Shown here in pieces: positions 1 to 64,000 of a DNA stretch of 64,000 nucleotides; positions within the stretch are counted from its first letter, which is position 1; every line of letters begins with the position of its first letter. Source of the DNA: an uncultured Acidobacteriota bacterium (lineage in GTDB: Bacteria > Acidobacteriota > Thermoanaerobaculia > Gp7-AA8); contig CAWGHO010000002.1 of NCBI GenBank assembly GCA_963822445.1, forward strand, positions 2,176,001 through 2,240,000, read 5' to 3'. The notes under the pieces are model-generated. The model made no database searches, was not told the origin of the DNA, and saw only the letters and a list, made by a program, of their open reading frames with translations. The position numbers and the translations under genes were made by a program.

Positions 1-2
1 GC

Positions 3-467
3 TTGTTCGTGCTCGCATCGATCGCCGGAGGCGTCGGCTTCGTGATCACTGTGGTAGATCCCGGCAAGTATCGAAAAGCGGCTGTGCAAATGGCACGCGA
101 AGAGGAGGCACGACCAGCCCCCAAGGTGCCTTGGGAGGGCCTCCCTGAACTCCAAACCGTCAAACGCGGCGACTTTGCCGATGCGTTCATTAATCTCGAA
201 GAACTCGTGCGACAACTGTGGGAACACCGTACGCATGGAGAACGGCTGCGTAAGACCACAAGTTCAAGCCCTCCTGCCTTTCGTGAAATGCTGCAGGCAC
301 TCAACCTTTCTGAAGCCTTACCGCCTGCTCTCGCGAAGGAACTCGAGGCGCTGAACAGATATCGGAACCTTGTGTTTCACGGACACCTCAAGACTATTGA
401 CCCCGACATGGTGCATCGAGTGCGCGACGCCGTTACGGCAGTCGCCCAGTTGCTAAACGCGGGCTAA
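3..467 (+). CDS. Cassette protein with HEPN-like RxxxxH motif (5' partial)
   Basis: YRNLVFH motif in a helical C-terminus; stop codon lies in the attC R'' box. Confidence 0.6.
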   Translation: MFVLASIAGGVGFVITVVDPGKYRKAAVQMAREEEARPAPKVPWEGLPELQTVKRGDFADAFINLEELVRQLWEHRTHGERLRKTTSSSPPAFREMLQALNLSEALPPALAKELEALNRYRNLVFHGHLKTIDPDMVHRVRDAVTAVAQLLNAG

Positions 468-659
468 CTTTGGTGTGAAGCTGGCACGGCCCGGCTTCGG
501 CCCGGCAGCCGAGCTGCCTACGTCATCGCTAGCGTCACGGCGTCACGGCGGTTGCAGTTCGCCACTCGCAGCACGGCAATTCCTTGGCGGCAACCGCCGC
601 GCCGCTCCGGCTTCGGCACGCGGGCCCTGGCCGTGCAGCTTACACCAAGGACGTTCGGC
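462..659 (+). repeat. attC site 1
   Basis: GGCTAAC...GTTCGGC. Confidence 0.9.
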
Positions 660-760
660 GGACCGGCGTACGGGAACGGGGGAGGCCTGGCAACGGAAGA
701 CTGATAATCAGTCTGGTACACGAGGCATAACCATCGACGCGGCGCGATGCACTGGCGATG

Positions 761-1372
761 CTACGTTTTCGAGTTTTTCGTACGACCACGTTTTGGACGC
801 TCGCCGACCTTCACCGATAACACGGCCGCAAGCTCGATGAGCTGACTGCACGATTCCTCGAAAGCCGCCTGAATGGACTTGAGTTGCTGGAATGTCGCCG
901 CAGCCGAGTCTGACGCCTCGGGGGACGGCGGCCGCAGCAGCGCGTAGGTGGTTTGAGTCAAATAGCACTGCATCGCGGCCGTCAAAACTACGGTCGCCGC
1001 TGCATGAATCAGCTTTGACTGAAGTACTGTCGGGCAATCCAGCGGCCATGCGGTGTCGAGTCGCGCGAACGCTTTGCGAAACGCGTCGCTCTCGGTTCCG
1101 GCAAACTCGTGTGCTAGAGCATTCCGCATGTCGTTCCAAGCGAAGAGAACCTTGCGCGTTGCGTTCTCGCTCACCAATTCAACCAATGTTGCGAACCCGA
1201 AGCGCGGCACATCTTCGTGCGACGCCAGTAACCGAGACGCGGCAGCTGAAACCAATAAACGCTCGACCAGCATGTGCGTTTTCAATACAACCAGCTCAGG
1301 ATCTTCAATTTTATCTAGAACGCGCACCATCTGGGGCAAGTCGTTGAACCTGATTGAGCGCGTGATTGTCAT
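761..1372 (-). CDS. HEPN-like (RxxxxH) cassette protein, antisense to array
   Basis: VLKTHMLVERLL and MRNALAH motifs; ATG 1372 preceded by TAAGCT. Confidence 0.6.
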   Translation of the reverse strand: MTITRSIRFNDLPQMVRVLDKIEDPELVVLKTHMLVERLLVSAAASRLLASHEDVPRFGFATLVELVSENATRKVLFAWNDMRNALAHEFAGTESDAFRKAFARLDTAWPLDCPTVLQSKLIHAAATVVLTAAMQCYLTQTTYALLRPPSPEASDSAAATFQQLKSIQAAFEESCSQLIELAAVLSVKVGERPKRGRTKNSKT

Positions 1373-1490
1373 GTCGCTTAGCTTACGCGAAACAGCGCAC
1401 AAACCGCGGTCGTGTCGCCGAGACCTTAGATGGCCAAAAACCTGCGGCCGGAATACGACGCTTCACGGAGCGCACGTCCGACCTCGAGCC

Positions 1491-1679
1491 GCCGAACTAC
1501 TGCCAGAAGCTGGCAGCGGGCCGTTTGCCGCGCCCGCCGGCCGAGCCGGCTCGGTCGATCGAAGACGCACGGCGTCACGCCGCGTGCATCCGCGTCAAAC
1601 GGCAGTCGGCAGCACGCGGCGTGCCGCATCGCCGCACGCACGTGGGGCCTCGCTGCAGCTTAGGCGATAGACGTTGGGC
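1491..1679 (+). repeat. attC site 2
   Basis: GCCGAAC (complement of the preceding GTTCGGC)...GTTGGGC. Confidence 0.9.
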
Positions 1680-1970
1680 GGACCCGGCACGAAGACGTAG
1701 GCCCGACTTCCATTTTCGCGCTGGCAGTCGCACCGACTGAAGCGGCAGAGCCGCGCGCCAAGGCGTCCGCCACAATCGTTCGTCGTGGTACCCGCCCGGC
1801 CGCCGGCTTGTCGCAAGTGCAGCGCGCGAAACATGGTTCTCGTCGGCAGCCGGCCACAATCGCCTCAAGAGCCAAAATCCACGCCGGCCTGTCGGCCGAG
1901 CACGCGTTCCGCGTCCCTCACCATTGGGCGCGCGCGCTGCTCCCAAGCGCGCAAAGTTTTGCGTGTGGCC
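1674..1970. repeat. ORF-less cassette family A, copy 1
   Basis: ~297-bp body GGCGGAC...GTGTGGCC repeated 8 times in the window. Confidence 0.85.
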
Positions 1971-2160
1971 GCCCAACAACTCACAGCAGCTGTCGCGGCC
2001 CGGCTTCGGCCCGGCGGCCGAGCCGCCTGGGCCGAACAGTACCGGCGCGGCGTCACGCCGGCTGCAGATCGGTTCGTTCGTTAATCGCCGGCAGCCGGCG
2101 TGCCGCGCTGCAGTAGCCACGCGGGCCCTGGCCGCGCAACTGAGTGAGATGACGTTGGGC
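1971..2160 (+). repeat. attC site 3 (family-A subtype)
   Basis: GCCCAACAACTCAC...GTGAGATGACGTTGGGC. Confidence 0.9.
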
Positions 2161-2452
2161 GGACTCGGCACGAATAGGTAGGCCGGACTTCTATTACGCG
2201 TTGGCAGACGCACCGACTGAAGCGGCGGAGCCGCGCGCCAAGGCGTCCGCCACAATCGTTCGTCGTGGCTCCCGCCCGTCCGCCGGCTCGTCGCACGTGC
2301 AGCGCGCGCGAAGCATGATTCTCGTAGGCAGCCGGCCATAATCTCCGCGAGATCCAAGATCCGAGCCGGCCTTGCGGCCGAGCACGCGTTCCGCGTCCGC
2401 CATCATTCGGCGCGCGCGCTGCTCCCAAGCCCGGAAGGTCATGCGTGTGGCC
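2155..2452. repeat. ORF-less cassette family A, copy 2
   Basis: Homologous to copy 1, in tandem. Confidence 0.85.
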
Positions 2453-2642
2453 GCCCAACAACTCACAGCAGCTGTCGCGGCCCGGCTTCGGCCCGGCGCT
2501 GAAGCGCCTAGGCCGAACAGTACCGGCGCGGCGGCACGCCGGGCCGCAAATCGGTTCATTCGTTAATCGCCGGCAGCCGGCGCGCCGCGCTGCCGTAGCC
2601 GCGTGGGCCCTGGCCGCGCAGCTGAGTGAGATGACGTTAGGC
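2453..2642 (+). repeat. attC site 4 (family-A subtype)
   Basis: GCCCAAC...GTTAGGC. Confidence 0.9.
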
Positions 2643-2670
2643 TGATATCCCGAGATTCACGGTCGAGCTA

Positions 2671-3231
2671 TCAACGTTCATCGCCCAGTGATCGCAGCGC
2701 GAGGGGTCGTAGCGCCTGGAGTAAGTCGTCAGCTGAGTAGGCGCGTCCGGCCGTGACGCCTCTGGGGGCCGGAGCCATCGGGATGATTAGGTCATCCGTC
2801 TCGGAGTGAAGCCACAACGCCACCACGTACACAGCCGGAATCTTCAGAAGGCGAAGCTCAAAGTCTCCTCGTTGGACCTCATCCAACGCTTCTGCTGTAG
2901 TCAGCGCCTCTATAGTTGCTTGTACAAAGGGTCCATCGTTGACTTCAGAAAACGCAAGCCCACCATCTCCCTTGTCGCTAAGCTCGGCTGCCGAAACCGC
3001 GGCCTCCTGCGTGACGAGCAGGTATCGCCACGCAACCGGAACGGCAGTCGACAGCAGAACGTCCCGGAGAATTGCTTCGCGCCCGATCGTGTAAACTCGA
3101 TGAGGTTGTGTAACGTATTGAGGAGTCGAATCTGCCGCAGCCGAAAAGCGACCTCGTGAAGTGGTTCCGAAGCCGTGCTGGCTGAGTAGCTCCCGGCCCG
3201 GCGTCGGCGGTGGTGGTAAGTGTATCGGCAT
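2671..3231 (-). CDS. Hypothetical protein, partner of the adjacent cysteine protease
   Basis: 186 aa; AGGAG RBS; 11 bp downstream of the protease; ELRLLKIPAVYVVALWL segment. Confidence 0.75.
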   Translation of the reverse strand: MPIHLPPPPTPGRELLSQHGFGTTSRGRFSAAADSTPQYVTQPHRVYTIGREAILRDVLLSTAVPVAWRYLLVTQEAAVSAAELSDKGDGGLAFSEVNDGPFVQATIEALTTAEALDEVQRGDFELRLLKIPAVYVVALWLHSETDDLIIPMAPAPRGVTAGRAYSADDLLQALRPLALRSLGDER

Positions 3232-3242
3232 GCTGGCTCCTT

Positions 3243-3860
3243 CTACTTTCGCACGGACCGTCGTTTAGTCGAGGCGTCGGGAGGTGCCGGTTGCGTTTCA
3301 TAGGCATGAGTCCACGTTCCGGTGCCTTGATACGCGTTCCGAAAAACGTCCGCGCTGACGATCGAATCGCCATACCAAGGGTCTTTCAATATGAAAGACG
3401 CTTTACCGTAATCGTAGCCCGTGATCACGACAAAGTGGCCCCCGCCTCCGCTCCAACCCACACGTGCACCTATCGGCCGGTTGTCGTCAATCTCCCGCAC
3501 AACTTCCTCAAACGCCTTCGCCTCATGAACAAACCGTTTGAGGTTCCCCGTCAAAGCTAGAACGGAATCCAGATACCACCAGCGGTTGCATTCAGGGCGC
3601 TCCGGATCGGAACAGCAGTCGGTCCGCTGGAGGGCAGCGTTCGCGATGACGCACTGGCTGGTCCACTTGGTAGCCGAATCGTAAAATTGGGCAACGCTTC
3701 GCGCGACAGCTGCCCAGCACCACTGGTCATACTGCTGACGTTCGCCTACGTACCGCACTATTTCGCGCGACCTCTCTGCCTCCGCAGACATCGTAGAGAT
3801 GCGGCGAGGAGTGGGCACCAGCGGTTCGAGGCCGACCTGAAGAACGGAAGGAAGAGGCAT
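3243..3860 (-). CDS. Papain-like (C39-like) cysteine protease
   Basis: QQYDQWCWAA, GHFVVITGY and DPW catalytic motifs. Confidence 0.85.
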   Translation of the reverse strand: MPLPSVLQVGLEPLVPTPRRISTMSAEAERSREIVRYVGERQQYDQWCWAAVARSVAQFYDSATKWTSQCVIANAALQRTDCCSDPERPECNRWWYLDSVLALTGNLKRFVHEAKAFEEVVREIDDNRPIGARVGWSGGGGHFVVITGYDYGKASFILKDPWYGDSIVSADVFRNAYQGTGTWTHAYETQPAPPDASTKRRSVRK

Positions 3861-3902
3861 ACGTAAGTTCCTGCACCATTTTACGAGACTCTGGAGCGGA
3901 CA

Positions 3903-4089
3903 GCCTAACTACTGCCCGCAGCTGTCAGCGGCCCGTTTGCCGCGCCCGGGGCTGAAGCCCCTCGATCCTACCAAGGCGCACGGCGGCACGCCGCTCGCAG
4001 ATCGGTCGACGTCAATCGCGGCGAGCGGCGCGCCGCTCTGCCCGCGCGCGCATGGGGGCTCGCTGCAGCTGAGGCGACAGACGTTAGGC
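3903..4089 (+). repeat. attC site 5
   Basis: GCCTAAC...GTTAGGC. Confidence 0.9.
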
Positions 4090-4371
4090 GCACGAATCAC
4101 ATTTTCCGTATCCGCGCGCTTTCCATGAACCGCGTACCGGGACGGTCAGCGCCTGGCCGAATCGTCGCCCCAGGAGCGTCCGTTCGATGTATGCGAGCAT
4201 TCAGCTTTCCGCGGCGTTACGGTTGCAGCGGTCGCATTTTGAACGGTCACGATATCATCGGTGCATCGACTCGCGACACGTTGTACTACGCTGTGGGAGT
4301 TGCAGGTCGGGCGAGATGCCCCTTCGCGTTGCCGGTGGTTCGCCGGCAGAAGACCGGGGCGTGGAGGTCGG

Positions 4372-4989
4372 ATGGCCGTAGACCCGAAGGTTAAGGCTTT
4401 AGGCGAACGATTGCTCGCCTTCATGGCGGAGTTTCGTGCTGAAACGGATCGGGCGGCAGCAATTGTCGGTGCGGCCAAGCTTGACTACCTTCTTTATCAG
4501 CTACTCAGTAAATTTCTGCTTCCGCCCACATCAAACAACGACGATTTTCTCGAGGGCGATGCACCTCTCTCGACATTCAGCGCGCGCATTCATGCATGCT
4601 TTCGACTCGGTCTGATTGACGCGCAGTTTGCCAGAGCACTGCACATGATTCGACGCTTACGGAACACATTTGCGCATGAGCCATCCAGCTGCTCATTTCA
4701 ATCGGGTCCACATCACGATCGAGTTCGCGAACTTGTCAATCCGTTCGCGAATAACCCAGGATTTCTGGATATGCGCACCGTGTTCGCTCACGACAAGCCC
4801 GGCGCGGCAGGCTACTTCTACACCATTCTTGGCATATTGATCGTTGGACTAGAAGCGAAGATCGACGAAGTCGTAATGTTGAAGCCGGGTGAGCCCCGTC
4901 AGGTGATTCCTTCATCCTACACGGAGCGTTCACTGGATCGCGACGCCGACGGCAAGCTGGTCAATCTCAAGAAATCCGACGGCGCCTAA
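4372..4989 (+). CDS. MltR/MtlR-like HEPN-domain protein
   Basis: ETDRAAAIVGAA, PLSTFSARI and IRRLRNTFAH motifs; GGAGG before ATG 4372. Confidence 0.8.
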   Translation: MAVDPKVKALGERLLAFMAEFRAETDRAAAIVGAAKLDYLLYQLLSKFLLPPTSNNDDFLEGDAPLSTFSARIHACFRLGLIDAQFARALHMIRRLRNTFAHEPSSCSFQSGPHHDRVRELVNPFANNPGFLDMRTVFAHDKPGAAGYFYTILGILIVGLEAKIDEVVMLKPGEPRQVIPSSYTERSLDRDADGKLVNLKKSDGA

Positions 4990-5183
4990 CTACTGCCAGG
5001 AGCTGTCGGCGGGCCGTTTGCCGCGCCCGGCGCTGAAGCGCCTCGTTCAGCGTCGAATGGCCGGCGGCACGCCGGCCGACATGCTCTCGCGCCGCTGATC
5101 GCGGCGCGACTCACTGCAGCCGTCGCGCCGCGCCGCCGCACGCACGTGGGGCCTCGCCGCAGCTCAGGCGATAGACGTTGGGC
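4984..5183 (+). repeat. attC site 6
   Basis: GCCTAAC...GTTGGGC. Confidence 0.9.
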
Positions 5184-5477
5184 GGACTCGGCACGAAGAA
5201 GGTAGGCCCGACTTCCATTTACGCGTTGACAGTCGCACCGACCGAAGCGGCGGAGCCGCACGCCAAGGCGTCGGCCACAATTTTTCGTCGTGGCACCCGC
5301 CCGCCCGCCGGCTTGTCGCACGTGCAGCGCGCGCGAAGCATGATTTTCGTCGCCAGCCGGCCACAACATCCTCGAGACGCATCAGCGAGGCCGGCCTGTC
5401 GGCCGAGCACGCATTCCGCGTCCGGCACCATTTGGCGCGCGCGCTGCTCCCAAGCGCGCAAGGTTATGGGTGTGGCC
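5178..5477. repeat. ORF-less cassette family A, copy 3
   Basis: Homologous to copy 1. Confidence 0.85.
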
Positions 5478-5666
5478 GCCCAACAACTCACAGCAGCTGT
5501 CGCGGCCCGGCTTCGTCCCGGCGCTGAAGCGCCTGGGCCGAACAGTACCGGCGCGGCGGCACGCCGGCCGCAATTCGGTTCATTCGTTAATCGCCGGCGG
5601 CCGGCGCGCCGCGCTGCCGCAGCCACGCGGGCCCCGGCCGCGCAGCTGAGTGAGATGACGTTGGGC
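5478..5666 (+). repeat. attC site 7 (family-A subtype)
   Basis: GCCCAAC...GTTGGGC. Confidence 0.9.
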
Positions 5667-5954
5667 GGACCCGGCACGAAGACGTAGGCCCGACTTCTAT
5701 TTTCGCGTTGGCAATCGCACCGACTGAAGCGGCGGAGCCGCGCGCCAAGGCGTCCGCCCCAATTCTGGTCGTGGCACCCGCCCGTCCGCCGGCTTGTCGC
5801 ACGTGCAGCGCGCGCGAGGCGTGGTTTTGCGTAGGCCGGTGACCACAAACCTCGAGACGCAGCGACGAAGCGGGCCTTCGGCCACGCGCGCTCCGCGTCA
5901 TGCACGATCGGGCGCGCGCGCTGCTCCCAAGCGCGGAAAGTTATGCGTGTGGCC
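5661..5954. repeat. ORF-less cassette family A, copy 4 (variant centre)
   Basis: Homologous ends; central segment shared with copy 7. Confidence 0.85.
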
Positions 5955-6144
5955 GCCCAACAACTCACAGCAGCTGACGCGGCCCGGCTTCGGCCCGGCG
6001 GCCGAGCCGCCTAGGCCGAACAGTACCGGCGCGGCGGCACGCCGGCCGCAAATCGGTTCATTCGTTAATCGCCGGCAGCCGGCGCGCCGCGCTGCCGCAG
6101 TCGCGTGGGCCTTGGCCGCGCAGCTGAGTGAGATGACGTTGGGC
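5955..6144 (+). repeat. attC site 8 (family-A subtype)
   Basis: GCCCAAC...GTTGGGC. Confidence 0.9.
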
Positions 6145-6435
6145 GGACTCGGCACGAAGAGGTAGGCCCGACTTCCATTTACGCGTTGGCAGTCGCACCG
6201 ACCGAAGCGGCGGAGCCGCGCGCCAAGGCGTCCGCCACAATTGTTCGTCGTGGTACCCGCCCATCCGCCGGCTCGTCCCACGTGCAGCGCGCGCGAAACA
6301 CATTCTTTCGTAGGCCGGTCGCAATCGCCGCGATTGCCGCGATCCCCGCCGGCCTGTCGGCCGAGCACGCATTCCGCGTCCGTCACCATTCGGCGCGCGC
6401 GCTGCTCCCAAGTGCGCAAAGTTATGCGTGTGGCC
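6139..6435. repeat. ORF-less cassette family A, copy 5
   Basis: Homologous to copy 1. Confidence 0.85.
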
Positions 6436-6625
6436 GCCCAACAACTCACAGCAGCTGTCGCGGCCCGGCTTCGGCTCGGCGGCCGAGCCGCCTAGGCCGA
6501 ACAGTACCGGCGCGGCGTCACGCCGGCTGCAGTTCGGTTCATTCGTTAATCGCCGGCAGCCGGCGCGCCGCGCTGCCGTAGCCACGCGGGCCCTGGCCGC
6601 GCAGCTGAGTGAGATGACGTTAGGC
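6436..6625 (+). repeat. attC site 9 (family-A subtype)
   Basis: GCCCAAC...GTTAGGC. Confidence 0.9.
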
Positions 6626-6681
6626 TGAACGCTCCAAGAGCGCACACCTCTCTCGACCTCACGATCTATTAAGCTGAGCCA

Positions 6682-7539
6682 ATGGATGAACGAAGCCTGC
6701 GCGACGCACTCTTTCAAAGTACGGTTCGTATCGTAGTGACCAGTCGCCGCGAGGGCTCAACCATTCGACTCGTCGATCCACCCGAGGTGGCCACGGGCTT
6801 TCTGCTGCAACCCCCGACGCGAGTGGTCGCGAAGCCTCAGATATTCGTCGTCACCGCCGCGCATGTTGTTGAAGATGCGGAGGATGCGAGCATTTACTTC
6901 TTTCGGAGGGTACCTGGGCCTGACGGATCTAGACTGTTCGAATTCAGACGGAAGGCTTTCTTCGGAGAACTCTGGCATTACTCGACCGACAGAGAACTAG
7001 ACATCGCCGTTACGCCAGTCGCACCCAGTAGTGAAATCGCCAGCGCCGTTCAAGACGTGCAGGCGCAGCTTACGGCTTTCATGTTGTACGACGGCCGATT
7101 AGACTCGCACGGACATCCATTCAAAACGCACGACTTTGAAGAGGTGTTATTTGCAGGCTACCCCCGAGGATATTGGGATCCTTTGTCCGGCTCACCGATC
7201 GTCAGGCGTGGCGTGACAGCGACGCCGCTTAGCGTGGACTACCATGGCGCCCCAGCATTCCTGGTCGACGGGGCGGTGTACCCCGGCTGCAGCGGCGGAC
7301 CGGTGGTGGTCATTGAGCAAGAAGTCATTGTGCCATTCGGCCTACCTGTCGAATGGATCGAATATCAGACAATCCGGCTTGAGGAGCGGTTCAGGTTTCT
7401 GGGCATGATCACGCACGTTCAGCATGAGCAAGGCAATCCCCACGCGCTCCTTAATCTGGGTCGTGCGATCAAGGCGGACGCAATCTTCAGCACGATCCGC
7501 CACTATACGCAGCTCACAGATAGCCGAGGGTCAGCCTAA
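6682..7539 (+). CDS. Trypsin-like serine protease
   Basis: ATGF, VTAAHV, LDIAV and YPGCSGGPV motifs. Confidence 0.85.
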   Translation: MDERSLRDALFQSTVRIVVTSRREGSTIRLVDPPEVATGFLLQPPTRVVAKPQIFVVTAAHVVEDAEDASIYFFRRVPGPDGSRLFEFRRKAFFGELWHYSTDRELDIAVTPVAPSSEIASAVQDVQAQLTAFMLYDGRLDSHGHPFKTHDFEEVLFAGYPRGYWDPLSGSPIVRRGVTATPLSVDYHGAPAFLVDGAVYPGCSGGPVVVIEQEVIVPFGLPVEWIEYQTIRLEERFRFLGMITHVQHEQGNPHALLNLGRAIKADAIFSTIRHYTQLTDSRGSA

Positions 7540-7721
7540 CTACTGCCAGAAGCTGCCGGCGGGCCGTTCGCCGCGCCCGGCGGCCGAGCCGCCTACTACC
7601 TCTCGAGATGCGCGGCGTCACGCCGCTTGCATCCGCGTCAACGTCAAATGCGGCAAGCGGCGCGCCGCTCTGCCCGCAGGCACCGGGGGCCTCGCCGCAG
7701 CTTAGGCGATAGACGTTAGGC
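7534..7721 (+). repeat. attC site 10
   Basis: GCCTAAC...GTTAGGC. Confidence 0.9.
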
Positions 7722-7729
7722 CGACGAAG

Positions 7730-9154
7730 TCAAAGCGGATTCCAAAGGGACGCCTCGTAGTGGTTATTAGGAATAAAGTTGAGCGTCCAGTCTTGAATAT
7801 CTGTGGGCGCTATCACATGGCCGTCCGCGGATTTACATTCATTCTTGAAGCGCATATCACATTCGACCAAAAAGCCGTTCTTGTGAACCCCGCGCAAGAC
7901 AGGAACACGAGGGAGTTCACGGGCAACGGTAGGATCGGCGACGAGCGCTCCCGCGAATGCGTAGAACTTTCTTTCGTCAGTGGCCGCGTGACGTAAGGCG
8001 GCGGCCGCGAAGTCATTGTAGAGAGATTGGTCATAGCGTGATAATCGAACCCATAGATGCCGTGACACCGTAGGCAAGCCTTGTGTGTAGTCGGCGTACC
8101 AAGCGTCCATCAGCATGACAAGCTCATTGTGGTCGAGAGCGGACGCGTTGTGGGTTGAAAGTGCGTACAGATAGCGTGAGCACCGCTCTAGAACGGTGAG
8201 TAGAACCTGCCGGCTCTCGGAGTCACGCGCCAGACCAAGCACTCGCAGCGGCTCCAATGACTGCGTACGCTTTCGCTCGAGTATGAGCGCGCCGAGACGT
8301 CCCGCGGTTTGGTAGTGCGCGTCATTGCTAATCGTGGCTAGCGATACCAATTCTGTCGCGTCGAGCTGCTCCGAGCGTGTCCACGCCATTACGGCCGCCC
8401 GAACTACGTAAATGTCAGCTTCATCACGAAACTCACGTTCCTTCGATCGGCCAGCGAGTGCATCCCGTACAGCCTGCAAGACGGAGGTGCGATCTGACCC
8501 GTTCCGCGAGTTCATCAAGATCTTGCGACCAATATTCTTAGTAGCGGAATCTGTGGTGTGTTGCACTGTCGCTCGTGCCGCGTCGAGCAGTTCAGCCTCC
8601 GTCTTCGCGGCATCGACGTCGTAATAGGCGCCTGCCCCGAGGTGTGGTGCGTATAGTCCTGAATCGTACAGTAGTAAGGCAACACGCATAGCAGGTGCGG
8701 CGCTCGCTCGGTCGCGAATCGCTTCAGTTAAGGCGGCGATTTCGGCATTCGTCGGTCGCGGGACTACCTTTTCCCTCCAGCCCACACCGCGCTGTCTCTG
8801 AACCAACTGCGTCTGATACTCCCATTTAGAAAGTACGAGCTGGCGACGCGTCCGACCGAGTTCGTCCATGTATACCTTCATGATAGGATCTGATCGCAGG
8901 CGTTCCTGAAGCAGAACGTCGATCCGGCTAGACATTTCACTCGTGGTGCGAATGCCGAAAAGGAGAAGCCCAACGGAGATGGCGGTGATTACGAGTCCCA
9001 GTAGCCAGCACACGAACTTGATGGACGTCCTCTCAAACTCGTAGGTCTTTTGTACAGTTTCCGAAAAAACACTCCAACGGCGTGTGAGTTCCTCATCGAG
9101 ATGCTTGCGAAGCTCCAACTCGAGTCCGGTAGCAGTATCTTTCGTCTCATCCAT
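7730..9154 (-). CDS. Hypothetical single-pass membrane protein
   Basis: ~474-aa ORF filling the cassette; N-terminal TM; AGGAG RBS. Confidence 0.75.
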   Translation of the reverse strand: MDETKDTATGLELELRKHLDEELTRRWSVFSETVQKTYEFERTSIKFVCWLLGLVITAISVGLLLFGIRTTSEMSSRIDVLLQERLRSDPIMKVYMDELGRTRRQLVLSKWEYQTQLVQRQRGVGWREKVVPRPTNAEIAALTEAIRDRASAAPAMRVALLLYDSGLYAPHLGAGAYYDVDAAKTEAELLDAARATVQHTTDSATKNIGRKILMNSRNGSDRTSVLQAVRDALAGRSKEREFRDEADIYVVRAAVMAWTRSEQLDATELVSLATISNDAHYQTAGRLGALILERKRTQSLEPLRVLGLARDSESRQVLLTVLERCSRYLYALSTHNASALDHNELVMLMDAWYADYTQGLPTVSRHLWVRLSRYDQSLYNDFAAAALRHAATDERKFYAFAGALVADPTVARELPRVPVLRGVHKNGFLVECDMRFKNECKSADGHVIAPTDIQDWTLNFIPNNHYEASLWNPL

Positions 9155-9223
9155 GGTCACGGCTCCTATCGTAGGAGTGTCCCGCGCGTACGACTTCCCT
9201 ACCTCCCGAATGAACGCGCCGCG

Positions 9224-9411
9224 GCCTAACTACTGCCAGGAGCTGTCGGCGGGCCGTTTGCCGCGCCCGGCGGCCGAGCCGCCTAGCGCGTCCCGAGAGG
9301 CATGGCGTCACGCCGCTTGCAACCGCGTCAACGTCAAATGCGGCAAGCGGCGTGCCGCTGTCGCCGCATGCATGCGGGGCCTCGCCGCAGCTCAGGCGAT
9401 AGACGTTAGGC
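9224..9411 (+). repeat. attC site 11
   Basis: GCCTAAC...GTTAGGC. Confidence 0.9.
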
Positions 9412-9675
9412 CGACGAGCCAGAGTCGCTCCTCAGCGGCTTCCGTGAATCTCCGCGACGTGGGCGCGTATGCACGTTTCTCAGCAGCGTATGCCTCGCAG
9501 GACGGCGGCCGACGACCGCGTTCCTCCGAAGCGCGCGGAACCCATTCAAGGTTCAGGCATCAGTCCTGCACCACCGCAAGGTTACGCCTAGGCGCCGCCG
9601 GTAAGGGTGTCTAACTGGCCTTGCTCTTTCCCGCTTTACTCCGTTGGCAGACGGGGAAATTTACGAGCGTCCGCA

Positions 9676-9694
9676 GCCGCCCATTCGACTCTCA
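9676..9694 (+). promoter_or_regulatory. 19-bp direct repeat copy 1 (candidate ECF promoter element)
   Basis: GCCGCCCATTCGACTCTCA, identical to 9952-9970. Confidence 0.45.
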
Positions 9695-9730
9695 TCTTTA
9701 AAGCGGCTCGGCCTCTGAAAGGAGGTCCAT

Positions 9731-9895
9731 ATGCCTCGGCAACGCGGTCAGCGTCCGTCGTATCGCCGCTGGAAAGTTGAGTTCTTCAGCTCGGACAACA
9801 GCGATCGTCGTTTGACGTGGATCGAGTGGTTAGGTCTCATCCTAACCATCTTCGGATTACTGCTGACGCTCGGTTTCGGCTTAGGCCTGCTCTGA
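9731..9895 (+). CDS. 54-aa small membrane protein (not in ORF track)
   Basis: AAAGGAGG RBS; MPRQRGQRPSYRRW...WLGLILTIFGLLLTLGFGLGLL; hairpin follows the stop. Confidence 0.65.
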   Translation: MPRQRGQRPSYRRWKVEFFSSDNSDRRLTWIEWLGLILTIFGLLLTLGFGLGLL

Positions 9896-9901
9896 GGAAA
9901 C

Positions 9902-9931
9902 GGGGTCCGCCGCTAGCAGGCGGCGGACCCC
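9902..9931 (+). terminator. GC-rich hairpin after the small ORF
   Basis: GGGGTCCGCCGC...GCGGCGGACCCC; no clear U tract. Confidence 0.45.
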
Positions 9932-9951
9932 AAGTCGGTGAACGGTTTAGC

Positions 9952-9970
9952 GCCGCCCATTCGACTCTCA
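9952..9970 (+). promoter_or_regulatory. 19-bp direct repeat copy 2 (candidate ECF promoter element)
   Basis: Identical to 9676-9694; upstream of the sigma gene. Confidence 0.45.
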
Positions 9971-9998
9971 ACTTGGTAGACACGCAATTCACGGAAGG

Positions 9999-10742
9999 TT
10001 GGTGGCTGTGGAAAACAATACAAGATCTCAGGCACGCAAGCTATCTAAGCAGCTCGACGACGATCGATCTCAGCTATTTGACCAGTTATACCGGACTCAT
10101 TACTCCCGACTCTGTATGTTTCTGACACGCCTAGGGTTAGCCAGCGAGGACGCTAACGAACTTGCTCAGGAAGCGTTCGTCAGGGTCTACGAGCGCTTAG
10201 ACCATTATCGCGGCGAGGCCGAATGGTCGTATCTCGAGGTGACTGCTCGACACGTCCTTTTTAACTGGCTGCGCAGCAAGCAAGCAGCGAAGCGGCAAGC
10301 CAAGTTTGTATCGTTCACCGAGGGCCTTGATGACGCTGTTGCCTCCGACGACACACCGGAGGCAGCGTTACTTGAGCAGGAGGCGGAGAAGGCCGCTTGC
10401 GACGAACGAAGAACTCAGATGGAGCACTTGAAGAGCGCTATCCAAAGGCTGCCCCCGGCGACTGGAAGTTGCCTCCTGCTGGCGTTAGCCGGGTACAACC
10501 ACTCAGATATCGCAAAACAACTGCGAATTACTCCGGCCGCGGTCAAATCTAGGCTACATGACGCACGACAGAAACTCAGGTCGCTAACCAACCCGCAAGG
10601 ACGGGCAGAAGCTCGGGCTGTGTCGACAGCAGCTAGCTGTCAGCGAGCGAGCGCTGAAAGGTACGTCAAGATCGCTGAATTACAACGCAACGGGTCCACG
10701 CGGGCGGAGACCGCTAATGGGAGGCGTCGAAACGCGGCCTAA
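9999..10742 (+). CDS. ECF-type RNA polymerase sigma-70 factor
   Basis: Region 2 (DANELAQEAFVRVY, WSYL..TARH) and region 4 (DIAKQLRITPAAVKSRLHDARQKL); start uncertain. Confidence 0.85.
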   Translation: MVAVENNTRSQARKLSKQLDDDRSQLFDQLYRTHYSRLCMFLTRLGLASEDANELAQEAFVRVYERLDHYRGEAEWSYLEVTARHVLFNWLRSKQAAKRQAKFVSFTEGLDDAVASDDTPEAALLEQEAEKAACDERRTQMEHLKSAIQRLPPATGSCLLLALAGYNHSDIAKQLRITPAAVKSRLHDARQKLRSLTNPQGRAEARAVSTAASCQRASAERYVKIAELQRNGSTRAETANGRRRNAA

Positions 10743-10934
10743 CTACTGCCAGGAGCTGTCGCGGCCCGGCTTCGGTCCGCCGGCCGAGCCGGCTGCTTTT
10801 TCGCCAGCGTGACGGCGTCACGGCGTTGCAGTTCGCCACTCGCTGCATGGGCAGTTCATTGGCGGCAACTGCCGCGCCGCTCCGGCTTCGGCACGTGGGC
10901 CCTGGCCGCGCAGCTCAGGCGATAGACGTTGGGC
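10737..10934 (+). repeat. attC site 12
   Basis: GCCTAAC...GTTGGGC. Confidence 0.9.
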
Positions 10935-11226
10935 GGACTCGGCACGAAGAGTAGGCCGGACTTCCATTGACGCGTTGGCAGTCGCACCGACTGAAGCGGC
11001 AGAGCCGCGCGCCAAGGCGTCCGCCACAATTGTTCGTCGTGGTTCCCGCCCATCCGCCGGCTTGTTGCACGTGCAGCGCACGCGAAACATGATTTTCGTC
11101 GGCAGCCGGCCACAATCTCCGCGAGAGCCACCCTCCACGCCGGCCTGGCGGCCGAGCACGCATTCCGCGTCCGCCACGATTCGGCGCGTGCGCTGCTCCC
11201 AAGCGCGGAAAGCTATGCGTGTGGCC
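10929..11226. repeat. ORF-less cassette family A, copy 6
   Basis: Homologous to copy 1. Confidence 0.85.
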
Positions 11227-11415
11227 GCCCAACAACTCACAGCAGCTGACGCGGCCCGGCTTCGTCCCGGCGCTGAAGCGCCTGGGCCGAACAGTACCGG
11301 CGCGGCGGCACGCCGGCCGCAGATCGGTTCATTCGTTAATCGCCGGCGGCCGGCGCGCCGCGCTGCCGCAGCCACGCGGGCCCTGGCCGCGCAGCTGAGT
11401 GAGATGACGTTAGCC
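11227..11415 (+). repeat. attC site 13 (family-A subtype)
   Basis: GCCCAAC...GTTAGCC. Confidence 0.9.
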
Positions 11416-11761
11416 GGTCGGAATTACTCTTATCGCACATTGCAACGGCGAGGGGACGAGTTCAAGCCATGTGAGTGCGCGAGAGTCGTCTTCTTACGCA
11501 TGCACCTAGGATCGTGTTGCGTAGCTATGCTCGGTGCGTGGCATTCCATACGCACCACGTCATTAGCTACAAGCGCCAGTCCGTCAGAGCTTTAGCTCGC
11601 TCGTGCGCCGATGGACGACACTCCGGCCCGCCTCGCTAAGTGGCATCTTAGCTGCGACGCCCAGCATGCATCAGCGACGCCTCTGGGTATCTGGTATCCT
11701 GCCGTCTCTACCCGATAGGCAGCTGGAGCGGCGCGATCCGGCATCCGGACGGAGCGATCGC

Positions 11762-12268
11762 ATGTTCGATTTTCTGACGTCCACGAAACGACCGACCGCT
11801 GGTACGCCGGTATTAACAGCGAACGAGGTGTTGGCTCGGCTCAAAGCACTTAATCGCGACAGCGCCCCTTGGCGGATAATCGATGGCACGGCAGACGGTG
11901 TTAATCTAATCGCCGAGTGGAAAATCGTAGACGCGAAGTGGTATGAGATCTTCGCTAAGGCAGGTCTCACCAAGGTATTCCGCATCCTGCTAAAGCTGGA
12001 TGAGGAGCGGAAGCACGTTCGCGCCCAAGATAGGGAGTACGAGGTTTCGTGGCGCGCTGGTGTGCCTTCGTTGTCCATCGCCGCGAAAGGTTTCAAAGGG
12101 CAAAGCACCAGCGTTGAGTTCGGCGCTTCGTATGGATTTACTGAAGACTTCTCACTCGGTCAGCAATACAAATATTTCTTCAAGACTTCAGAGATTAAAA
12201 CGCCTGTTCAAGAGGCGGTGGTCAGCTGCGGTTGGGTTTATAAAGGTGTAGTCTTTGGCAATCCATAG
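11762..12268 (+). CDS. Hypothetical protein
   Basis: GGAG then ATG 11762 (MFDFLTSTKRP...); globular, coding-like composition. Confidence 0.75.
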   Translation: MFDFLTSTKRPTAGTPVLTANEVLARLKALNRDSAPWRIIDGTADGVNLIAEWKIVDAKWYEIFAKAGLTKVFRILLKLDEERKHVRAQDREYEVSWRAGVPSLSIAAKGFKGQSTSVEFGASYGFTEDFSLGQQYKYFFKTSEIKTPVQEAVVSCGWVYKGVVFGNP

Positions 12269-12314
12269 CGGGCCCGAATACATGACACGCGTGAAACTAC
12301 GAGATAAGGCCGCC

Positions 12315-12509
12315 GGCTAACTACTGCCAGAAGCTGGCACGGCCCGGCTTCGGCCCGGCGGCCGAGCCGCCTACAGCATCGCAGCGTGACGGCGTCACGG
12401 CGGTTGCAGTTCGGCAGTCGTTGCTGCAACTTCTCGCCGGCAACCGCCGTGCCGCTCGGGCTTCGGCACGCGGGCCCTGGCCGTGCAGCTTAGGCGATAG
12501 ACGTTAGCC
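12315..12509 (+). repeat. attC site 14
   Basis: GGCTAAC...GTTAGCC. Confidence 0.9.
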
Positions 12510-12680
12510 AGACCGGCGGACGCGGAGCGCAACCGACGCACAAGTTCGCGGAACGCAACCACAGCGCGCGTGGCATGATCGATCGCAACTGCTCACTATC
12601 GTTGCGCTCCACCAGTCCACCGGCATGGCTAACTTTCATCATTCCGTCGTCGCGACGTCCGGTCGATCCCATAATAGACA

Positions 12681-12988
12681 TTCCCCCTGCAGCTGACAGC
12701 ATCGCAAGATTGCGGGCCGCGACCAGCCAAAGTGCGCCCGCCCCCCGCGCCGTTGTGCAGTAGACCCCTTCACACCCGCTCCACCACCCGCGGTAGGCCT
12801 ACTGCACAACGGCGCACCCTCCCGGGCGCCAGCTCGTCGCGGCCCTGAATGTGCGCATCCACCCGACCTCGCGCGTCGAACTCACGAATTGATCCGTGTC
12901 ACGCGGTTGCAGATGGCTTCCTCCGGCGAATCATCAGTCGCCGCAACCGCGTGCCACGGGAAGACCGTGAATTCGACGCGCTCACACC
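12681..12988. ncRNA. Candidate structured element family B, copy 1
   Basis: Two long hairpins with compensatory changes across 4 copies; RNA versus ssDNA role unknown. Confidence 0.5.
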
Positions 12989-13097
12989 CGGGAGATCGCT
13001 GCCCCCCGACCCGCGAGAGCGACACGTCGTGATCAGGCCCGATGTGTCGGCGTGATCTAGATGCTCCAGGTTGTAAACCACCAGTTTCGGTATGAAC

Positions 13098-13412
13098 TTA
13101 GACATTCGCGGGGCGCAAAACCACCAGTTCGGTCACTCCGGAAGTGACCTTTGCCAATTCGGAAGTGACCTTTGCCACTTCGGAAGTGACCTTTGCCACT
13201 TCGGAAGTGACCCTTGCCACTTCGGAAGTGACTTGGGCCACTTCGGAAGTGACCTTTGCCAATTCGGAAGTGACTTGGGCCACTTCGGAAGTGACCTTTG
13301 CCACTTCGGAAGTGACCTTGGCCACTTCGGAAGTGACCACGGCCACTTCGCTAGTGACCTTGGCCACTTCGGAAGTGACCTTGCATTCAACTCTGAGACC
13401 GACGACGGACAT
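13098..13412 (-). CDS. Heptad-repeat (VTSEVAK) coiled-coil-like protein
   Basis: Repeat variants include synonymous changes in this frame (GCA/GCC, TCC to AGC). Confidence 0.5.
   Translation of the reverse strand: MSVVGLRVECKVTSEVAKVTSEVAVVTSEVAKVTSEVAKVTSEVAQVTSELAKVTSEVAQVTSEVARVTSEVAKVTSEVAKVTSELAKVTSGVTELVVLRPANV
13134..13385. repeat. Tandem repeat, 12 x 21 bp
   Basis: Unit CACTTCGGAAGTGACCTTTGC with internal palindrome CACTTC-G-GAAGTG. Confidence 0.95.
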
Positions 13413-13430
13413 GCCGCGCATTGAATGGCT

Positions 13431-13627
13431 GGCTAACTGCTGCCAGCAGCTGACAGCGGCCCGTTTGCCGCTCCCGGGGCTGAAGCCCCTTTTTCCTCCC
13501 GAGACGAACGGCGACATGCCGCTTGCAGATCGCTCCCGCCGACTGGTCGTTAGTCGCGGCAACCGGCCTGCCGCGCGAACCGCACGCGCGCGGGGGCTCG
13601 CTGCAGCTGAGGCGACGTACGTTAGGC
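13431..13627 (+). repeat. attC site 15
   Basis: GGCTAAC...GTTAGGC. Confidence 0.9.
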
Positions 13628-13899
13628 GCACGCAAACACCAGCGCCGTGGCCACACGCGAGAGACGAGCCGCGAAGGTCGCAAGCGGCGTTCGCTGGTCG
13701 CTCGTCGAGAATGAGTGATGCCGCCTTACCCGAGGTCGTTCCGTACGGCGGACGAGTAATCGCTAACGCGCAAATCTAGCCGGGCAGAGGCACATAATTC
13801 CAGATCTGGTTGTTAGCTGCGGCCAGTTTTACTGGTTTCGGCTATGTCGAGGTAGGGAATTGCCCGGCCCAGCCCCTCCTATCTTGGAGGAAGCCAAGA

Positions 13900-14406
13900 A
13901 TGGGCGTCGCCATCAGTGCAGAAGTGGCCATTCAGTTGTTAAACACGATCGGACTCGGCCTTGTTGGCACCGGTCTGTACGTCGTTTACAAAGCCCTTCT
14001 AAAACGCAGCGAACTCCTGTCGGAAAGTGTCGATCAGCTCCAGAAAGCACACGAAGCCGTCGTGAAAACGATGGATAAGCGTTCGACGGAGATTGACTCG
14101 CGATTCGAGGATGAAAAGAAATTTCGAAGCCTGTACCTGTCCCTTCTTGAAGACGCCGAGGTTCATCGCAGCAAGATCAAAGAATGGAAAGAGGACGAGC
14201 TTCACGCGTTACAGAGCCGAATGGATCTCGTGTCTGCTCGCTTGCAACAGCTCGAGGAAGACCACAAAGCTTTGCTCGCGAAGTACTACGAAATCGAAGA
14301 TGGATATCAGAACTCTGTTGCACGAAACCGGTTCCTGGAAAAACAGAACAAAGAACTTCAAGTCGAGCTCGGGAAATCTGGGCCGACAGTCCGCGGGCTA
14401 GCATAA
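13900..14406 (+). CDS. Membrane-anchored coiled-coil protein
   Basis: GGAGG RBS; N-terminal TM then a long charged helix. Confidence 0.75.
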   Translation: MGVAISAEVAIQLLNTIGLGLVGTGLYVVYKALLKRSELLSESVDQLQKAHEAVVKTMDKRSTEIDSRFEDEKKFRSLYLSLLEDAEVHRSKIKEWKEDELHALQSRMDLVSARLQQLEEDHKALLAKYYEIEDGYQNSVARNRFLEKQNKELQVELGKSGPTVRGLA

Positions 14407-14460
14407 GCTCGTGGTGTCAATCCGATCGTCTCGGACCTGCCTCTTGCGCTACTGGCCGGC

Positions 14461-14657
14461 GCCTAACTTTGGTGTGAAGCTGGCACGGCCCGGCTTCGGC
14501 CCGGCAGCCGAGCTGCCTGCCCTGTCGCCAGCGTGACGGCGTCACGGCCGTTGCAGTTCGCCAGTCGTTGCGTGCGACTTCTCGGCGGCAACGGCCGCGC
14601 CGCTGCGGCTTCGGCACGTGGGCCTTGGCCGTGCAGCTTACACCAAGGACGTTAGGC
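14461..14657 (+). repeat. attC site 16
   Basis: GCCTAACTTTGGTG...CACCAAGGACGTTAGGC. Confidence 0.9.
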
Positions 14658-14787
14658 GGACGCATCTTAGCCTGCGTTGCCCGCACGCTTTCCATGAGGC
14701 TCCGCGTACTTGCACGGTCGTCGCGCTCGACCGCCGGTAGGGGGCTAGTTTCGATCTGGGGCCTACTTTCCGCGCATCGCTATCCGT

Positions 14788-15660
14788 CTAATCCCACGGG
14801 CCCCGCTGGCTTGGTAGTGACCAATTACTTGGAAGGCTCCAGGCATCGTCATGCCTTGTGAAGAGTACGCTGGCGTCGTAACGCCGGCCCGAATCGTAAT
14901 CAAGGCTACTACGTAGGAGGGGCGCGACCTCTCCGAAGGGCGTAATGTTTACGTATTGCCACTGGAAATCAACCAGAGCTCGCTCGCCATCGTCGCTTCG
15001 TCGAATGTTTGTGACATCGACCAATGAACGATCCGCCATTTTCATGATACTGCATGTATTGTTCTGATTGTAGGCGCCAGCCTGGGCCGCATAACGGACA
15101 ACCTTGTCACCCACCTTGTACTTCCGGCCTTCGGGTGTCAGCTCGATGTCTATTGCGTAATAGGTATAGTAAGCCCACCGTGATTCTCCGATGGGAGTCA
15201 AGGTGGCCAAGTTGGCTCGCACTAGTGGTTTAAGCCATTCCGGAGTGTCGTTACTGAACATGCTGCTCTGCTTACCGGTGCGGAACGCGTTCGCCGGGAC
15301 TGGTAGCGATTTCAAGCGTTCCCGAAGTACCTCTTGCGCTTTGTCACGAGTGAGTTCTCGGGGCAGCTTGATAACGGGCGCGTCATAAGGAGCGGCGGTC
15401 GCGAGGTTTAGTTGGAGAGATCGACCGATGTAACCGGCCTTCTCAAACTTAACGGTGAAGGCGCCCGGGGCGTAGCCCAGCACATACTTGCCCTCAGAAT
15501 CGGTCTCGGTTGCAAAGGTGCTGTTTTCGATGAATGCCTTGACTCCCGGTATGGGCTTGGCTCCCGATTCCTGCACGGATCCACGTATTTCGGCCTTCTT
15601 GCATCCTCCGAGCGTAAAGCAGACCAGGACGGCAACCCAGGCGAGCGCGGACTTGGGCAT
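14788..15660 (-). CDS. Lipoprotein with carboxypeptidase-regulatory-like domain
   Basis: Lipobox LGGC; IRGSV...PIPGV...TDSEGKY...APGAFTVKFEKAGY; GAGGAGG RBS. Confidence 0.8.
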   Translation of the reverse strand: MPKSALAWVAVLVCFTLGGCKKAEIRGSVQESGAKPIPGVKAFIENSTFATETDSEGKYVLGYAPGAFTVKFEKAGYIGRSLQLNLATAAPYDAPVIKLPRELTRDKAQEVLRERLKSLPVPANAFRTGKQSSMFSNDTPEWLKPLVRANLATLTPIGESRWAYYTYYAIDIELTPEGRKYKVGDKVVRYAAQAGAYNQNNTCSIMKMADRSLVDVTNIRRSDDGERALVDFQWQYVNITPFGEVAPLLRSSLDYDSGRRYDASVLFTRHDDAWSLPSNWSLPSQRGPWD

Positions 15661-15739
15661 GTGAACCTCCTCAGGCGTCTCGCATTATATAACGATAAAT
15701 TGACCGTACGTTAGTAACTTGCCGCAGAGAAATCCCGCC

Positions 15740-15936
15740 GCCTAACTACTGCCAGCAGCGGACGGCGGGCCGTTCGTTGGCCCGGCGGCCGAGCCGCCTA
15801 CGTCGCTCCAACTTGCACGGCGTCACGCCGCTTGCAGATCGCGCCCGCCGACAATCTCGTTAGTTGCGGCAAGCGGCGCGCCGCTTTCCGCTCACGGCTG
15901 TGGGCCTCGCCGCCGCTGAGGCGACAGACGTTAGGC
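15740..15936 (+). repeat. attC site 17
   Basis: GCCTAAC...GTTAGGC. Confidence 0.9.
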
Positions 15937-16126
15937 GCACGAAAACCAGCGACACGTTTGGTAGCATGGACGCGTCGCATTTGGCGCGGGCGAAGGAACG
16001 AAGGCGAAACGCGACGGCCGCAATCGTGACCGGAGCCGACCATGCTGCCCAGTTTATCGCCTGCGTCGCCACTCGACTATGACGAACCGGTCCGCCTGCT
16101 TGCAGCCGTCTGACGGAGGTGAACGA

Positions 16127-16510
16127 TCACAGCTTGGCCTTCTTGGGAAAAATTGTCACGTCGGGTAGGCCACTGAATCCGGAGTCGGTGGTTACGAGCG
16201 TAGCGTCGCTTTCGCGGGCGAATGCCAGCATCATCGAGTCAGCCATCGCCAAGCCGTGCTCAAGGCTCAGATCTGCCGCCGTCAGCGCAACTTCCTCGGT
16301 CAAATTGACGACGACGGTCTTCTTCATGGTGGCCACGGCGTCGAGTGCCTCGTCCTCTGACCGTTCGCGCTTGATCCACTTGTAAACTTCGTAGATTGCG
16401 ACGGTCGGAGTGATGACGTCCGCTGGGCGGCGCAACCTCGTCGCGAACTCCTCGGCGTGCGGACCATCCGCGAAAAACTCGATCCAACCCGAAGAGTCAA
16501 TGACTATCAA
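16127..16510 (-). CDS. vapC: PIN-domain toxin VapC
   Basis: VIDSSGWIE, YEV, ADS and TTDSGF PIN acidic residues. Confidence 0.9.
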   Translation of the reverse strand: MIVIDSSGWIEFFADGPHAEEFATRLRRPADVITPTVAIYEVYKWIKRERSEDEALDAVATMKKTVVVNLTEEVALTAADLSLEHGLAMADSMMLAFARESDATLVTTDSGFSGLPDVTIFPKKAKL

Positions 16511-16716
16511 AACCGATCCTTCTTTTCGCGGAAGCCGGTTGTGCGAATACCGCGAACGAACCCGCGCATTGACGAGATCGGTCTGTCGGGAACAAGCGTG
16601 ACGCTGCCACCCTTAGCGATTACTTGAAACTCTTGCCCGACGCGAATCTTGGCGCGCTCCCGTACATCCTTCGGTATAACGACCTGATACTTTGACGATA
16701 CTCTCGTTCGGGTCAT
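16507..16716 (-). CDS. vapB: AbrB/MazE/SpoVT-family antitoxin
   Basis: VSSKYQVVIPKDVRE motif; 4-bp overlap with vapC. Confidence 0.9.
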   Translation of the reverse strand: MTRTRVSSKYQVVIPKDVRERAKIRVGQEFQVIAKGGSVTLVPDRPISSMRGFVRGIRTTGFREKKDRF

Positions 16717-16808
16717 TGCGGAACTCCTTCGCTGGATCGATCATCAGTATCGTAAGACGCGGCGACAGCACTGTCAACGCCCGATTCACGTGTCTCATTT
16801 CGGCCGCC

Positions 16809-17007
16809 GGCTAACTACTGCCAGGAGCTGTCGGCGGGCCGTTTGCCGCGCCCGGCGCTGAAGCGCCTCGGTAAGCGTCGATTGGCCGGCGGCACGCCGG
16901 CCGACATGCTCTCGCGCCGCTAGCCGCGGCGCGAACACTGCAGCCGTCGCGCCGCGCAACCGCTCGCACGCGGGGCCTCGCCGCAGCTCAGGCGATAGAC
17001 GTTAGCC
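16809..17007 (+). repeat. attC site 18
   Basis: GGCTAAC...GTTAGCC. Confidence 0.9.
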
Positions 17008-17022
17008 GGACGATAATGAGAC

Positions 17023-18173
17023 GTGACTAAATCTATATACTTCGTTGGAGCTGGGTTCACCAAGGGTCTTCAGCAGCGGATGCCGATCCCGATGATGATG
17101 GATTTCGTACAGGTGATGGCTCACTACGCGAGCCGCGATGACGTGGTGCTGATGGCATTGATCGGGCTCGAGGGGGAAGGTTGCTTTAAGAACAAGAACC
17201 CTGTTCTGAAGGCTTTAGCAAACGATATCAGACCCAAGCGACATCGCCGAAAGCTGCTGGCAGGAGTGCTCCAGCGCGAACCTGAATCCATCGAGGCCCT
17301 GCTCTCCAGAGCTGAGCGAATCGACCGTCGATTCACGAAGCTTACCCGCCGAGTGTTGCTTGCGGCAATCAATGATCCGGTGTTGCGCGCTCAGTACGCA
17401 ATCAGCCGAATGTTCTTCAGGATCGGCTGGCGCCTTCGGCTGGACACTCTCAAGCAGTACCTAGCGCTAAGAGCTCGCCAGCCACGTAGTCGGCATACGT
17501 TCGTTAGCTTCAACTACGACCTCGTGCTTGAACACGCACTGGAAGAAGCCGGCACGTCGTGGTCCGCAAAGGCGGGTTACGGCGTGAGGTTCGCGTGGGC
17601 AATTCTGGAGGATCCCTCCGAAGGCGCCGGGGCACCAGTTGTGCCACTCAACGGCACGGCGGCGTCCAACGTCAGCGTCTTGAAACCTCACGGCTCACTC
17701 AACTGGCTGCTGCCATCCGACGGCAGGCCGCGCCTTCCTGTCGTTGCTACCACGGTCGAGGGCCACGTCCGTTACATTGGATCCACAGAAACCCATGCCG
17801 GCATTCGTTTCCCGGACGAGTTGCCCGTGCGTGTCGCACCGTTCATTCTGCCACCGACTAGTTCCAAGAACACAGATCTCGCGATTCTACGAACCTGCGC
17901 AGAAAGGAAGCAACCGCCATTCTGTCCGCGGATGAGTTGTACGTGATTGGTTGGAGCATTCCCAAGACAGATGTAGATCAGGTCAAGCTGATCCAACAGG
18001 CGATGGCTCGGCGGCGAAAGCCCTTCTCGCGTGTCGTAGTTGTTAACTATCGCCAACCGGAACGGTACTACCGCCGGGTGGCGCGCCTGTTCGGTGTCCC
18101 TTTAAGAAGCGTGGAACGCTTTGATGACGGCGTGCTAGATTTTACAGCGTCACAGTTGGCCCTCGCCGGCTAA
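17023..18173 (+). pseudogene. SIR2-like protein, frameshifted near ~17895 (or sequence error)
   Basis: GAGF, SFNYD, LKPHGSLNW and ILPPT motifs; YVIGWSIPKTD continues in another frame. Confidence 0.8.
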
Positions 18174-18363
18174 CTACTGCCAGAAGCTGGCACGGCCCGG
18201 CGTCGGTCCGGCGCTGAAGCGCCTACATCATCGCCAGCGGGACGGCGTCACGCCGGTTGCAGATCGTCAGGCGTTGCAGGCAACTTCTCGCCGGCAACCG
18301 CCGTGCCGCTCCGGCTTCGGCACGTGGGCCCTGGCCGTGCAGCTTAGGCGATAGACGTTAGCC
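18168..18363 (+). repeat. attC site 19
   Basis: GGCTAAC...GTTAGCC. Confidence 0.9.
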
Positions 18364-18677
18364 CGACGACGACCAGAGATCCTCGCACGACTTGGAGAGC
18401 GTCCCGCTCGACAGCGGGCTCGAGGCGGCACCCCTCGATGGCCGCGAAGCCAGAGGAACATGGCTTATCGTCGCAGTTCCTTGCATTTCCAAGAGCATCC
18501 ACGCCCGCAGACTCACGTTTTGGAGCGTTGCGCTCACTTCCGTCTCGCGATCGAGCCGGATCCACATCGGCAAGCCACATCGACCAAGACGCGAGCGGCG
18601 TCATGAAGTGATCGGCTGACACGGAAAGCCGGCAACAGTTTGGGTGCCGGCCGGTCGCTCAGCTAGAATACGGCGCC

Positions 18678-18902
18678 ATGTCGTACGAAGGAATCATCAC
18701 GATCGAGCCGGGAAAGAGGGGCGGCCAACCCTGTATTCGCGGTATGCGCATGACTGTCTACGATGTCCTGTCGTATCTGGCCGCCGGGATGACGGAAGAG
18801 GAAGTCCTCCATGATTTCCCGTATCTGACGCACGAGGACGTTCTCGCTTGTCTCAGCTACGCGGCTGAGCGTGAGCATCGCATGCTGGTCGTAAACGAGT
18901 GA
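18678..18902 (+). CDS. DUF433 antitoxin
   Basis: PGKRGGQPCIRGMR...FPYLTHEDVLACLSYAA. Confidence 0.9.
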   Translation: MSYEGIITIEPGKRGGQPCIRGMRMTVYDVLSYLAAGMTEEEVLHDFPYLTHEDVLACLSYAAEREHRMLVVNE

Positions 18903-19246
18903 AGCTCCTCTTCGACCACAACATCTCACCCGACCTCGTTCGCAGACTGCGAGATTTGTTTCCCGAATCGGACCACGTTTACAACCTGAATTTGCACGAA
19001 GTGGACGATCACATCGTCTGGGCATTCGCTCGGGAGAATACCTTCATCGTTGTAACAAAAGATGTTGATTTCTCCGAACTCTCCATGGTGCAGGGATTTC
19101 CCCCGAAGGTCTTGTGGCTTCGTCTTGGCAACTGCCGGACACGCGACATCGAAGACCTGATCCGCTCCAATTACGAATACATACTGCAACTGGTGGCGGA
19201 CGATGAGAGAGCCATCTTGTCTCTGTTCGCGAAGGCCGCGGGCTAA
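18899..19246 (+). CDS. DUF5615 PIN-like toxin
   Basis: MKLLFDHNIS...VVTKDVDF; overlaps the DUF433 gene. Confidence 0.9.
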   Translation: MKLLFDHNISPDLVRRLRDLFPESDHVYNLNLHEVDDHIVWAFARENTFIVVTKDVDFSELSMVQGFPPKVLWLRLGNCRTRDIEDLIRSNYEYILQLVADDERAILSLFAKAAG

Positions 19247-19436
19247 CTACTGCCAGAAGCTGGCACGGCCCGGCCTCGGTCCGGCGGCCGAGCCGCCTAC
19301 TTCGTCGCCAGCGTGGCGGCGTCACGCCGGTTGCAGATCGCGTCGCGCTGCTTCAGCTTAATCGCGGCAACCGGCGCGCCGCTCTGGCTTCGGCACGTGG
19401 GCCTTGGCCGTGCAGCTTAGGCGATAGACGTTAGCC
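19241..19436 (+). repeat. attC site 20
   Basis: GGCTAAC...GTTAGCC. Confidence 0.9.
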
Positions 19437-19696
19437 CGACCTGGGCAGCGACGCTTCGCGTTCCGCAGACTCTCCGTGCCCCGCACGTTCATGGTGGTGC
19501 CAGCCCGCCGTCCTCCCTGCGCGCATTCGACCACCGTGCTCGTGCGCGTCACCACGCCTGCCACCGGAGTCATTGCGGCAGTTGTCGTCGTCCGTGCGCA
19601 AGCCCCTCGCCACATGTCTCACCCTGACCCTGTGCGCTCCCGCGGCGCCATCGCTGCTCCCGCACGGACTGCGTCGGTTTGGGCGATAATCGCTGC

Positions 19697-20644
19697 ATGG
19701 CCGACGAAGTTGAGAATCGTGCGCGGCTGCTTTTCGAGGCGGCAGAACGTGCCGGTTGGCAAAATGCTTCTGAAATTGTCGCGCGAATTCGAGGACTGCA
19801 GCGTGGCCTGCCAGCGGAAGATGAACTGGCCGTAATCCTTCATTGGCTAGGTCGATGCCGTATGATTCATAAGCTAGATCAAGCATCGCAGTACCCGCCC
19901 TCATCGAGGGCCGACTTCGTCGTACCCGACCTTCTCGCGGTGTTTGAGCACGAAGGTCGCACAGTTCCCGTGCTTATCGAGGTGAAACGAACCCAAAAGG
20001 ATCGCCTCAAGTGGCGGCAATCCTATCTTCAAGGTTTAAAGTCGTACTCGGATGCCGTCGGAATCCCACTGTTAGTCGCTTGGAAATTCGCAACTTTCTG
20101 GTGTTTATTCGATCCGGCACATTTTCGGCTGGCACAAACTAACCTTCACGCCAAGTTCCTCGAAGTAATGCCGCACTCCGTGATGAGCTCCCTAGCCGGT
20201 GACTTCTCATTCTCGCTACGGTCGGGCGTGGGATTCCACTTGCACATGCGCAAAGAGCAGAAAACTGACACTGGTTGGCATGTTCGGATCAAACGAGCGT
20301 ACGTGACAGACGGAGATGCACAGCAGTACGGCAAAGCGCCCGGCGTTCTTCAGTTGCTAGCTTGTTTTCCAACGGAGGCCGACCATAACGAGACACGACG
20401 TTATCTCAAACAAAGCTACATTGTTCCCGACCATAGTCTGGCTGAATTCGCCCATCGCTGCCTCGTCAAGTTGATCGCGGCGTTCGGCGGTCGCGAGAAA
20501 CCGAAAAGCTGGCGCGGCTATCTGCAAGGCGCGCATATCCCCGAAACAGCTTCGAACTTCTATGACACTGTCAATAACCTTGCACCCGCGTTCGTGCAAC
20601 GCATCTACCGAATAAGACCGAAAGTGAAACCTGCCTTCCTCTAA
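19697..20644 (+). CDS. PD-(D/E)xK restriction-endonuclease-like protein
   Basis: AEDE...VPDLLAVF...LIEVK. Confidence 0.75.
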   Translation: MADEVENRARLLFEAAERAGWQNASEIVARIRGLQRGLPAEDELAVILHWLGRCRMIHKLDQASQYPPSSRADFVVPDLLAVFEHEGRTVPVLIEVKRTQKDRLKWRQSYLQGLKSYSDAVGIPLLVAWKFATFWCLFDPAHFRLAQTNLHAKFLEVMPHSVMSSLAGDFSFSLRSGVGFHLHMRKEQKTDTGWHVRIKRAYVTDGDAQQYGKAPGVLQLLACFPTEADHNETRRYLKQSYIVPDHSLAEFAHRCLVKLIAAFGGREKPKSWRGYLQGAHIPETASNFYDTVNNLAPAFVQRIYRIRPKVKPAFL

Positions 20645-20650
20645 CCGGCG

Positions 20651-20850
20651 GGCTAACTACTGCCAGGAGCTGTCGGCGGGCCGTTTGCCGCGCCCGGCGC
20701 TGAAGCGCCTCGTGAAGCGTTGATTGGCCGGCGGCACGCCGGCCGACATGCTCTCGCGCCGCTGATCGCGGCGCGGCTTGCTGCAGCCGTCGCGCCGCGC
20801 ACCCGCTCGCACGTGGGGCCTCGCCGCAGCTCAGGCGATAGACGTTAGCC
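20651..20850 (+). repeat. attC site 21
   Basis: GGCTAAC...GTTAGCC. Confidence 0.9.
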
Positions 20851-21059
20851 GGATTGGCGAAGCAGCTCGCCGAGTCGCCGCTTTCTATGATTACCCACTA
20901 GCAACATCCGCACTAGCCGACGGAGCACTCCTCGCTCTTACCGCAGGAACGTCCGGGCTGGCTCGAGCCTAGGCTGAAGCGGAAGTGCCTCATCGGCAGT
21001 CACTTATCGGCTCTCGTGGCATCCGTAACGCATCCGACGTAGAATCCAGAGCGAACTGT

Positions 21060-21287
21060 ATGAACTGGCAGCCCCACATCACCGTCGATCCCAACGTATG
21101 CCATGGTCAGGCCTGCGTCGCCGGAACGCGGGTCCTCGTATCCGTTGTACTCGACAACCTCGCTGCCGGAGTTCCGGAGCCGGAGATCGTTGCAAGCTAC
21201 CCGCGGTTGACCCCCGAGGCTATTCAAGCATGCCTCGCATACGCCGCGGACTTGGCGCGTGAAGAAGTCGTTGGCTTGCCCGCGTGA
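21060..21287 (+). CDS. DUF433 antitoxin
   Basis: DPNVCHGQACVAGTRV...YPRLTPEAIQACLAYAA. Confidence 0.9.
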   Translation: MNWQPHITVDPNVCHGQACVAGTRVLVSVVLDNLAAGVPEPEIVASYPRLTPEAIQACLAYAADLAREEVVGLPA

Positions 21288-21640
21288 AGTTCAAGGTAGA
21301 CGAGAATCTGCCCGATGAACTGAGTCAGCTTCTTCTCGACGCAGGGTGGGATTCACTCACCGTTGTCGAGCAACAACTTGGCGGCGCGCAGGATCCTCAA
21401 CTTGCTCAGGTGTGTCGTGACGAAGTGCGGGTCTTCGTCACCTTTGATCGCGGCTTCGCGAATATCCGTGCCTATCCGCCCTCTCAAAGCCCAGGCATGA
21501 TTGTCTTTCGCCTCAAGAGTCAAGACAAGCCTCACGTCCTCGAAACCGCAGAGCGTCTTGTCGTGGCTCTTTTACAGCGCGAAGTTCGCAACGAGTTGTG
21601 GATAGTTAGTGAGAACCGCATCCGCATACGGTCGCTATGA
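21284..21640 (+). CDS. DUF5615 PIN-like toxin
   Basis: MKFKVDENLP...FVTFDRGF. Confidence 0.9.
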   Translation: MKFKVDENLPDELSQLLLDAGWDSLTVVEQQLGGAQDPQLAQVCRDEVRVFVTFDRGFANIRAYPPSQSPGMIVFRLKSQDKPHVLETAERLVVALLQREVRNELWIVSENRIRIRSL

Positions 21641-21661
21641 GCCAGGCTTTTTCGGCGAACC

Positions 21662-21850
21662 GGCTAACTACTGCCAGAAGCTGGCGGCGGGCCGTTCGCC
21701 GCGCCCGGCGGCCGAGCCGCCTATCGGGTCCCGAGATGCGCGGCGTCACGCCGCTTGCAGCCGCGTCAACGTGAAATGCGGCAAGCGGCGTGCCGCGACT
21801 GCCCGCTCGCACGTGGGGCCTCGCCGCAGCTTAGGCGATAGACGTTAGGC
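21662..21850 (+). repeat. attC site 22
   Basis: GGCTAAC...GTTAGGC. Confidence 0.9.
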
Positions 21851-21924
21851 CGATGAGATGAGACTCGCTACTTCACGGTACCTTCGCCGCGGTCCGCTGT
21901 CGATCGTGTAAACTCTCCACAACG

Positions 21925-22635
21925 ATGAAAGTGTTCATTAGCCATGCAGCTGCCGATCGTGAAATTGCAGAGCGGATTGCCGCGGTGCTCGGCAGAGATG
22001 GTATGGAGGTGTTCACCTACTGGCATGACGTTGCCGCCGGCGAGGCGATTCGCGCACGCGTCTTCGAAGCCATCAATTCAAGTGACGCCGTTATTGTTCT
22101 TGTGTCAAGTTCCAGCGAACGAAGCATTGCGGTGTCAGAAGAGACGTCGGTTGCTCTGTATTCAGACCGCCACCTGCCAGTAAAAGTGATCCCCGTTATC
22201 GTGGAGGCAGGCATTCAGGTGCCGGTCATGCTTCGCGACATTCGAGGAGTAGATTTGAGCTCGCCTGATCGCTGGCAACGGGGTATCGATGACCTCCTAG
22301 CTGCGCTTCACATACCTTCGCGTGAGTCGTATCGCGATGAGTGGGACTATATCCGTGCGTCAAGGGATGCCCTTGAGGTTGAGAAGTTGGAATATGAATT
22401 CGCTCGGCGGAAGCACGGGCTGGAAGCGATCGTTGGGGTAATGTCGCGGGCAACAACGGCAGGTGGCCTGCTTGTAGCTGGCGTCGCCATCTGGTTGTCT
22501 AGCGAACTATCGCTTGTTGCATTCTCTCGGGCAGCGCCCGATATTGTTAAGATTTTCTTGACTCTCTTGGGTCCCGTCGCGGCGTTCGCATTCGGTTACT
22601 ACTTTGGCACGCGCTCTAAGGCGGATAGGCCATGA
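21925..22635 (+). CDS. TIR-domain protein with two C-terminal TM helices
   Basis: KVFISHA, V.EE and VIPV motifs; TM segments ending FGYYFG. Confidence 0.85.
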   Translation: MKVFISHAAADREIAERIAAVLGRDGMEVFTYWHDVAAGEAIRARVFEAINSSDAVIVLVSSSSERSIAVSEETSVALYSDRHLPVKVIPVIVEAGIQVPVMLRDIRGVDLSSPDRWQRGIDDLLAALHIPSRESYRDEWDYIRASRDALEVEKLEYEFARRKHGLEAIVGVMSRATTAGGLLVAGVAIWLSSELSLVAFSRAAPDIVKIFLTLLGPVAAFAFGYYFGTRSKADRP

Positions 22636-23018
22636 AAGAGGAGGACGTTACACCGCTGGTCGTCGCGCGTGCTGGCGAGATGCTGCGGCAAGAGCGCGAG
22701 ACCTTCGATCAGAGGAAGCAGCATGAAGACCGGTGGTTCCGTTTACGGCTTACGATGGGATATTCGTCTATCGCGTTGCTTGCCGGTATCATGTGCCTTT
22801 GTATGTATATTATTTTCAACGCGGCGAAGTTTCCGGCCACGGTAATTACATCGGCCGGCGCGGCGCTATTCGTAGACGTTCTAGGCTTGTTGCTCGGAGT
22901 GTGGAAAATTGCCCTTAATCCGAACTTCATGGCCACGTTGACACCGGTCACACGAGTGAGCGTTCCAGCTCCCGAAAACGAGTCAGAGAGCAAGCCTCCT
23001 CCAGAGATCACGGCCTAA
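22632..23018 (+). CDS. Two-TM membrane protein coupled to the TIR gene
   Basis: ATGA overlap; two hydrophobic segments; stop in R''. Confidence 0.8.
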   Translation: MKEEDVTPLVVARAGEMLRQERETFDQRKQHEDRWFRLRLTMGYSSIALLAGIMCLCMYIIFNAAKFPATVITSAGAALFVDVLGLLLGVWKIALNPNFMATLTPVTRVSVPAPENESESKPPPEITA

Positions 23019-23202
23019 CTCTTGTGTGAAGCCGGCGCCGGGCCGTTTGCCGGGCCCGGCGGCCGAGCCGCCTACCGCGTCCCGAGACGCATGGCGTCAC
23101 GCCGCCCGCAACCGCGTCAAGCGACAATCGGCGGCAGGCGGCGTGCCGCTCTGCCCGCACGCGCGCGGGGCCTCGGCGCGGCTTACACAAAGAACGTTAG
23201 GC
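23013..23202 (+). repeat. attC site 23
   Basis: GCCTAACTCTTGTG...CACAAAGAACGTTAGGC. Confidence 0.9.
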
Positions 23203-23272
23203 CGTCCTGGCCACAGCGCTTCGCGTCCTTGTCACCTTCTCGTCGAATTTCGCGTCTATCAATCTGTTCGCC

Positions 23273-23580
23273 TTCCCCCTCGCAGCTGACAGCATCCCGA
23301 GGTTGCGGGCCGCGACCAGCAAAACGCGCTTCCCGCATGCCCAAATGTGCCGTCGGTCCCTTCTCGCACACCGCCCGCGGTAGACCGACGGCACACTTGG
23401 CCATCACACCCGCCCGGCGCACGCTCATCGCGGCCCTGACAGCACGCACCGCCGCCCTCGCGCGCCGAACTCACGAATGCATCCGTGTCACGGCGGTTGC
23501 GGTCTCTCCAATGACTTACTCCTCGGTCGCGGGCAACCGCCGCGCCACGGGCCAGAGCGTAAATTCGGCGCGCTCACACC
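23273..23580. ncRNA. Candidate structured element family B, copy 2
   Basis: Same two-hairpin architecture as 12681-12988. Confidence 0.5.
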
Positions 23581-23823
23581 CCGCTTGCGCTGCTCCCATC
23601 CCGACGGATAGTTGCGTCAACCAACTTTAGCGAGCGGCGGCGACACACTTTCGCAAGAAAGGTGTCAAATCGATATCGACCATACCTACCGACGCCGGTA
23701 GCCGACCCATGCTGGCGGCCGTCTACGTCGCTATGTCCGAGCGTTTGGGCGGATGGTTCGTTGTACGCTGTCGTTTGGCCGTTGGCCGGGCTTGTAACAT
23801 TTGATTTCAGGAGGCAGACGTAT

Positions 23824-24342
23824 ATGGCACTCAGGACCTGCGCCGACTGCGGCGCTCAGGTTTCGACTGCAGCCAGCGCGTGCCCATCGTGCGGTCGTCC
23901 AGTCACCAAGCCACTTCTGCAGCGAAACGTCGGTTGCGGCGGCTGCCTCGTTCTGCTTGTTCTACTCTTCATCATCGGATCACTTGTCTCACCCGACAAA
24001 GGCGAGCCACGGCCGCCCAAGCCGTCATCAACACCCGCTGAAACAAGGCAACTCGGAAGCGGCAATCGGCAAGTACATCTTCGTCGACTCGTGAACGATC
24101 TGTCGCCGCTGTTGTTGAGGTATGAAGAGACTGGTCCCGCCTCCGTAAACCTGTATATCGATCATGAAGGTTGGAATGGGATGAGCCGCGATCAGCAACA
24201 ACAACTAATGGATACGCTGGCATCAAAGCAGATTGTTCGGGACATCGGCGCCACGCTACATCTATACGTTCTTCAAACCGAAGTCGGAACGATTGGTCCC
24301 GGCTGGAGTGGTGAGTGGAAGTTCCGTCGCACGAACGGGTGA
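23824..24342 (+). CDS. Zinc-ribbon membrane protein
   Basis: AGGAGG RBS; CADC...CPSCG followed by a TM helix. Confidence 0.85.
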   Translation: MALRTCADCGAQVSTAASACPSCGRPVTKPLLQRNVGCGGCLVLLVLLFIIGSLVSPDKGEPRPPKPSSTPAETRQLGSGNRQVHLRRLVNDLSPLLLRYEETGPASVNLYIDHEGWNGMSRDQQQQLMDTLASKQIVRDIGATLHLYVLQTEVGTIGPGWSGEWKFRRTNG

Positions 24343-24398
24343 CGAGTTCAGCCAACGCAGCTCGTTTCGGCGGCGACACAACGGTTCCGCGACGAGCG

Positions 24399-24597
24399 GC
24401 CTAACTACTGCCAGGAGCTGTCGGCGGGCTGGCTCCGTGGCTCGTCGGCCGAGCCGACTCGGCCGACTCCAACCTGCGCGGCGTCACGCCCGTTGCAGTT
24501 CGCTCCTGCCGTCAAAGGCGTTGGTCGCGGCAACGGCCGCGCCGCTCTGCTGATTGCGCCGGTGAACCCGCCGCAGCTCAGGCGACAGACGTTAGGC
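24399..24597 (+). repeat. attC site 24
   Basis: GCCTAAC...GTTAGGC. Confidence 0.9.
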
Positions 24598-24762
24598 CGA
24601 CGAACGGAAGACGAAAGTTTGAAACGTTTCGTCGTGATTCTTCACTACCTCTATGCAGGTCGCCAGACGACATGCTGAACGCCCGCGCTGCGGGGTCTTT
24701 ACGTTCGTTCCGCGAGCCGAGCACGAGCGCGGCCACCGTCGACTTACAATGAGGAGGACGCC

Positions 24763-25539
24763 ATGCTGAGAATCGCCGTCGTGTTTAGTTCAACTTTGTG
24801 CATCGTTTCAATCGCACTGCAAGCACAAGAACGACCGTCGCCACCGCGAACACCCAATCAGGTAGTGCCAATCGTAGGCCACGTATCCGGCAGTGGAGGC
24901 AGTGAGTTCAGGAGCGACTTGAAGATCTATAACCCGTCGTCGACGCCGCTGACTCTGACATTAATCTACACACCACGGAACCAATCCGCATCCACTGCCG
25001 ACGCGTCGGAGGTGCTTTCAATTGCTCCGTTCGAAGTGGTCTTTCTCGAGGACGTATACGATTTCGCATTCCCAGGACAAAGCGGTGCTGCGAGGCTTGC
25101 CCTTGTTCTAGCCGATCCGTACGGGCCGGCGCTTGTGACGGACACCTCAACCTATACTCTCGTTGGCCAGAAGGGCGAGCTTGGGCAGAGCCCGACGATA
25201 TTCACAGAGGCCCAGTACTTCGGCACAGGTGTTAAGCTGATCGGACTCCTTGGTAAGGCCACTGAACGCACGAATCTGTTCGTGATGACCGGTCAATCGG
25301 GTGTCACCATACGGTGGCGGTATAGGACTAGCTATGGCGACCCGATACAGCTGGTTGTTCGTACCTATTCACCTAACGCAACGTTTCAGTTCGGTGCTAC
25401 CGATCTTCTTGGGTTTCCGCCCGAGGCAAACGCCTCTCTTGAGGCGACGATCGAATCGGGAAGTGCACGGATTGCACTGAGTCCCGTCAACAACATGACG
25501 AATCAAGGCCGCTGGGCCGACTTTAAGGTCGTGCCGTAG
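24763..25539 (+). CDS. Secreted beta-rich hypothetical protein
   Basis: GAGGAGG RBS; signal peptide; VVPIVGHVSGSGGSEFRSDLKIYNP. Confidence 0.8.
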   Translation: MLRIAVVFSSTLCIVSIALQAQERPSPPRTPNQVVPIVGHVSGSGGSEFRSDLKIYNPSSTPLTLTLIYTPRNQSASTADASEVLSIAPFEVVFLEDVYDFAFPGQSGAARLALVLADPYGPALVTDTSTYTLVGQKGELGQSPTIFTEAQYFGTGVKLIGLLGKATERTNLFVMTGQSGVTIRWRYRTSYGDPIQLVVRTYSPNATFQFGATDLLGFPPEANASLEATIESGSARIALSPVNNMTNQGRWADFKVVP

Positions 25540-25558
25540 GTAAACAGCGGTGGCCGCG

Positions 25559-25748
25559 GCCTAACTACTGCCAGAAGCTGGCAGCGGGCCGTTTGCCGCG
25601 CCCGGCGGCCGAGCCGCCTACCGGGTCCCAAGGTGCACAGCGTCACGCCGCTTGCAGATCTCGTCGTTCGTGAATCGCGGCAAGCGGCGTGCCGCTCTGC
25701 CCGCACGCGCGGGGCGCCTCGCTGCAGCTTAGGCGATAGACGTTAGGC
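25559..25748 (+). repeat. attC site 25
   Basis: GCCTAAC...GTTAGGC. Confidence 0.9.
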
Positions 25749-25818
25749 GGTCGTCTGCACGAACGCTCCGCGTCCATGTAGATTTTTACTACGAGGACTC
25801 GTCCTTCAATCGGCACGC

Positions 25819-26129
25819 TTCCTCCGCGCAGCTGAATCCATCGCCAGGTTGCGGGGCCGCGACCAGCCTGCCCGCACGCGCAGTTGTGCTCCATTCGGCC
25901 CCTTCACACCCGCCCGCCACCCGCGGTAGGCCGAATGGAGCACAACTGCGCTTCACACCCACCCGGCGCATGCTCGTCGCAGCCCTGACGGAGCGCACCA
26001 CCCGCCCGCACGCGACGAACTCCTGAGTGCATCGGTGTCACCGCGGTTGCAGGTCCGCTCCCGCCGACCTGTCGGTGGTCGCGGCAACCGCGGCGCCACC
26101 GATGCGCTCAGGAATTCGCCGCGCTTACA
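25819..26129. ncRNA. Candidate structured element family B, copy 3
   Basis: Same architecture with different stem sequences. Confidence 0.5.
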
Positions 26130-26334
26130 GCCGGCGACCGCTGCTCCCGCCCGTGTCTTTTGGGGCGGCGCTTACATGCGAATCCCATTTTCGGCCGCTG
26201 TCGCTAGGCGGACGAAGGAACATCCGGTCACAGCGCTTCTACCAGATATCGAACATGCAGCTCAGCGCGGTGTAGACTTACCGACGTGCGTACCGTCAAG
26301 ATCGAGACATTACGCGCAAGGCGGAGAACATAGC

Positions 26335-27282
26335 GTGTCTCCAAAACTATCATTCTTCATCAGTTACGCACACGCCGACCGATCACTTGCGGTAGCTATT
26401 GCCGATGAACTTGAGCGTGCTGGTATGCGCGTGTGGGTCGATGAAGGCGAGTTGCGCGCTGGGGATTCGATCGTAGAGCGCATCGCCGATGCTGTCGACC
26501 AGGTAGACTTTGTCGTAGCGCTCGTCACGCGACGCGCTGTAGCCTCGAATTGGTGCAAGAAGGAATTGGCGCTCGCGATACAGGGAGGCTTGCGCGAGGG
26601 CAGCGTCCGATTGTTGCCATTGCGGGTTGACGACGTTGAGATGCCTCCGTCGTTACGTGATCTTTTCCACCTTCATGTCGATTCTCGGAACCCTATGCCC
26701 GTCGTACGTAAGCTCGTCGCCGACGCGTGGTCGCATTTTCGTGAACAGCAGTTGGATTCATGCTTTCTCGGCAGAGTTGTGTCAGTTTTACAACCGACAA
26801 CAACTCTCAGCGCCGAGCGACAGCAAGCACTAAAGCTTGCTCTGCGTAGCAATGACGACGACTACAACTCGGCCGCGCGCGCTGAAAAATTGCTAGCGAA
26901 GGATCTAAGTGTGCCAGCCGCTGAAATTCTTTACGAAGATGCATTGGATGACGCATTAACCGATCGTAACGCTGGCTTCGGCGTATCGGGGCTCGCAAGG
27001 CTTGGTCCGCTGGCCGCGCCGTGGCTGTATCAAATGCTGAGCCATGACGATGATCGTGTCGTCCGTGACGCTTTTGACGCTCTCGCGCATACACGTTCGA
27101 TAATTTTCTCCGATATGCGGGAATACCTGCTGGATACCATCGATGCTATTGTTAAACACGCGGATTGGTCCGCCTGCGCAAAGAGATTGAAAGAGTCGTG
27201 CAGTGACGAAGATAGAACGGACAGGCTAGCGTTCATGCTGGGCTACGCAAGCGACTACCGCAGGAACTTTGCCAAAGGCTAA
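26335..27282 (+). CDS. TIR-domain protein with helical (HEAT-like) C-terminus
   Basis: FFISYAHAD, VWVD and SNWCKKEL motifs; GTG 26335 after GGAG. Confidence 0.85.
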   Translation: MSPKLSFFISYAHADRSLAVAIADELERAGMRVWVDEGELRAGDSIVERIADAVDQVDFVVALVTRRAVASNWCKKELALAIQGGLREGSVRLLPLRVDDVEMPPSLRDLFHLHVDSRNPMPVVRKLVADAWSHFREQQLDSCFLGRVVSVLQPTTTLSAERQQALKLALRSNDDDYNSAARAEKLLAKDLSVPAAEILYEDALDDALTDRNAGFGVSGLARLGPLAAPWLYQMLSHDDDRVVRDAFDALAHTRSIIFSDMREYLLDTIDAIVKHADWSACAKRLKESCSDEDRTDRLAFMLGYASDYRRNFAKG

Positions 27283-27353
27283 TGGTTGTCGTGTCGCTGC
27301 GTCACAGCCAGAGACCAAGGGTGCAGGGTTACGCAACCGCCGGGACTCGCCGC

Positions 27354-28289
27354 CTAACTGTTGCGTCTCAGGACGTTGTTCCGATCCAGGCGACTGATGG
27401 GTGGATTGTAAGAGAGCGCGGTATGCGCTCGGTGGTAGTTGTAGAAGTGAAGGTACGGTGCGAGCCAACGGCGCCGTTCCTCGGAGCTGTGGTACGAGAA
27501 CCGATAGGCCCATTCGCGCAGCAGCGTCTGGATGAACCGCTCCGCTTTACCGTTCGTCCGTGGTGTGTACGGCCGGATGCGGACGTGAGTGAGGTTCAGG
27601 CGGCTGCAGGTATCCCGGAAGTCGCGTGAGATGAAGGCCGATCCGTTGTCGGTCATCACCCGCTCGACGATGACATTCCGCTGAGCGAACCACGCCACCG
27701 CCCGAGTCAAAAACGAGCTGGCAGTCTCGCTACGCTCATCTGCCAGGACGTCGACGTAGGAGAGTCGGGTGAAGTCATCCGTCGCGACGTACACGAACTC
27801 GAAGCCCTGCTTCTTTGAGCCAAACGATCGACGCCTGGTGATGCGGTGTCCCACTCGATTGAACCGTCCCAGGCGCTTGATGTCGATGTGCACCAGTTCC
27901 CCCGGACGCTCCTTCTCGTACCGAATTGGCACTGTTGCCGGCTCAAGCTGACGCAACCGAGCCAGCCCTGCTGACCGGCAGATCCGCGCTGCTGTCGACG
28001 CACTCACGCCCACTGCCTGCGCGATCTGTCGCACAGTCCGCCATTCGCGGCGAAGACTCAGAACACGCTGTCGTTTTATGTCGCTCGTGGCCCGGCCCCT
28101 GTGCGGTCTGGAGCTCCGATCGTTAAGCGGCTCGACCCTCAGACCACGACGGATCCACTCCCGCCCTCGCCGGTCACTCATACCGGCGGCCTCCGACGCC
28201 TCGCGCACCGACCATCCTTGTTCGCAGACTCGTTTGACCAGCAGTGCTCGACTCAACGGGCAGCTTCGCGCATTCTTGTGCACGTCCAT
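27354..28289 (-). CDS. IS481-family DDE transposase
   Basis: HKNAR, GELVHIDIK, TDNG and PRTNGKAERF motifs. Confidence 0.95.
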   Translation of the reverse strand: MDVHKNARSCPLSRALLVKRVCEQGWSVREASEAAGMSDRRGREWIRRGLRVEPLNDRSSRPHRGRATSDIKRQRVLSLRREWRTVRQIAQAVGVSASTAARICRSAGLARLRQLEPATVPIRYEKERPGELVHIDIKRLGRFNRVGHRITRRRSFGSKKQGFEFVYVATDDFTRLSYVDVLADERSETASSFLTRAVAWFAQRNVIVERVMTDNGSAFISRDFRDTCSRLNLTHVRIRPYTPRTNGKAERFIQTLLREWAYRFSYHSSEERRRWLAPYLHFYNYHRAHTALSYNPPISRLDRNNVLRRNS

Positions 28290-28392
28290 CTGGGTTCCTT
28301 CCTGTCAACCTGTTCGTTTGAGAGCTTTCAGATTGACGAAAGTCGCCCGGATGGACAACCCGCTTCAAGGAACAACGTCCTGACACATCACA
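27359..28392 (-). mobile_element. IS481-family element copy 1, inserted in attC R''
   Basis: 1034 bp; TGT...ACA inverted repeats; CCTAAC on both sides. Confidence 0.95.
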
Positions 28393-28587
28393 CCTAACTA
28401 CTGCCCGAAGCTGTCACGGCCCGGCTTCGGTCCGGCGGCCGAGCCGCCTACTTCAGCGCCAGCTTCACGGCGTCACGCCGGTTGCAGATCGGCAGGCGTT
28501 GCATCAACTTCTCGCCGGCAACCGCCGTGCCGCTGGGGCTTCGGCACGTGGGCCCTGGCCGTGCAGCTTAGGCGATGGACGTTAGGC
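28393..28587 (+). repeat. attC site 26 (IS481 at R'')
   Basis: CCTAAC...GTTAGGC. Confidence 0.9.
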
Positions 28588-28713
28588 CGACCCAAAGACC
28601 CAGACGGGCGCGCGTAACTCACCGTCCGACAGTCGCGAGCAACCTCGATCAAGTGTCTTGAGGGTAGGGGTTTAACCATCTCCAGACACTCCTAGGCGTA
28701 CTACGAGGGGCCA

Positions 28714-29454
28714 ATGCAAACAGCCATCACGGTAGCGCTCATATCTGCCGCCGTCGCTTTATCCTCGGCGGCGTTCGCGTTTTGGGGCCAGGTGAGGTTG
28801 AAGAGACTTTCGTCCGACATCGACGGTCTTCAGGAGCGCGAACGCGAGCGGCGCGACGCCGCGAAGGTGGCCCGCAAGTACCATGAGCCGCTTGCTCGGT
28901 CCGCCTACGATTTCCAAAGCCGCCTGTACAATCTGCTCGGCAAAGATTTTGCCGGTCGTTACCTTGACCGAGGTAACGAGCGCGAGCGCGACTATGCGGT
29001 CTACAACACGGTGTTCTTGATCGCGCAATACTTCGCGTGGACGGAGATCATTCGCATTGCTATTCAGTACGTTGATCTGGGCAGTGACGATCAGACTAGA
29101 CAGTTCGCGCGTCTTCAAGACAAGATCTTCGCGCTTTTCACGACGGACCGATTTCCCTCAGCGTTTCGCGTCTTTGCCGGCGAGCAGCGCGCCCTCGGAG
29201 AGTGGATGATTCGACAGACCGATTTAGGCCCCGAATGTGTCGGTTACGGCACGTTTGTCGAGCGGATGCGGTCAAACGAGGGCACCGACCCGATAGCGAG
29301 GTATCTTGCCGACGACGTGAAACAGTTCGCAAGTGATACGGCGGGTCGGCGGCTCGCGGAAATTCAGAACGCCCTGATCGATCTGCTGGATTTCTTAGAT
29401 CCTGCTTGCGTGCGCTTCGACAAAATGAATAGAACGAAGATCCCGGCGGCCTAA
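28714..29454 (+). CDS. Hypothetical protein with N-terminal TM anchor
   Basis: 246 aa; stop codon lies in GCCTAAC. Confidence 0.8.
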   Translation: MQTAITVALISAAVALSSAAFAFWGQVRLKRLSSDIDGLQERERERRDAAKVARKYHEPLARSAYDFQSRLYNLLGKDFAGRYLDRGNERERDYAVYNTVFLIAQYFAWTEIIRIAIQYVDLGSDDQTRQFARLQDKIFALFTTDRFPSAFRVFAGEQRALGEWMIRQTDLGPECVGYGTFVERMRSNEGTDPIARYLADDVKQFASDTAGRRLAEIQNALIDLLDFLDPACVRFDKMNRTKIPAA

Positions 29455-29645
29455 CGTCTGTCGCCTGAGCTGCGGCGGGTTCACCGACGCAAACGGCAGA
29501 GCGGCGCGGCCGTTGCCGCGACCAACGCCTTTTCAGGCAGGAGCGACCTGCAACGGACGTGACGCCGCGCAGGTTGGAGTCGGCCGAGTCGGCTCGGCCG
29601 ACGGGCCACGAAGACAGCCCGCCGACAGCTCCTGGCAGTAGTTAG
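29449..29645 (-). repeat. attC site 27, inverted (IS1595 element at its R'')
   Basis: Reverse complement of the CTAACTACTGCCAGG...GGCGACAGACGTTAGGC consensus. Confidence 0.9.
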
Positions 29646-29706
29646 GGCATCAATATACTTGCCTCACCTGTCGAGAGACGGTAGGATGCTGTAACAGTCC
29701 TAATCC

Positions 29707-30633
29707 ATGGCCGATAAGCCTTTGGTTCACCCGCTCTCGCGGTCGCAGTTCTATGCCGAATGCCTCCGGCACGCGACCACCGGCGCATGGGGTTGGATAG
29801 GCAACGTGTCCACCGTGATGGCACTCGCTCTACCGCTAGTGAAGTCGTTGTGGCCGAAGGCTTACGCGCAAGCCGCTGCCCTGCTGGCGTCTATGCGTCT
29901 GGGCGAGGAGTTGCTCTGGATCTTTCCGATGTCGGCAGGTGCGCTGATTTTGGTGGCTCGGTTCCTTACGGCTGGCTTTCTCATTTATTCCAACAAGCCA
30001 GCGGGCGTGGCATCGGTGGCCCCGCCAAAACCGAAGGTGAAATTGCAGGCGCATCGCTATCAAGTGAAGGTAGAAACAAGTCACTTGTCTCCGATTCTGC
30101 AGCGCGTTGTTAAGGGCACTTTTTATACCACCGCAATTCGTGGTCATAATTTCGGAGAAGCGGACGCGGTCAACGTGCGAGCCGTTATCGCGATTCCGCA
30201 TACTGACTACACCATGGACGTAGCTATAGACCAAGTAGGGCGAACGGAGCCGGTCAAGGCTGAAGTTGACCTTCTCGTCGCTGGCAAGCCATGGAAGGGT
30301 TCCACGACGGACAACATAACTGCTTTTTTGCGGGAGGCGCGGACGCAGTCTTTCAAGAATGCCGAAGCGCACCAGAATCAAACCGCAAAAGGCGGCGGAG
30401 AAGAAAGCGCTGAAGCGCTACAGATCAGCCGAGATGCAGTCTACGCTGTAGCTGGGCAGGAAGAGATCGGCTCGAATCTGGTCGTTGAGTTCGAGGCTAC
30501 GTATGCTGACTTTGAGGGTGCACCATTCAGTAAGCGGCACGTGTTGACGTTTACGCCGAAAGGGAAGCTGACGATTACTCTCGATCAGAAATCGGCGGCA
30601 GCGCCTGTTCCCGGCCCGGAGCGCGCTTCCTAG
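29707..30633 (+). CDS. Passenger hypothetical membrane protein
   Basis: 308 aa; two N-terminal TM segments then a beta-rich domain. Confidence 0.7.
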   Translation: MADKPLVHPLSRSQFYAECLRHATTGAWGWIGNVSTVMALALPLVKSLWPKAYAQAAALLASMRLGEELLWIFPMSAGALILVARFLTAGFLIYSNKPAGVASVAPPKPKVKLQAHRYQVKVETSHLSPILQRVVKGTFYTTAIRGHNFGEADAVNVRAVIAIPHTDYTMDVAIDQVGRTEPVKAEVDLLVAGKPWKGSTTDNITAFLREARTQSFKNAEAHQNQTAKGGGEESAEALQISRDAVYAVAGQEEIGSNLVVEFEATYADFEGAPFSKRHVLTFTPKGKLTITLDQKSAAAPVPGPERAS

Positions 30634-30745
30634 GCTCATGCTTAGCCACGTCCCTCTTATCGACTCGGAACAGCGCGCGCGCGAGCCGCTGGAATCGCTC
30701 CCAGCCTTCGCGGGCTTCGGCCTCGGGAATGGGTTTCTCGTCCAT
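30575..30745 (-). CDS. Small 56-aa passenger ORF (not in ORF track)
   Basis: MDEKPIPEAEAREGWERFQRLARALFRVDK...; TATCAT 6 nt before the ATG. Confidence 0.4.
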   Translation of the reverse strand: MDEKPIPEAEAREGWERFQRLARALFRVDKRDVAKHEPRKRAPGREQALPPISDRE

Positions 30746-30763
30746 GCCGCGATGATACGCCCG

Positions 30764-31048
30764 TCAGTACTCAACCACGAACGTCTCACGCTGCACCGGC
30801 CCGCGACGGGGCTGCATGCGGCTGCGAATGACGGAGCGGTTCTCGTCCACGAAGTCCCGCGCGGCCTGCTCCAGCCGCTCCCGTGCTTCCTCCAGCGTCC
30901 GCCCGTGTACCGAGACTCCGATCAGCTCCTCGACAGTGCCCGTAAAGCCGTCCGCGTCTTCGACGTAGATCGCCGTGAGCATGGCGCGGTATTCGGTGAA
31001 GTCGTGAAGGACCGGCCCGCGCTTGGAACTCTTCCGCTTCGTCGCCAT
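30764..31048 (-). CDS. HicB-like antitoxin-family protein
   Basis: GFTGTVEELIGVSVHGRTLEEARERL; GGAGG RBS. Confidence 0.7.
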   Translation of the reverse strand: MATKRKSSKRGPVLHDFTEYRAMLTAIYVEDADGFTGTVEELIGVSVHGRTLEEARERLEQAARDFVDENRSVIRSRMQPRRGPVQRETFVVEY

Positions 31049-31121
31049 GAGATTCCTCCCGAAGCGACAGGATACTGTCTGTTGCGGGGCAACACAATCG
31101 TGTCCCATCACACCGTACGTG

Positions 31122-31340
31122 ATGGCGTCCGATGCCGCACAGCTTCGCTCCCTCGGGAAGAGAGTCCGCGAGTTACGGAAAGCGCGCGGGTTGAGTCAGG
31201 AGCGGCTCGCGGAACTCGCCGAGGTTCACGAGAACCACATCCGACGAATCGAGGCAGGAACGGCGAATCCGTCCTACCTGGTTCTGCTCAGGATCGCCCG
31301 CGCGCTGGATGTGCGCGCGGGCAAGCTGATCGAAGAGTAA
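31122..31340 (+). CDS. XRE-family HTH regulator
   Basis: LGKRVRELRKARGLSQERLAE...IEAGTANPS. Confidence 0.9.
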   Translation: MASDAAQLRSLGKRVRELRKARGLSQERLAELAEVHENHIRRIEAGTANPSYLVLLRIARALDVRAGKLIEE

Positions 31341-31375
31341 GGCGTGAAGCTATCGCTTACCGCGACGCTGGCGCT

Positions 31376-32368
31376 TCACGCCTGCTCTGCTCGGATCAAA
31401 TCCTTGTAGGTCAGGCGCGCGGTCGGGAACATCGCCATAGCGCGAAGGAAGCGCTGGCTGTCGTCCGTCTTGCGGTTGTTGAACCGGAAGCACTGCTCGT
31501 CCACGTAGGCGGCGAGGTGGTACGGCTCAACGGAAACGTAGGTGCCGGACAACCCGCGCTGAAGCAGCGACCAGAAGTTCTCTACGCCGTTCGTGTGGAC
31601 GTTGCCGTTCACGTATTCGATTTCGTGATTCACGAACTCGTGAAAGAACCGCTCCGCGAAGCGCGGATAGGCATAGCCTTCGTCCGTCATGAGCGTAGAG
31701 CCTTCCTCTACGTGCTCTTCAAGGAACTCGGCACGCGGTTCAACCTGACCGTTAGCGAGGATCTGCGCGCGGACTTCACCGTTACGCTCAAGTACGGCCT
31801 GCACAAGAGTCTTACCGATTGCGCCGCGCATGTTGCGCGCGCCCTTCGCGTCGCTCTCGGCTCGCACCCTCGCCTTCCGCGAGTCGTGCATGTTCTTGAA
31901 CAGGCCGCCGATAAAACACTCGTCAGCTTCCACTATGCCGGACAGCTTTTTGTTAAAGGTCTTCGCTTTGATAGCGGCGCGAATCCTGTGCAGCATAAAC
32001 CACGCGGTTTTCTGGGTTACGCCAAGGCCGCGATGCAGCTCATAGGAGCTAATACCGTTCTTGCAGTTGGTAAGCAGCCAGAAGGCCACAAGCCACTTAG
32101 ACAGGCTAATCGGCGAGTCCTCGAAGATCGTGCCGACGCGAACGGAAAACTGCTTCTTGCAGCTCTTGCACTTCCACAGCTTGCGCGTAGAGATGAAGCT
32201 GTGCTCACTGCCATTGCAGAACGGGCAGAACACGCCGTCAGGCCAGCGGAGTTCAACAGCGAAAGCGTGAGCTACATCACTGTCCGCGAAATAGATCACC
32301 GTCTCTTGAAGAGTGCGCGGGACGTACGGTTCACCGTCTTTGCGCTCAATGACTTTCTTCTTAGGCAT
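31376..32368 (-). CDS. IS1595-family transposase
   Basis: CPFC/CKSC zinc finger; TQKTAWFM, EADE, TDE, NGVENFW and YVDE motifs. Confidence 0.95.
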   Translation of the reverse strand: MPKKKVIERKDGEPYVPRTLQETVIYFADSDVAHAFAVELRWPDGVFCPFCNGSEHSFISTRKLWKCKSCKKQFSVRVGTIFEDSPISLSKWLVAFWLLTNCKNGISSYELHRGLGVTQKTAWFMLHRIRAAIKAKTFNKKLSGIVEADECFIGGLFKNMHDSRKARVRAESDAKGARNMRGAIGKTLVQAVLERNGEVRAQILANGQVEPRAEFLEEHVEEGSTLMTDEGYAYPRFAERFFHEFVNHEIEYVNGNVHTNGVENFWSLLQRGLSGTYVSVEPYHLAAYVDEQCFRFNNRKTDDSQRFLRAMAMFPTARLTYKDLIRAEQA

Positions 32369-32432
32369 ACGGACAATATAGGTCCGTTTTTGGGTGAGTC
32401 AAGTATATTCTTGCCGTAGTTAGGCCGCGGCT

Positions 32433-33083
32433 TTACCTACGCCTGCTGGGAACGCCCGCTCGCGCCATTACACGGAGAATACGGCCGCGTGTGTAACGTT
32501 GGAGAAGCACCGGATATACATGCACGAGAACATTAGCGACACCGAGATAGGTCGCCCAGCCATGCCATTCAATCTGCCAAGCAAACAGCGATGTGACCGT
32601 GCCCACGAGCAACAGCACTACGTGGCTTTTCTCACTGAGCTTGGTGCGTTCTACGAAAGCGGCCGCGTAAGCTCGGTTAGCTATGATTCGGAAGCTAGGT
32701 TGGCGATAGCGACGCCAACGATTTGCCAGGTCGCCGTCAGGGACGAAGTGCCGGAATGCCCTGACACCAATTAGTTCGTAAAGACGCCCGCTCCGCTCGA
32801 ACCCCCGTATCCGAAAATACGCTGGAGGAAGCCACCACGGCGTCAGACAGGTAGCGAACACCAGTATGAACACGACGAGCGATGGGGCCACGTCTCCCGC
32901 AGGATAGTCGAACGGCCGGAGCGGCCCCCAGACATAGAGCCAAAACATCAGAACTGGGGCCAGCCAGCCGCCGGCCATCAGCGCGAACGGTATGACATTC
33001 ACCCCGTCCGTTTCATTCGAAAAGGTGGGTTGCGCAGTAGTGAGCTTCCACGCGACGTGATCCCTCTCGTCGGCTTCGTTCAA
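32433..33083 (-). CDS. CrtO-like acyltransferase-family membrane protein (inverted cassette; start uncertain)
   Basis: YELIGVRAF, TKLSEKSH and YPVLLQRYTRGRI motifs. Confidence 0.65.
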   Translation of the reverse strand: MNEADERDHVAWKLTTAQPTFSNETDGVNVIPFALMAGGWLAPVLMFWLYVWGPLRPFDYPAGDVAPSLVVFILVFATCLTPWWLPPAYFRIRGFERSGRLYELIGVRAFRHFVPDGDLANRWRRYRQPSFRIIANRAYAAAFVERTKLSEKSHVVLLLVGTVTSLFAWQIEWHGWATYLGVANVLVHVYPVLLQRYTRGRILRVMARAGVPSRRR

Positions 33084-33177
33084 GCTCTGCCGTCCATCTC
33101 GATATCTCGCTTCACGGAATGGAAGTGTAGCGGAGACGGCGCGGGGAGGTTGCTTTAGCTGCCCGCTGTTTTCGTCG

Positions 33178-33376
33178 GCCTAACTACTGCCAGGAGCTGT
33201 CGGCGGGCTGGCTCCGTGGCCCGTCGGCCGAGCCGACTCGGCCGACTCCAAGTTGCGCGGCGTCACGGCCGTGGCAGATCGCTCCTGCCTACAAAGGCGT
33301 TGGTCGCGGCAACGGCCGCGCCGCTCTGCTGGTTGCGCCGGTGAACCCGCCGCAGCTCAGGCGATAGACGTTAGGC
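33178..33376 (+). repeat. attC site 28
   Basis: GCCTAAC...GTTAGGC. Confidence 0.9.
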
Positions 33377-33623
33377 CGACGAATGACGATTGGCGTGACG
33401 GCGCGCTTTCCATGAGGCTCCGCGTACCGGGATGCTCGCCGCAAGCCAGATAAACTACCGCGTCAGTTGGAGCGTGTTAGGCCGGCAGACAACACGCGCA
33501 ATGGAATGCCGACTTCGCCCATGCGTCGTCGTACGTAAGCTTGGTCTGAGCACCCTGAACGGTGCAGGGTGCCAGACACGAGTGGTATAACAGGGACACG
33601 ACCGACGACAAAGGAGTTCTGAC

Positions 33624-33824
33624 ATGAGCACACGAGCAATGATGGTTTTTCGCGGTTGGCTAATGCTGTCACCACAAGAGCGAGCTGAGGTGCTCCAACG
33701 TATTCATGCCTATATGAATGCCTCCCAGCAGCAGCAGGCACAAATCGAACAGAGCCTCGGATTGCCGCCATCGCATTCACGCAATCCGGATGCATGTCCA
33801 TGTTGCGGGAGGCTCGGTATTTAG
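33624..33824 (+). CDS. Small protein with C-terminal CPCCG motif
   Basis: AAGGAG RBS; homologous to 34031-34237. Confidence 0.75.
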   Translation: MSTRAMMVFRGWLMLSPQERAEVLQRIHAYMNASQQQQAQIEQSLGLPPSHSRNPDACPCCGRLGI

Positions 33825-34030
33825 TCGATATGCGCAGATCGCGTCACCCGTCCTCTGCGCGTTTGGACAAAGTGTTGAGCCGGCACGGCGCTTGCCATCC
33901 GCATCGTCAACACTAGCTCGATGCGGTTCTGCCGCGCCGACTCATGCTGGGATGTTCTCGAAGTGTAATGTTTGAGTGGCAGGGTTATGACTGTGACCCC
34001 CGCATCCACCCTTGAATGAGAGGAGGATTT

Positions 34031-34237
34031 GTGAATGGACGCACCGCACTCGTGACAATTGGTTATGTACGTCTGTCACGCGATGAGCAGCAGACCGTCT
34101 TAGAGGTTGCGGCTGAGTTTGCTGCGGTTGCGCCACACCAGCGCGAGCCCTTTATGGCATCGCTTCAAGTTACGCTGTCAAACGACACCTCAGGAACCGA
34201 TCGGTATTGCCCGTGCTGCGGCCATTTGCGTGGGTAA
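34031..34237 (+). CDS. Small protein with C-terminal CPCCG motif (paralogue)
   Basis: AGGAGG RBS then GTG 34031. Confidence 0.75.
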   Translation: MNGRTALVTIGYVRLSRDEQQTVLEVAAEFAAVAPHQREPFMASLQVTLSNDTSGTDRYCPCCGHLRG

Positions 34238-34417
34238 GTTTCGTTATGTTCCCTATACCGTGGCGAGCGCCGGCCTTCTAAGTGACTGCTCGTATTTGTT
34301 GAAACAAGGATCGCATTTTCACCCAGCACCGGACAAAAAGCGTGGGAAATGGACAAAAATAGTCAAAATTAACCGTCAGTTAGTTGCTTCGTTGTAGCTC
34401 GGCGGAGCCGGGTGGCG

Positions 34418-34614
34418 GCCTAACTCCTGCCAGCAGCGGATGGCGGGCCGTTCGCCGCTCTCGGGCCTGAAGGCCCTTTTCTCTGCCGAGACGCACGGCG
34501 TCACACCGCTTGCAGATCGCGCCCGCCGGCTTGACTCTGGTTGCGGCAAGCGGCGCGCCGCTGCCGCCGCATGCACGCGGGGCCTCGCCACCGCTGAGGC
34601 GATCAACGTTAGGC
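34418..34614 (+). repeat. attC site 29
   Basis: GCCTAAC...GTTAGGC. Confidence 0.9.
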
Positions 34615-35000
34615 CGACGTTTCCACAGTTTCCGTGACGGCACGCTTTCCATGAGACTTCGCGTACCTGCTCGCTCAGGGCAAACGGTCATCGCCGTCGC
34701 TGGAGCGCGTAAGTCCGACCGCGCGCAACCTAAACTCGGCGACTTTCTACTCGTTGGCCATCAGCGGAAAATCCTTATCACGCCCGACATGGGCTCAGAA
34801 GTTAGCCAAAGCGCTCGCAGCATTCCAGAAGAAGCTATTCTGAATTTTCCGCCCATTCGCGTTGTCGCTTGGCGAACGCTATACTTCTCTCCAAGGACAG
34901 TACCGGTGAGCGACGATCGCGAACACGGCACGCGTATTCCCTCAAGCAGGCGATTGCTCGCACTCCTCGTCGGCACACGACCTATGGGGGTATAGACGAA

Positions 35001-35519
35001 ATGGCTGGTCAGGTCCGCAATCTCACCTCAGTCGTCGACGTTCTCAAACGTCACTGTGCACGAATACTGGAACCTGATGACGACACACTAACCTCCATGC
35101 AGAAAGAGGCTCGTCGTGTCGCACTAACCAAAGACATGAAGAAAATTGGCCTGTCGTTTAGCATCGACCACGACATCGATGCGATTACATTCATCTGGTC
35201 ACGGGCACTGAGCGTAATGGACACTGGAACAATTAACGACGTCCTCCCTGTGGGCGACTACCCCATTCACCTCTCCCTGAGCGAGCAAGTGACGGTGCGT
35301 TTCGAACCTAGAAGTCTCGGCGATTGGTCCGAACGGCATAGAGTTGGCAACCGCAAGTTCGCCGATCTCAAGAAGGGGGATTTGTACGAGTTTCACGGTG
35401 TGACCCGATACGGTCGCTGCTACGTCAAGCAAGGACTCGAAGGCAGTTTTGTTTTTGACGTCGAGGCGCGTGGTCTCGCCGCATTCTTCGGAGGTCTCCT
35501 AGCAGCTCCTGGCCAATAA
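35001..35519 (+). CDS. Hypothetical protein (start uncertain, up to 34869)
   Basis: Main ORF of the cassette. Confidence 0.55.
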   Translation: MAGQVRNLTSVVDVLKRHCARILEPDDDTLTSMQKEARRVALTKDMKKIGLSFSIDHDIDAITFIWSRALSVMDTGTINDVLPVGDYPIHLSLSEQVTVRFEPRSLGDWSERHRVGNRKFADLKKGDLYEFHGVTRYGRCYVKQGLEGSFVFDVEARGLAAFFGGLLAAPGQ

Positions 35520-35643
35520 CTGGTTGCATTGAAAGCGTACCGTCGTGACGTCAGGTCGAGAGCTATCTTTCACGCGCAAGGTTCGTCCCGTCTGTACCGA
35601 CAAGACTGGTTCCTGGCCATCAACCAACCTGTTCCGGTCGGCG

Positions 35644-35839
35644 GCCTAACTACTGCCAGAAGCTGGCACGGCCCGGCTTCGGTCCGGCGGCCGAGCCGCC
35701 TACATCATCGCCAGTCGGACGGCGTCACGGCGGTTGCAGATCGGCAGGCGTTGCATGCAACTTCTCGCCGGCAACCACCGCGCCGCTCTGGCTTCGGCAC
35801 GTGGGCCCTGGCCGTGCAGCTTAGGCGATAGACGTTAGG
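35644..35839 (+). repeat. attC site 30 (IS481 at R')
   Basis: GCCTAAC...GTTAGG followed by the IS. Confidence 0.9.
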
Positions 35840-36873
35840 TGTGATGTGTCAGGACGTTGTTCCTTGAAGCGGGTTGTCCATCCGGGCGACTTTCGTCAAT
35901 CTGAAAGCTCTCAAACGAACAGGTTGACAGGAAGGAACCCAGATGGACGTGCACAAGAATGCGCGAAGCTGCCCGTTGAGTCGAGCACTGCTGGTCAAAC
36001 GAGTCTGCGAACAAGGATGGTCGGTGCGCGAGGCGTCGGAGGCCGCCGGTATGAGTGACCGGCGAGGGCGGGAGTGGATCCGTCGTGGTCTGAGGGTCGA
36101 GCCGCTTAACGATCGGAGCTCCAGACCGCACAGGGGCCGGGCCACGAGCGACATAAAACGACAGCGTGTTCTGAGTCTTCGCCGCGAATGGCGGACTGTG
36201 CGACAGATCGCGCAGGCAGTGGGCGTGAGTGCGTCGACAGCAGCGCGGATCTGCCGGTCAGCAGGGCTGGCTCGGTTGCGTCAGCTTGAGCCGGCAACAG
36301 TGCCAATTCGGTACGAGAAGGAGCGTCCGGGGGAACTGGTGCACATCGACATCAAGCGCCTGGGACGGTTCAATCGAGTGGGACACCGCATCACCAGGCG
36401 TCGATCGTTTGGCTCAAAGAAGCAGGGCTTCGAGTTCGTGTACGTCGCGACGGATGACTTCACCCGACTCTCCTACGTCGACGTCCTGGCAGATGAGCGT
36501 AGCGAGACTGCCAGCTCGTTTTTGACTCGGGCGGTGGCGTGGTTCGCTCAGCGGAATGTCATCGTCGAGCGGGTGATGACCGACAACGGATCGGCCTTCA
36601 TCTCACGCGACTTCCGGGATACCTGCAGCCGCCTGAACCTCACTCACGTCCGCATCCGGCCGTACACACCACGGACGAACGGTAAAGCGGAGCGGTTCAT
36701 CCAGACGCTGCTGCGCGAATGGGCCTATCGGTTCTCGTACCACAGCTCCGAGGAACGGCGCCGTTGGCTCGCACCGTACCTTCACTTCTACAACTACCAC
36801 CGAGCGCATACCGCGCTCTCTTACAATCCACCCATCAGTCGCCTGGATCGGAACAACGTCCTGAGACGCAACA
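35840..36873 (+). mobile_element. IS481-family element copy 2, inserted in attC R'
   Basis: 1034 bp; GTTAGG on both sides. Confidence 0.95.
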
Positions 36874-36878
36874 GTTAG
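35943..36878 (+). CDS. IS481-family DDE transposase
   Basis: Same protein as 27354-28289; TAG stop supplied by the target GTTAG. Confidence 0.95.
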   Translation: MDVHKNARSCPLSRALLVKRVCEQGWSVREASEAAGMSDRRGREWIRRGLRVEPLNDRSSRPHRGRATSDIKRQRVLSLRREWRTVRQIAQAVGVSASTAARICRSAGLARLRQLEPATVPIRYEKERPGELVHIDIKRLGRFNRVGHRITRRRSFGSKKQGFEFVYVATDDFTRLSYVDVLADERSETASSFLTRAVAWFAQRNVIVERVMTDNGSAFISRDFRDTCSRLNLTHVRIRPYTPRTNGKAERFIQTLLREWAYRFSYHSSEERRRWLAPYLHFYNYHRAHTALSYNPPISRLDRNNVLRRNS

Positions 36879-37048
36879 GCGGCCGGAAAGCCAATCACGC
36901 GGCGGCGCCGGCACGGGAACCAAAGCGACAGATCCTGGCTTCGTTTTCGAGGTCCGCGGGCTGATATGACTCGCACGTGGTTCTCCATCGGCCGACCCAT
37001 TCCACGATCATCGGGTCCATGCGCCAATATCAAATGTAGACTATCCAA

Positions 37049-37762
37049 ATGAGCGCGAATGACTCATTGGAGGATCGCATCAACGATATCGCTGTCTCTG
37101 TGACGAAGGGTGCGGTTGGTGCGATCCCGTTTGTGGGCGGTCTGATGGCTGAAATCATTGGCCAGGTAGTCCCTAACCAGCGACTTGACCGGATCGCTGA
37201 TTTTGCGCGCGCTCTTGCCGCCCGACTCCAGCACATCGAACAGAACGTCTTAGCGCAAGCACTCAACACGCCTGAGGGATTGGATACTCTGGAAGATGGC
37301 TTCGTCGCAGCATCCCGGACGCTAACAGCAGAACGCCGTGCACGGCTTGCAGGGGCGGTCGCGAAGACGTTGACAAGTGCTGATGTCGATCATGTTTACA
37401 AGAAACGACTACTGCAGCTTTCGAGCGGGCTAAGCGACGCGGAGCTGATCATGCTTCAGGCGGTAGAAATGTACGGTCGCAACGCAATTGACGTCGAGTT
37501 TGCGGCCCGCCATGAGCTGATACTTCGCGGCCCAGCCTATCGCGTTGATACCCGGAAAGAAGATCAAGCAGAGTACATACGGCACGAGAGTCTCGTGCAG
37601 AACCTGCTCTCCCACAAGCTCGTTTCGCCGTTCGCCAACGCAAATATGGTAGTCGGTATGTCCGTGCCGCCGCTATTCGCGGATGGAACGTGGCAAGCGA
37701 ACTATGAGATTACTCCCTTGGGTCGGGACGTGCTCGCTGTGATAACTGATGCGCCGCTGTAG
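37049..37762 (+). CDS. Hypothetical protein, possibly Abi-alpha-like
   Basis: GAIPFVGGLMAEII N-terminus; C-terminal ITPLGR winged-helix-like motif. Confidence 0.65.
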   Translation: MSANDSLEDRINDIAVSVTKGAVGAIPFVGGLMAEIIGQVVPNQRLDRIADFARALAARLQHIEQNVLAQALNTPEGLDTLEDGFVAASRTLTAERRARLAGAVAKTLTSADVDHVYKKRLLQLSSGLSDAELIMLQAVEMYGRNAIDVEFAARHELILRGPAYRVDTRKEDQAEYIRHESLVQNLLSHKLVSPFANANMVVGMSVPPLFADGTWQANYEITPLGRDVLAVITDAPL

Positions 37763-37770
37763 CCGCCGCC

Positions 37771-37971
37771 GCCTAACTACTGCCAGGAGCTGTCGGCGGG
37801 CCGTTTGCCGCGCCCGGCGCTGAAGCGCCTCGTTCGGCGTCGAATGGCCGGCGGCACGCCGGCCGACATGCTCTCGCGCCGCTGGTCGCGGCGCGACTTG
37901 CTGCAGCCGTCGCGCCGCGCGAACCGCTCGCACGCGGGGCCTCGCCGCAGCTCAGGCGATAGACGTTAGGC
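37771..37971 (+). repeat. attC site 31
   Basis: GCCTAAC...GTTAGGC. Confidence 0.9.
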
Positions 37972-38022
37972 GGACGAACCGGTGGACTCCCGTCACCAAT
38001 GAGACGACGCTATACTCGATCC

Positions 38023-38766
38023 ATGAGACTCCTGCTCGGTCTTCTCGCCACCGTGATGCTTTCGGCATGTACTTCGACACCCGTGAACGGCTCAGCGCAG
38101 AGCGTCGCCACGCGCCGTGTGGCGATTGAGGACGCGATCTTCACGTACGTTCCGAGGTCCACCAATGATGCCTCCACTCTCCCGACCGGTGTAATCTACG
38201 CCGGTCTGGATGTGGACGGGTCGCAGCTATTCCTGTGTCGCGCAGCATGGGCTAATGGCGTTCATCCCGGAAAAACGTGGGACCGACCGCACGCGACGTG
38301 TAACATCGGGTATGGCGGGGGTGAAGTGGCGGTTCCGACGTTTGAAGTGCCAATCGTCCGCCGGAAATTCGCCGCCAACGAAGTATTCTGGGACTGCGTC
38401 GGGGAAGGAACCCCGGGCAGCCCTCATGTGTTTAATTGGTCTCGGTATGTCGTCGGGGGTCACGAAAACAACGGCACGCTGGGCTATTGCTTAGCCAGTT
38501 ACAGTGACAATGATGGCGGACTATGCCCGGAGGACGCGAAGTCTCGACTTGTGCCTGGCAAGTTGCTGCCTGGACCGGTCGGCTCTGACGCACCGCGTTG
38601 CTACTTTGGACTTTTTGGTCAGGAGCAGCAAAGAACAGTGTTCACGTATATGCTTTATAGCTGTTGTTTCGCTAGCCAAAACGCAGCTACATGCCAAGGA
38701 GACCGGCCCAATCGACCGTGTTCGGCTGAAGATGTGTCCGGTTATGCGCTAGCGTCAAAACCGTAG
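38023..38766 (+). CDS. DM9-repeat (DUF3421) lipoprotein
   Basis: Lipobox LSAC; two G.D..G..L..CRA...PGK...C.I.YGG.E-type repeats. Confidence 0.75.
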   Translation: MRLLLGLLATVMLSACTSTPVNGSAQSVATRRVAIEDAIFTYVPRSTNDASTLPTGVIYAGLDVDGSQLFLCRAAWANGVHPGKTWDRPHATCNIGYGGGEVAVPTFEVPIVRRKFAANEVFWDCVGEGTPGSPHVFNWSRYVVGGHENNGTLGYCLASYSDNDGGLCPEDAKSRLVPGKLLPGPVGSDAPRCYFGLFGQEQQRTVFTYMLYSCCFASQNAATCQGDRPNRPCSAEDVSGYALASKP

Positions 38767-38791
38767 GTGATCAAGCCCGCGAGCATCCGCC

Positions 38792-38990
38792 GCCTAACTA
38801 CTGCCAGGAGCTGTCGGCGGGCTTGCTCCGTGGCCCGTCGGCCGAGCCGACTCGGCCGACTCAAACCTGCGCGGCGTCACGTCCGTTGCAGTTCGCTCCT
38901 GCCGTCAAAGGCGTTGGTCGCGGCAACGGCCGCGCCGCTCTGCTGGTTGCGCCGTTGAACCCGCCGCAGCTCAGGCGATAGACGTTGGGC
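38792..38990 (+). repeat. attC site 32
   Basis: GCCTAAC...GTTGGGC. Confidence 0.9.
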
Positions 38991-39275
38991 GGACCCGGCG
39001 CGAAACGTAGGCCGGACTTCTATTTACGCGTTGGCAGTCGCGCCGACAGAAGCGGCGTAGCCGCGCGCCAAGGCGTCCGCCGCCATTTTCGTCGTGGTAC
39101 CCGCCCGCCCACCGGCTGCTCGCACCAGCAGCGCGCGCGGGGCACGATCTGCGTAGGCCAGTGACCACAAAACTCGAGACGCACTGACGTAGCGGGCCTT
39201 CGGCCACGCGCGCTTCGCGTCGTGCACCATTTGCCGCGCGCGCTGCTCCCAGCGCGCAAAGCTGTGCGTGTGGCC
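38985..39275. repeat. ORF-less cassette family A, copy 7 (variant centre)
   Basis: Homologous to copy 4. Confidence 0.85.
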
Positions 39276-39464
39276 GCCCAACAACTCACAGCAGCTGTCG
39301 CGGCCCGGCTTCGGCCCGGCGCTGAAGCGCCTGGGCCGAACAGTACCGTCGCGGCGGCACGCCGGCCGCAATTCGGTTCATTCGTTAATCGCCGGCAGCC
39401 GGCGCGCCGCGCTGCCGTAGCCACGCAGGCCCTGGCCGCGCAGCTGAGTGAGATGACGTTAGCC
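39276..39464 (+). repeat. attC site 33 (family-A subtype)
   Basis: GCCCAAC...GTTAGCC. Confidence 0.9.
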
Positions 39465-39569
39465 GGACCGAGATAGGGTGGGGGAACTCAGGAGAACTCC
39501 GGGCGGGAGGGAAAAGTGCGCACGCGGCCCTCCTACTCATGGGCAGATGAGCTGCCAAGGAGAGAATAT

Positions 39570-40406
39570 ATGCGCCAGGTGTATGCCGCGATCTTCATCA
39601 TTCTCATGACCGGTAGCGTGGTAGCTGCCGAGAAATCCTCGACCGAAAAACCGTCGACAATTTTCGTGCGCGAGTGCAAGGCACTCACGAAAACCTTGCC
39701 GGATCTTGCGCTGCCGTGCACGGATTTCGTGAAGGGCAAGTCGGACGAAACTATACGCGCCTATTTGGCAATGATTCAGAGCGCGCAACAGCAGTTGGTA
39801 GCGCAAGGCCCGGAACTCGCTCAGTCCATCATGAAGGGCTGTATGGCGAATACGGTGGCTGAGAAGCCCGACTTAGGCGGTCTGCTCTTTTGCCTGCGAA
39901 TTCGTCGGAACGGAACCGATCTTGAGAAGCTCTCCAAGGGAGAGGGTTCGTGGGGCGAGTATGCAAAACTGGCCAACGACGCATCGAAACCAGTGCCGTC
40001 GTATCCTGTAGAGGACACAGCGCAATCGGAGAAGCAGCGCGCCGCGGTTCGTCAGGCTGTCGTATATGCGTGTGTAAAAGAGGGAGATGGGTATGTCCGC
40101 GCACTCTGCGGGGCTGTAGCCGCTCATGAGGCATTTGCATCGCGGCCATTCGGAGACAATGGGGAATTGGCCAAAGCTTTCGACACCGTCTTGAAAGTTT
40201 ATGCGATCACCGAGGCGCCGAAGCAAGCGATTCAGGCGGAGGTCAAAGAGATACTTCAGCGCGCAGGCTTCAACGATCAGGTCGCCCAGGCGGTGGCGAA
40301 TCCACAGAAGGGAGTCGAGGAAGGCGCCAAGCATGTCGCGGGTGAGGCACAAAAGGCCGGCGAGGCGGTTGCGAAGGCAATCCAATGCATTTTCGGGTGT
40401 GGATAG
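39570..40406 (+). CDS. Secreted helical Cys-containing hypothetical protein
   Basis: AAGGAG RBS; signal peptide; paired cysteines. Confidence 0.8.
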   Translation: MRQVYAAIFIILMTGSVVAAEKSSTEKPSTIFVRECKALTKTLPDLALPCTDFVKGKSDETIRAYLAMIQSAQQQLVAQGPELAQSIMKGCMANTVAEKPDLGGLLFCLRIRRNGTDLEKLSKGEGSWGEYAKLANDASKPVPSYPVEDTAQSEKQRAAVRQAVVYACVKEGDGYVRALCGAVAAHEAFASRPFGDNGELAKAFDTVLKVYAITEAPKQAIQAEVKEILQRAGFNDQVAQAVANPQKGVEEGAKHVAGEAQKAGEAVAKAIQCIFGCG

Positions 40407-40426
40407 GTGTGCTGAAGCACGGGGCC

Positions 40427-40623
40427 GGCTAACTACTGCCAGAAGCTGGCACGGCCCGGCTTCGGTCCGGCGGCCGAGCCGCCTGCATCATCGCCAGCGG
40501 CACGGCGTCACGGCGGTTGCAAATCGGCAGGCGTTGCATGCAACTTCTCGCCGGCAACCGCCGCGCCGCACGGGCTTCGGCACGTGGGCCCTGGCCGTGC
40601 AGCTTAGGCGATAGACGTTAGCC
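40427..40623 (+). repeat. attC site 34
   Basis: GGCTAAC...GTTAGCC. Confidence 0.9.
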
Positions 40624-40664
40624 GGACGACGGGGAGACAGATAGGAACGTTATACTGATGACGC

Positions 40665-41693
40665 TTGAAGCTTTTCTATAGTTATTCATCGTCCGATGAG
40701 TCGTTCAGAAGCGAGTTCGAAGACCACCTTTCGTTACTCAAACGCGACGGCCTTCTGGAAACGTGGTCATTTCGAAATATCAGTGCTGGTTCAGATTGGG
40801 AGCGCGAGATCGACGACCGCCTTGCGATTGCCGACATCGCGCTCCTTTTGGTCAGTGCCAGTTTCATCGCGTCGAGATACTGCTGGGAGGTTGAACTGCG
40901 TCACGCGATCAAACGAGTGGACCGTGGCGAGATGCTCCTCATACCGGTTGTCATTCGCCCATGTGATTGGCAAACGGCACCGTTCGCCCGCTTCCAGGCT
41001 TTACCGGACGGCGCGAAGCCTGTCACATCGTGGCGTCCGCGTGACCGAGCGTGGGCGAATGTGGCAGCCGGGCTTCGAAACTTGATCGAAGCGAAGAGAA
41101 ATCCAACTGCTGCAACGACGGCTATTCACAATTCAGAGATGGGCAAACGTCAGATTGCGCAGGCGTTTCAACAGGCCCGTGAAGCCACTGATCACGCAGA
41201 TAGGCGTCATAAGCGCCTCGTGCGACAGGTAAACGAGCGTCGCATGAACCTGTTGACTGAATTGCCGCATCTACATAACGCAGTGGCGCAGCTCGTTGCG
41301 CATATCGCGCCAGAATTCGCGCCGACGCTGTCGATCGAGGGCGAACGGCTGACGATTGTGAGAGATCGAATACGTATGGTGGTTGAGCCTTCCGACAGCG
41401 GCCATAACTTAACGGTGACATTGGCGCGGTATGATAGCTCCAACGGTATTACGTTTCTAGGAATTGAAGTGATGGTGCATACAGTGATGTTACTTCGGAA
41501 CGTGACCAGAAAGTGGCGCGTGGAGACCGAGCACGTTTGGCGCCGGGAACTGACCGATAATGTTGAGACTTGGATATGGAGTCACGCGACGAGAGAACTG
41601 AAGGCGAACACCGAAGAGCTAGCGAGTCTGCTGCTTAGACGGTTTGCAGATCGCTGCGCAGGTCTCACGAACCCGGATAATGCCGCCGGCTAA
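40665..41693 (+). CDS. TIR-domain protein
   Basis: KLFYSYS, LLLVSASFIASRYCWEVEL and IPVVIRPCDW motifs. Confidence 0.9.
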   Translation: MKLFYSYSSSDESFRSEFEDHLSLLKRDGLLETWSFRNISAGSDWEREIDDRLAIADIALLLVSASFIASRYCWEVELRHAIKRVDRGEMLLIPVVIRPCDWQTAPFARFQALPDGAKPVTSWRPRDRAWANVAAGLRNLIEAKRNPTAATTAIHNSEMGKRQIAQAFQQAREATDHADRRHKRLVRQVNERRMNLLTELPHLHNAVAQLVAHIAPEFAPTLSIEGERLTIVRDRIRMVVEPSDSGHNLTVTLARYDSSNGITFLGIEVMVHTVMLLRNVTRKWRVETEHVWRRELTDNVETWIWSHATRELKANTEELASLLLRRFADRCAGLTNPDNAAG

Positions 41694-41884
41694 CTACTGC
41701 CAGAAGCTGGCACGGCCCGGCTTCGGTCCGCCGGCCGAGCCGGCTGCATCATCGCCAGCGTGACGGCGTCACGGCGGTTGCGGTTCGGCAGGCGTTGCAT
41801 GCAACTTCTGGCCGGCAACCGCCGTGCCGCTCGGACTTCGGCACGTGGGCCCTGGCCGTGCAGCTTAGGCGATAGACGTTAGGC
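41688..41884 (+). repeat. attC site 35
   Basis: GGCTAAC...GTTAGGC. Confidence 0.9.
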
Positions 41885-42090
41885 CGTCCGTGGCCACAAC
41901 GCTTCGCGTTCTTGTGAGCCCTTCGTCGCATTCACAGTTCTCATACCCTCCAGCCCCCCCTCGCAGTGTCGAAGGTGACGGGCGGCTGCCACCGATAAAA
42001 TGTTCCCCATCGAGTGGATCCGATCCCATGTCGATTTCATCTGCCACGGACATTTTTACGACCCTCTCCGTTGCATGCCGCTGCGGCACG

Positions 42091-42406
42091 TTCCCCCCAC
42101 GCAGCTGCCGACACCGCGATATCGCGGGCCGCGACCAGCAAAACGCGCCTCCCGCATGCCCAAGGGTGCCGTCGGTCCCTTCAAACTCGCCCACCAACCG
42201 CGGTAGACCGACGGCACCCTTGGGCATCACACCCTCCCGGCGCACGCTCGTCGCGGCCCTGACTTCACCCGCCGCCCACCCTCGCGCGCCGAACTCGCGA
42301 ATGCGTGCCGTGACACTGCGGTTGCATATCGCTCCCCGCTGACGGGGTTGTTAGTCGCGGCCAACCGCCGCGCCACGGGCGGTGACCGTGAATTCGGCGC
42401 GCTCAT
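42091..42406. ncRNA. Candidate structured element family B, copy 4
   Basis: Same architecture; leader from R' onward is homologous to that of copy 2. Confidence 0.5.
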
Positions 42407-42475
42407 GCCCGACGACTGCTGCTACCACCCGGACGCAGGGCTTTCGTTGAGCTCCGCAGGACTAGAATGTTCGCT

Positions 42476-43283
42476 ATGGCTTCGGAAGCGTCAAAAGAGC
42501 CGAACGAGGGTCGGTGGCACGAAGGTCGGATCACGAATGGCGTCCGCATCGTGCATCTTCACAGCTGGTCGTATTTCGATGATTACATGACTGAAGAGAT
42601 GATCACGCGAAGGCAGTTCATCTGGCGTGGACAAGCGTCAGCCGATTGGCCGCTCGAATCTACTATTGATCGCCTGTTGCGGCGCCGTAAGAGGCTCAAA
42701 AGTAAGCGGGCTCGCGAGGAGCATCTGCGTCGCTTCAAATACGCTAGCCGGGGCAGACGAGGGGCGAATCCGCCGCAACTCACAGAAGATGAATGGTGGG
42801 CGCTCGGTCAACATTTCGGGCTAGCGACGCCTCTTTTGGATTGGAGCGCTTCGCCATACGTTGCAGCGTATTTTGCCTTTGTTTCCGAAGAAAACGATAA
42901 TGCAGAGCAACGCGCCGTCTACGGTATATCGCGAACTTCCGTTCAGAACGCATGCGACGAAGCTCGAGAAGACTGGAGTGGCGAAGGCTCGCCATCGTTA
43001 CTTGAAATCATCGAGCCACTTTCGGACGAAAATCCGCGTCTGGTTAGCCAAGGCGGCCTTTACTCGTGTGCCGGACGGCATGGACGTGGAATCGTGGGTC
43101 AGAAGCCATTTCAAAGGTGACTCTAAGTTTCCCCGGTTACTCAAGCTCACGATGCCGAACGACGACCGCGAGTTAGCGCTACGAAACCTGAATCGCATGA
43201 ATATCAATCACCTCTCTCTATTTCCGGACTTATACGGCGCATCCAAATTCGTTAACCTCGATCTACTGATTGAGAAGTATTGA
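42476..43283 (+). pseudogene. FRG-domain protein, frameshifted near ~43060 (or sequence error)
   Basis: WRGQ, QHFGLATPLLDWS and NPRLVSQGG motifs; MNINHLSLFPDLYG in another frame. Confidence 0.85.
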
Positions 43284-43291
43284 GGTCGGCG

Positions 43292-43491
43292 GCCTAACTA
43301 CTGCCAGGAGCTGTCAGCGGGCCGTTTGCCGCGCCCGGCGCTGAAGCGCCTCGTTCAGCGCTGAATGGCCGGCGGCACGCCGGCCGACATGCTCTCGCGC
43401 CGCTGATCGCGGCGCGAATCACTGCAGCCGCCGCGCCGCGCACCCGCTCGCACGCGGGGCCTCGCCGCAGCTCAGGCGACAAACGTTAGCC
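43292..43491 (+). repeat. attC site 36
   Basis: GCCTAAC...GTTAGCC. Confidence 0.9.
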
Positions 43492-43715
43492 GGACGAAAC
43501 GAAACATGCTCTGAATGTCCGCGACGAAGGAACGATGAGGTAGCGGAGGCGCGAGCAGTGACAGTCGGAGCGATGCCGAAGGATGCAGCGACCGTGCATG
43601 GTCCAAGACCAGTGATGCCGAGAGGTGGTAGGGGTGACGGAGTAATCGTGAGGGCAACGTACTCGCTGTATCGGTCCGGACAAGGATCGTCTCCCGCCGT
43701 TTGAGACTGTTAGGG

Positions 43716-44150
43716 CTACTTCGGTCTGGACCTAAGGATGGTACCAAGCGCTTGCAGGTGTCCTGCGCCGCGTTCGATCTCCGCCAACCAATGTTCACGA
43801 TATGGTGCCAGAGTCTTATCGGAGTTGAGATGATGCCAATCTAAATTCTTAGCGTAGATACCCAACTGCTTCAGATCGCGCAGCATCGCGTAGCGAGCTT
43901 GACCTAAGCTGTCTCGCACCTTTGACGTGCAGTCGTCAAAATCGAAAACCAGATGGTTGTACTTCGTTCCCTCGACTCGGGGAATCTTACCATCACGCAA
44001 CTTCGTTGCGATCGCCTCGAGCGCACCGCCCAACGCTGTGAAGTACTCAGCCGCGCGCTCATCTGCGTCAATTTTTCGTTCCCGAATAAGCTCGATTAGC
44101 TTTGCGGTTGTTTCCGCGAGGTCGGTGAGTAGCTTCCATTCAACAATCAT
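43716..44150 (-). CDS. Hypothetical helical protein
   Basis: Main ORF of the cassette; likely ATG 44150. Confidence 0.6.
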   Translation of the reverse strand: MIVEWKLLTDLAETTAKLIELIRERKIDADERAAEYFTALGGALEAIATKLRDGKIPRVEGTKYNHLVFDFDDCTSKVRDSLGQARYAMLRDLKQLGIYAKNLDWHHLNSDKTLAPYREHWLAEIERGAGHLQALGTILRSRPK

Positions 44151-44429
44151 TGCCCACCTTATCGTTAGATGCAGTTGACCACTTTGTTGCTGTAATCCAA
44201 GGACGAGCGTTTGATAGCAAGGTGACCGTCGCCGAGCGTAGATCCGCAATGCTCCCCTTCGGGTGCAGTAAGCCGAAGCGCGTCGCTCTACGTACAACGT
44301 CGTGCGTCGAGAGGTACTGGGCCCGCCAGCTTCCAGAAATCAACTCCGAGTGGTCTCACAAGTAGGAGTGTCGCCTCCGTCGAATTCCCTACCCACAAGC
44401 AAAGCTGGAGATCTTGATCGCCGCGCCGG

Positions 44430-45365
44430 CTAACTGTTGCGTCTCAGGACGTTGTTCCGATCCAGGCGACTGATGGGTGGATTGTAAGAGAGCGCGGTAT
44501 GCGCTCGGTGGTAGTTGTAGAAGTGAAGGTACGGTGCGAGCCAACGGCGCCGTTCCTCGGAGCTGTGGTACGAGAACCGATAGGCCCATTCGCGCAGCAG
44601 CGTCTGGATGAACCGCTCCGCTTTACCGTTCGTCCGTGGTGTGTACGGCCGGATGCGGACGTGAGTGAGGTTCAGGCGGCTGCAGGTATCCCGGAAGTCG
44701 CGTGAGATGAAGGCCGATCCGTTGTCGGTCATCACCCGCTCGACGATGACATTCCGCTGAGCGAACCACGCCACCGCCCGAGTCAAAAACGAGCTGGCAG
44801 TCTCGCTACGCTCATCTGCCAGGACGTCGACGTAGGAGAGTCGGGTGAAGTCATCCGTCGCGACGTACACGAACTCGAAGCCCTGCTTCTTTGAGCCAAA
44901 CGATCGACGCCTGGTGATGCGGTGTCCCACTCGATTGAACCGTCCCAGGCGCTTGATGTCGATGTGCACCAGTTCCCCCGGACGCTCCTTCTCGTACCGA
45001 ATTGGCACTGTTGCCGGCTCAAGCTGACGCAACCGAGCCAGCCCTGCTGACCGGCAGATCCGCGCTGCTGTCGACGCACTCACGCCCACTGCCTGCGCGA
45101 TCTGTCGCACAGTCCGCCATTCGCGGCGAAGACTCAGAACACGCTGTCGTTTTATGTCGCTCGTGGCCCGGCCCCTGTGCGGTCTGGAGCTCCGATCGTT
45201 AAGCGGCTCGACCCTCAGACCACGACGGATCCACTCCCGCCCTCGCCGGTCACTCATACCGGCGGCCTCCGACGCCTCGCGCACCGACCATCCTTGTTCG
45301 CAGACTCGCTTGACCAGCAGTGCTCGACTCAACGGGCAGCTTCGCGCATTCTTGTGCACGTCCAT
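44430..45365 (-). CDS. IS481-family DDE transposase
   Basis: Same protein as the other two copies. Confidence 0.95.
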   Translation of the reverse strand: MDVHKNARSCPLSRALLVKRVCEQGWSVREASEAAGMSDRRGREWIRRGLRVEPLNDRSSRPHRGRATSDIKRQRVLSLRREWRTVRQIAQAVGVSASTAARICRSAGLARLRQLEPATVPIRYEKERPGELVHIDIKRLGRFNRVGHRITRRRSFGSKKQGFEFVYVATDDFTRLSYVDVLADERSETASSFLTRAVAWFAQRNVIVERVMTDNGSAFISRDFRDTCSRLNLTHVRIRPYTPRTNGKAERFIQTLLREWAYRFSYHSSEERRRWLAPYLHFYNYHRAHTALSYNPPISRLDRNNVLRRNS

Positions 45366-45468
45366 CTGGGTTCCTTCCTGTCAACCTGTTCGTTTGAGAG
45401 CTTTCAGATTGACGAAAGTCGCCCGGATGGACAACCCGCTTCAAGGAACAACGTCCTGACACATCACA
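44435..45468 (-). mobile_element. IS481-family element copy 3, inserted in attC R''
   Basis: 1034 bp; flanks GCTAAC and CCTAAC (not identical). Confidence 0.95.
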
Positions 45469-45664
45469 CCTAACTACTGCCAGGAGCTGTCGCGGCCCGG
45501 CTTCGGTCCGCCGGCCGAGCCGGCTGCTTTTTCGCCAGCGTGACGGCGTCACGGCGGTTGCAGTTCGGCAGGCGTTGCATGCAACTTCTCGCCGGCAACC
45601 GCCGCGCCGCTTCGGCTTCGGCACGTGGGCCCTGGCCGCGCAGCTCAGGCGATAGACGTTGGGC
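45469..45664 (+). repeat. attC site 37 (IS481 at R'')
   Basis: CCTAAC...GTTGGGC. Confidence 0.9.
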
Positions 45665-45972
45665 GGACGAGGGCGACATCGACGTGCGTGCTACGACCAG
45701 CCGGGTCCTCGACATCGAAGGGGGCGAAGCTGAATCACAGTGGAAAATCGACGTGCTACCCCGTGGAACGCTCTCAAACGCCTCTGCCAAATCTACTCGC
45801 GGTAGTTCCCGGCACTTGTTGCGTTTGCGTCGCGGCCTATCGCTACCGTCGCCGTGCGCTTCGATTAGGCGAAGCCGAGATGTCTTTTCGGCGTTTGCGC
45901 GCGTCCAGTGGCTAGGAGATGATTGCGCGCGGTGGATCGGTCGCTCGACTAGTCGCGAGGTAAGATTGAGTT

Positions 45973-46590
45973 ATGAAGCAATACATTCTGAAATGGGGTG
46001 GCCGTTTCGCGTCATCCATCGTCGTAATGCTCGCCACGATTCCCTCAGTGTTTGGCACCTTTCAATCGCAGACAGCTGGTCGTGCGTGGATGTTCGCAAT
46101 TGCGGCTGTCGCTTTGATCGGATTGCTGGTCGATGTTGCATTTCAGGAGCGCGCGGAGGCGCAGTTGAACAGAATCGAGCGTTCATCCGACGAAACTCTC
46201 GAGAGCAACCGCAGGCTGATCCGCATGCTAACGGTGAAGGACCCGCAGACACTCCGAGGGCGCGCGGCGTTACTGTCATCACGTATTCTCATCTGGATTT
46301 CGGAACTTGAAGCCACTGTGTGGTCAGCGAGACCGGTCGCGAAGCCAAACACGGTGGATGCCATCATCGCAGAAGGTGTTACCCGCTGGCACCTGGTTCA
46401 GGAGACGAACGAGATCTTTTCGCGTCTGTTCGCGAAGGACGTTCTAAAGCTCCGCGAGGATCTCCAGCAAGCCGGAGTATCGAATGCGTTCATTGACTCG
46501 TTCTCGCCTGAAAGCAACACGCCCGATGCGATCAGGCTGCTTGCGGTGCACCTCGGCCGCGCTGCCGATCGGCTCCCAGACGAAGTTTAA
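45973..46590 (+). CDS. Hypothetical two-TM membrane protein
   Basis: 205 aa; ends 10 bp before R''. Confidence 0.75.
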   Translation: MKQYILKWGGRFASSIVVMLATIPSVFGTFQSQTAGRAWMFAIAAVALIGLLVDVAFQERAEAQLNRIERSSDETLESNRRLIRMLTVKDPQTLRGRAALLSSRILIWISELEATVWSARPVAKPNTVDAIIAEGVTRWHLVQETNEIFSRLFAKDVLKLREDLQQAGVSNAFIDSFSPESNTPDAIRLLAVHLGRAADRLPDEV

Positions 46591-46600
46591 GAGAGGCGCC

Positions 46601-46796
46601 GCCCAACTACTGCCAGAAGCTGGCACGGCCCGGCTTCGGTCCGCCGGCCGAGCCGGCTGCATCATCGCCAGCGTGTCGGCGTCACGGCGGTTGCAGATCG
46701 CCAGTCGTTGCGGGCAACTCCTCGCCGGCAACCGCCGTGCCGCTCGGCTTCGGCACGTGGGCCCTGGCCGTGCAGCTTAGGCGATAGACGTTGGGC
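46601..46796 (+). repeat. attC site 38
   Basis: GCCCAAC...GTTGGGC. Confidence 0.9.
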
Positions 46797-47089
46797 GGAC
46801 CCGGCACGAAGAGGTAGGCCCGACTTCCATTTACGCGTTGGCAATCGCACCGACTGAAGCGGCGGAGCCGCGCGCCAAGGCGTCCGCCACAATTGCTCGT
46901 CGTGGTACCCGCCCGTCCGCCGGCTTGTCGCACCTGCAGCACGCGCGAATCATGATTCTCGTAGGCAGCCGGCCACAATCTGCCCAAGAGCCGCTATCCA
47001 CGCCGGCCTGACGGCCGAGCACGCATTCCGCGTCGGCCATCATTCGGCGCGCGCGCTGCTTCCAAGCGCGGAAAGTCGTGCGTGCGGCC
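46791..47089. repeat. ORF-less cassette family A, copy 8
   Basis: Homologous to copy 1. Confidence 0.85.
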
Positions 47090-47280
47090 GCCCAACAACT
47101 CACAGCAGCTGTCGCGGCCCGGCTTCGTCCCGGCGCTGAAGCGCCTGGGCCGAACAGTATCGGCGCGGCGTCACGCCGGCTGCAGTTCGGTTCGTTCGTT
47201 AATCGCCGGCAGCCGGCGTGCCGCGCCCTGCCGTAGCCGCGTGGGCCCTGGCCGCGCAGCTGAGTGAGATGACGTTAGCC
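47090..47280 (+). repeat. attC site 39 (family-A subtype)
   Basis: GCCCAAC...GTTAGCC. Confidence 0.9.
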
Positions 47281-47464
47281 GGACCGAAGCGATGCGTGGT
47301 TGAAACGACCAATAGACCGGCGTATTCGTGCGATGCTGCAGTGCACGCTGGCCTGCTCCGGTTCGACCGCAGTGTTATCTTCGTTACCACCGACCGTGAG
47401 CAAACATCCAGTCGCGAACGAGCAGGAGATTTCTTTGCCGACATGGCACCTCAGGAAGTGGCAT

Positions 47465-48127
47465 GTGCCGTCGTGGTGGATCACCGGTTTGGTGCTTCTC
47501 CTGTGTGTCGCGCAGCCGTTACAAGCGTGCTCTTGCGGTGACCGCCCAAAGGCCGCGAAGGTCTTGTCATCTCACGCTGTATTTGACGGGACGGTCGTGT
47601 CCTCTCGACCCTTCATCGATCGATCAGACGACTACTGGTACGTGCTCGAGGAATGGACGTTTCAGGTGCATAGGAGTTGGACACGAGGAGTCCAAGGCGA
47701 TGTCGCTATTCGTGCCTATCCGCATAACTGTGGCGTCTGGTTTGAGAATGGTGAGCGCGCAATTGTTGTCGCTGTCAATCGCGAAAGGCGCACACTCGGT
47801 GCGTTCAAGTGTGCCTATCCTCGCGAGAATGTTGACGTGTTAAACGCGGACCGTCTGTTGGGGCCGGCTTCGTTCCGCACCGACGGCCCGGTACGGAAAA
47901 GGAGAATCGCGCGTATCGTTAATGTGGCTCGGCGCTTGGTTCTTCACCTCATCGCGGATATCCACAACTGGATCGTTCGCTCCGGTCTTCGTGGCCGCGG
48001 CTACGGCACTGTCATTGCTTGGGCGCTGGCGACATGCGTGCTCTTCGCTATCTTGGTCGTCGTTCTATCGTTCCGGCGACTGCGAGGTCGCGACAAGAAT
48101 GAGCCGCCTTCCATGGCAGCCGGCTAA
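47465..48127 (+). CDS. TIMP/NTR-like exported protein with C-terminal TM (start uncertain)
   Basis: Signal peptide then ACSC; VFDGTVV, V..SW and CGVWF motifs. Confidence 0.65.
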   Translation: MPSWWITGLVLLLCVAQPLQACSCGDRPKAAKVLSSHAVFDGTVVSSRPFIDRSDDYWYVLEEWTFQVHRSWTRGVQGDVAIRAYPHNCGVWFENGERAIVVAVNRERRTLGAFKCAYPRENVDVLNADRLLGPASFRTDGPVRKRRIARIVNVARRLVLHLIADIHNWIVRSGLRGRGYGTVIAWALATCVLFAILVVVLSFRRLRGRDKNEPPSMAAG

Positions 48128-48320
48128 CTACTGCCAGGAGCTGCCGGCGGGCCGTTTGCCGCGCCCGGCGCTGAAGCGCCTCGTTCGGCGTTGATGGGCC
48201 GGCGGCACGCCGGCCGACATGCTCTCGCGCCGCTGATCGCGGCGCGAACACGGCGGCCATCGAGCCGCGCACCCGCTCGCACGTGGGGCCTCGCCGCAGC
48301 TCAGGCGATAGACGTTAGCC
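48122..48320 (+). repeat. attC site 40
   Basis: GGCTAAC...GTTAGCC. Confidence 0.9.
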
Positions 48321-48493
48321 GGACGAACCACATTTTGGCGTCATGGCACAGCTCCGCTACTTGCACGCTTATCGCGCCCGAAGTCGGCGTTGCCGTCCGC
48401 CAGGCGGTGCGTAGGCGCCACTTGGTCAGGATGCCATCGCGGGTTGAAGTCGACGGTAGCCGGGCGCAAGGGCTGAGGAGTAGACTGATGCCA

Positions 48494-48718
48494 ATGCTCG
48501 GCCAAAACGAGGTCATCCACACCGATCCCGAGATTCTTGCCGGTGAGCCGGTATTCGTCGGAACGCGAGTGCCGCTAAGAAACCTCTTCGATTATCTCGA
48601 GGCCGGCGATTCGCTCGAGGTCTTCCTCGATGCATTTCCCGATGTGACGAGGGAGCAAGCTGTGGCGGCCCTAGAACTTGCTAGAGAGGCGGTAACCGCG
48701 GGTGCGGGTTCTCGTTGA
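48494..48718 (+). CDS. DUF433 antitoxin
   Basis: DPEILAGEPVFVGTRVP...FPDVTREQAVAALE. Confidence 0.9.
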   Translation: MLGQNEVIHTDPEILAGEPVFVGTRVPLRNLFDYLEAGDSLEVFLDAFPDVTREQAVAALELAREAVTAGAGSR

Positions 48719-49025
48719 TCACTGTCTTCCGCGCCATCTAGCCGTAGAACTCACTGGTCACGAAGCCACGACGGTGCGTGCACAGCGGTGGTCCGGCCTT
48801 CGTAACGGTGTCTTGCTCCGGGCTGCGGTCGACGCAGGGTTCGACGTGTTCATCACGAACGATTCGAGCATCGAGTTTCAGCAGAACGTGAAACGCATCG
48901 GTATCGCCGTGATCGCGATCGTGGGTTTTCGAAATCGCATGGAAGACCTCAGACCTCTTCTCCCGCGGATCCTAAAGGTATTGATCACAATCAAGGCGGG
49001 CGAGCTGATAACGATCTCTCGTTAG
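48702..49025 (+). CDS. DUF5615 PIN-like toxin
   Basis: MRVLVDHCLP...FDVFITNDSSIEFQQN. Confidence 0.9.
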   Translation: MRVLVDHCLPRHLAVELTGHEATTVRAQRWSGLRNGVLLRAAVDAGFDVFITNDSSIEFQQNVKRIGIAVIAIVGFRNRMEDLRPLLPRILKVLITIKAGELITISR

Positions 49026-49197
49026 TGTTTGCGGCAAAGCACAATCCAGGGCGCGGGGTGGCATTCAGGGCTACGATGTGTTGTTATTTTCGCGTGCCGC
49101 ATGCTGCGGGACGGCGAGGTTCGGCATATGTACTCGAACGGCAGCGCTGGTGCGTTCTGCATAGCGCGCCTTGAAATCGGTGGGGAAGCGGGGCGCC

Positions 49198-49394
49198 GGC
49201 TAACTACTGCCAGAAGCTGGCACGGCCCGGCTTCGGTCCGGCGGCCGAGCCGCCTACATCATCGCCAACGGGACGGCGTCACCGCGGTTGCAGATCGGCA
49301 GGCGTTGCAGGCAACTTCTCGCCGGCAACCGCCGTGCCGCTCGGGCTTCGGCACGTGGGCCCTGGCCGTGCAGCTTAGGCGATGGACGTTAGGC
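49198..49394 (+). repeat. attC site 41
   Basis: GGCTAAC...GTTAGGC. Confidence 0.9.
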
Positions 49395-49481
49395 GTACTG
49401 CGGGCGGGAGTCGCTAGGAAGACCCCCGAAACGGCTACAAGCATGCGTTACTATCTGCTAGGATCGCCGCGAGGACACGTC

Positions 49482-50391
49482 ATGGTGGGTAAAGCAAAGC
49501 GAGCAAAGTACACTGAGCTTCTAAGACTCTTGCGCGCCGGCGACACGGAAGACAATCCTGGTGTAATCATGACGAACGGCGACGCTGTTGGCCTCGGAGC
49601 CGACCTTGATAACTATTTTGCCAGCCGTGAACACCGGCAGGCAGTACTAGGGTTAGATATCTATAAATACAGCCGCTTCGAAACTAAGCGCCAGCGCCTC
49701 GTGCCGGTACTTTTCAGGTATCTCTACGATCAGGCAATGCACTTTTGCGTCCGTGATGAGCCGTCAATATTAGCGAGCAGATTTCAAAGATAGATTCATA
49801 CCGACGGGGGATGGCGGCTTTCAAATCTTCGCGACTCCACTGCAGGCATTAGTCTTTGCGACGTTTTTTCAGTCAGCGCTCATAGGCTATAATTCTTGGT
49901 TGACCTTCCCGAAAGTTCGGCGTCTAGTAGGCGACCTGACTCTTCGCTATACGTTGACATTTGATGACGTATTTCAGCTTGACGGTAACTGGTTCGGTGC
50001 GGGCATCATAACTAACGCGCGTATCATCAGTCGCGACGCACTCAACCGTTGTCTCGCGGATGCAGCCTCTATCGCATGGTTTGCAGAGCGTATTGGCGCG
50101 ATCGAGTCCCTCCTCGTTTTGCAGGGTAGCGATCTTTTAGCCATGACTGATCGTCCGATGCAGAGCGCGCCACCTAGCCTGCTGTTTCCAAGTGCTTCGG
50201 CGGGCAACTATCCGGAAAATTCATTCAGATCCTTGAATGTGCAGAAAATCGGCAACGTTGCGGTCAAGGGGAGTGATCTTGACGTGTATAACGTGTACGC
50301 GCAAGTCGTTGTGTGTCACACGGGAGGCGATGCGCGCCGTAATGTCATAGTCACGCTCGGCAATCTGAACGCTGGTGGTGTCACGGTGTAG
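49482..50391 (+). pseudogene. Class III nucleotidyl cyclase-like protein, frameshifted near ~49785
   Basis: VLGLDIYKYS, then FIPTGDGGFQ, LRY and NWFGAGIITNARI in the second frame. Confidence 0.65.
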
Positions 50392-50393
50392 AC

Positions 50394-50593
50394 GCCTAAC
50401 TACTGCCAGGAGCTGTCGGCGGGCCGTTTGCCGCGCCCGGCGCTGAAGCGCCTCGTTCGGCGTTGAATGGCCGGCGGCACGCCGGCCGACATGCTCTCGC
50501 GCCGCTGATCGCGGCGCGACTTGCTGCAGCCGTCGCGCCGCGCACCCGCTTGCACGTGAGGCCTCGCCGCAGCTCAGGCGATAGACGTTAGCC
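50394..50593 (+). repeat. attC site 42 (last)
   Basis: GCCTAAC...GTTAGCC. Confidence 0.9.
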
Positions 50594-50617
50594 CGACCGA
50601 CGAAGAACGCTCCGAGA

Positions 50618-51610
50618 TCACGAATGTTCCCGCAGATATCGCCGTGTTGCAGGAGTCATGTTGATTTGTGAGGTCACGTACTCGGCGTCCAGGTTGCGGC
50701 TATGCATCACGAGGTTCTTAGCGATAAGGAAGCTCAGCGCCGGGTTTAGCCTGCGAGGAGACCAACCAAGTCGGGGAGCGAGCTCAAACATCTGCGCCGA
50801 CTCGTTCGGGGAATTCACCACCTCCGCAGCGACACGAACCGCATCCTTCGTAACCTCCCAACCCATGACTACCGGATCGATCAGCCAGAAAAGCAGCTCC
50901 GTCGCCTCTACGGTCAGGTAGCCGAATGGGCGGGCACCGATTACGTGTCGCGGCTTCAGGAGCCGCGCGTCTTCCAACTCGCTGATCGCGTCGATCAGAT
51001 GCTCATCCGCGGCTCCAGTCAACCGTTGCAACTCAACGACCTCCAAGCTAGATCCACTCGAGGAACGACCACTAGTCGAAAGCTTCGCAAAAAGTTCCGC
51101 TAGCCGCGCCGCGAGCGGTGAAAGACCAGCACTGCGGCCCCAGGTCGGCGGGAGTTCCGCCGAAGCGACCACAGGCGGTCGCCGACTCACGCCCTTAATA
51201 TCCTCAATCAGGACGTGAATATCCCTTCCGTAGTCAACGATCTCGGGAGATCGCAGGGGCGCGAGAAGCGGCGGCAGCCGTTGAATTGGCAATTGATATC
51301 GGAGCGGGATCAGCAATCCCTGGCCGGCAACCTTGCGAACGAAGGCGGCATCGATTTCAGCGTTCACCCACGGCTTTGCGAGACTTTTATCGGTTAGCAG
51401 AACAACAACGTGAGTTGACACCGCGAGCCCCTCATCAATACGCGCACGAACACTCTGACCCGCAGTGATGTCCCATTCGTCGAAGAACGTCTCGATACCG
51501 GCGCCGTGAAGGTCTGTAGCAATCCGGCGCGCCAGATCCTTGTCTTCCGAGGCATGACACATAAAGACGAAGTATCGGCTTACCGCTGCATGCTCCGATG
51601 TCTGGCTCAC
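50618..51610 (-). CDS. TIR-domain protein with winged-helix-like C-terminus
   Basis: VFMCHASEDK, FFDEWDI and KPWVNAEI motifs; GTG 51610 (the longer ORF runs into IS30). Confidence 0.85.
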   Translation of the reverse strand: MSQTSEHAAVSRYFVFMCHASEDKDLARRIATDLHGAGIETFFDEWDITAGQSVRARIDEGLAVSTHVVVLLTDKSLAKPWVNAEIDAAFVRKVAGQGLLIPLRYQLPIQRLPPLLAPLRSPEIVDYGRDIHVLIEDIKGVSRRPPVVASAELPPTWGRSAGLSPLAARLAELFAKLSTSGRSSSGSSLEVVELQRLTGAADEHLIDAISELEDARLLKPRHVIGARPFGYLTVEATELLFWLIDPVVMGWEVTKDAVRVAAEVVNSPNESAQMFELAPRLGWSPRRLNPALSFLIAKNLVMHSRNLDAEYVTSQINMTPATRRYLREHS

Positions 51611-51667
51611 GGGCCTATTATCGCATTTAGTCGAGCCGAGCGGACCGCGGGTCGGCACAGGCGGCTT

Positions 51668-52927
51668 GAGTTCAAGATTGAACTGCAACACTGACGTTCC
51701 GGTATAGTACGACGGTTGTTGATTGTGTGGCAGCGTTCCGGCACGGCCGGAAAGCCCCGCTTTCCGGCATAGCTGCAGCGAACCGTAACGGAGCGGACAG
51801 TCACGCGAAGGGCCGGAGCGAAGCGGAGGAGGCGCGTGAGCGCCTTGATTGTCGGCGCAGTGGAGGTTATTCGGGATCAGGCCACGTCGAAGTGAGCGGC
51901 AAGACACTCGAGAGGTGTTCGGAACCCGTGTCGCTTCCTCGGCCGGTTGTTCAAAGCGGCCGCGATCGCGTTGCATCGCTCTTGGGTGAGCCGCTTCATC
52001 GAAGTTCGCTTCGGGAGGTACTGGCGAATGAGCCCATTCGTGTTCTCGTTCGTTCCGCGCTCCCACGACGAGTAGGGATTGGCGAAGTACACGGTCACTC
52101 CGGTCGCCTCTTCAATGTCCCGGTAGCTGTGAAACTCAGGACCGTTGTCTACCGTGATGGTGAGGAACAGCTCGGGATATGCCTGGATCAGTTCGATGAC
52201 TCGTCGATTGAGGTCAACCGCACGCCGGTAACGGAGCTTGCCGACCAGGGTCACGCCGGTAACGCGTTCAACGATGGTGACGACGCAGTGCTGGTCGGAT
52301 GCACCGATGACGATATCCATCTCCCAGTGTCCGATCTCCTGCCGTGACTCAACGGCCGCCGGACGCTCCGAGATGTGCCGTTTGCCCAGGAGGCGGCCCC
52401 GCTTCTCCACAGTTGCGTAGCGCTTGCGGTAGCGCATCGGCTGGCGGAGATGCTTCCAGAGACTTCCGCCGTCGTCTTTGTTCGCCTTCACGTAGGTGTA
52501 GATCGTCTGGTGGCTGATCTCGATCACATCCAGCAGCTTCAGCCAACCGCTGATCTGTTCGGGATTGAACTTTTCGCGAAGGAGCGTGTCGACGACGCCC
52601 CACTCGGCAGGTCCAAAGTGGCTGTTGCGTCGAGAACGGGAGCGCCGGCCGTTGGTTCGCTCCTGGGCCTTGGTGTAGCGGTACGCACCGTCGTGCCTTG
52701 CGCAGTTGCGATGAAACTCACGTCCGATTGTGCTGCGGTGACGGCCCAGGATGCGAGCCATCGCCGCGTTGGACAGTCCCTGCCTCCGGAGCAGGCCGAG
52801 GGTGTATCGTTCAGCGGGGGTGATCTGGGTGTATGACACGACGAATCCCTTCTTGGCGGAAGATTTCGTCAGTGTTTCAGATCGCCCCTTCTTTCAAAAG
52901 CGCGTGTTGCACTTACCTCTTGAATTC
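51668..52927 (-). mobile_element. IS30-family element
   Basis: IRs GAGTTCAAGATTGAACTGCAACAC / GAATTCAAGAGGTAAGTGCAACAC; flanking direct repeat GCGGCTT. Confidence 0.9.
51877..52839 (-). CDS. IS30-family transposase
   Basis: LGRHRSTIGRE, GHWEMD, DNGPEF and WERGTNENTNGLIRQYLPK motifs. Confidence 0.95.
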   Translation of the reverse strand: MSYTQITPAERYTLGLLRRQGLSNAAMARILGRHRSTIGREFHRNCARHDGAYRYTKAQERTNGRRSRSRRNSHFGPAEWGVVDTLLREKFNPEQISGWLKLLDVIEISHQTIYTYVKANKDDGGSLWKHLRQPMRYRKRYATVEKRGRLLGKRHISERPAAVESRQEIGHWEMDIVIGASDQHCVVTIVERVTGVTLVGKLRYRRAVDLNRRVIELIQAYPELFLTITVDNGPEFHSYRDIEEATGVTVYFANPYSSWERGTNENTNGLIRQYLPKRTSMKRLTQERCNAIAAALNNRPRKRHGFRTPLECLAAHFDVA

Positions 52928-53056
52928 GCGGCTTGCTATTGCCGGGGAATCCTGGCACGGTGAGGAACACTTCACTAAACCTGTTCGCGAGAAACGTGGA
53001 TACCGATCGGGGTCCAGTCAACGCCGTAGCGACGGACCGTAGCGCGTCGCCGCCGC

Positions 53057-55693
53057 TCATCCCTTCTCGAGCACTGCCACCGGCAGCGTCGCGAACACGT
53101 TTCGGAGTGCGCCGTCCTCGACTTCTTCATCGGTAAGCACGTTGCGCCAGCGACCCTCGATAGCGATTCTTGTGTCGCGCCAGGCATCTCCCAGTGGGAT
53201 TGCGGGGGGGCGGGTGAGGCGGGTGGTGAGGCGGGGGACGGCGACCACGATGTCGGTGCCGCGGGCGAAGGCGATGCAGTTGGGGCCGGCGTCGAGGGGG
53301 CGGTAGTTTTCTCCGCGGAAGGTGTCGATGTGGCGGGCGCGCGCGGCGAGAACGCGGGCGGTTACGAAGAGCTTGATCCGGCCGTCGGTCCAGTTTCGTA
53401 GGAGCGCGGGGGGCGGGGGGAGATCGCGAAGCATTGCTGTCCGTTTTTCATAGTCGACGGGGCGGCGGTTATCGGGGTCGACCAGGCTGAAGTCCCATAG
53501 CTCACTGCCCTGGTAGAAATCGGGGACTCCGGGGGATGTTGCTTTGAGGACCACCTGCGACAGTGAGTTGAGAAAGCCGTGGAATGCTACCCGCTTCTGT
53601 AATTGGCGAAACGAAGTCATGAACGGGCGGTGCTCGAGAATGGCGTCTGCGAAATCCTTTAGCGCGTTCTCGTAATCTTCATGCGGCTCGAGCCAGCTCG
53701 TGTACGTTTTGGCCTCGCGCGCGGCCTTTTCCAGATACGCTTTTAGGCGATCGGCGACGCCGGCTTCTTCGGCCGGGTCGAGGGGCCACATGCCGATGAG
53801 GGTCTGGTAAATCAGCAACTCTTCGTTCGGATGTGGAACGCCATTGCGCTTCAAAGGCGCGTTCATGCGCGCCCACTTCTTCACTTCGCGCTGCCAGACA
53901 TCCGGAATTTCAGACAGGACGCTGATCCGCGCGCGCACATCCTCGGCGCGCTTCGTGTCGTGCGTCGAGGTTGCGTTCATCGTGTGCGGCCACGCCTGAC
54001 CGATCTCGTGATTGCGCTCATGAAACTGCGCCACCGGATCGAAGTCCGCACCGCGTCCGGGCTCGCTACCCACCTCGTTCAATGAAAGCAGGCGGTTGTA
54101 GTTGTAGAACGCGGTGTCCTCGACGCCTTTGGCCATCACTCGGCCGGTGAATTGCTGCCATTTCATGACGAACTCGAGCCACTTGTCGCGCTCGTTCGCG
54201 ATGTACGCCGGTGGCTCGAGCAACAGCACGAGCTCGAGGAAACGGAACAATCTCGAATCGACACCACGCGCCCGGCCCCGAGCCTCGGCAATGGCGCGGC
54301 GGATGAACGCGCGATCCATCTCCTCGACTTCGCCGCCGCGCATGTACGTGCGATAGACAGGCATGCATGCCGTGATCTCGAGCAGCGCGGCCTGCAATTC
54401 GCTCGGCGCGAAGTCGCGCGCGTTCCGGTCTGCGACGGCGAGCTCGCCGAGGTTCAGGGCGAGGGCGCGCATCTCGCCGGAGAAGAGTTGATCGACGGCC
54501 TGTTTCTTCCGTTCGTAAACCACGTCCTCGAACGGTGCGTTGAGCCCTGTAAACGAGTGATACAGCTCGGTGAGTTGACCGAGCCCCTCGGGATCGATGA
54601 ACACAGCGTTCACGATGTCGAGAAAGTCATACCCGGTCGTTCCGGCGACGCGGAACGTGGATGGCAGCGGCTCGCCGGCGCCGAGTATTTTCTCGACGAC
54701 GACATAAAACGGATCGGGATCACCGAAGCGCAACTGGAGCTTGGTGAGATACGCGACCGGATCGAAGAGGCCGTCGATGTGATCGATCCGGAGTCCGGTG
54801 ATCTTGTTCTCGGTGATGAGATCGAGAACGCGGCGATTGCGCATCTCGAATACTTCCGGATTCTCGACACGGACACCGACGAGGTCCGTCACGTCGAAAA
54901 AGCGGCGGTAGTTGATGGTCTCGCTGGCCGTGCGCCAGTAGGCGATGCGGTACCACTGTGCGTCGATGACCTTGTCGAGCAGGTCGAAGTCGGCGTTGAT
55001 GCGAGCCGTGACATCGGCGAGAGCCCGGCGGAAATCCTCGGATTGCTCGTGCAGCCGCCAGAGCGTTTCCTTCAGAAACTTACTGTTCGCGATCGCCCCC
55101 TCGTTGTCGACCAGCTCGCGCAGCTCAATGCCGACGCCTTCCACGGTCAGACAATCGACGCAGTCGCGCAGAACGTGATGATACGACTGCGGCGAGAGCG
55201 GCAGGCGCTTGTCGTAATAGGAGAAGAAGAAGCCATCAGCGTCGTAGCCAAGCTGAATTTCGCCGGATTCCAATGTCTCGCCGTATGGACGCCCAAGAAT
55301 CGGCAGCAGCAGCTTGTTTCCGCTCCAGTCGATGTCGAAGTAGTGCACGAACCGCGAGTGCCGTCCGTTCTCGAGCACGCTCATCCACCAGGCGTTCTCG
55401 TGGCTCGCGGCCATGTGGTTGGGGACGATGTCGAGCACCAGGCCCATTTCCAGGCGCGCGAGCTCTCCGGTCAGTGCGGTGAAGTCATCCTCATTGCCGA
55501 GGTCGGGATTGAGCATCGTGGCGTCGACGATGTCGTATCCGTGCGTGCTTCCTTTGCGAGGGCGAAGGATGGGCGACGAGTAGATATCAGTGATGCTCAG
55601 TTCGGAAAGATACGCCGCGATTTTCCGCGCGTCCTGAAACGTGAACTGCGCATTGAACTGCAGGCGGTAGGTCGAGACCGGAATGCGAGACAT
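53057..55693 (-). CDS. treY: Malto-oligosyltrehalose synthase
   Basis: STYRLQ, GSTHGYD, DIVPNHM, GLRIDHIDGL, AKGVEDT and STHDTKR motifs. Confidence 0.95.
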   Translation of the reverse strand: MSRIPVSTYRLQFNAQFTFQDARKIAAYLSELSITDIYSSPILRPRKGSTHGYDIVDATMLNPDLGNEDDFTALTGELARLEMGLVLDIVPNHMAASHENAWWMSVLENGRHSRFVHYFDIDWSGNKLLLPILGRPYGETLESGEIQLGYDADGFFFSYYDKRLPLSPQSYHHVLRDCVDCLTVEGVGIELRELVDNEGAIANSKFLKETLWRLHEQSEDFRRALADVTARINADFDLLDKVIDAQWYRIAYWRTASETINYRRFFDVTDLVGVRVENPEVFEMRNRRVLDLITENKITGLRIDHIDGLFDPVAYLTKLQLRFGDPDPFYVVVEKILGAGEPLPSTFRVAGTTGYDFLDIVNAVFIDPEGLGQLTELYHSFTGLNAPFEDVVYERKKQAVDQLFSGEMRALALNLGELAVADRNARDFAPSELQAALLEITACMPVYRTYMRGGEVEEMDRAFIRRAIAEARGRARGVDSRLFRFLELVLLLEPPAYIANERDKWLEFVMKWQQFTGRVMAKGVEDTAFYNYNRLLSLNEVGSEPGRGADFDPVAQFHERNHEIGQAWPHTMNATSTHDTKRAEDVRARISVLSEIPDVWQREVKKWARMNAPLKRNGVPHPNEELLIYQTLIGMWPLDPAEEAGVADRLKAYLEKAAREAKTYTSWLEPHEDYENALKDFADAILEHRPFMTSFRQLQKRVAFHGFLNSLSQVVLKATSPGVPDFYQGSELWDFSLVDPDNRRPVDYEKRTAMLRDLPPPPALLRNWTDGRIKLFVTARVLAARARHIDTFRGENYRPLDAGPNCIAFARGTDIVVAVPRLTTRLTRPPAIPLGDAWRDTRIAIEGRWRNVLTDEEVEDGALRNVFATLPVAVLEKG

Positions 55694-57579
55694 CAACTCC
55701 CCGCGGACCACAACGCGAACGAATTCGGAGGAAGCGTCAACTGATCGCCTGCGATCATCGCGCCGGTATCGAGCAGCGATTCCCATTTGACGCCGCTGAA
55801 CGGCATACGCACGTGCTCTTCCTTGTCGCTGAAGTTGAAGGCGAGTAGGGTCTGCTGGCGCTTGATGAGAAGCACGCGGTGGTCGTCATCGGCGTGAACC
55901 TCTACCTTGTCGAGGTCGAGATCGCGGAGCGCCGGGATATCGCGCCGAAACGCCAGCAATTCCTTGTAAAGCCGTCGCAGAGAGGCGTGCTCTTCGCGTT
56001 GCGCGAGACTCCAGTTCAATTTCGAGGCGTTGAACGTCTGCTCGTCATGTGGGTCGGGCGGCTCACCTTCCCAGGTGAAATCGTCGAACTCCTCGCGGCG
56101 GCCCTTGCGCACAGCTTCGATCAGATCCGCGTCCGAATGCGATGTGAAGTACTGGAACGGCGCCGTCTCGCCGTACTCCTCGCCCATGAACAGCATGGGG
56201 ATGAACGGCGAGAGGATGATCGCCGCCGCGGCCTGGCGCACCTTTTCGACCGAGACGATGCTCGGCAAGCGCTCCCCGGTCATGCGATTGCCCACCTGAT
56301 CGTGGTTCTGCGACGAGATCACGAACTGCGCGCCGTCACGCGTCTTCGGCTTCAAACCGTACTTGCGGCCGCGGTAGGTCGAATGCTGGCCGACGTACAG
56401 GTAGCCATCCTTCAGAACACGGGCGAGGTTGCTGACGAGCGGCGGGAACCCTTCGTAATAGCCGTCCTGCTCGCCGGTGAGCAGGGTGTGCAAAGAGTGA
56501 TGAAAGTCGTCCGCCCACTGCGTGTCGAATCCAAGGCCGTAGTCCACTTTTGGGGTAATCACGCGAGGGTCGTTCAGATCGCTTTCGGCAATCGTGTAAA
56601 TCCGCCGGCCAAGTTTTCCAGCGCGATCACACACGGCGGTGGTCAGGTCCTGCAGGAACGGCTCAGCGGAGTGATCGACGATCGCGTGAACGGCATCGAC
56701 GCGTAATCCATCGAAGTGAAACTCGTCGATCCACTGCAGCGCGTTGTGAATGAAAAACCAGCGCACGTCGTCACTGAAGGGACCGTCGAAATTGAGCGCG
56801 AGTCCCCACGGGGTTTTGTAGCGATCGGTAAAGTACGGCCCGTACTGGGCGAGGTAGTTTCCTTCGGGGCCGAGGTGGTTGTAGACGACGTCGAGGACGA
56901 TGGCCATGCCGCGCTGATGGCAGGCATCGACCAACCGCTTGAGCGCGCGCGGTCCGCCGTAGGAATTTTGTGCGGCGCCGACGTACGTTCCGTCGTATCC
57001 CCAGTTCCGCGAACCGGGAAATTGCGCGACCGGAAGAAGCTCGACCGCTGTAATTCCAAGATCCTTCAGATCGTCGAGACGTGCAATTGCGGCATCGAAC
57101 GTCCCTTCGGTTGTGAACGTGCCGATATGCAACTCGTAAACGACGTAATCCTCGAGCGCGACGCCGGTCCAACCGCGATCGTGCCACTCGAAGTCACTTC
57201 CGACCACGGCCGAAGCCTGATGCACGCCGTCAGGTTGATGGCGCGACGCGGGATCGGGACGTTCATCACCGCCGTCCAGAACGAACAGATAGCGCGTTCC
57301 CTCCGGACAATCGTCGACGACGGCTTCGTGATAGCCATTCTTCTCTGACAGCGGTACTCGTCGTTCATTCGGCGCGACGATGTGGAGCTCCACTGAATCG
57401 CGTTGCGGCGCCCAGACGCGGAACTCGCATCGATTGCCTGACTGCAGAATCGCACCGAGCGGCAAACCGAATGGTGAGGAGGATTTGTGATGACCGTCGG
57501 CCGGCGGAAACGTCTCCCGGCCAGGGATGGAGCTTGCGTCGACGTCTGCCCGATCAGACAAAGACGGCCACCTCTGCAT
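55693..57579 (-). CDS. treZ: Malto-oligosyltrehalose trehalohydrolase (start uncertain)
   Basis: [33 protein letters not shown] and QNHDQVGNR motifs. Confidence 0.95.
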
Positions 57580-59806
57580 TTTCTTCGACGTCAGCCTCCG
57601 CAGCCGCCGGTTCGGCGTCGGCCATCAGAAACACAGCGCCGAGCGGTGGAATGGTCAATGTGACCGACCAGCGCCGGCCGTGAAGGGGAATCGGGACGGC
57701 ATCGAGGCCGCCCATGTTTCCCTGACCGCTGCCGCCGTAAAGCGTGGCGTCGCTGTTCAGAATCTCGCGCCAATGGCCGCCGCGTGGCATACCGACCTGA
57801 TAGTTGTGCCGCGGCTTCGGCGTGAAATTCATCACAATCGCGACCATCTCCTCGGGCCGCGACTTCGATCGCCGGATCAAGCTGACGACGCTGTTCTCCG
57901 AATCGCAACAGTCGATCCATTCGAAACCGTCGTGAGACATGTCCAGCTCGTGCAATGCGGGCACGTCCCGATAGGCCTTGTTCAAGTCCTCGAGCCAGCG
58001 GCGCGCGCCTTCGTGATGCACGTCGTCGAGCAGATGCCAGTCGAGACCGGCGTCGTGATTCCACTCGCGTCGCTGCCCGAATTCACTGCCCATGAACACG
58101 AGCTTCTTGCCCGGATTCGCGTACATGTGCGCGAAGAGCAGCCGCAGGTTCGCGAAGCGCTGCCAGTCGTCGCCGGGCATTTTTCCGAACAGCGAGCCTT
58201 TGCCGTGAACGACTTCGTCATGCGAGATGGGCAGCACGAAATTTTCGGTGAAGGCGTACATCATCCGGAAGGTGAGGTCATTGTGGTGATAGCGGCGGTG
58301 CACGGGATCCTTGGAGAAGTACCGCAGGGTGTCGTGCATCCAGCCCATGTCCCATTTCATGCCGAAGCCGAGACCGCCGACATACGTCGGCCGCGAGACC
58401 ATCGGCCACGCCGTCGACTCCTCGGCGATGACCTGCACATCGGGGTGAACCTTGTAGACGTCCTCGTTCAGACGGCGGAAAAAGGAGATGGCCTCGACGT
58501 TTTCCCGTCCGCCGAACTCGTTCGGAATCCACTCGCCGGCCTTGCGGGAGTAATCGAGGTAGAGCATTGACGCGACCGCATCAACGCGCAATCCATCGGC
58601 GTGGTACTCGTCGAGCCAGTACAACGCGCTCGACAGCAGGAACGAGCGCACTTCATTGCGTCCGTAATTGAAGATCAGCGAGTTCCAGTCGGGATGAAAT
58701 CCCTTGCGCGGATCGGCGTGCTCGAACAGATGCGTGCCGTCGAAATAGGCCAGTCCGTGCTCGTCGGTGGGGAAGTGCGACGGAACCCAATCGAGAATCA
58801 CGCCGATATCGTGCTGGTGCAGCGTGTCGACGAGGTATTTGAAATCCTGCGGCGTGCCGAAGCGGCTGGTAGGCGCGAAAAAGCCCGTGCCCTGGTATCC
58901 CCACGAGCCGTAAAACGGGTGCTCCATCACCGGCATCAGCTCGATGTGGGTGAAATTCATTTTCTTCACGTACTCGGCCAGCGGATGGGCGATCTCGCGG
59001 TAGCTCATCGATCGCCATTGCGCGCCGTCGTCGCTCGTGCGCAGCCATGATCCGAGGTGGACTTCGTAAATCGACATGGGCGCTTCGTAGCCGTTGCGCG
59101 CGCGCCGATTGTTCATCCATTCCGCGTCGTTCCATTCGTAATCGAGATCCCATACGATCGACGCGGTCTTGGGCGATACCTCGTGATGAATGCCGAAGGG
59201 ATCCGCTTTGTCGACGCGGAAGTTGTTGAACTTCGACACGATGTGAAACTTGTAGGTCGTGCTCTTGTGCAGGTCGGGGATGAAGCCCTCCCAGATTCCC
59301 GCTTCGCCAACCGTCTGCAACACGTTGGCTTCCGTGTTCCAGTCGTTGAAGTCGCCGATGACGCTGACGCGCTGCGCGTTCGGCGCCCAGACGCCGAAAA
59401 TCACGCCGCCGGGCACGATGTGCGCTCCGAGCTTCTGCCAGAGCTTGTGATGCGTGCCTTCGCTGAAGAGATGAAGATCCCAGTCGGCGATCAGCGACCG
59501 GACGTTTTCCTGATCCGGCTCGATCTGATCGATCGTGTGCTCGCGGATGGCGCGATGATCGATCACCGCATCCGCGGCCGCGACCGGCACATCCTCCACG
59601 GCTACGTCGACGTCGACGGCGACGCTCGGCACGATGTCCGCGCCGACGGTCTGGAGCTCTTCGACAATCTCTTCCGCTCGCGTTTTCTTCTTCGGTTCCG
59701 CTGGTTTTTTCGACGGCTCAGCAGTTGTTTTGGCTGTTACGCGCTTCTTCGGTGCCTTCGGGCTTTCTGCGCCCGCAGTGGTGTCCTTCTTTTTTCTTAC
59801 TGCCAT
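57554..59806 (-). CDS. glgB: 1,4-alpha-glucan branching enzyme
   Basis: [32 protein letters not shown] and SHDEVVHGK motifs. Confidence 0.97.
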
Positions 59807-59879
59807 GTCTTCCTTCGCCTGGGGGTAGACCCTGGGATGAACTTATTGCCCGCAGGCGAAGGAAAGCAAGCCGCGCGCC

Positions 59880-61280
59880 TCAGCGTGCGCGTTTGGAAAG
59901 TGCCGGCTGAATGACGCGTTCGCCAAGCGCTTCGGCCACCGGAGGGTCGATGTTGGCGAGCACGACGATCGTCGAATCGCCGTCGCTGACGACCACCGCG
60001 TTCACTCCCGGAGCGCCGCCGGCGAACGCGCCGGGCGCCTTCACGATGGACATGTTCTTGTCGTCGGCCGTCGGAACCGGAGCCCCGTAAAACCACCGCG
60101 TCCAGCCCGGCTTGAGCAGCCGATGCTGGCGAAGGGCGCGATCGAAGTTGAACAGATCGCGCGCGGTCGAATGGCTGCTGCCGGCCGACGCCCCGCGAAT
60201 CGGAAGACGCGGCGAGTTTTCCATCCACTCCGTCCCGCGCTCACCGGTGCCGGCAATCATCTGCGTATGTCCCATGGCCACGTCGGGAACGACTTTGTCC
60301 GACTCGAAGAAGCCCGAAGCGGTCATGCCCGCGGGATCGAAGATGTTGCGCTTCACGTAGTCGTAGTAGCTCTCGCCGCTGACGGCCTCGATGATCAGGC
60401 CGAGGACGATGTAGCCGTAGTTCGAGTAGCGGCGGTTCGTGCCGGGCTCGAACAGCAACGGATCGTCGGCGAAGATCGGGACGTAGTCGGCGAGCTTGCG
60501 CAGACGCATGCGCGACATCGCGAAGTACTCCGGAGTGAAGATGTCGCCGAGGCCGGAGGCATTCCTGACCAATTGCTCGATGGTCACGCGATCGCGAACG
60601 TCTTTATTCGGGTAGTCGGGCAGGTGCTTGGCGATCGTATCGGTGACCTTCAGCTTCCCGGCCTGGGCGAGCTGGCCGATCGCGACTTTCGTGAAGTCCT
60701 TCGTGATCGAGCCGATGTCGAATCGCGTGGTGATCTTGTTCGGCACGTTGAAACGCCGGCTGGCGAGGCCGTAAGCCTTCTCGAACTGGATCTCGTCGCC
60801 TTTCGCGATGAGTACGGCGCCGGAGAAGTCGATCTTCCTCAGATAGGCGTCGAGCGACGCGTTGAAATCGGCGCCGGGCTCGAACGGGGGAAGCGGCGAC
60901 TTCTCCTCTTCCTGGCCGTCATTCGCGTCGATCGACAGCATCACGATGCGGTTCGGCGGGTTGGGATCCATCTGGAAAGTGATCCGCAGCGGCTGGCCGC
61001 GCTCCGGTTGCACATCGATCTTCGCCGTGCCGCCGCGCATGCGAACCTGCCGGACGTCGAAGCGGCCGTGGTTCTGCCAGATCTGTTCGTACATTGCGCG
61101 GCGCTCGTCCGCGCTCCGGCGCTCGAGCAGGGACGGCGCGTAATTCGCGGTGGCGAACGCCTCCATCGTGGCCGCGGCGCCGCTGTTGTACGCGTCGATC
61201 CAGCGCTCGGGAACGCTCTGCGCCGACGCGCCGAAGGTGAGAAGGAGAATGGCGAACGTGAACGTGAGTGCGTGTCTCAT
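59880..61280 (-). CDS. Secreted serine hydrolase, beta-lactamase family
   Basis: Signal peptide; GSITK (SxxK) and YSN motifs. Confidence 0.9.
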   Translation of the reverse strand: MRHALTFTFAILLLTFGASAQSVPERWIDAYNSGAAATMEAFATANYAPSLLERRSADERRAMYEQIWQNHGRFDVRQVRMRGGTAKIDVQPERGQPLRITFQMDPNPPNRIVMLSIDANDGQEEEKSPLPPFEPGADFNASLDAYLRKIDFSGAVLIAKGDEIQFEKAYGLASRRFNVPNKITTRFDIGSITKDFTKVAIGQLAQAGKLKVTDTIAKHLPDYPNKDVRDRVTIEQLVRNASGLGDIFTPEYFAMSRMRLRKLADYVPIFADDPLLFEPGTNRRYSNYGYIVLGLIIEAVSGESYYDYVKRNIFDPAGMTASGFFESDKVVPDVAMGHTQMIAGTGERGTEWMENSPRLPIRGASAGSSHSTARDLFNFDRALRQHRLLKPGWTRWFYGAPVPTADDKNMSIVKAPGAFAGGAPGVNAVVVSDGDSTIVVLANIDPPVAEALGERVIQPALSKRAR

Positions 61281-61300
61281 GACGCCGTTTTACGAGCGCG

Positions 61301-62875
61301 TCATGAAGATCTTGTGAAGGTGCCGAGGATGCGCGTGACCCGTTCGTCTTTGCGCGCTTCTTCGAGACTGAGCTTGAACCGCTGCTTCCAGCTTTTCTCG
61401 GGTATGCCCGGCACGTTCTGCGGTTCGGTCTCGCCCCACAGGTCTTCGAGATTGATCAGCACGACTTCGGCATCACTGTCCGCGAGAAACGTCAGGATGT
61501 TCCGGAGGACATCCCCTTTGCCGACCTGCTTCTCGATCTTCTCGCGGAGCTTCGCGCGCGACTCGCGTTCTTTCTTCGCACCTTTGTCATCGAGCAAACC
61601 CTGCTCGACGCGGTCGTCGATGTCCTTGCCGCTCCAGAACGCGGCGAAGGTGGGCATGTCGTGCGTGTTGATGCTGGCCACTGAGGTCGCGGGCGGATCG
61701 GAAAGAGGCGGCGTTTCCGGTTTGGCCTCGTACTGCACGACGTACATCCGCCGCAGTCCGTGGCGTTGCATCGCCTTCGGCACATACTCGGGAACGGTGC
61801 CGAGGTCCTCGCCGACGATCGCGCAGCGGTTGCGGGCCGATTCGAGGACCACGATCGCGTAGAGCTCTTCGTCGCGATAGCGCACGTACACGCCGTCCTT
61901 CGCGTCCATGCCGTCGGGAATCCAGTAGAGACGATGCAAGCCCATGACGTGATCGAGACGGAGGATGCTCGCGTGCCGGGCGTGATGGGCGATGGCCGCG
62001 CGAAAGTAGCGATAACGATCGGCGCGCAACGCCTCGGGGTGAAACGGCGGAAAGCCCCAGTTCTGGCCTTTGGTGAAGAACGAGTCAGGTGGTGCGCCGA
62101 CGGAAGCGCCCTTCGCGAAGAGGTGCGAGTACTTCTTGACGTCGTATCCGCCGCTGTTCACGCCGAGGGGGAAGTCCAGATACAGGCCTTTCGCGCTGAG
62201 CTTTTCCATCTGCTGGGCCATGCGGTACTGGACGTAGAGGTGATAGCGCTCGTCGCCGCGGAAGCGTGCGTACTCGCGCGCATGGTTGGCGAAATGCTCG
62301 AATGCAGTGTCGGGTACGAAGCGTTCCGCGCATTGCCTCAAGCGCAAGCTCTGGACTGCGGCAGCGTCAGCTGCCGCTCTCTCCGGGAGTGAGAGCGGCG
62401 GCTCTGCCGCCGCAGTCCAGAATTCAGGCAGCGCCTCGACATCGAGGTAGCGCTCGTTCCAGAACAACCGCGAGACCGGTGAATACGGACTCGGCTCGTC
62501 ATCAAAGGCTGCGAGCAATGGAAGTGTGGCCACGACGCTGCCGCCGAGCTCGCGGACCCAATCCATGTAGGCCTGCAGGTCGCCGAGATCGCCGCCGTTC
62601 GGCGGCACGGCGTACAGCGGGAGAAAGATGCCCCACGTTCGTTGCGGCGGTGCGTAGGCCTTGCGCGGCGCGTGAATGAGCAGCGTGTCGCCGTCGAGCG
62701 TGTGATAGCCGAACGGGAGCGGATCGCGGCGATTCCATGTGCTGCCTTCTTCGAGCTCGATCTCGCCATCCGGTACGTGCGCGTTTTCCCACACCACACG
62801 CACCGGTTCGGTCGCGGAAGGCTGGTATTGATCGAGAATTTTCTGAACTGCTGCGACTGACTCGCGCTGACCCAT
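61301..62875 (-). CDS. malQ: 4-alpha-glucanotransferase (amylomaltase)
   Basis: SPYSPVSR, GAPPD, LRLDHVMG, GEDLG and THD motifs. Confidence 0.92.
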   Translation of the reverse strand: MGQRESVAAVQKILDQYQPSATEPVRVVWENAHVPDGEIELEEGSTWNRRDPLPFGYHTLDGDTLLIHAPRKAYAPPQRTWGIFLPLYAVPPNGGDLGDLQAYMDWVRELGGSVVATLPLLAAFDDEPSPYSPVSRLFWNERYLDVEALPEFWTAAAEPPLSLPERAAADAAAVQSLRLRQCAERFVPDTAFEHFANHAREYARFRGDERYHLYVQYRMAQQMEKLSAKGLYLDFPLGVNSGGYDVKKYSHLFAKGASVGAPPDSFFTKGQNWGFPPFHPEALRADRYRYFRAAIAHHARHASILRLDHVMGLHRLYWIPDGMDAKDGVYVRYRDEELYAIVVLESARNRCAIVGEDLGTVPEYVPKAMQRHGLRRMYVVQYEAKPETPPLSDPPATSVASINTHDMPTFAAFWSGKDIDDRVEQGLLDDKGAKKERESRAKLREKIEKQVGKGDVLRNILTFLADSDAEVVLINLEDLWGETEPQNVPGIPEKSWKQRFKLSLEEARKDERVTRILGTFTRSS

Positions 62876-63641
62876 CTACCCGCGTTTTTGCAGCATCTGA
62901 GCCGCGACGCTGATGGCGATCTCCTGCGGATGATTCGATCCGATCTCCAGTCCAACCGGGCAGAAGAACGCCTTGGTGATCTCCTCGGGCAACCCCGCAT
63001 CGAGGATGTCCTGCTTGAGCCGCTTTGCTTTGGCGTTGCTACCGATCACGCCGAGGTAGGGGAAGGTTCGGGTGCGGAGGATCTCGATGAGGATCGGCTT
63101 GTCGGTGGTGTGGCCCATGGTCATGAGCACCACGTACGACCCTTCCGGAATCTTCGCGACCTCCGCCGGCATGTCCGCGGCGAGCACCTTCGTCAGCCGC
63201 GGCGCGTCGGAGGATTTTCGACAGCCATTCCTCGCGCGGATCGATGCAGGTGACGCGGCAGTCGAGCTTCAGCAGGACGTCGACGAGCGCGTTCGCGACA
63301 TGACCCGCGCCGAACACGACGATGTTCCAGCGGATGACGTTGAAGGCCTCGAAGTAGACCCGGACGATGCCGCCGCAGGTCATGCCGATGTCTTTTTCGA
63401 GGCTCCACTGATGAAAGCGCGTCTTCGGTGCGGTGTCGTCAGCGAGCATCTGCTGCGCCTCGGCGATCGCGCGCGCTTCGATCTTCCCGCCGCCCACCGT
63501 CCCGAACTCGCGGCCGTCCGCTGTGACGAGCATCTTCGACCCGCGATCCTGCGGCGTGGAGCCGAGCGTGTCGACGACGGTCACGGCGATGAAGGGCCGG
63601 CCGGATTCGACGAGGTCGTTGAGGGCTTCGAAGAAGGTCAC
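62876..63641 (-). pseudogene. xdhC: Xanthine dehydrogenase accessory protein, frameshifted near ~63200 (or sequence error)
   Basis: GSTPQDRGSKM, GTVGGG, GMTCGG and FGAGHV motifs; YLGVIGS and PQEIAISVAA in another frame. Confidence 0.85.
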
Positions 63642-63647
63642 GTTCTG

Positions 63648-63754
63648 AGTTTATCCCGCGCGCAGACGCGGGATCTCTTCGTGCACCGGCAGCGTCGGAG
63701 CCATGCTAGTCGTTGGTGCACCGTGAGATCCCGCGTCTGCGCGCGGGATAAACT
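63648..63754. repeat. Long palindrome (REP/MITE-like)
   Basis: Perfect 30-bp arms AGTTTATCCCGCGCGCAGACGCGGGATCTC. Confidence 0.85.
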
Positions 63755-63761
63755 TTGATAA

Positions 63762-64000
63762 ATGCGCATTCGCTCCAACCGCGTGGTCCTCCCCGAGGGC
63801 ATCCGCCCGGCGACGATCGTCATCGAAGGCGAGCAAATCGCCGCCATCGAGAACGGACCAGCCGACCACGACCACGGCGACGTGGTGATCATGCCCGGCC
63901 TCGTCGATTCGCACGTGCACGTGAACGAGCCCGGCCGCACGGAGTGGGAGGGATTCGAGACTGCGACGCGGGCCGCATCCGCGGGAGGCATCACGACCAT
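63762..64000 (+). CDS. allB: Allantoinase (3' partial)
   Basis: [36 protein letters not shown]. Confidence 0.9.

Follow-up and report, generated by a model that had tools for sequence, protein, structure and literature searches.

Integrons depend on one orientation for their promoterless cassettes. In a window of 64,000 nucleotides from an uncultured Acidobacteriota bacterium, one attC site (attC27) faces against its neighbours, and the question is whether a whole cassette was inserted backwards at this point and, if so, by which route. Positions are those of the window unless a contig (C2 or C3) is named, and the features of the locus are collected in Table 1.

Table 1. Features of the reversed unit and its surroundings (window positions).
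Feature	Position	Strand	Details
246-aa ORF, resident cassette	28714-29454	+	stop inside R'' box GCCTAAC (29449-29455); no Pfam family
Left junction	29445-29455	+	resident native R'' flank GGCGGCCTAA joined at AA/C (29454/29455) to reverse complement of attC27
attC27	body 29455-29645; nhmmer match 29445-29646	-	sole minus-strand attC of 87; E 1.6e-43; model positions 2-203
8-bp target-site duplication, left copy	29638-29645		GTAGTTAG
IS1595-family element, 2,770 bp	29646-32415		in R''/spacer edge of attC27; one copy in genome
Passenger ORF, 308 aa	29707-30633	+	no Pfam family
56-aa ORF after UPF0150 passenger	30575-30745	-	
Passenger ORF, UPF0150 (HicB-like antitoxin fold) domain	30764-31111	-	PF21748, 5.5e-07
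Passenger ORF, Cro/C1-type helix-turn-helix	31023-31340	+	HTH_3, 4.1e-15
Transposase, 330 aa	31376-32368	-	IS1595 DDE PF12762, 8.8e-31; IS1595 zinc ribbon PF12760, 3e-15
8-bp target-site duplication, right copy	32416-32423		GTAGTTAG
attC27's own R'' box and native R'' flank	32419-32436	-	GCCGCGGCCTAAC on minus strand; split from attC body by the IS
CrtO-like acyltransferase ORF, 216 aa	32433-33083	-	Pfam CrtO PF18927, 3.1e-23
Right junction	33171-33184	-	5' start of reversed cassette, GTTAGGCCGACGAA, joined at AA/C (33183/33184) to attC28
attC28	33178-33376	+	putative target of reversed insertion; probable original attC of 246-aa ORF cassette

Array context of the inverted site

The window lies inside a chromosomal integron of ∼105 kb (C2:2120565-2226598). 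A search with nhmmer, using a model built from the genome's own attC, located 87 full-length sites in this array, 86 on the plus strand and one, attC27, on the minus strand, as the original prediction had it. The sites are imperfect palindromes of ∼200 nt bounded by RYYYAAC and GTTRRRY. The integrase gene (C2:2118113-2119048, plus strand) is co-oriented with the cassettes, lies 1.5 kb before the first attC and encodes an intact IntI of 321 aa with no stops (TIGR02249, 456.4 bits against a cut-off of 265). The locus has the IntI-type tyrosine recombinase, the attC array and the cassettes of content plus downstream attC expected of a sedentary chromosomal integron.

The make-up of a cassette was read from a gene-less cassette present in 12 copies. 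The attC downstream of these copies were at least 89% identical to one another (median 92%), and the 9 upstream attC, copies of its own attC excluded, had a median identity of 77%. Because the copies share the downstream and not the upstream attC, cassette content travels with its downstream attC, with the normal crossover in R'. The first 9 nt of a cassette were perfectly complementary to its own R'' box in 78 of 79 cassettes.

The position of dnaA (C2:1338050) and a cumulative GC-skew minimum near 1.4 Mb place the attC top strands on the lagging-strand template, and we infer that the bottom strands lie on the leading-strand template. Top strands so placed are expected to fold more often (PMC11023631). 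Predicted folds of attC28 had energies of -70.1 (bottom) and -71.8 (top) kcal/mol, with z of -5.8 and -5.7, so that neither strand folds better than the other. In the minimum-energy folds both arms had unpaired bases near the R/L boxes (5 vs 6), and the bottom-strand asymmetry of model attC was not clear. The sedentary chromosomal integrons described in PMC13108822, PMC11023631 and PMC8946536 resemble this one in their large uniform arrays (here 87 sites), with bottom strands on the leading-strand template (here presumably). The present array differs in its attC of ∼200 nt, in its co-oriented intI and in its one reversed cassette; attC of mobile integrons are given as 57-141 nt (PMC12901181).

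attC27 and attC28 are of one subtype, as predicted, which is shared with the sites at 24399 and 38792. Together they form a 203-nt inverted repeat (arms 29444-29646 and 33179-33381) with 93% complementarity, 14 mismatches and a longest exact run of 37.

Junctions of the reversed cassette

The original prediction described a single 3.7-kb cassette. This had to be revised, as 2,770 of the 3,729 bases belong to an IS1595-family element and the cassette proper is 951 bp. With the transposon removed, the reversed unit is an ordinary 951-bp cassette consisting of the CrtO-like gene and attC27. The ORF was carried on the minus strand as foreseen (33083-32433), with its stop 7 nt before the R'' box of attC27, as in ordinary cassettes. 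The predicted minus-strand start, GTTAGGCCGAC, was found exactly at 33174-33184; with ≤1 mismatch allowed, this motif occurs 21 times in the window, where 1.17 occurrences would be expected.

IS1595-family elements typically encode a DDE transposase with an N-terminal zinc ribbon, carry short inverted repeats at their ends and duplicate 8 bp of the target. The element here has both domains, two 22-nt terminal inverted repeats that start with GGCA and differ at three positions, and an 8-bp duplication. It is alike in these respects to family members with passenger genes, and differs in its size of 2.77 kb and in its passengers, a 308-aa protein, a HicB-like protein and a helix-turn-helix protein. 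Related IS copies in three other genera have the right end in common and share only the ∼1.07-kb transposase part. The 22-nt inverted repeats, the perfect 8-bp duplication and the single copy mark the element as a simple, presumably later insertion.

The flanks of the sites were scored as log2 odds built on the other cassettes of the array. Among native R'' flanks, 76/83 have G at position -10; among cassette starts, 77/84 carry A at +10 and the same number C at +11. The left flank of attC28 reads, in reverse complement, as a cassette 5' start and scored -12.0 as an R'' flank, below all 83 native flanks (lowest -5.3). The sequence that follows the reversed attC27 scored -17.2 as a plus-strand cassette start, where the lowest of 84 native starts was -0.7. 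With the IS removed, the R'' flank of attC27 scored +17.2 as a native R'' flank on the minus strand, and the left junction read as a plus-strand R'' flank scored +4.4.

These scores bear on the reading that attC27 alone was reversed and that the CrtO-like gene is merely a backwards gene in a normal forward cassette ending in attC28. Minus-strand genes do occur in forward cassettes, roughly a dozen by longest ORF (for example the 476-aa ORF at 7730-9160), and since both R boxes, R'' and R', are palindromic, the ends of an attC would look alike after a flip. Against this, the two flank scores of -17.2 and -12.0 have no native counterpart and the R'' box is adjoined by the stop of the gene, not its start, leaving an attC-only flip highly improbable. 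The flank signatures show a whole cassette in reverse, not attC alone, and the core of the original prediction, backwards integration of an entire cassette at the R'' box of a second attC, is supported.

Both junctions fall in GCCTAAC boxes (29449-29455 and 33178-33184). Removal of 29455-33183 restores one site, rejoining the native GGCGGCCTAA of the 246-aa ORF to the C and the rest of attC28, also as predicted. On a metagenome contig, a homologue of the 246-aa ORF (74% aa identity) has the same GGCGGCCTAAC at its end, with a forward attC immediately after it. The four R boxes that take part share one GGCC type, so the crossover is resolved to the box, not the base, and the original pairing of attC bodies with genes is only probable. 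An in-place inversion of 29455-33183 was rejected, as un-inverting this segment yields GCCTAA/TTAGGC and two fused attC bodies. The junction geometry is the product expected from a cassette bottom strand exchanged with the resident top strand at R''.

Routes to the reversed arrangement

The arrangement was probably produced by the integron integrase, which would have put the circular 951-bp cassette in the wrong way round at the R'' of attC28. The cassette (CrtO-like gene plus attC27) would recombine through its usual bottom strand at its own R' box, and its partner would be the AA/C of the attC28 R'' box on the plus strand of the chromosome, not the resident R' box. One reciprocal single-strand exchange would join the chromosomal plus strand to the cassette bottom strand. 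Replication would then fix a product in which the 246-aa ORF with its native R'' flank is followed by attC27, CrtO and the cassette start, all three reversed, and then by attC28. At a later stage the IS1595-family element, with three or four passenger genes, would have entered attC27 at its R''/spacer edge, with duplication of 8 bp.

The target, attC28, may have reacted in either of two forms, a top strand folded into a hairpin or a double-stranded core-like site with GTT on the minus strand. IntI inserts cassettes into double-stranded GWT sites (bioRxiv 10.1101/2022.09.11.507474). Since the minus-strand R'' offers a perfect G/TT core, a folded top strand is not required of the target. The prediction of top-strand recombination is retained for the target site only, since attC27 of the cassette would have used the normal R' crossover.

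Top-strand attC assays (Nivina et al. 2016, PMC5027507; Bouvier et al. 2009, PMC2727003) are alike in that cleavage at the AAC of R'' gives a wrong-facing cassette. Those assays pair attI with the top strand of an incoming attC, whereas here the incoming cassette would act through its bottom strand and the resident attC would be cut at R'', in an attC x attC reaction within a natural array. Laboratory top-strand recombination is some thousand times less frequent than that of the bottom strand (PMC5027507, PMC13108822), and wrong-orientation recombination in conjugation assays is rare, about a thousand-fold or more below bottom-strand recombination (PMC5027507). Insertion at attG sites, described by Loot and co-workers (bioRxiv 10.1101/2022.09.11.507474), likewise joins the attC bottom strand of a cassette to a double-stranded 5'-GWT-3' on either genome strand. 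The minus-strand R'' box here offers G/TTAGGC, and the GTT at 33184-33182 is the 5'-GWT-3' needed for such secondary-site insertion. As described there, attG lies outside att sites; the target here is inside the R'' of attC28 and so falls outside that class. Its position at the exact mirror of the normal crossover suggests R box recognition rather than use of a bare GWT.

The original prediction further held that the head-to-head sites might permit inversion. Under the replicative-resolution model (PMC3458562), inversion by the integrase is unlikely to be viable, because an opposite-strand exchange resolved by replication joins plus strand to minus strand. An interior flip could be conceived only by host homologous recombination across the 203-nt arms.

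A route with two independent in-place flips and no cassette insertion is unlikely. The original order would have been 246-aa ORF plus attC27, then CrtO plus attC28; the CrtO content would have flipped between a 9-11-nt inverted repeat (R' of attC27 and R'' of attC28) and the attC27 body then between its own R'' and R', through template switching or hairpin-loop inversion and not IntI. Worked out by hand, this route leads to the observed order with the observed types of junction. A flip confined to the body does occur elsewhere in the genome, at C2:54870-54977: the attC there has an internal deletion and is reversed, the sequence on either side of it reads as a native plus-strand flank (log2 odds +15.6 and +8.2), and the start of its cassette pairs with its R''. 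This route needs two rare events at adjacent segments; swapped flanks, the mark of a content flip, were seen in 0 of 85 other array cassettes, and other body flips in 0 of 86 other array sites. Were the flips made by the integrase, they would need a second strand exchange, which by the model of PMC3458562 IntI would not normally perform.

The order of the locus is that of the assembled contig, in which 87 related repeats make up the array and the arms of attC27 and attC28 are 93% identical, and a segment flipped or mis-joined at a repeated attC was considered. An interior flip between the 203-nt arms still leaves attC27 inverted, and an inverted attC27 would require joining at R-box sequences of 11-14 nt, with an R' flank, GTTAGGCCGCC, that is present at no forward attC of the array. 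A 1,034-bp IS is resolved in these contigs as four copies of 99.9-100% identity, which suggests long reads. The internal IS has a clean 8-bp duplication, and its removal restores a perfect R'' box and native flank. An assembly artefact is on these grounds quite improbable.

ISs lie in and around the unit, so inversion driven by the IS1595 element, or by recombination between the opposite IS481-family copies at 27359-28392 and 35840-36873, was also weighed. The IS1595 element occurs once and its target duplication is intact, implying no rearrangement after insertion; recombination of the IS481-family copies would reverse five attC, four of which are forward; and the breakpoints are in R boxes, not at IS ends. 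An IS-driven origin is extremely improbable.

Parallels and wider meaning

The locus was compared with related genomes. No empty-site allele was found in 40 relatives, in which the DNA of the 246-aa cassette matched attC sequence only. A normally oriented copy of the CrtO cassette was not found, and the genome has no CrtO paralogue. CrtO homologues were located at 24 loci in other phyla, most 52-68% identical and one a weak partial match at 48%. An attC beside them was found at 0 of 23 loci with an R''/R' heuristic run without a positive control, and at 0 of 6 by eye. As no adjoining attC was found, these loci are not demonstrated to be cassettes.

The original prediction looked to related arrays for further inverted cassettes. 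A count there gave 0 of 56 attC on 13 contigs, and the reversed cassette here stands as a single case. A genus-wide motif likewise gave no mixed orientation among at least 44 attC-type matches listed, on 15 contigs with at least 2 matches; four matches of a variant motif that may be a conserved gene were left out, and several contigs overlap the 13 of the first count. Most related assemblies end just after intI, and the one contiguous relative has only 3 attC. The species-specific attC pattern had one match outside the source genome. In the source genome itself, at C3:1356218-1357418, another two attC point in opposite directions, away from a ParE toxin-antitoxin cassette that lies between them. 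Integron researchers wrote in 2016 that reversed cassette insertion had never been observed in nature, and no precedent for a natural reversed cassette was found in the open literature, with subscription journals and supplements outside its scope. IntegronFinder clusters attC only on the same strand (PMC4889954), so lone reversed attC drop out of arrays.

It is possible, though somewhat doubtful, that orientation control is measurably leaky in this integron and that the R'' mirror crossover is real but rare in nature. If the reversed cassette, the flip at C2:54870-54977 and the ParE pair on C3 all arose from IntI at R'', then attC of ∼200 nt with top strands on the lagging-strand template would be weakly strand-selective, and reversed cassettes would prove widespread once attC are searched on both strands. 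A reversed attC also makes a long inverted repeat within the array, a possible source of instability. As a natural case with readable junctions, the locus would indicate that the R'' mirror reaction leaves products in genomes, and it provides a concrete site pair with a cognate integrase for studying strand choice and the use of a folded or double-stranded target.

The integron and its cassette array

The integrase gene, intI, has an open frame of 321 aa with no stops. attC sites were located utilizing a profile built from 66 full-length copies, which had themselves been retrieved with attC28 as the query. The profile search returned 87 full-length attC in the array, unusually long at 192-208 nt, of which 86 lie on the plus strand and one, attC27, on the minus strand. 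Cassettes and integrase share orientation, and the whole is a large chromosomal integron of the sedentary kind. In 78 of 79 cassettes the R stem spans 9 bp instead of 7, with the first 9 nt of the cassette pairing perfectly with its own R'' box. Across the whole array the stem is closed by a conserved G at base -10 of the native R'' flank (76/83) opposite an A at +10 of the cassette start, on the R' side (77/84); the start also carries a C at +11 (77/84).

A gene-less cassette with ∼287 bp of content is present 12 times (content identity 78-86% between copies), some copies in tandem, and its attC subtype opens with AACAACTCAC. The attC downstream of it is at least 89% identical among the 12 copies (median 92%), whereas the nine upstream attC that are not themselves copies of its attC have a median identity of 77%. 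Cassette content therefore moves with the downstream attC and, as in textbook integrons, the normal crossover is in R'. In Vibrio arrays gene-less cassettes can bear promoters, according to the available text of PMC11014356.

The array also contains an IS481-family element of 1,034 bp (LZ_Tnp_IS481, 3.9e-17; rve), present in four genomic copies of 99.9-100% identity. All four (4/4) lie inside attC R boxes at a GTTAG(G/C) core, three in R'' and one in R', with a constant orientation relative to the motif and the core repeated on both sides. The element appears to target attC sites. A cassette protein of 415 aa contains a TIR_2 domain (6.3e-28), which is frequent among anti-phage defence proteins; another ORF of 415 aa lies upstream of the window.

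Coordinates of the features described. Positions are those of the window unless a contig of the genome (C1, C2 or C3, together 6.0 Mb; the window is C2:2176001-2240000) is given.
Feature	Location	Strand	Remarks
intI, integron integrase	C2:2118113-2119048	+	TIGR02249, 456.4 bits (cut-off 265)
attC array	C2:2120565-2226598		
dnaA	C2:1338050		
attC27	29445-29646	-	
attC28	33178-33376	+	
Start of reversed unit, GTTAGGCCGAC	33174-33184	-	
CrtO-like ORF	33083-32433	-	216 aa; PF18927, 3.1e-23
IS1595-family transposase	31376-32368	-	330 aa; DDE domain 8.8e-31, zinc ribbon 3e-15
Terminal inverted repeats	29646 and 32415 (reversed)		22 nt, both begin GGCA
Direct repeat, GTAGTTAG	29638-29645 and 32416-32423		8 bp, perfect, flanking the element
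Passenger genes	29707-31340		
IS481-family element, copy 1	27359-28392	-	
IS481-family element, copy 2	35840-36873	+	
IS481-family element, copy 3	44435-45468	-	
IS481-family element, copy 4	C1:1227004-1228037		
Gene-less cassette, attC starts	1972, 2454, 5479, 5956, 6437, 11228, 39277, 47091		four more upstream of the window
415-aa TIR_2 protein	26035-27282	+	
Second 415-aa ORF	-11857 to -10610		
Locus L029, attC	C2:54870-54977		reversed, internally deleted
Locus L028, attC	C3:1356218-1356410	-	
Locus L028, attC	C3:1357220-1357418	+	

The reversed cassette

attC27 and attC28 are the arms of an inverted repeat of 203 nt that is 93% complementary, with mismatches at 14 positions and a longest exact run of 37 nt. 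As originally predicted, attC27 is inverted, the two sites are of one subtype (which also takes in the sites at 24399 and 38792) and the minus-strand unit starts with GTTAGGCCGAC, a motif occurring 21 times in the window at ≤1 mismatch versus 1.17 expected. The CrtO-like ORF encodes a CrtO-family acyltransferase. Taking out 29455-33183 does rejoin GGCGGCCTAA, in which the 246-aa ORF of the resident cassette has its stop codon, to C and the attC28 body.

The unit is not, however, the single cassette that had been described: an IS1595-family transposon had been missed, and the cassette proper is 951 bp. The right end of the element is confirmed by relatives in genomes of three other genera (70-74% identity), whose right termini are near-identical (...TGCC or ...TACC) with sequences diverging beyond. 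Only the ∼1.07-kb transposase part is common to these relatives, and the 1.7 kb from the left end to the transposase gene, being absent from them, is passenger DNA. It encodes a 308-aa protein without a family assignment, a UPF0150/HicB-like protein next to a 56-aa ORF, and a Cro/C1-type HTH protein. Removal of the element with one copy of the duplication gives ...GTAGTTAGGCCGCGG..., a perfect minus-strand R'' box of attC27 located 7 nt past the CrtO stop codon, so the reversed unit is a cassette of normal size that was later struck by the IS. The insertion changed the outermost R'' base of attC27 from G to C and left the R stem one pair shorter; attC27 may be active despite this. Inversion driven by the IS1595-family element was rejected, the element being single-copy in the genome with a clean duplication. 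Inversion driven by the IS481-family element was likewise rejected, as 4/5 attC between two opposed copies are forward.

attC begin with RYYYAAC and finish with GTTRRRY, and because these mirror each other a flipped attC has unchanged-looking ends. Gene direction is weak evidence, since roughly a dozen forward cassettes of the array (by longest ORF) also hold a minus-strand gene. Flanks were therefore scored by log-odds over the 7 positions just beyond the 9-nt stem, with a leave-one-out accuracy of 81/83 for native R'' flanks and 82/84 for native starts. The left flank of attC28 scored as an R'' flank gave log2 odds of -12.0 (native minimum -5.3) and is the reverse complement of a cassette start. 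With the IS removed, the R'' flank of attC27 scored +17.2 on the minus strand, as a native R'' flank; the same bases taken as a plus-strand cassette start scored -17.2 (native minimum -0.7) and are no cassette start. The flank of the 246-aa ORF is a native plus-strand R'' flank (+4.4). On these scores reversal of the attC alone is rejected, and the entire cassette is reversed. A metagenome contig provides an independent check: within an array of seven forward attC of the same family, a homologue of the 246-aa ORF (74% identical) terminates in GGCGGCCTAAC, as the 246-aa ORF does, with a forward attC immediately after it.

An assembly error is an unlikely source of the reversed attC27. A flip between the 203-nt arms would still leave the site reversed, a false join would need 11-14 shared bases, and the four near-identical IS481-family copies were resolved in the contigs.

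Probable origin of the reversed cassette

The four strand combinations by which a circular cassette can enter a resident attC were written out, with distinct product orders expected. Bottom x bottom gives normal insertion, and the top x top product looks identical to it. For cassette top x resident bottom, the reversed cassette would follow the resident attC and the two sites would converge. Cassette bottom x resident top, cut at AA^C of R'', predicts exactly the order found: native R'' flank, reversed insert attC, reversed content, reversed start, resident attC body. In-place inversion of 29455-33183 was rejected, as un-inverting would fuse two attC bodies to each other and create GCCTAA^TTAGGC.

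The same final arrangement would result from two separate flips, one of the CrtO content (between attC27 R' and attC28 R'') and one of the attC27 body (between its own boxes), and a body-only flip exists at another place in the genome, locus L029. Two rare events would nevertheless be needed side by side, and swapped flanks are found in none of the other cassettes; this origin is considered improbable. The attC of L029 is ∼108 nt, with both flanks native for the plus strand (log2 odds +15.6 and +8.2) and a 9-nt cassette start that pairs with the R'' box. Its body seems to have been flipped by itself, possibly by hairpin-loop inversion or by reversed insertion followed by excision through R''.

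A reversed insertion at R'' made by the integrase is the probable origin of the attC27 unit. IntI would have exchanged the bottom strand of the cassette with the top strand of attC28 at AA^C of R''. One reciprocal single-strand exchange would suffice, with replication then giving a viable product, as described for normal insertion in the available text of PMC3458562. attC28 may have reacted through its top strand in folded form. Both dnaA and the minimum of the cumulative GC skew (near 1.4 Mb; skew weak and noisy) lie to the left, so the fork should run left to right through the array. Large chromosomal integrons conserve this orientation, and their top strands are expected to fold more often, according to the accessible sections of PMC11023631 and PMC8946536. 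Alternatively, the R'' box, which reads G^TTAGGC on the minus strand, may have served as a double-stranded secondary site. For IntI1-3, the part of bioRxiv 10.1101/2022.09.11.507474 available describes insertion of cassettes by way of the bottom strand of their attC, the targets being double-stranded and GWT sufficient on either strand. The sequence fits both targets, and under both the cassette's own site is normal and the error is one of partner choice. The top-strand recombination proposed in the original prediction is thus possible for the target attC28, but not for the cassette's own site, which acted normally; the core interpretation, a reversed cassette at an R'' box, was retained and amended in three respects.

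The head-to-head sites had been suggested as possibly permitting inversion. Through the integrase this is unlikely: it would cut the bottom strands of the two sites, which belong to opposite strands of the DNA, and one exchange resolved by replication would link plus to minus strand, yielding a product that is complementary to itself and not viable. Homologous recombination by the host could turn the interior round, utilizing exact runs of up to 37 nt.

Reversed sites in other arrays

Reversed sites amount to 1/87 in this array. None was found among 56 sites on 13 contigs with at least two sites in related genomes, and a genus-wide motif gave mixed orientation in 0/15 contigs (44 matches; contigs partly those of the 56-site count). 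Such sites would be under-sampled because short-read assemblies break in arrays of this kind. At another locus of the same genome, L028, two attC face apart with an antitoxin and ParE-like toxin pair (PF05016, 1.4e-05) between them; the pair of sites is flanked by a Methyltransf_24 gene and, at the opposite end, by a 1,130-aa ABC-2-like membrane protein. Its flank scores fit either reading, reversed insertion or flipped body, with one misfit each.

In assays, top-strand recombination proceeds at ∼1/1000 of the bottom-strand rate, as given in the available portions of PMC5027507 and PMC13108822. No natural reversed cassette was found in the open full-text literature (subscription journals and supplements being outside this scope), nor in the accessible text of PMC5454043, PMC12901181, PMC9668308, PMC9892861, PMC2811028, PMC8946536 and PMC11014356. 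IntegronFinder clusters attC per single strand, as described in the available text of PMC4889954, so lone reversed sites would stay hidden. In the attC27 unit, integron and cassette are both of the ordinary type and would have been united by a mirror-image reaction.
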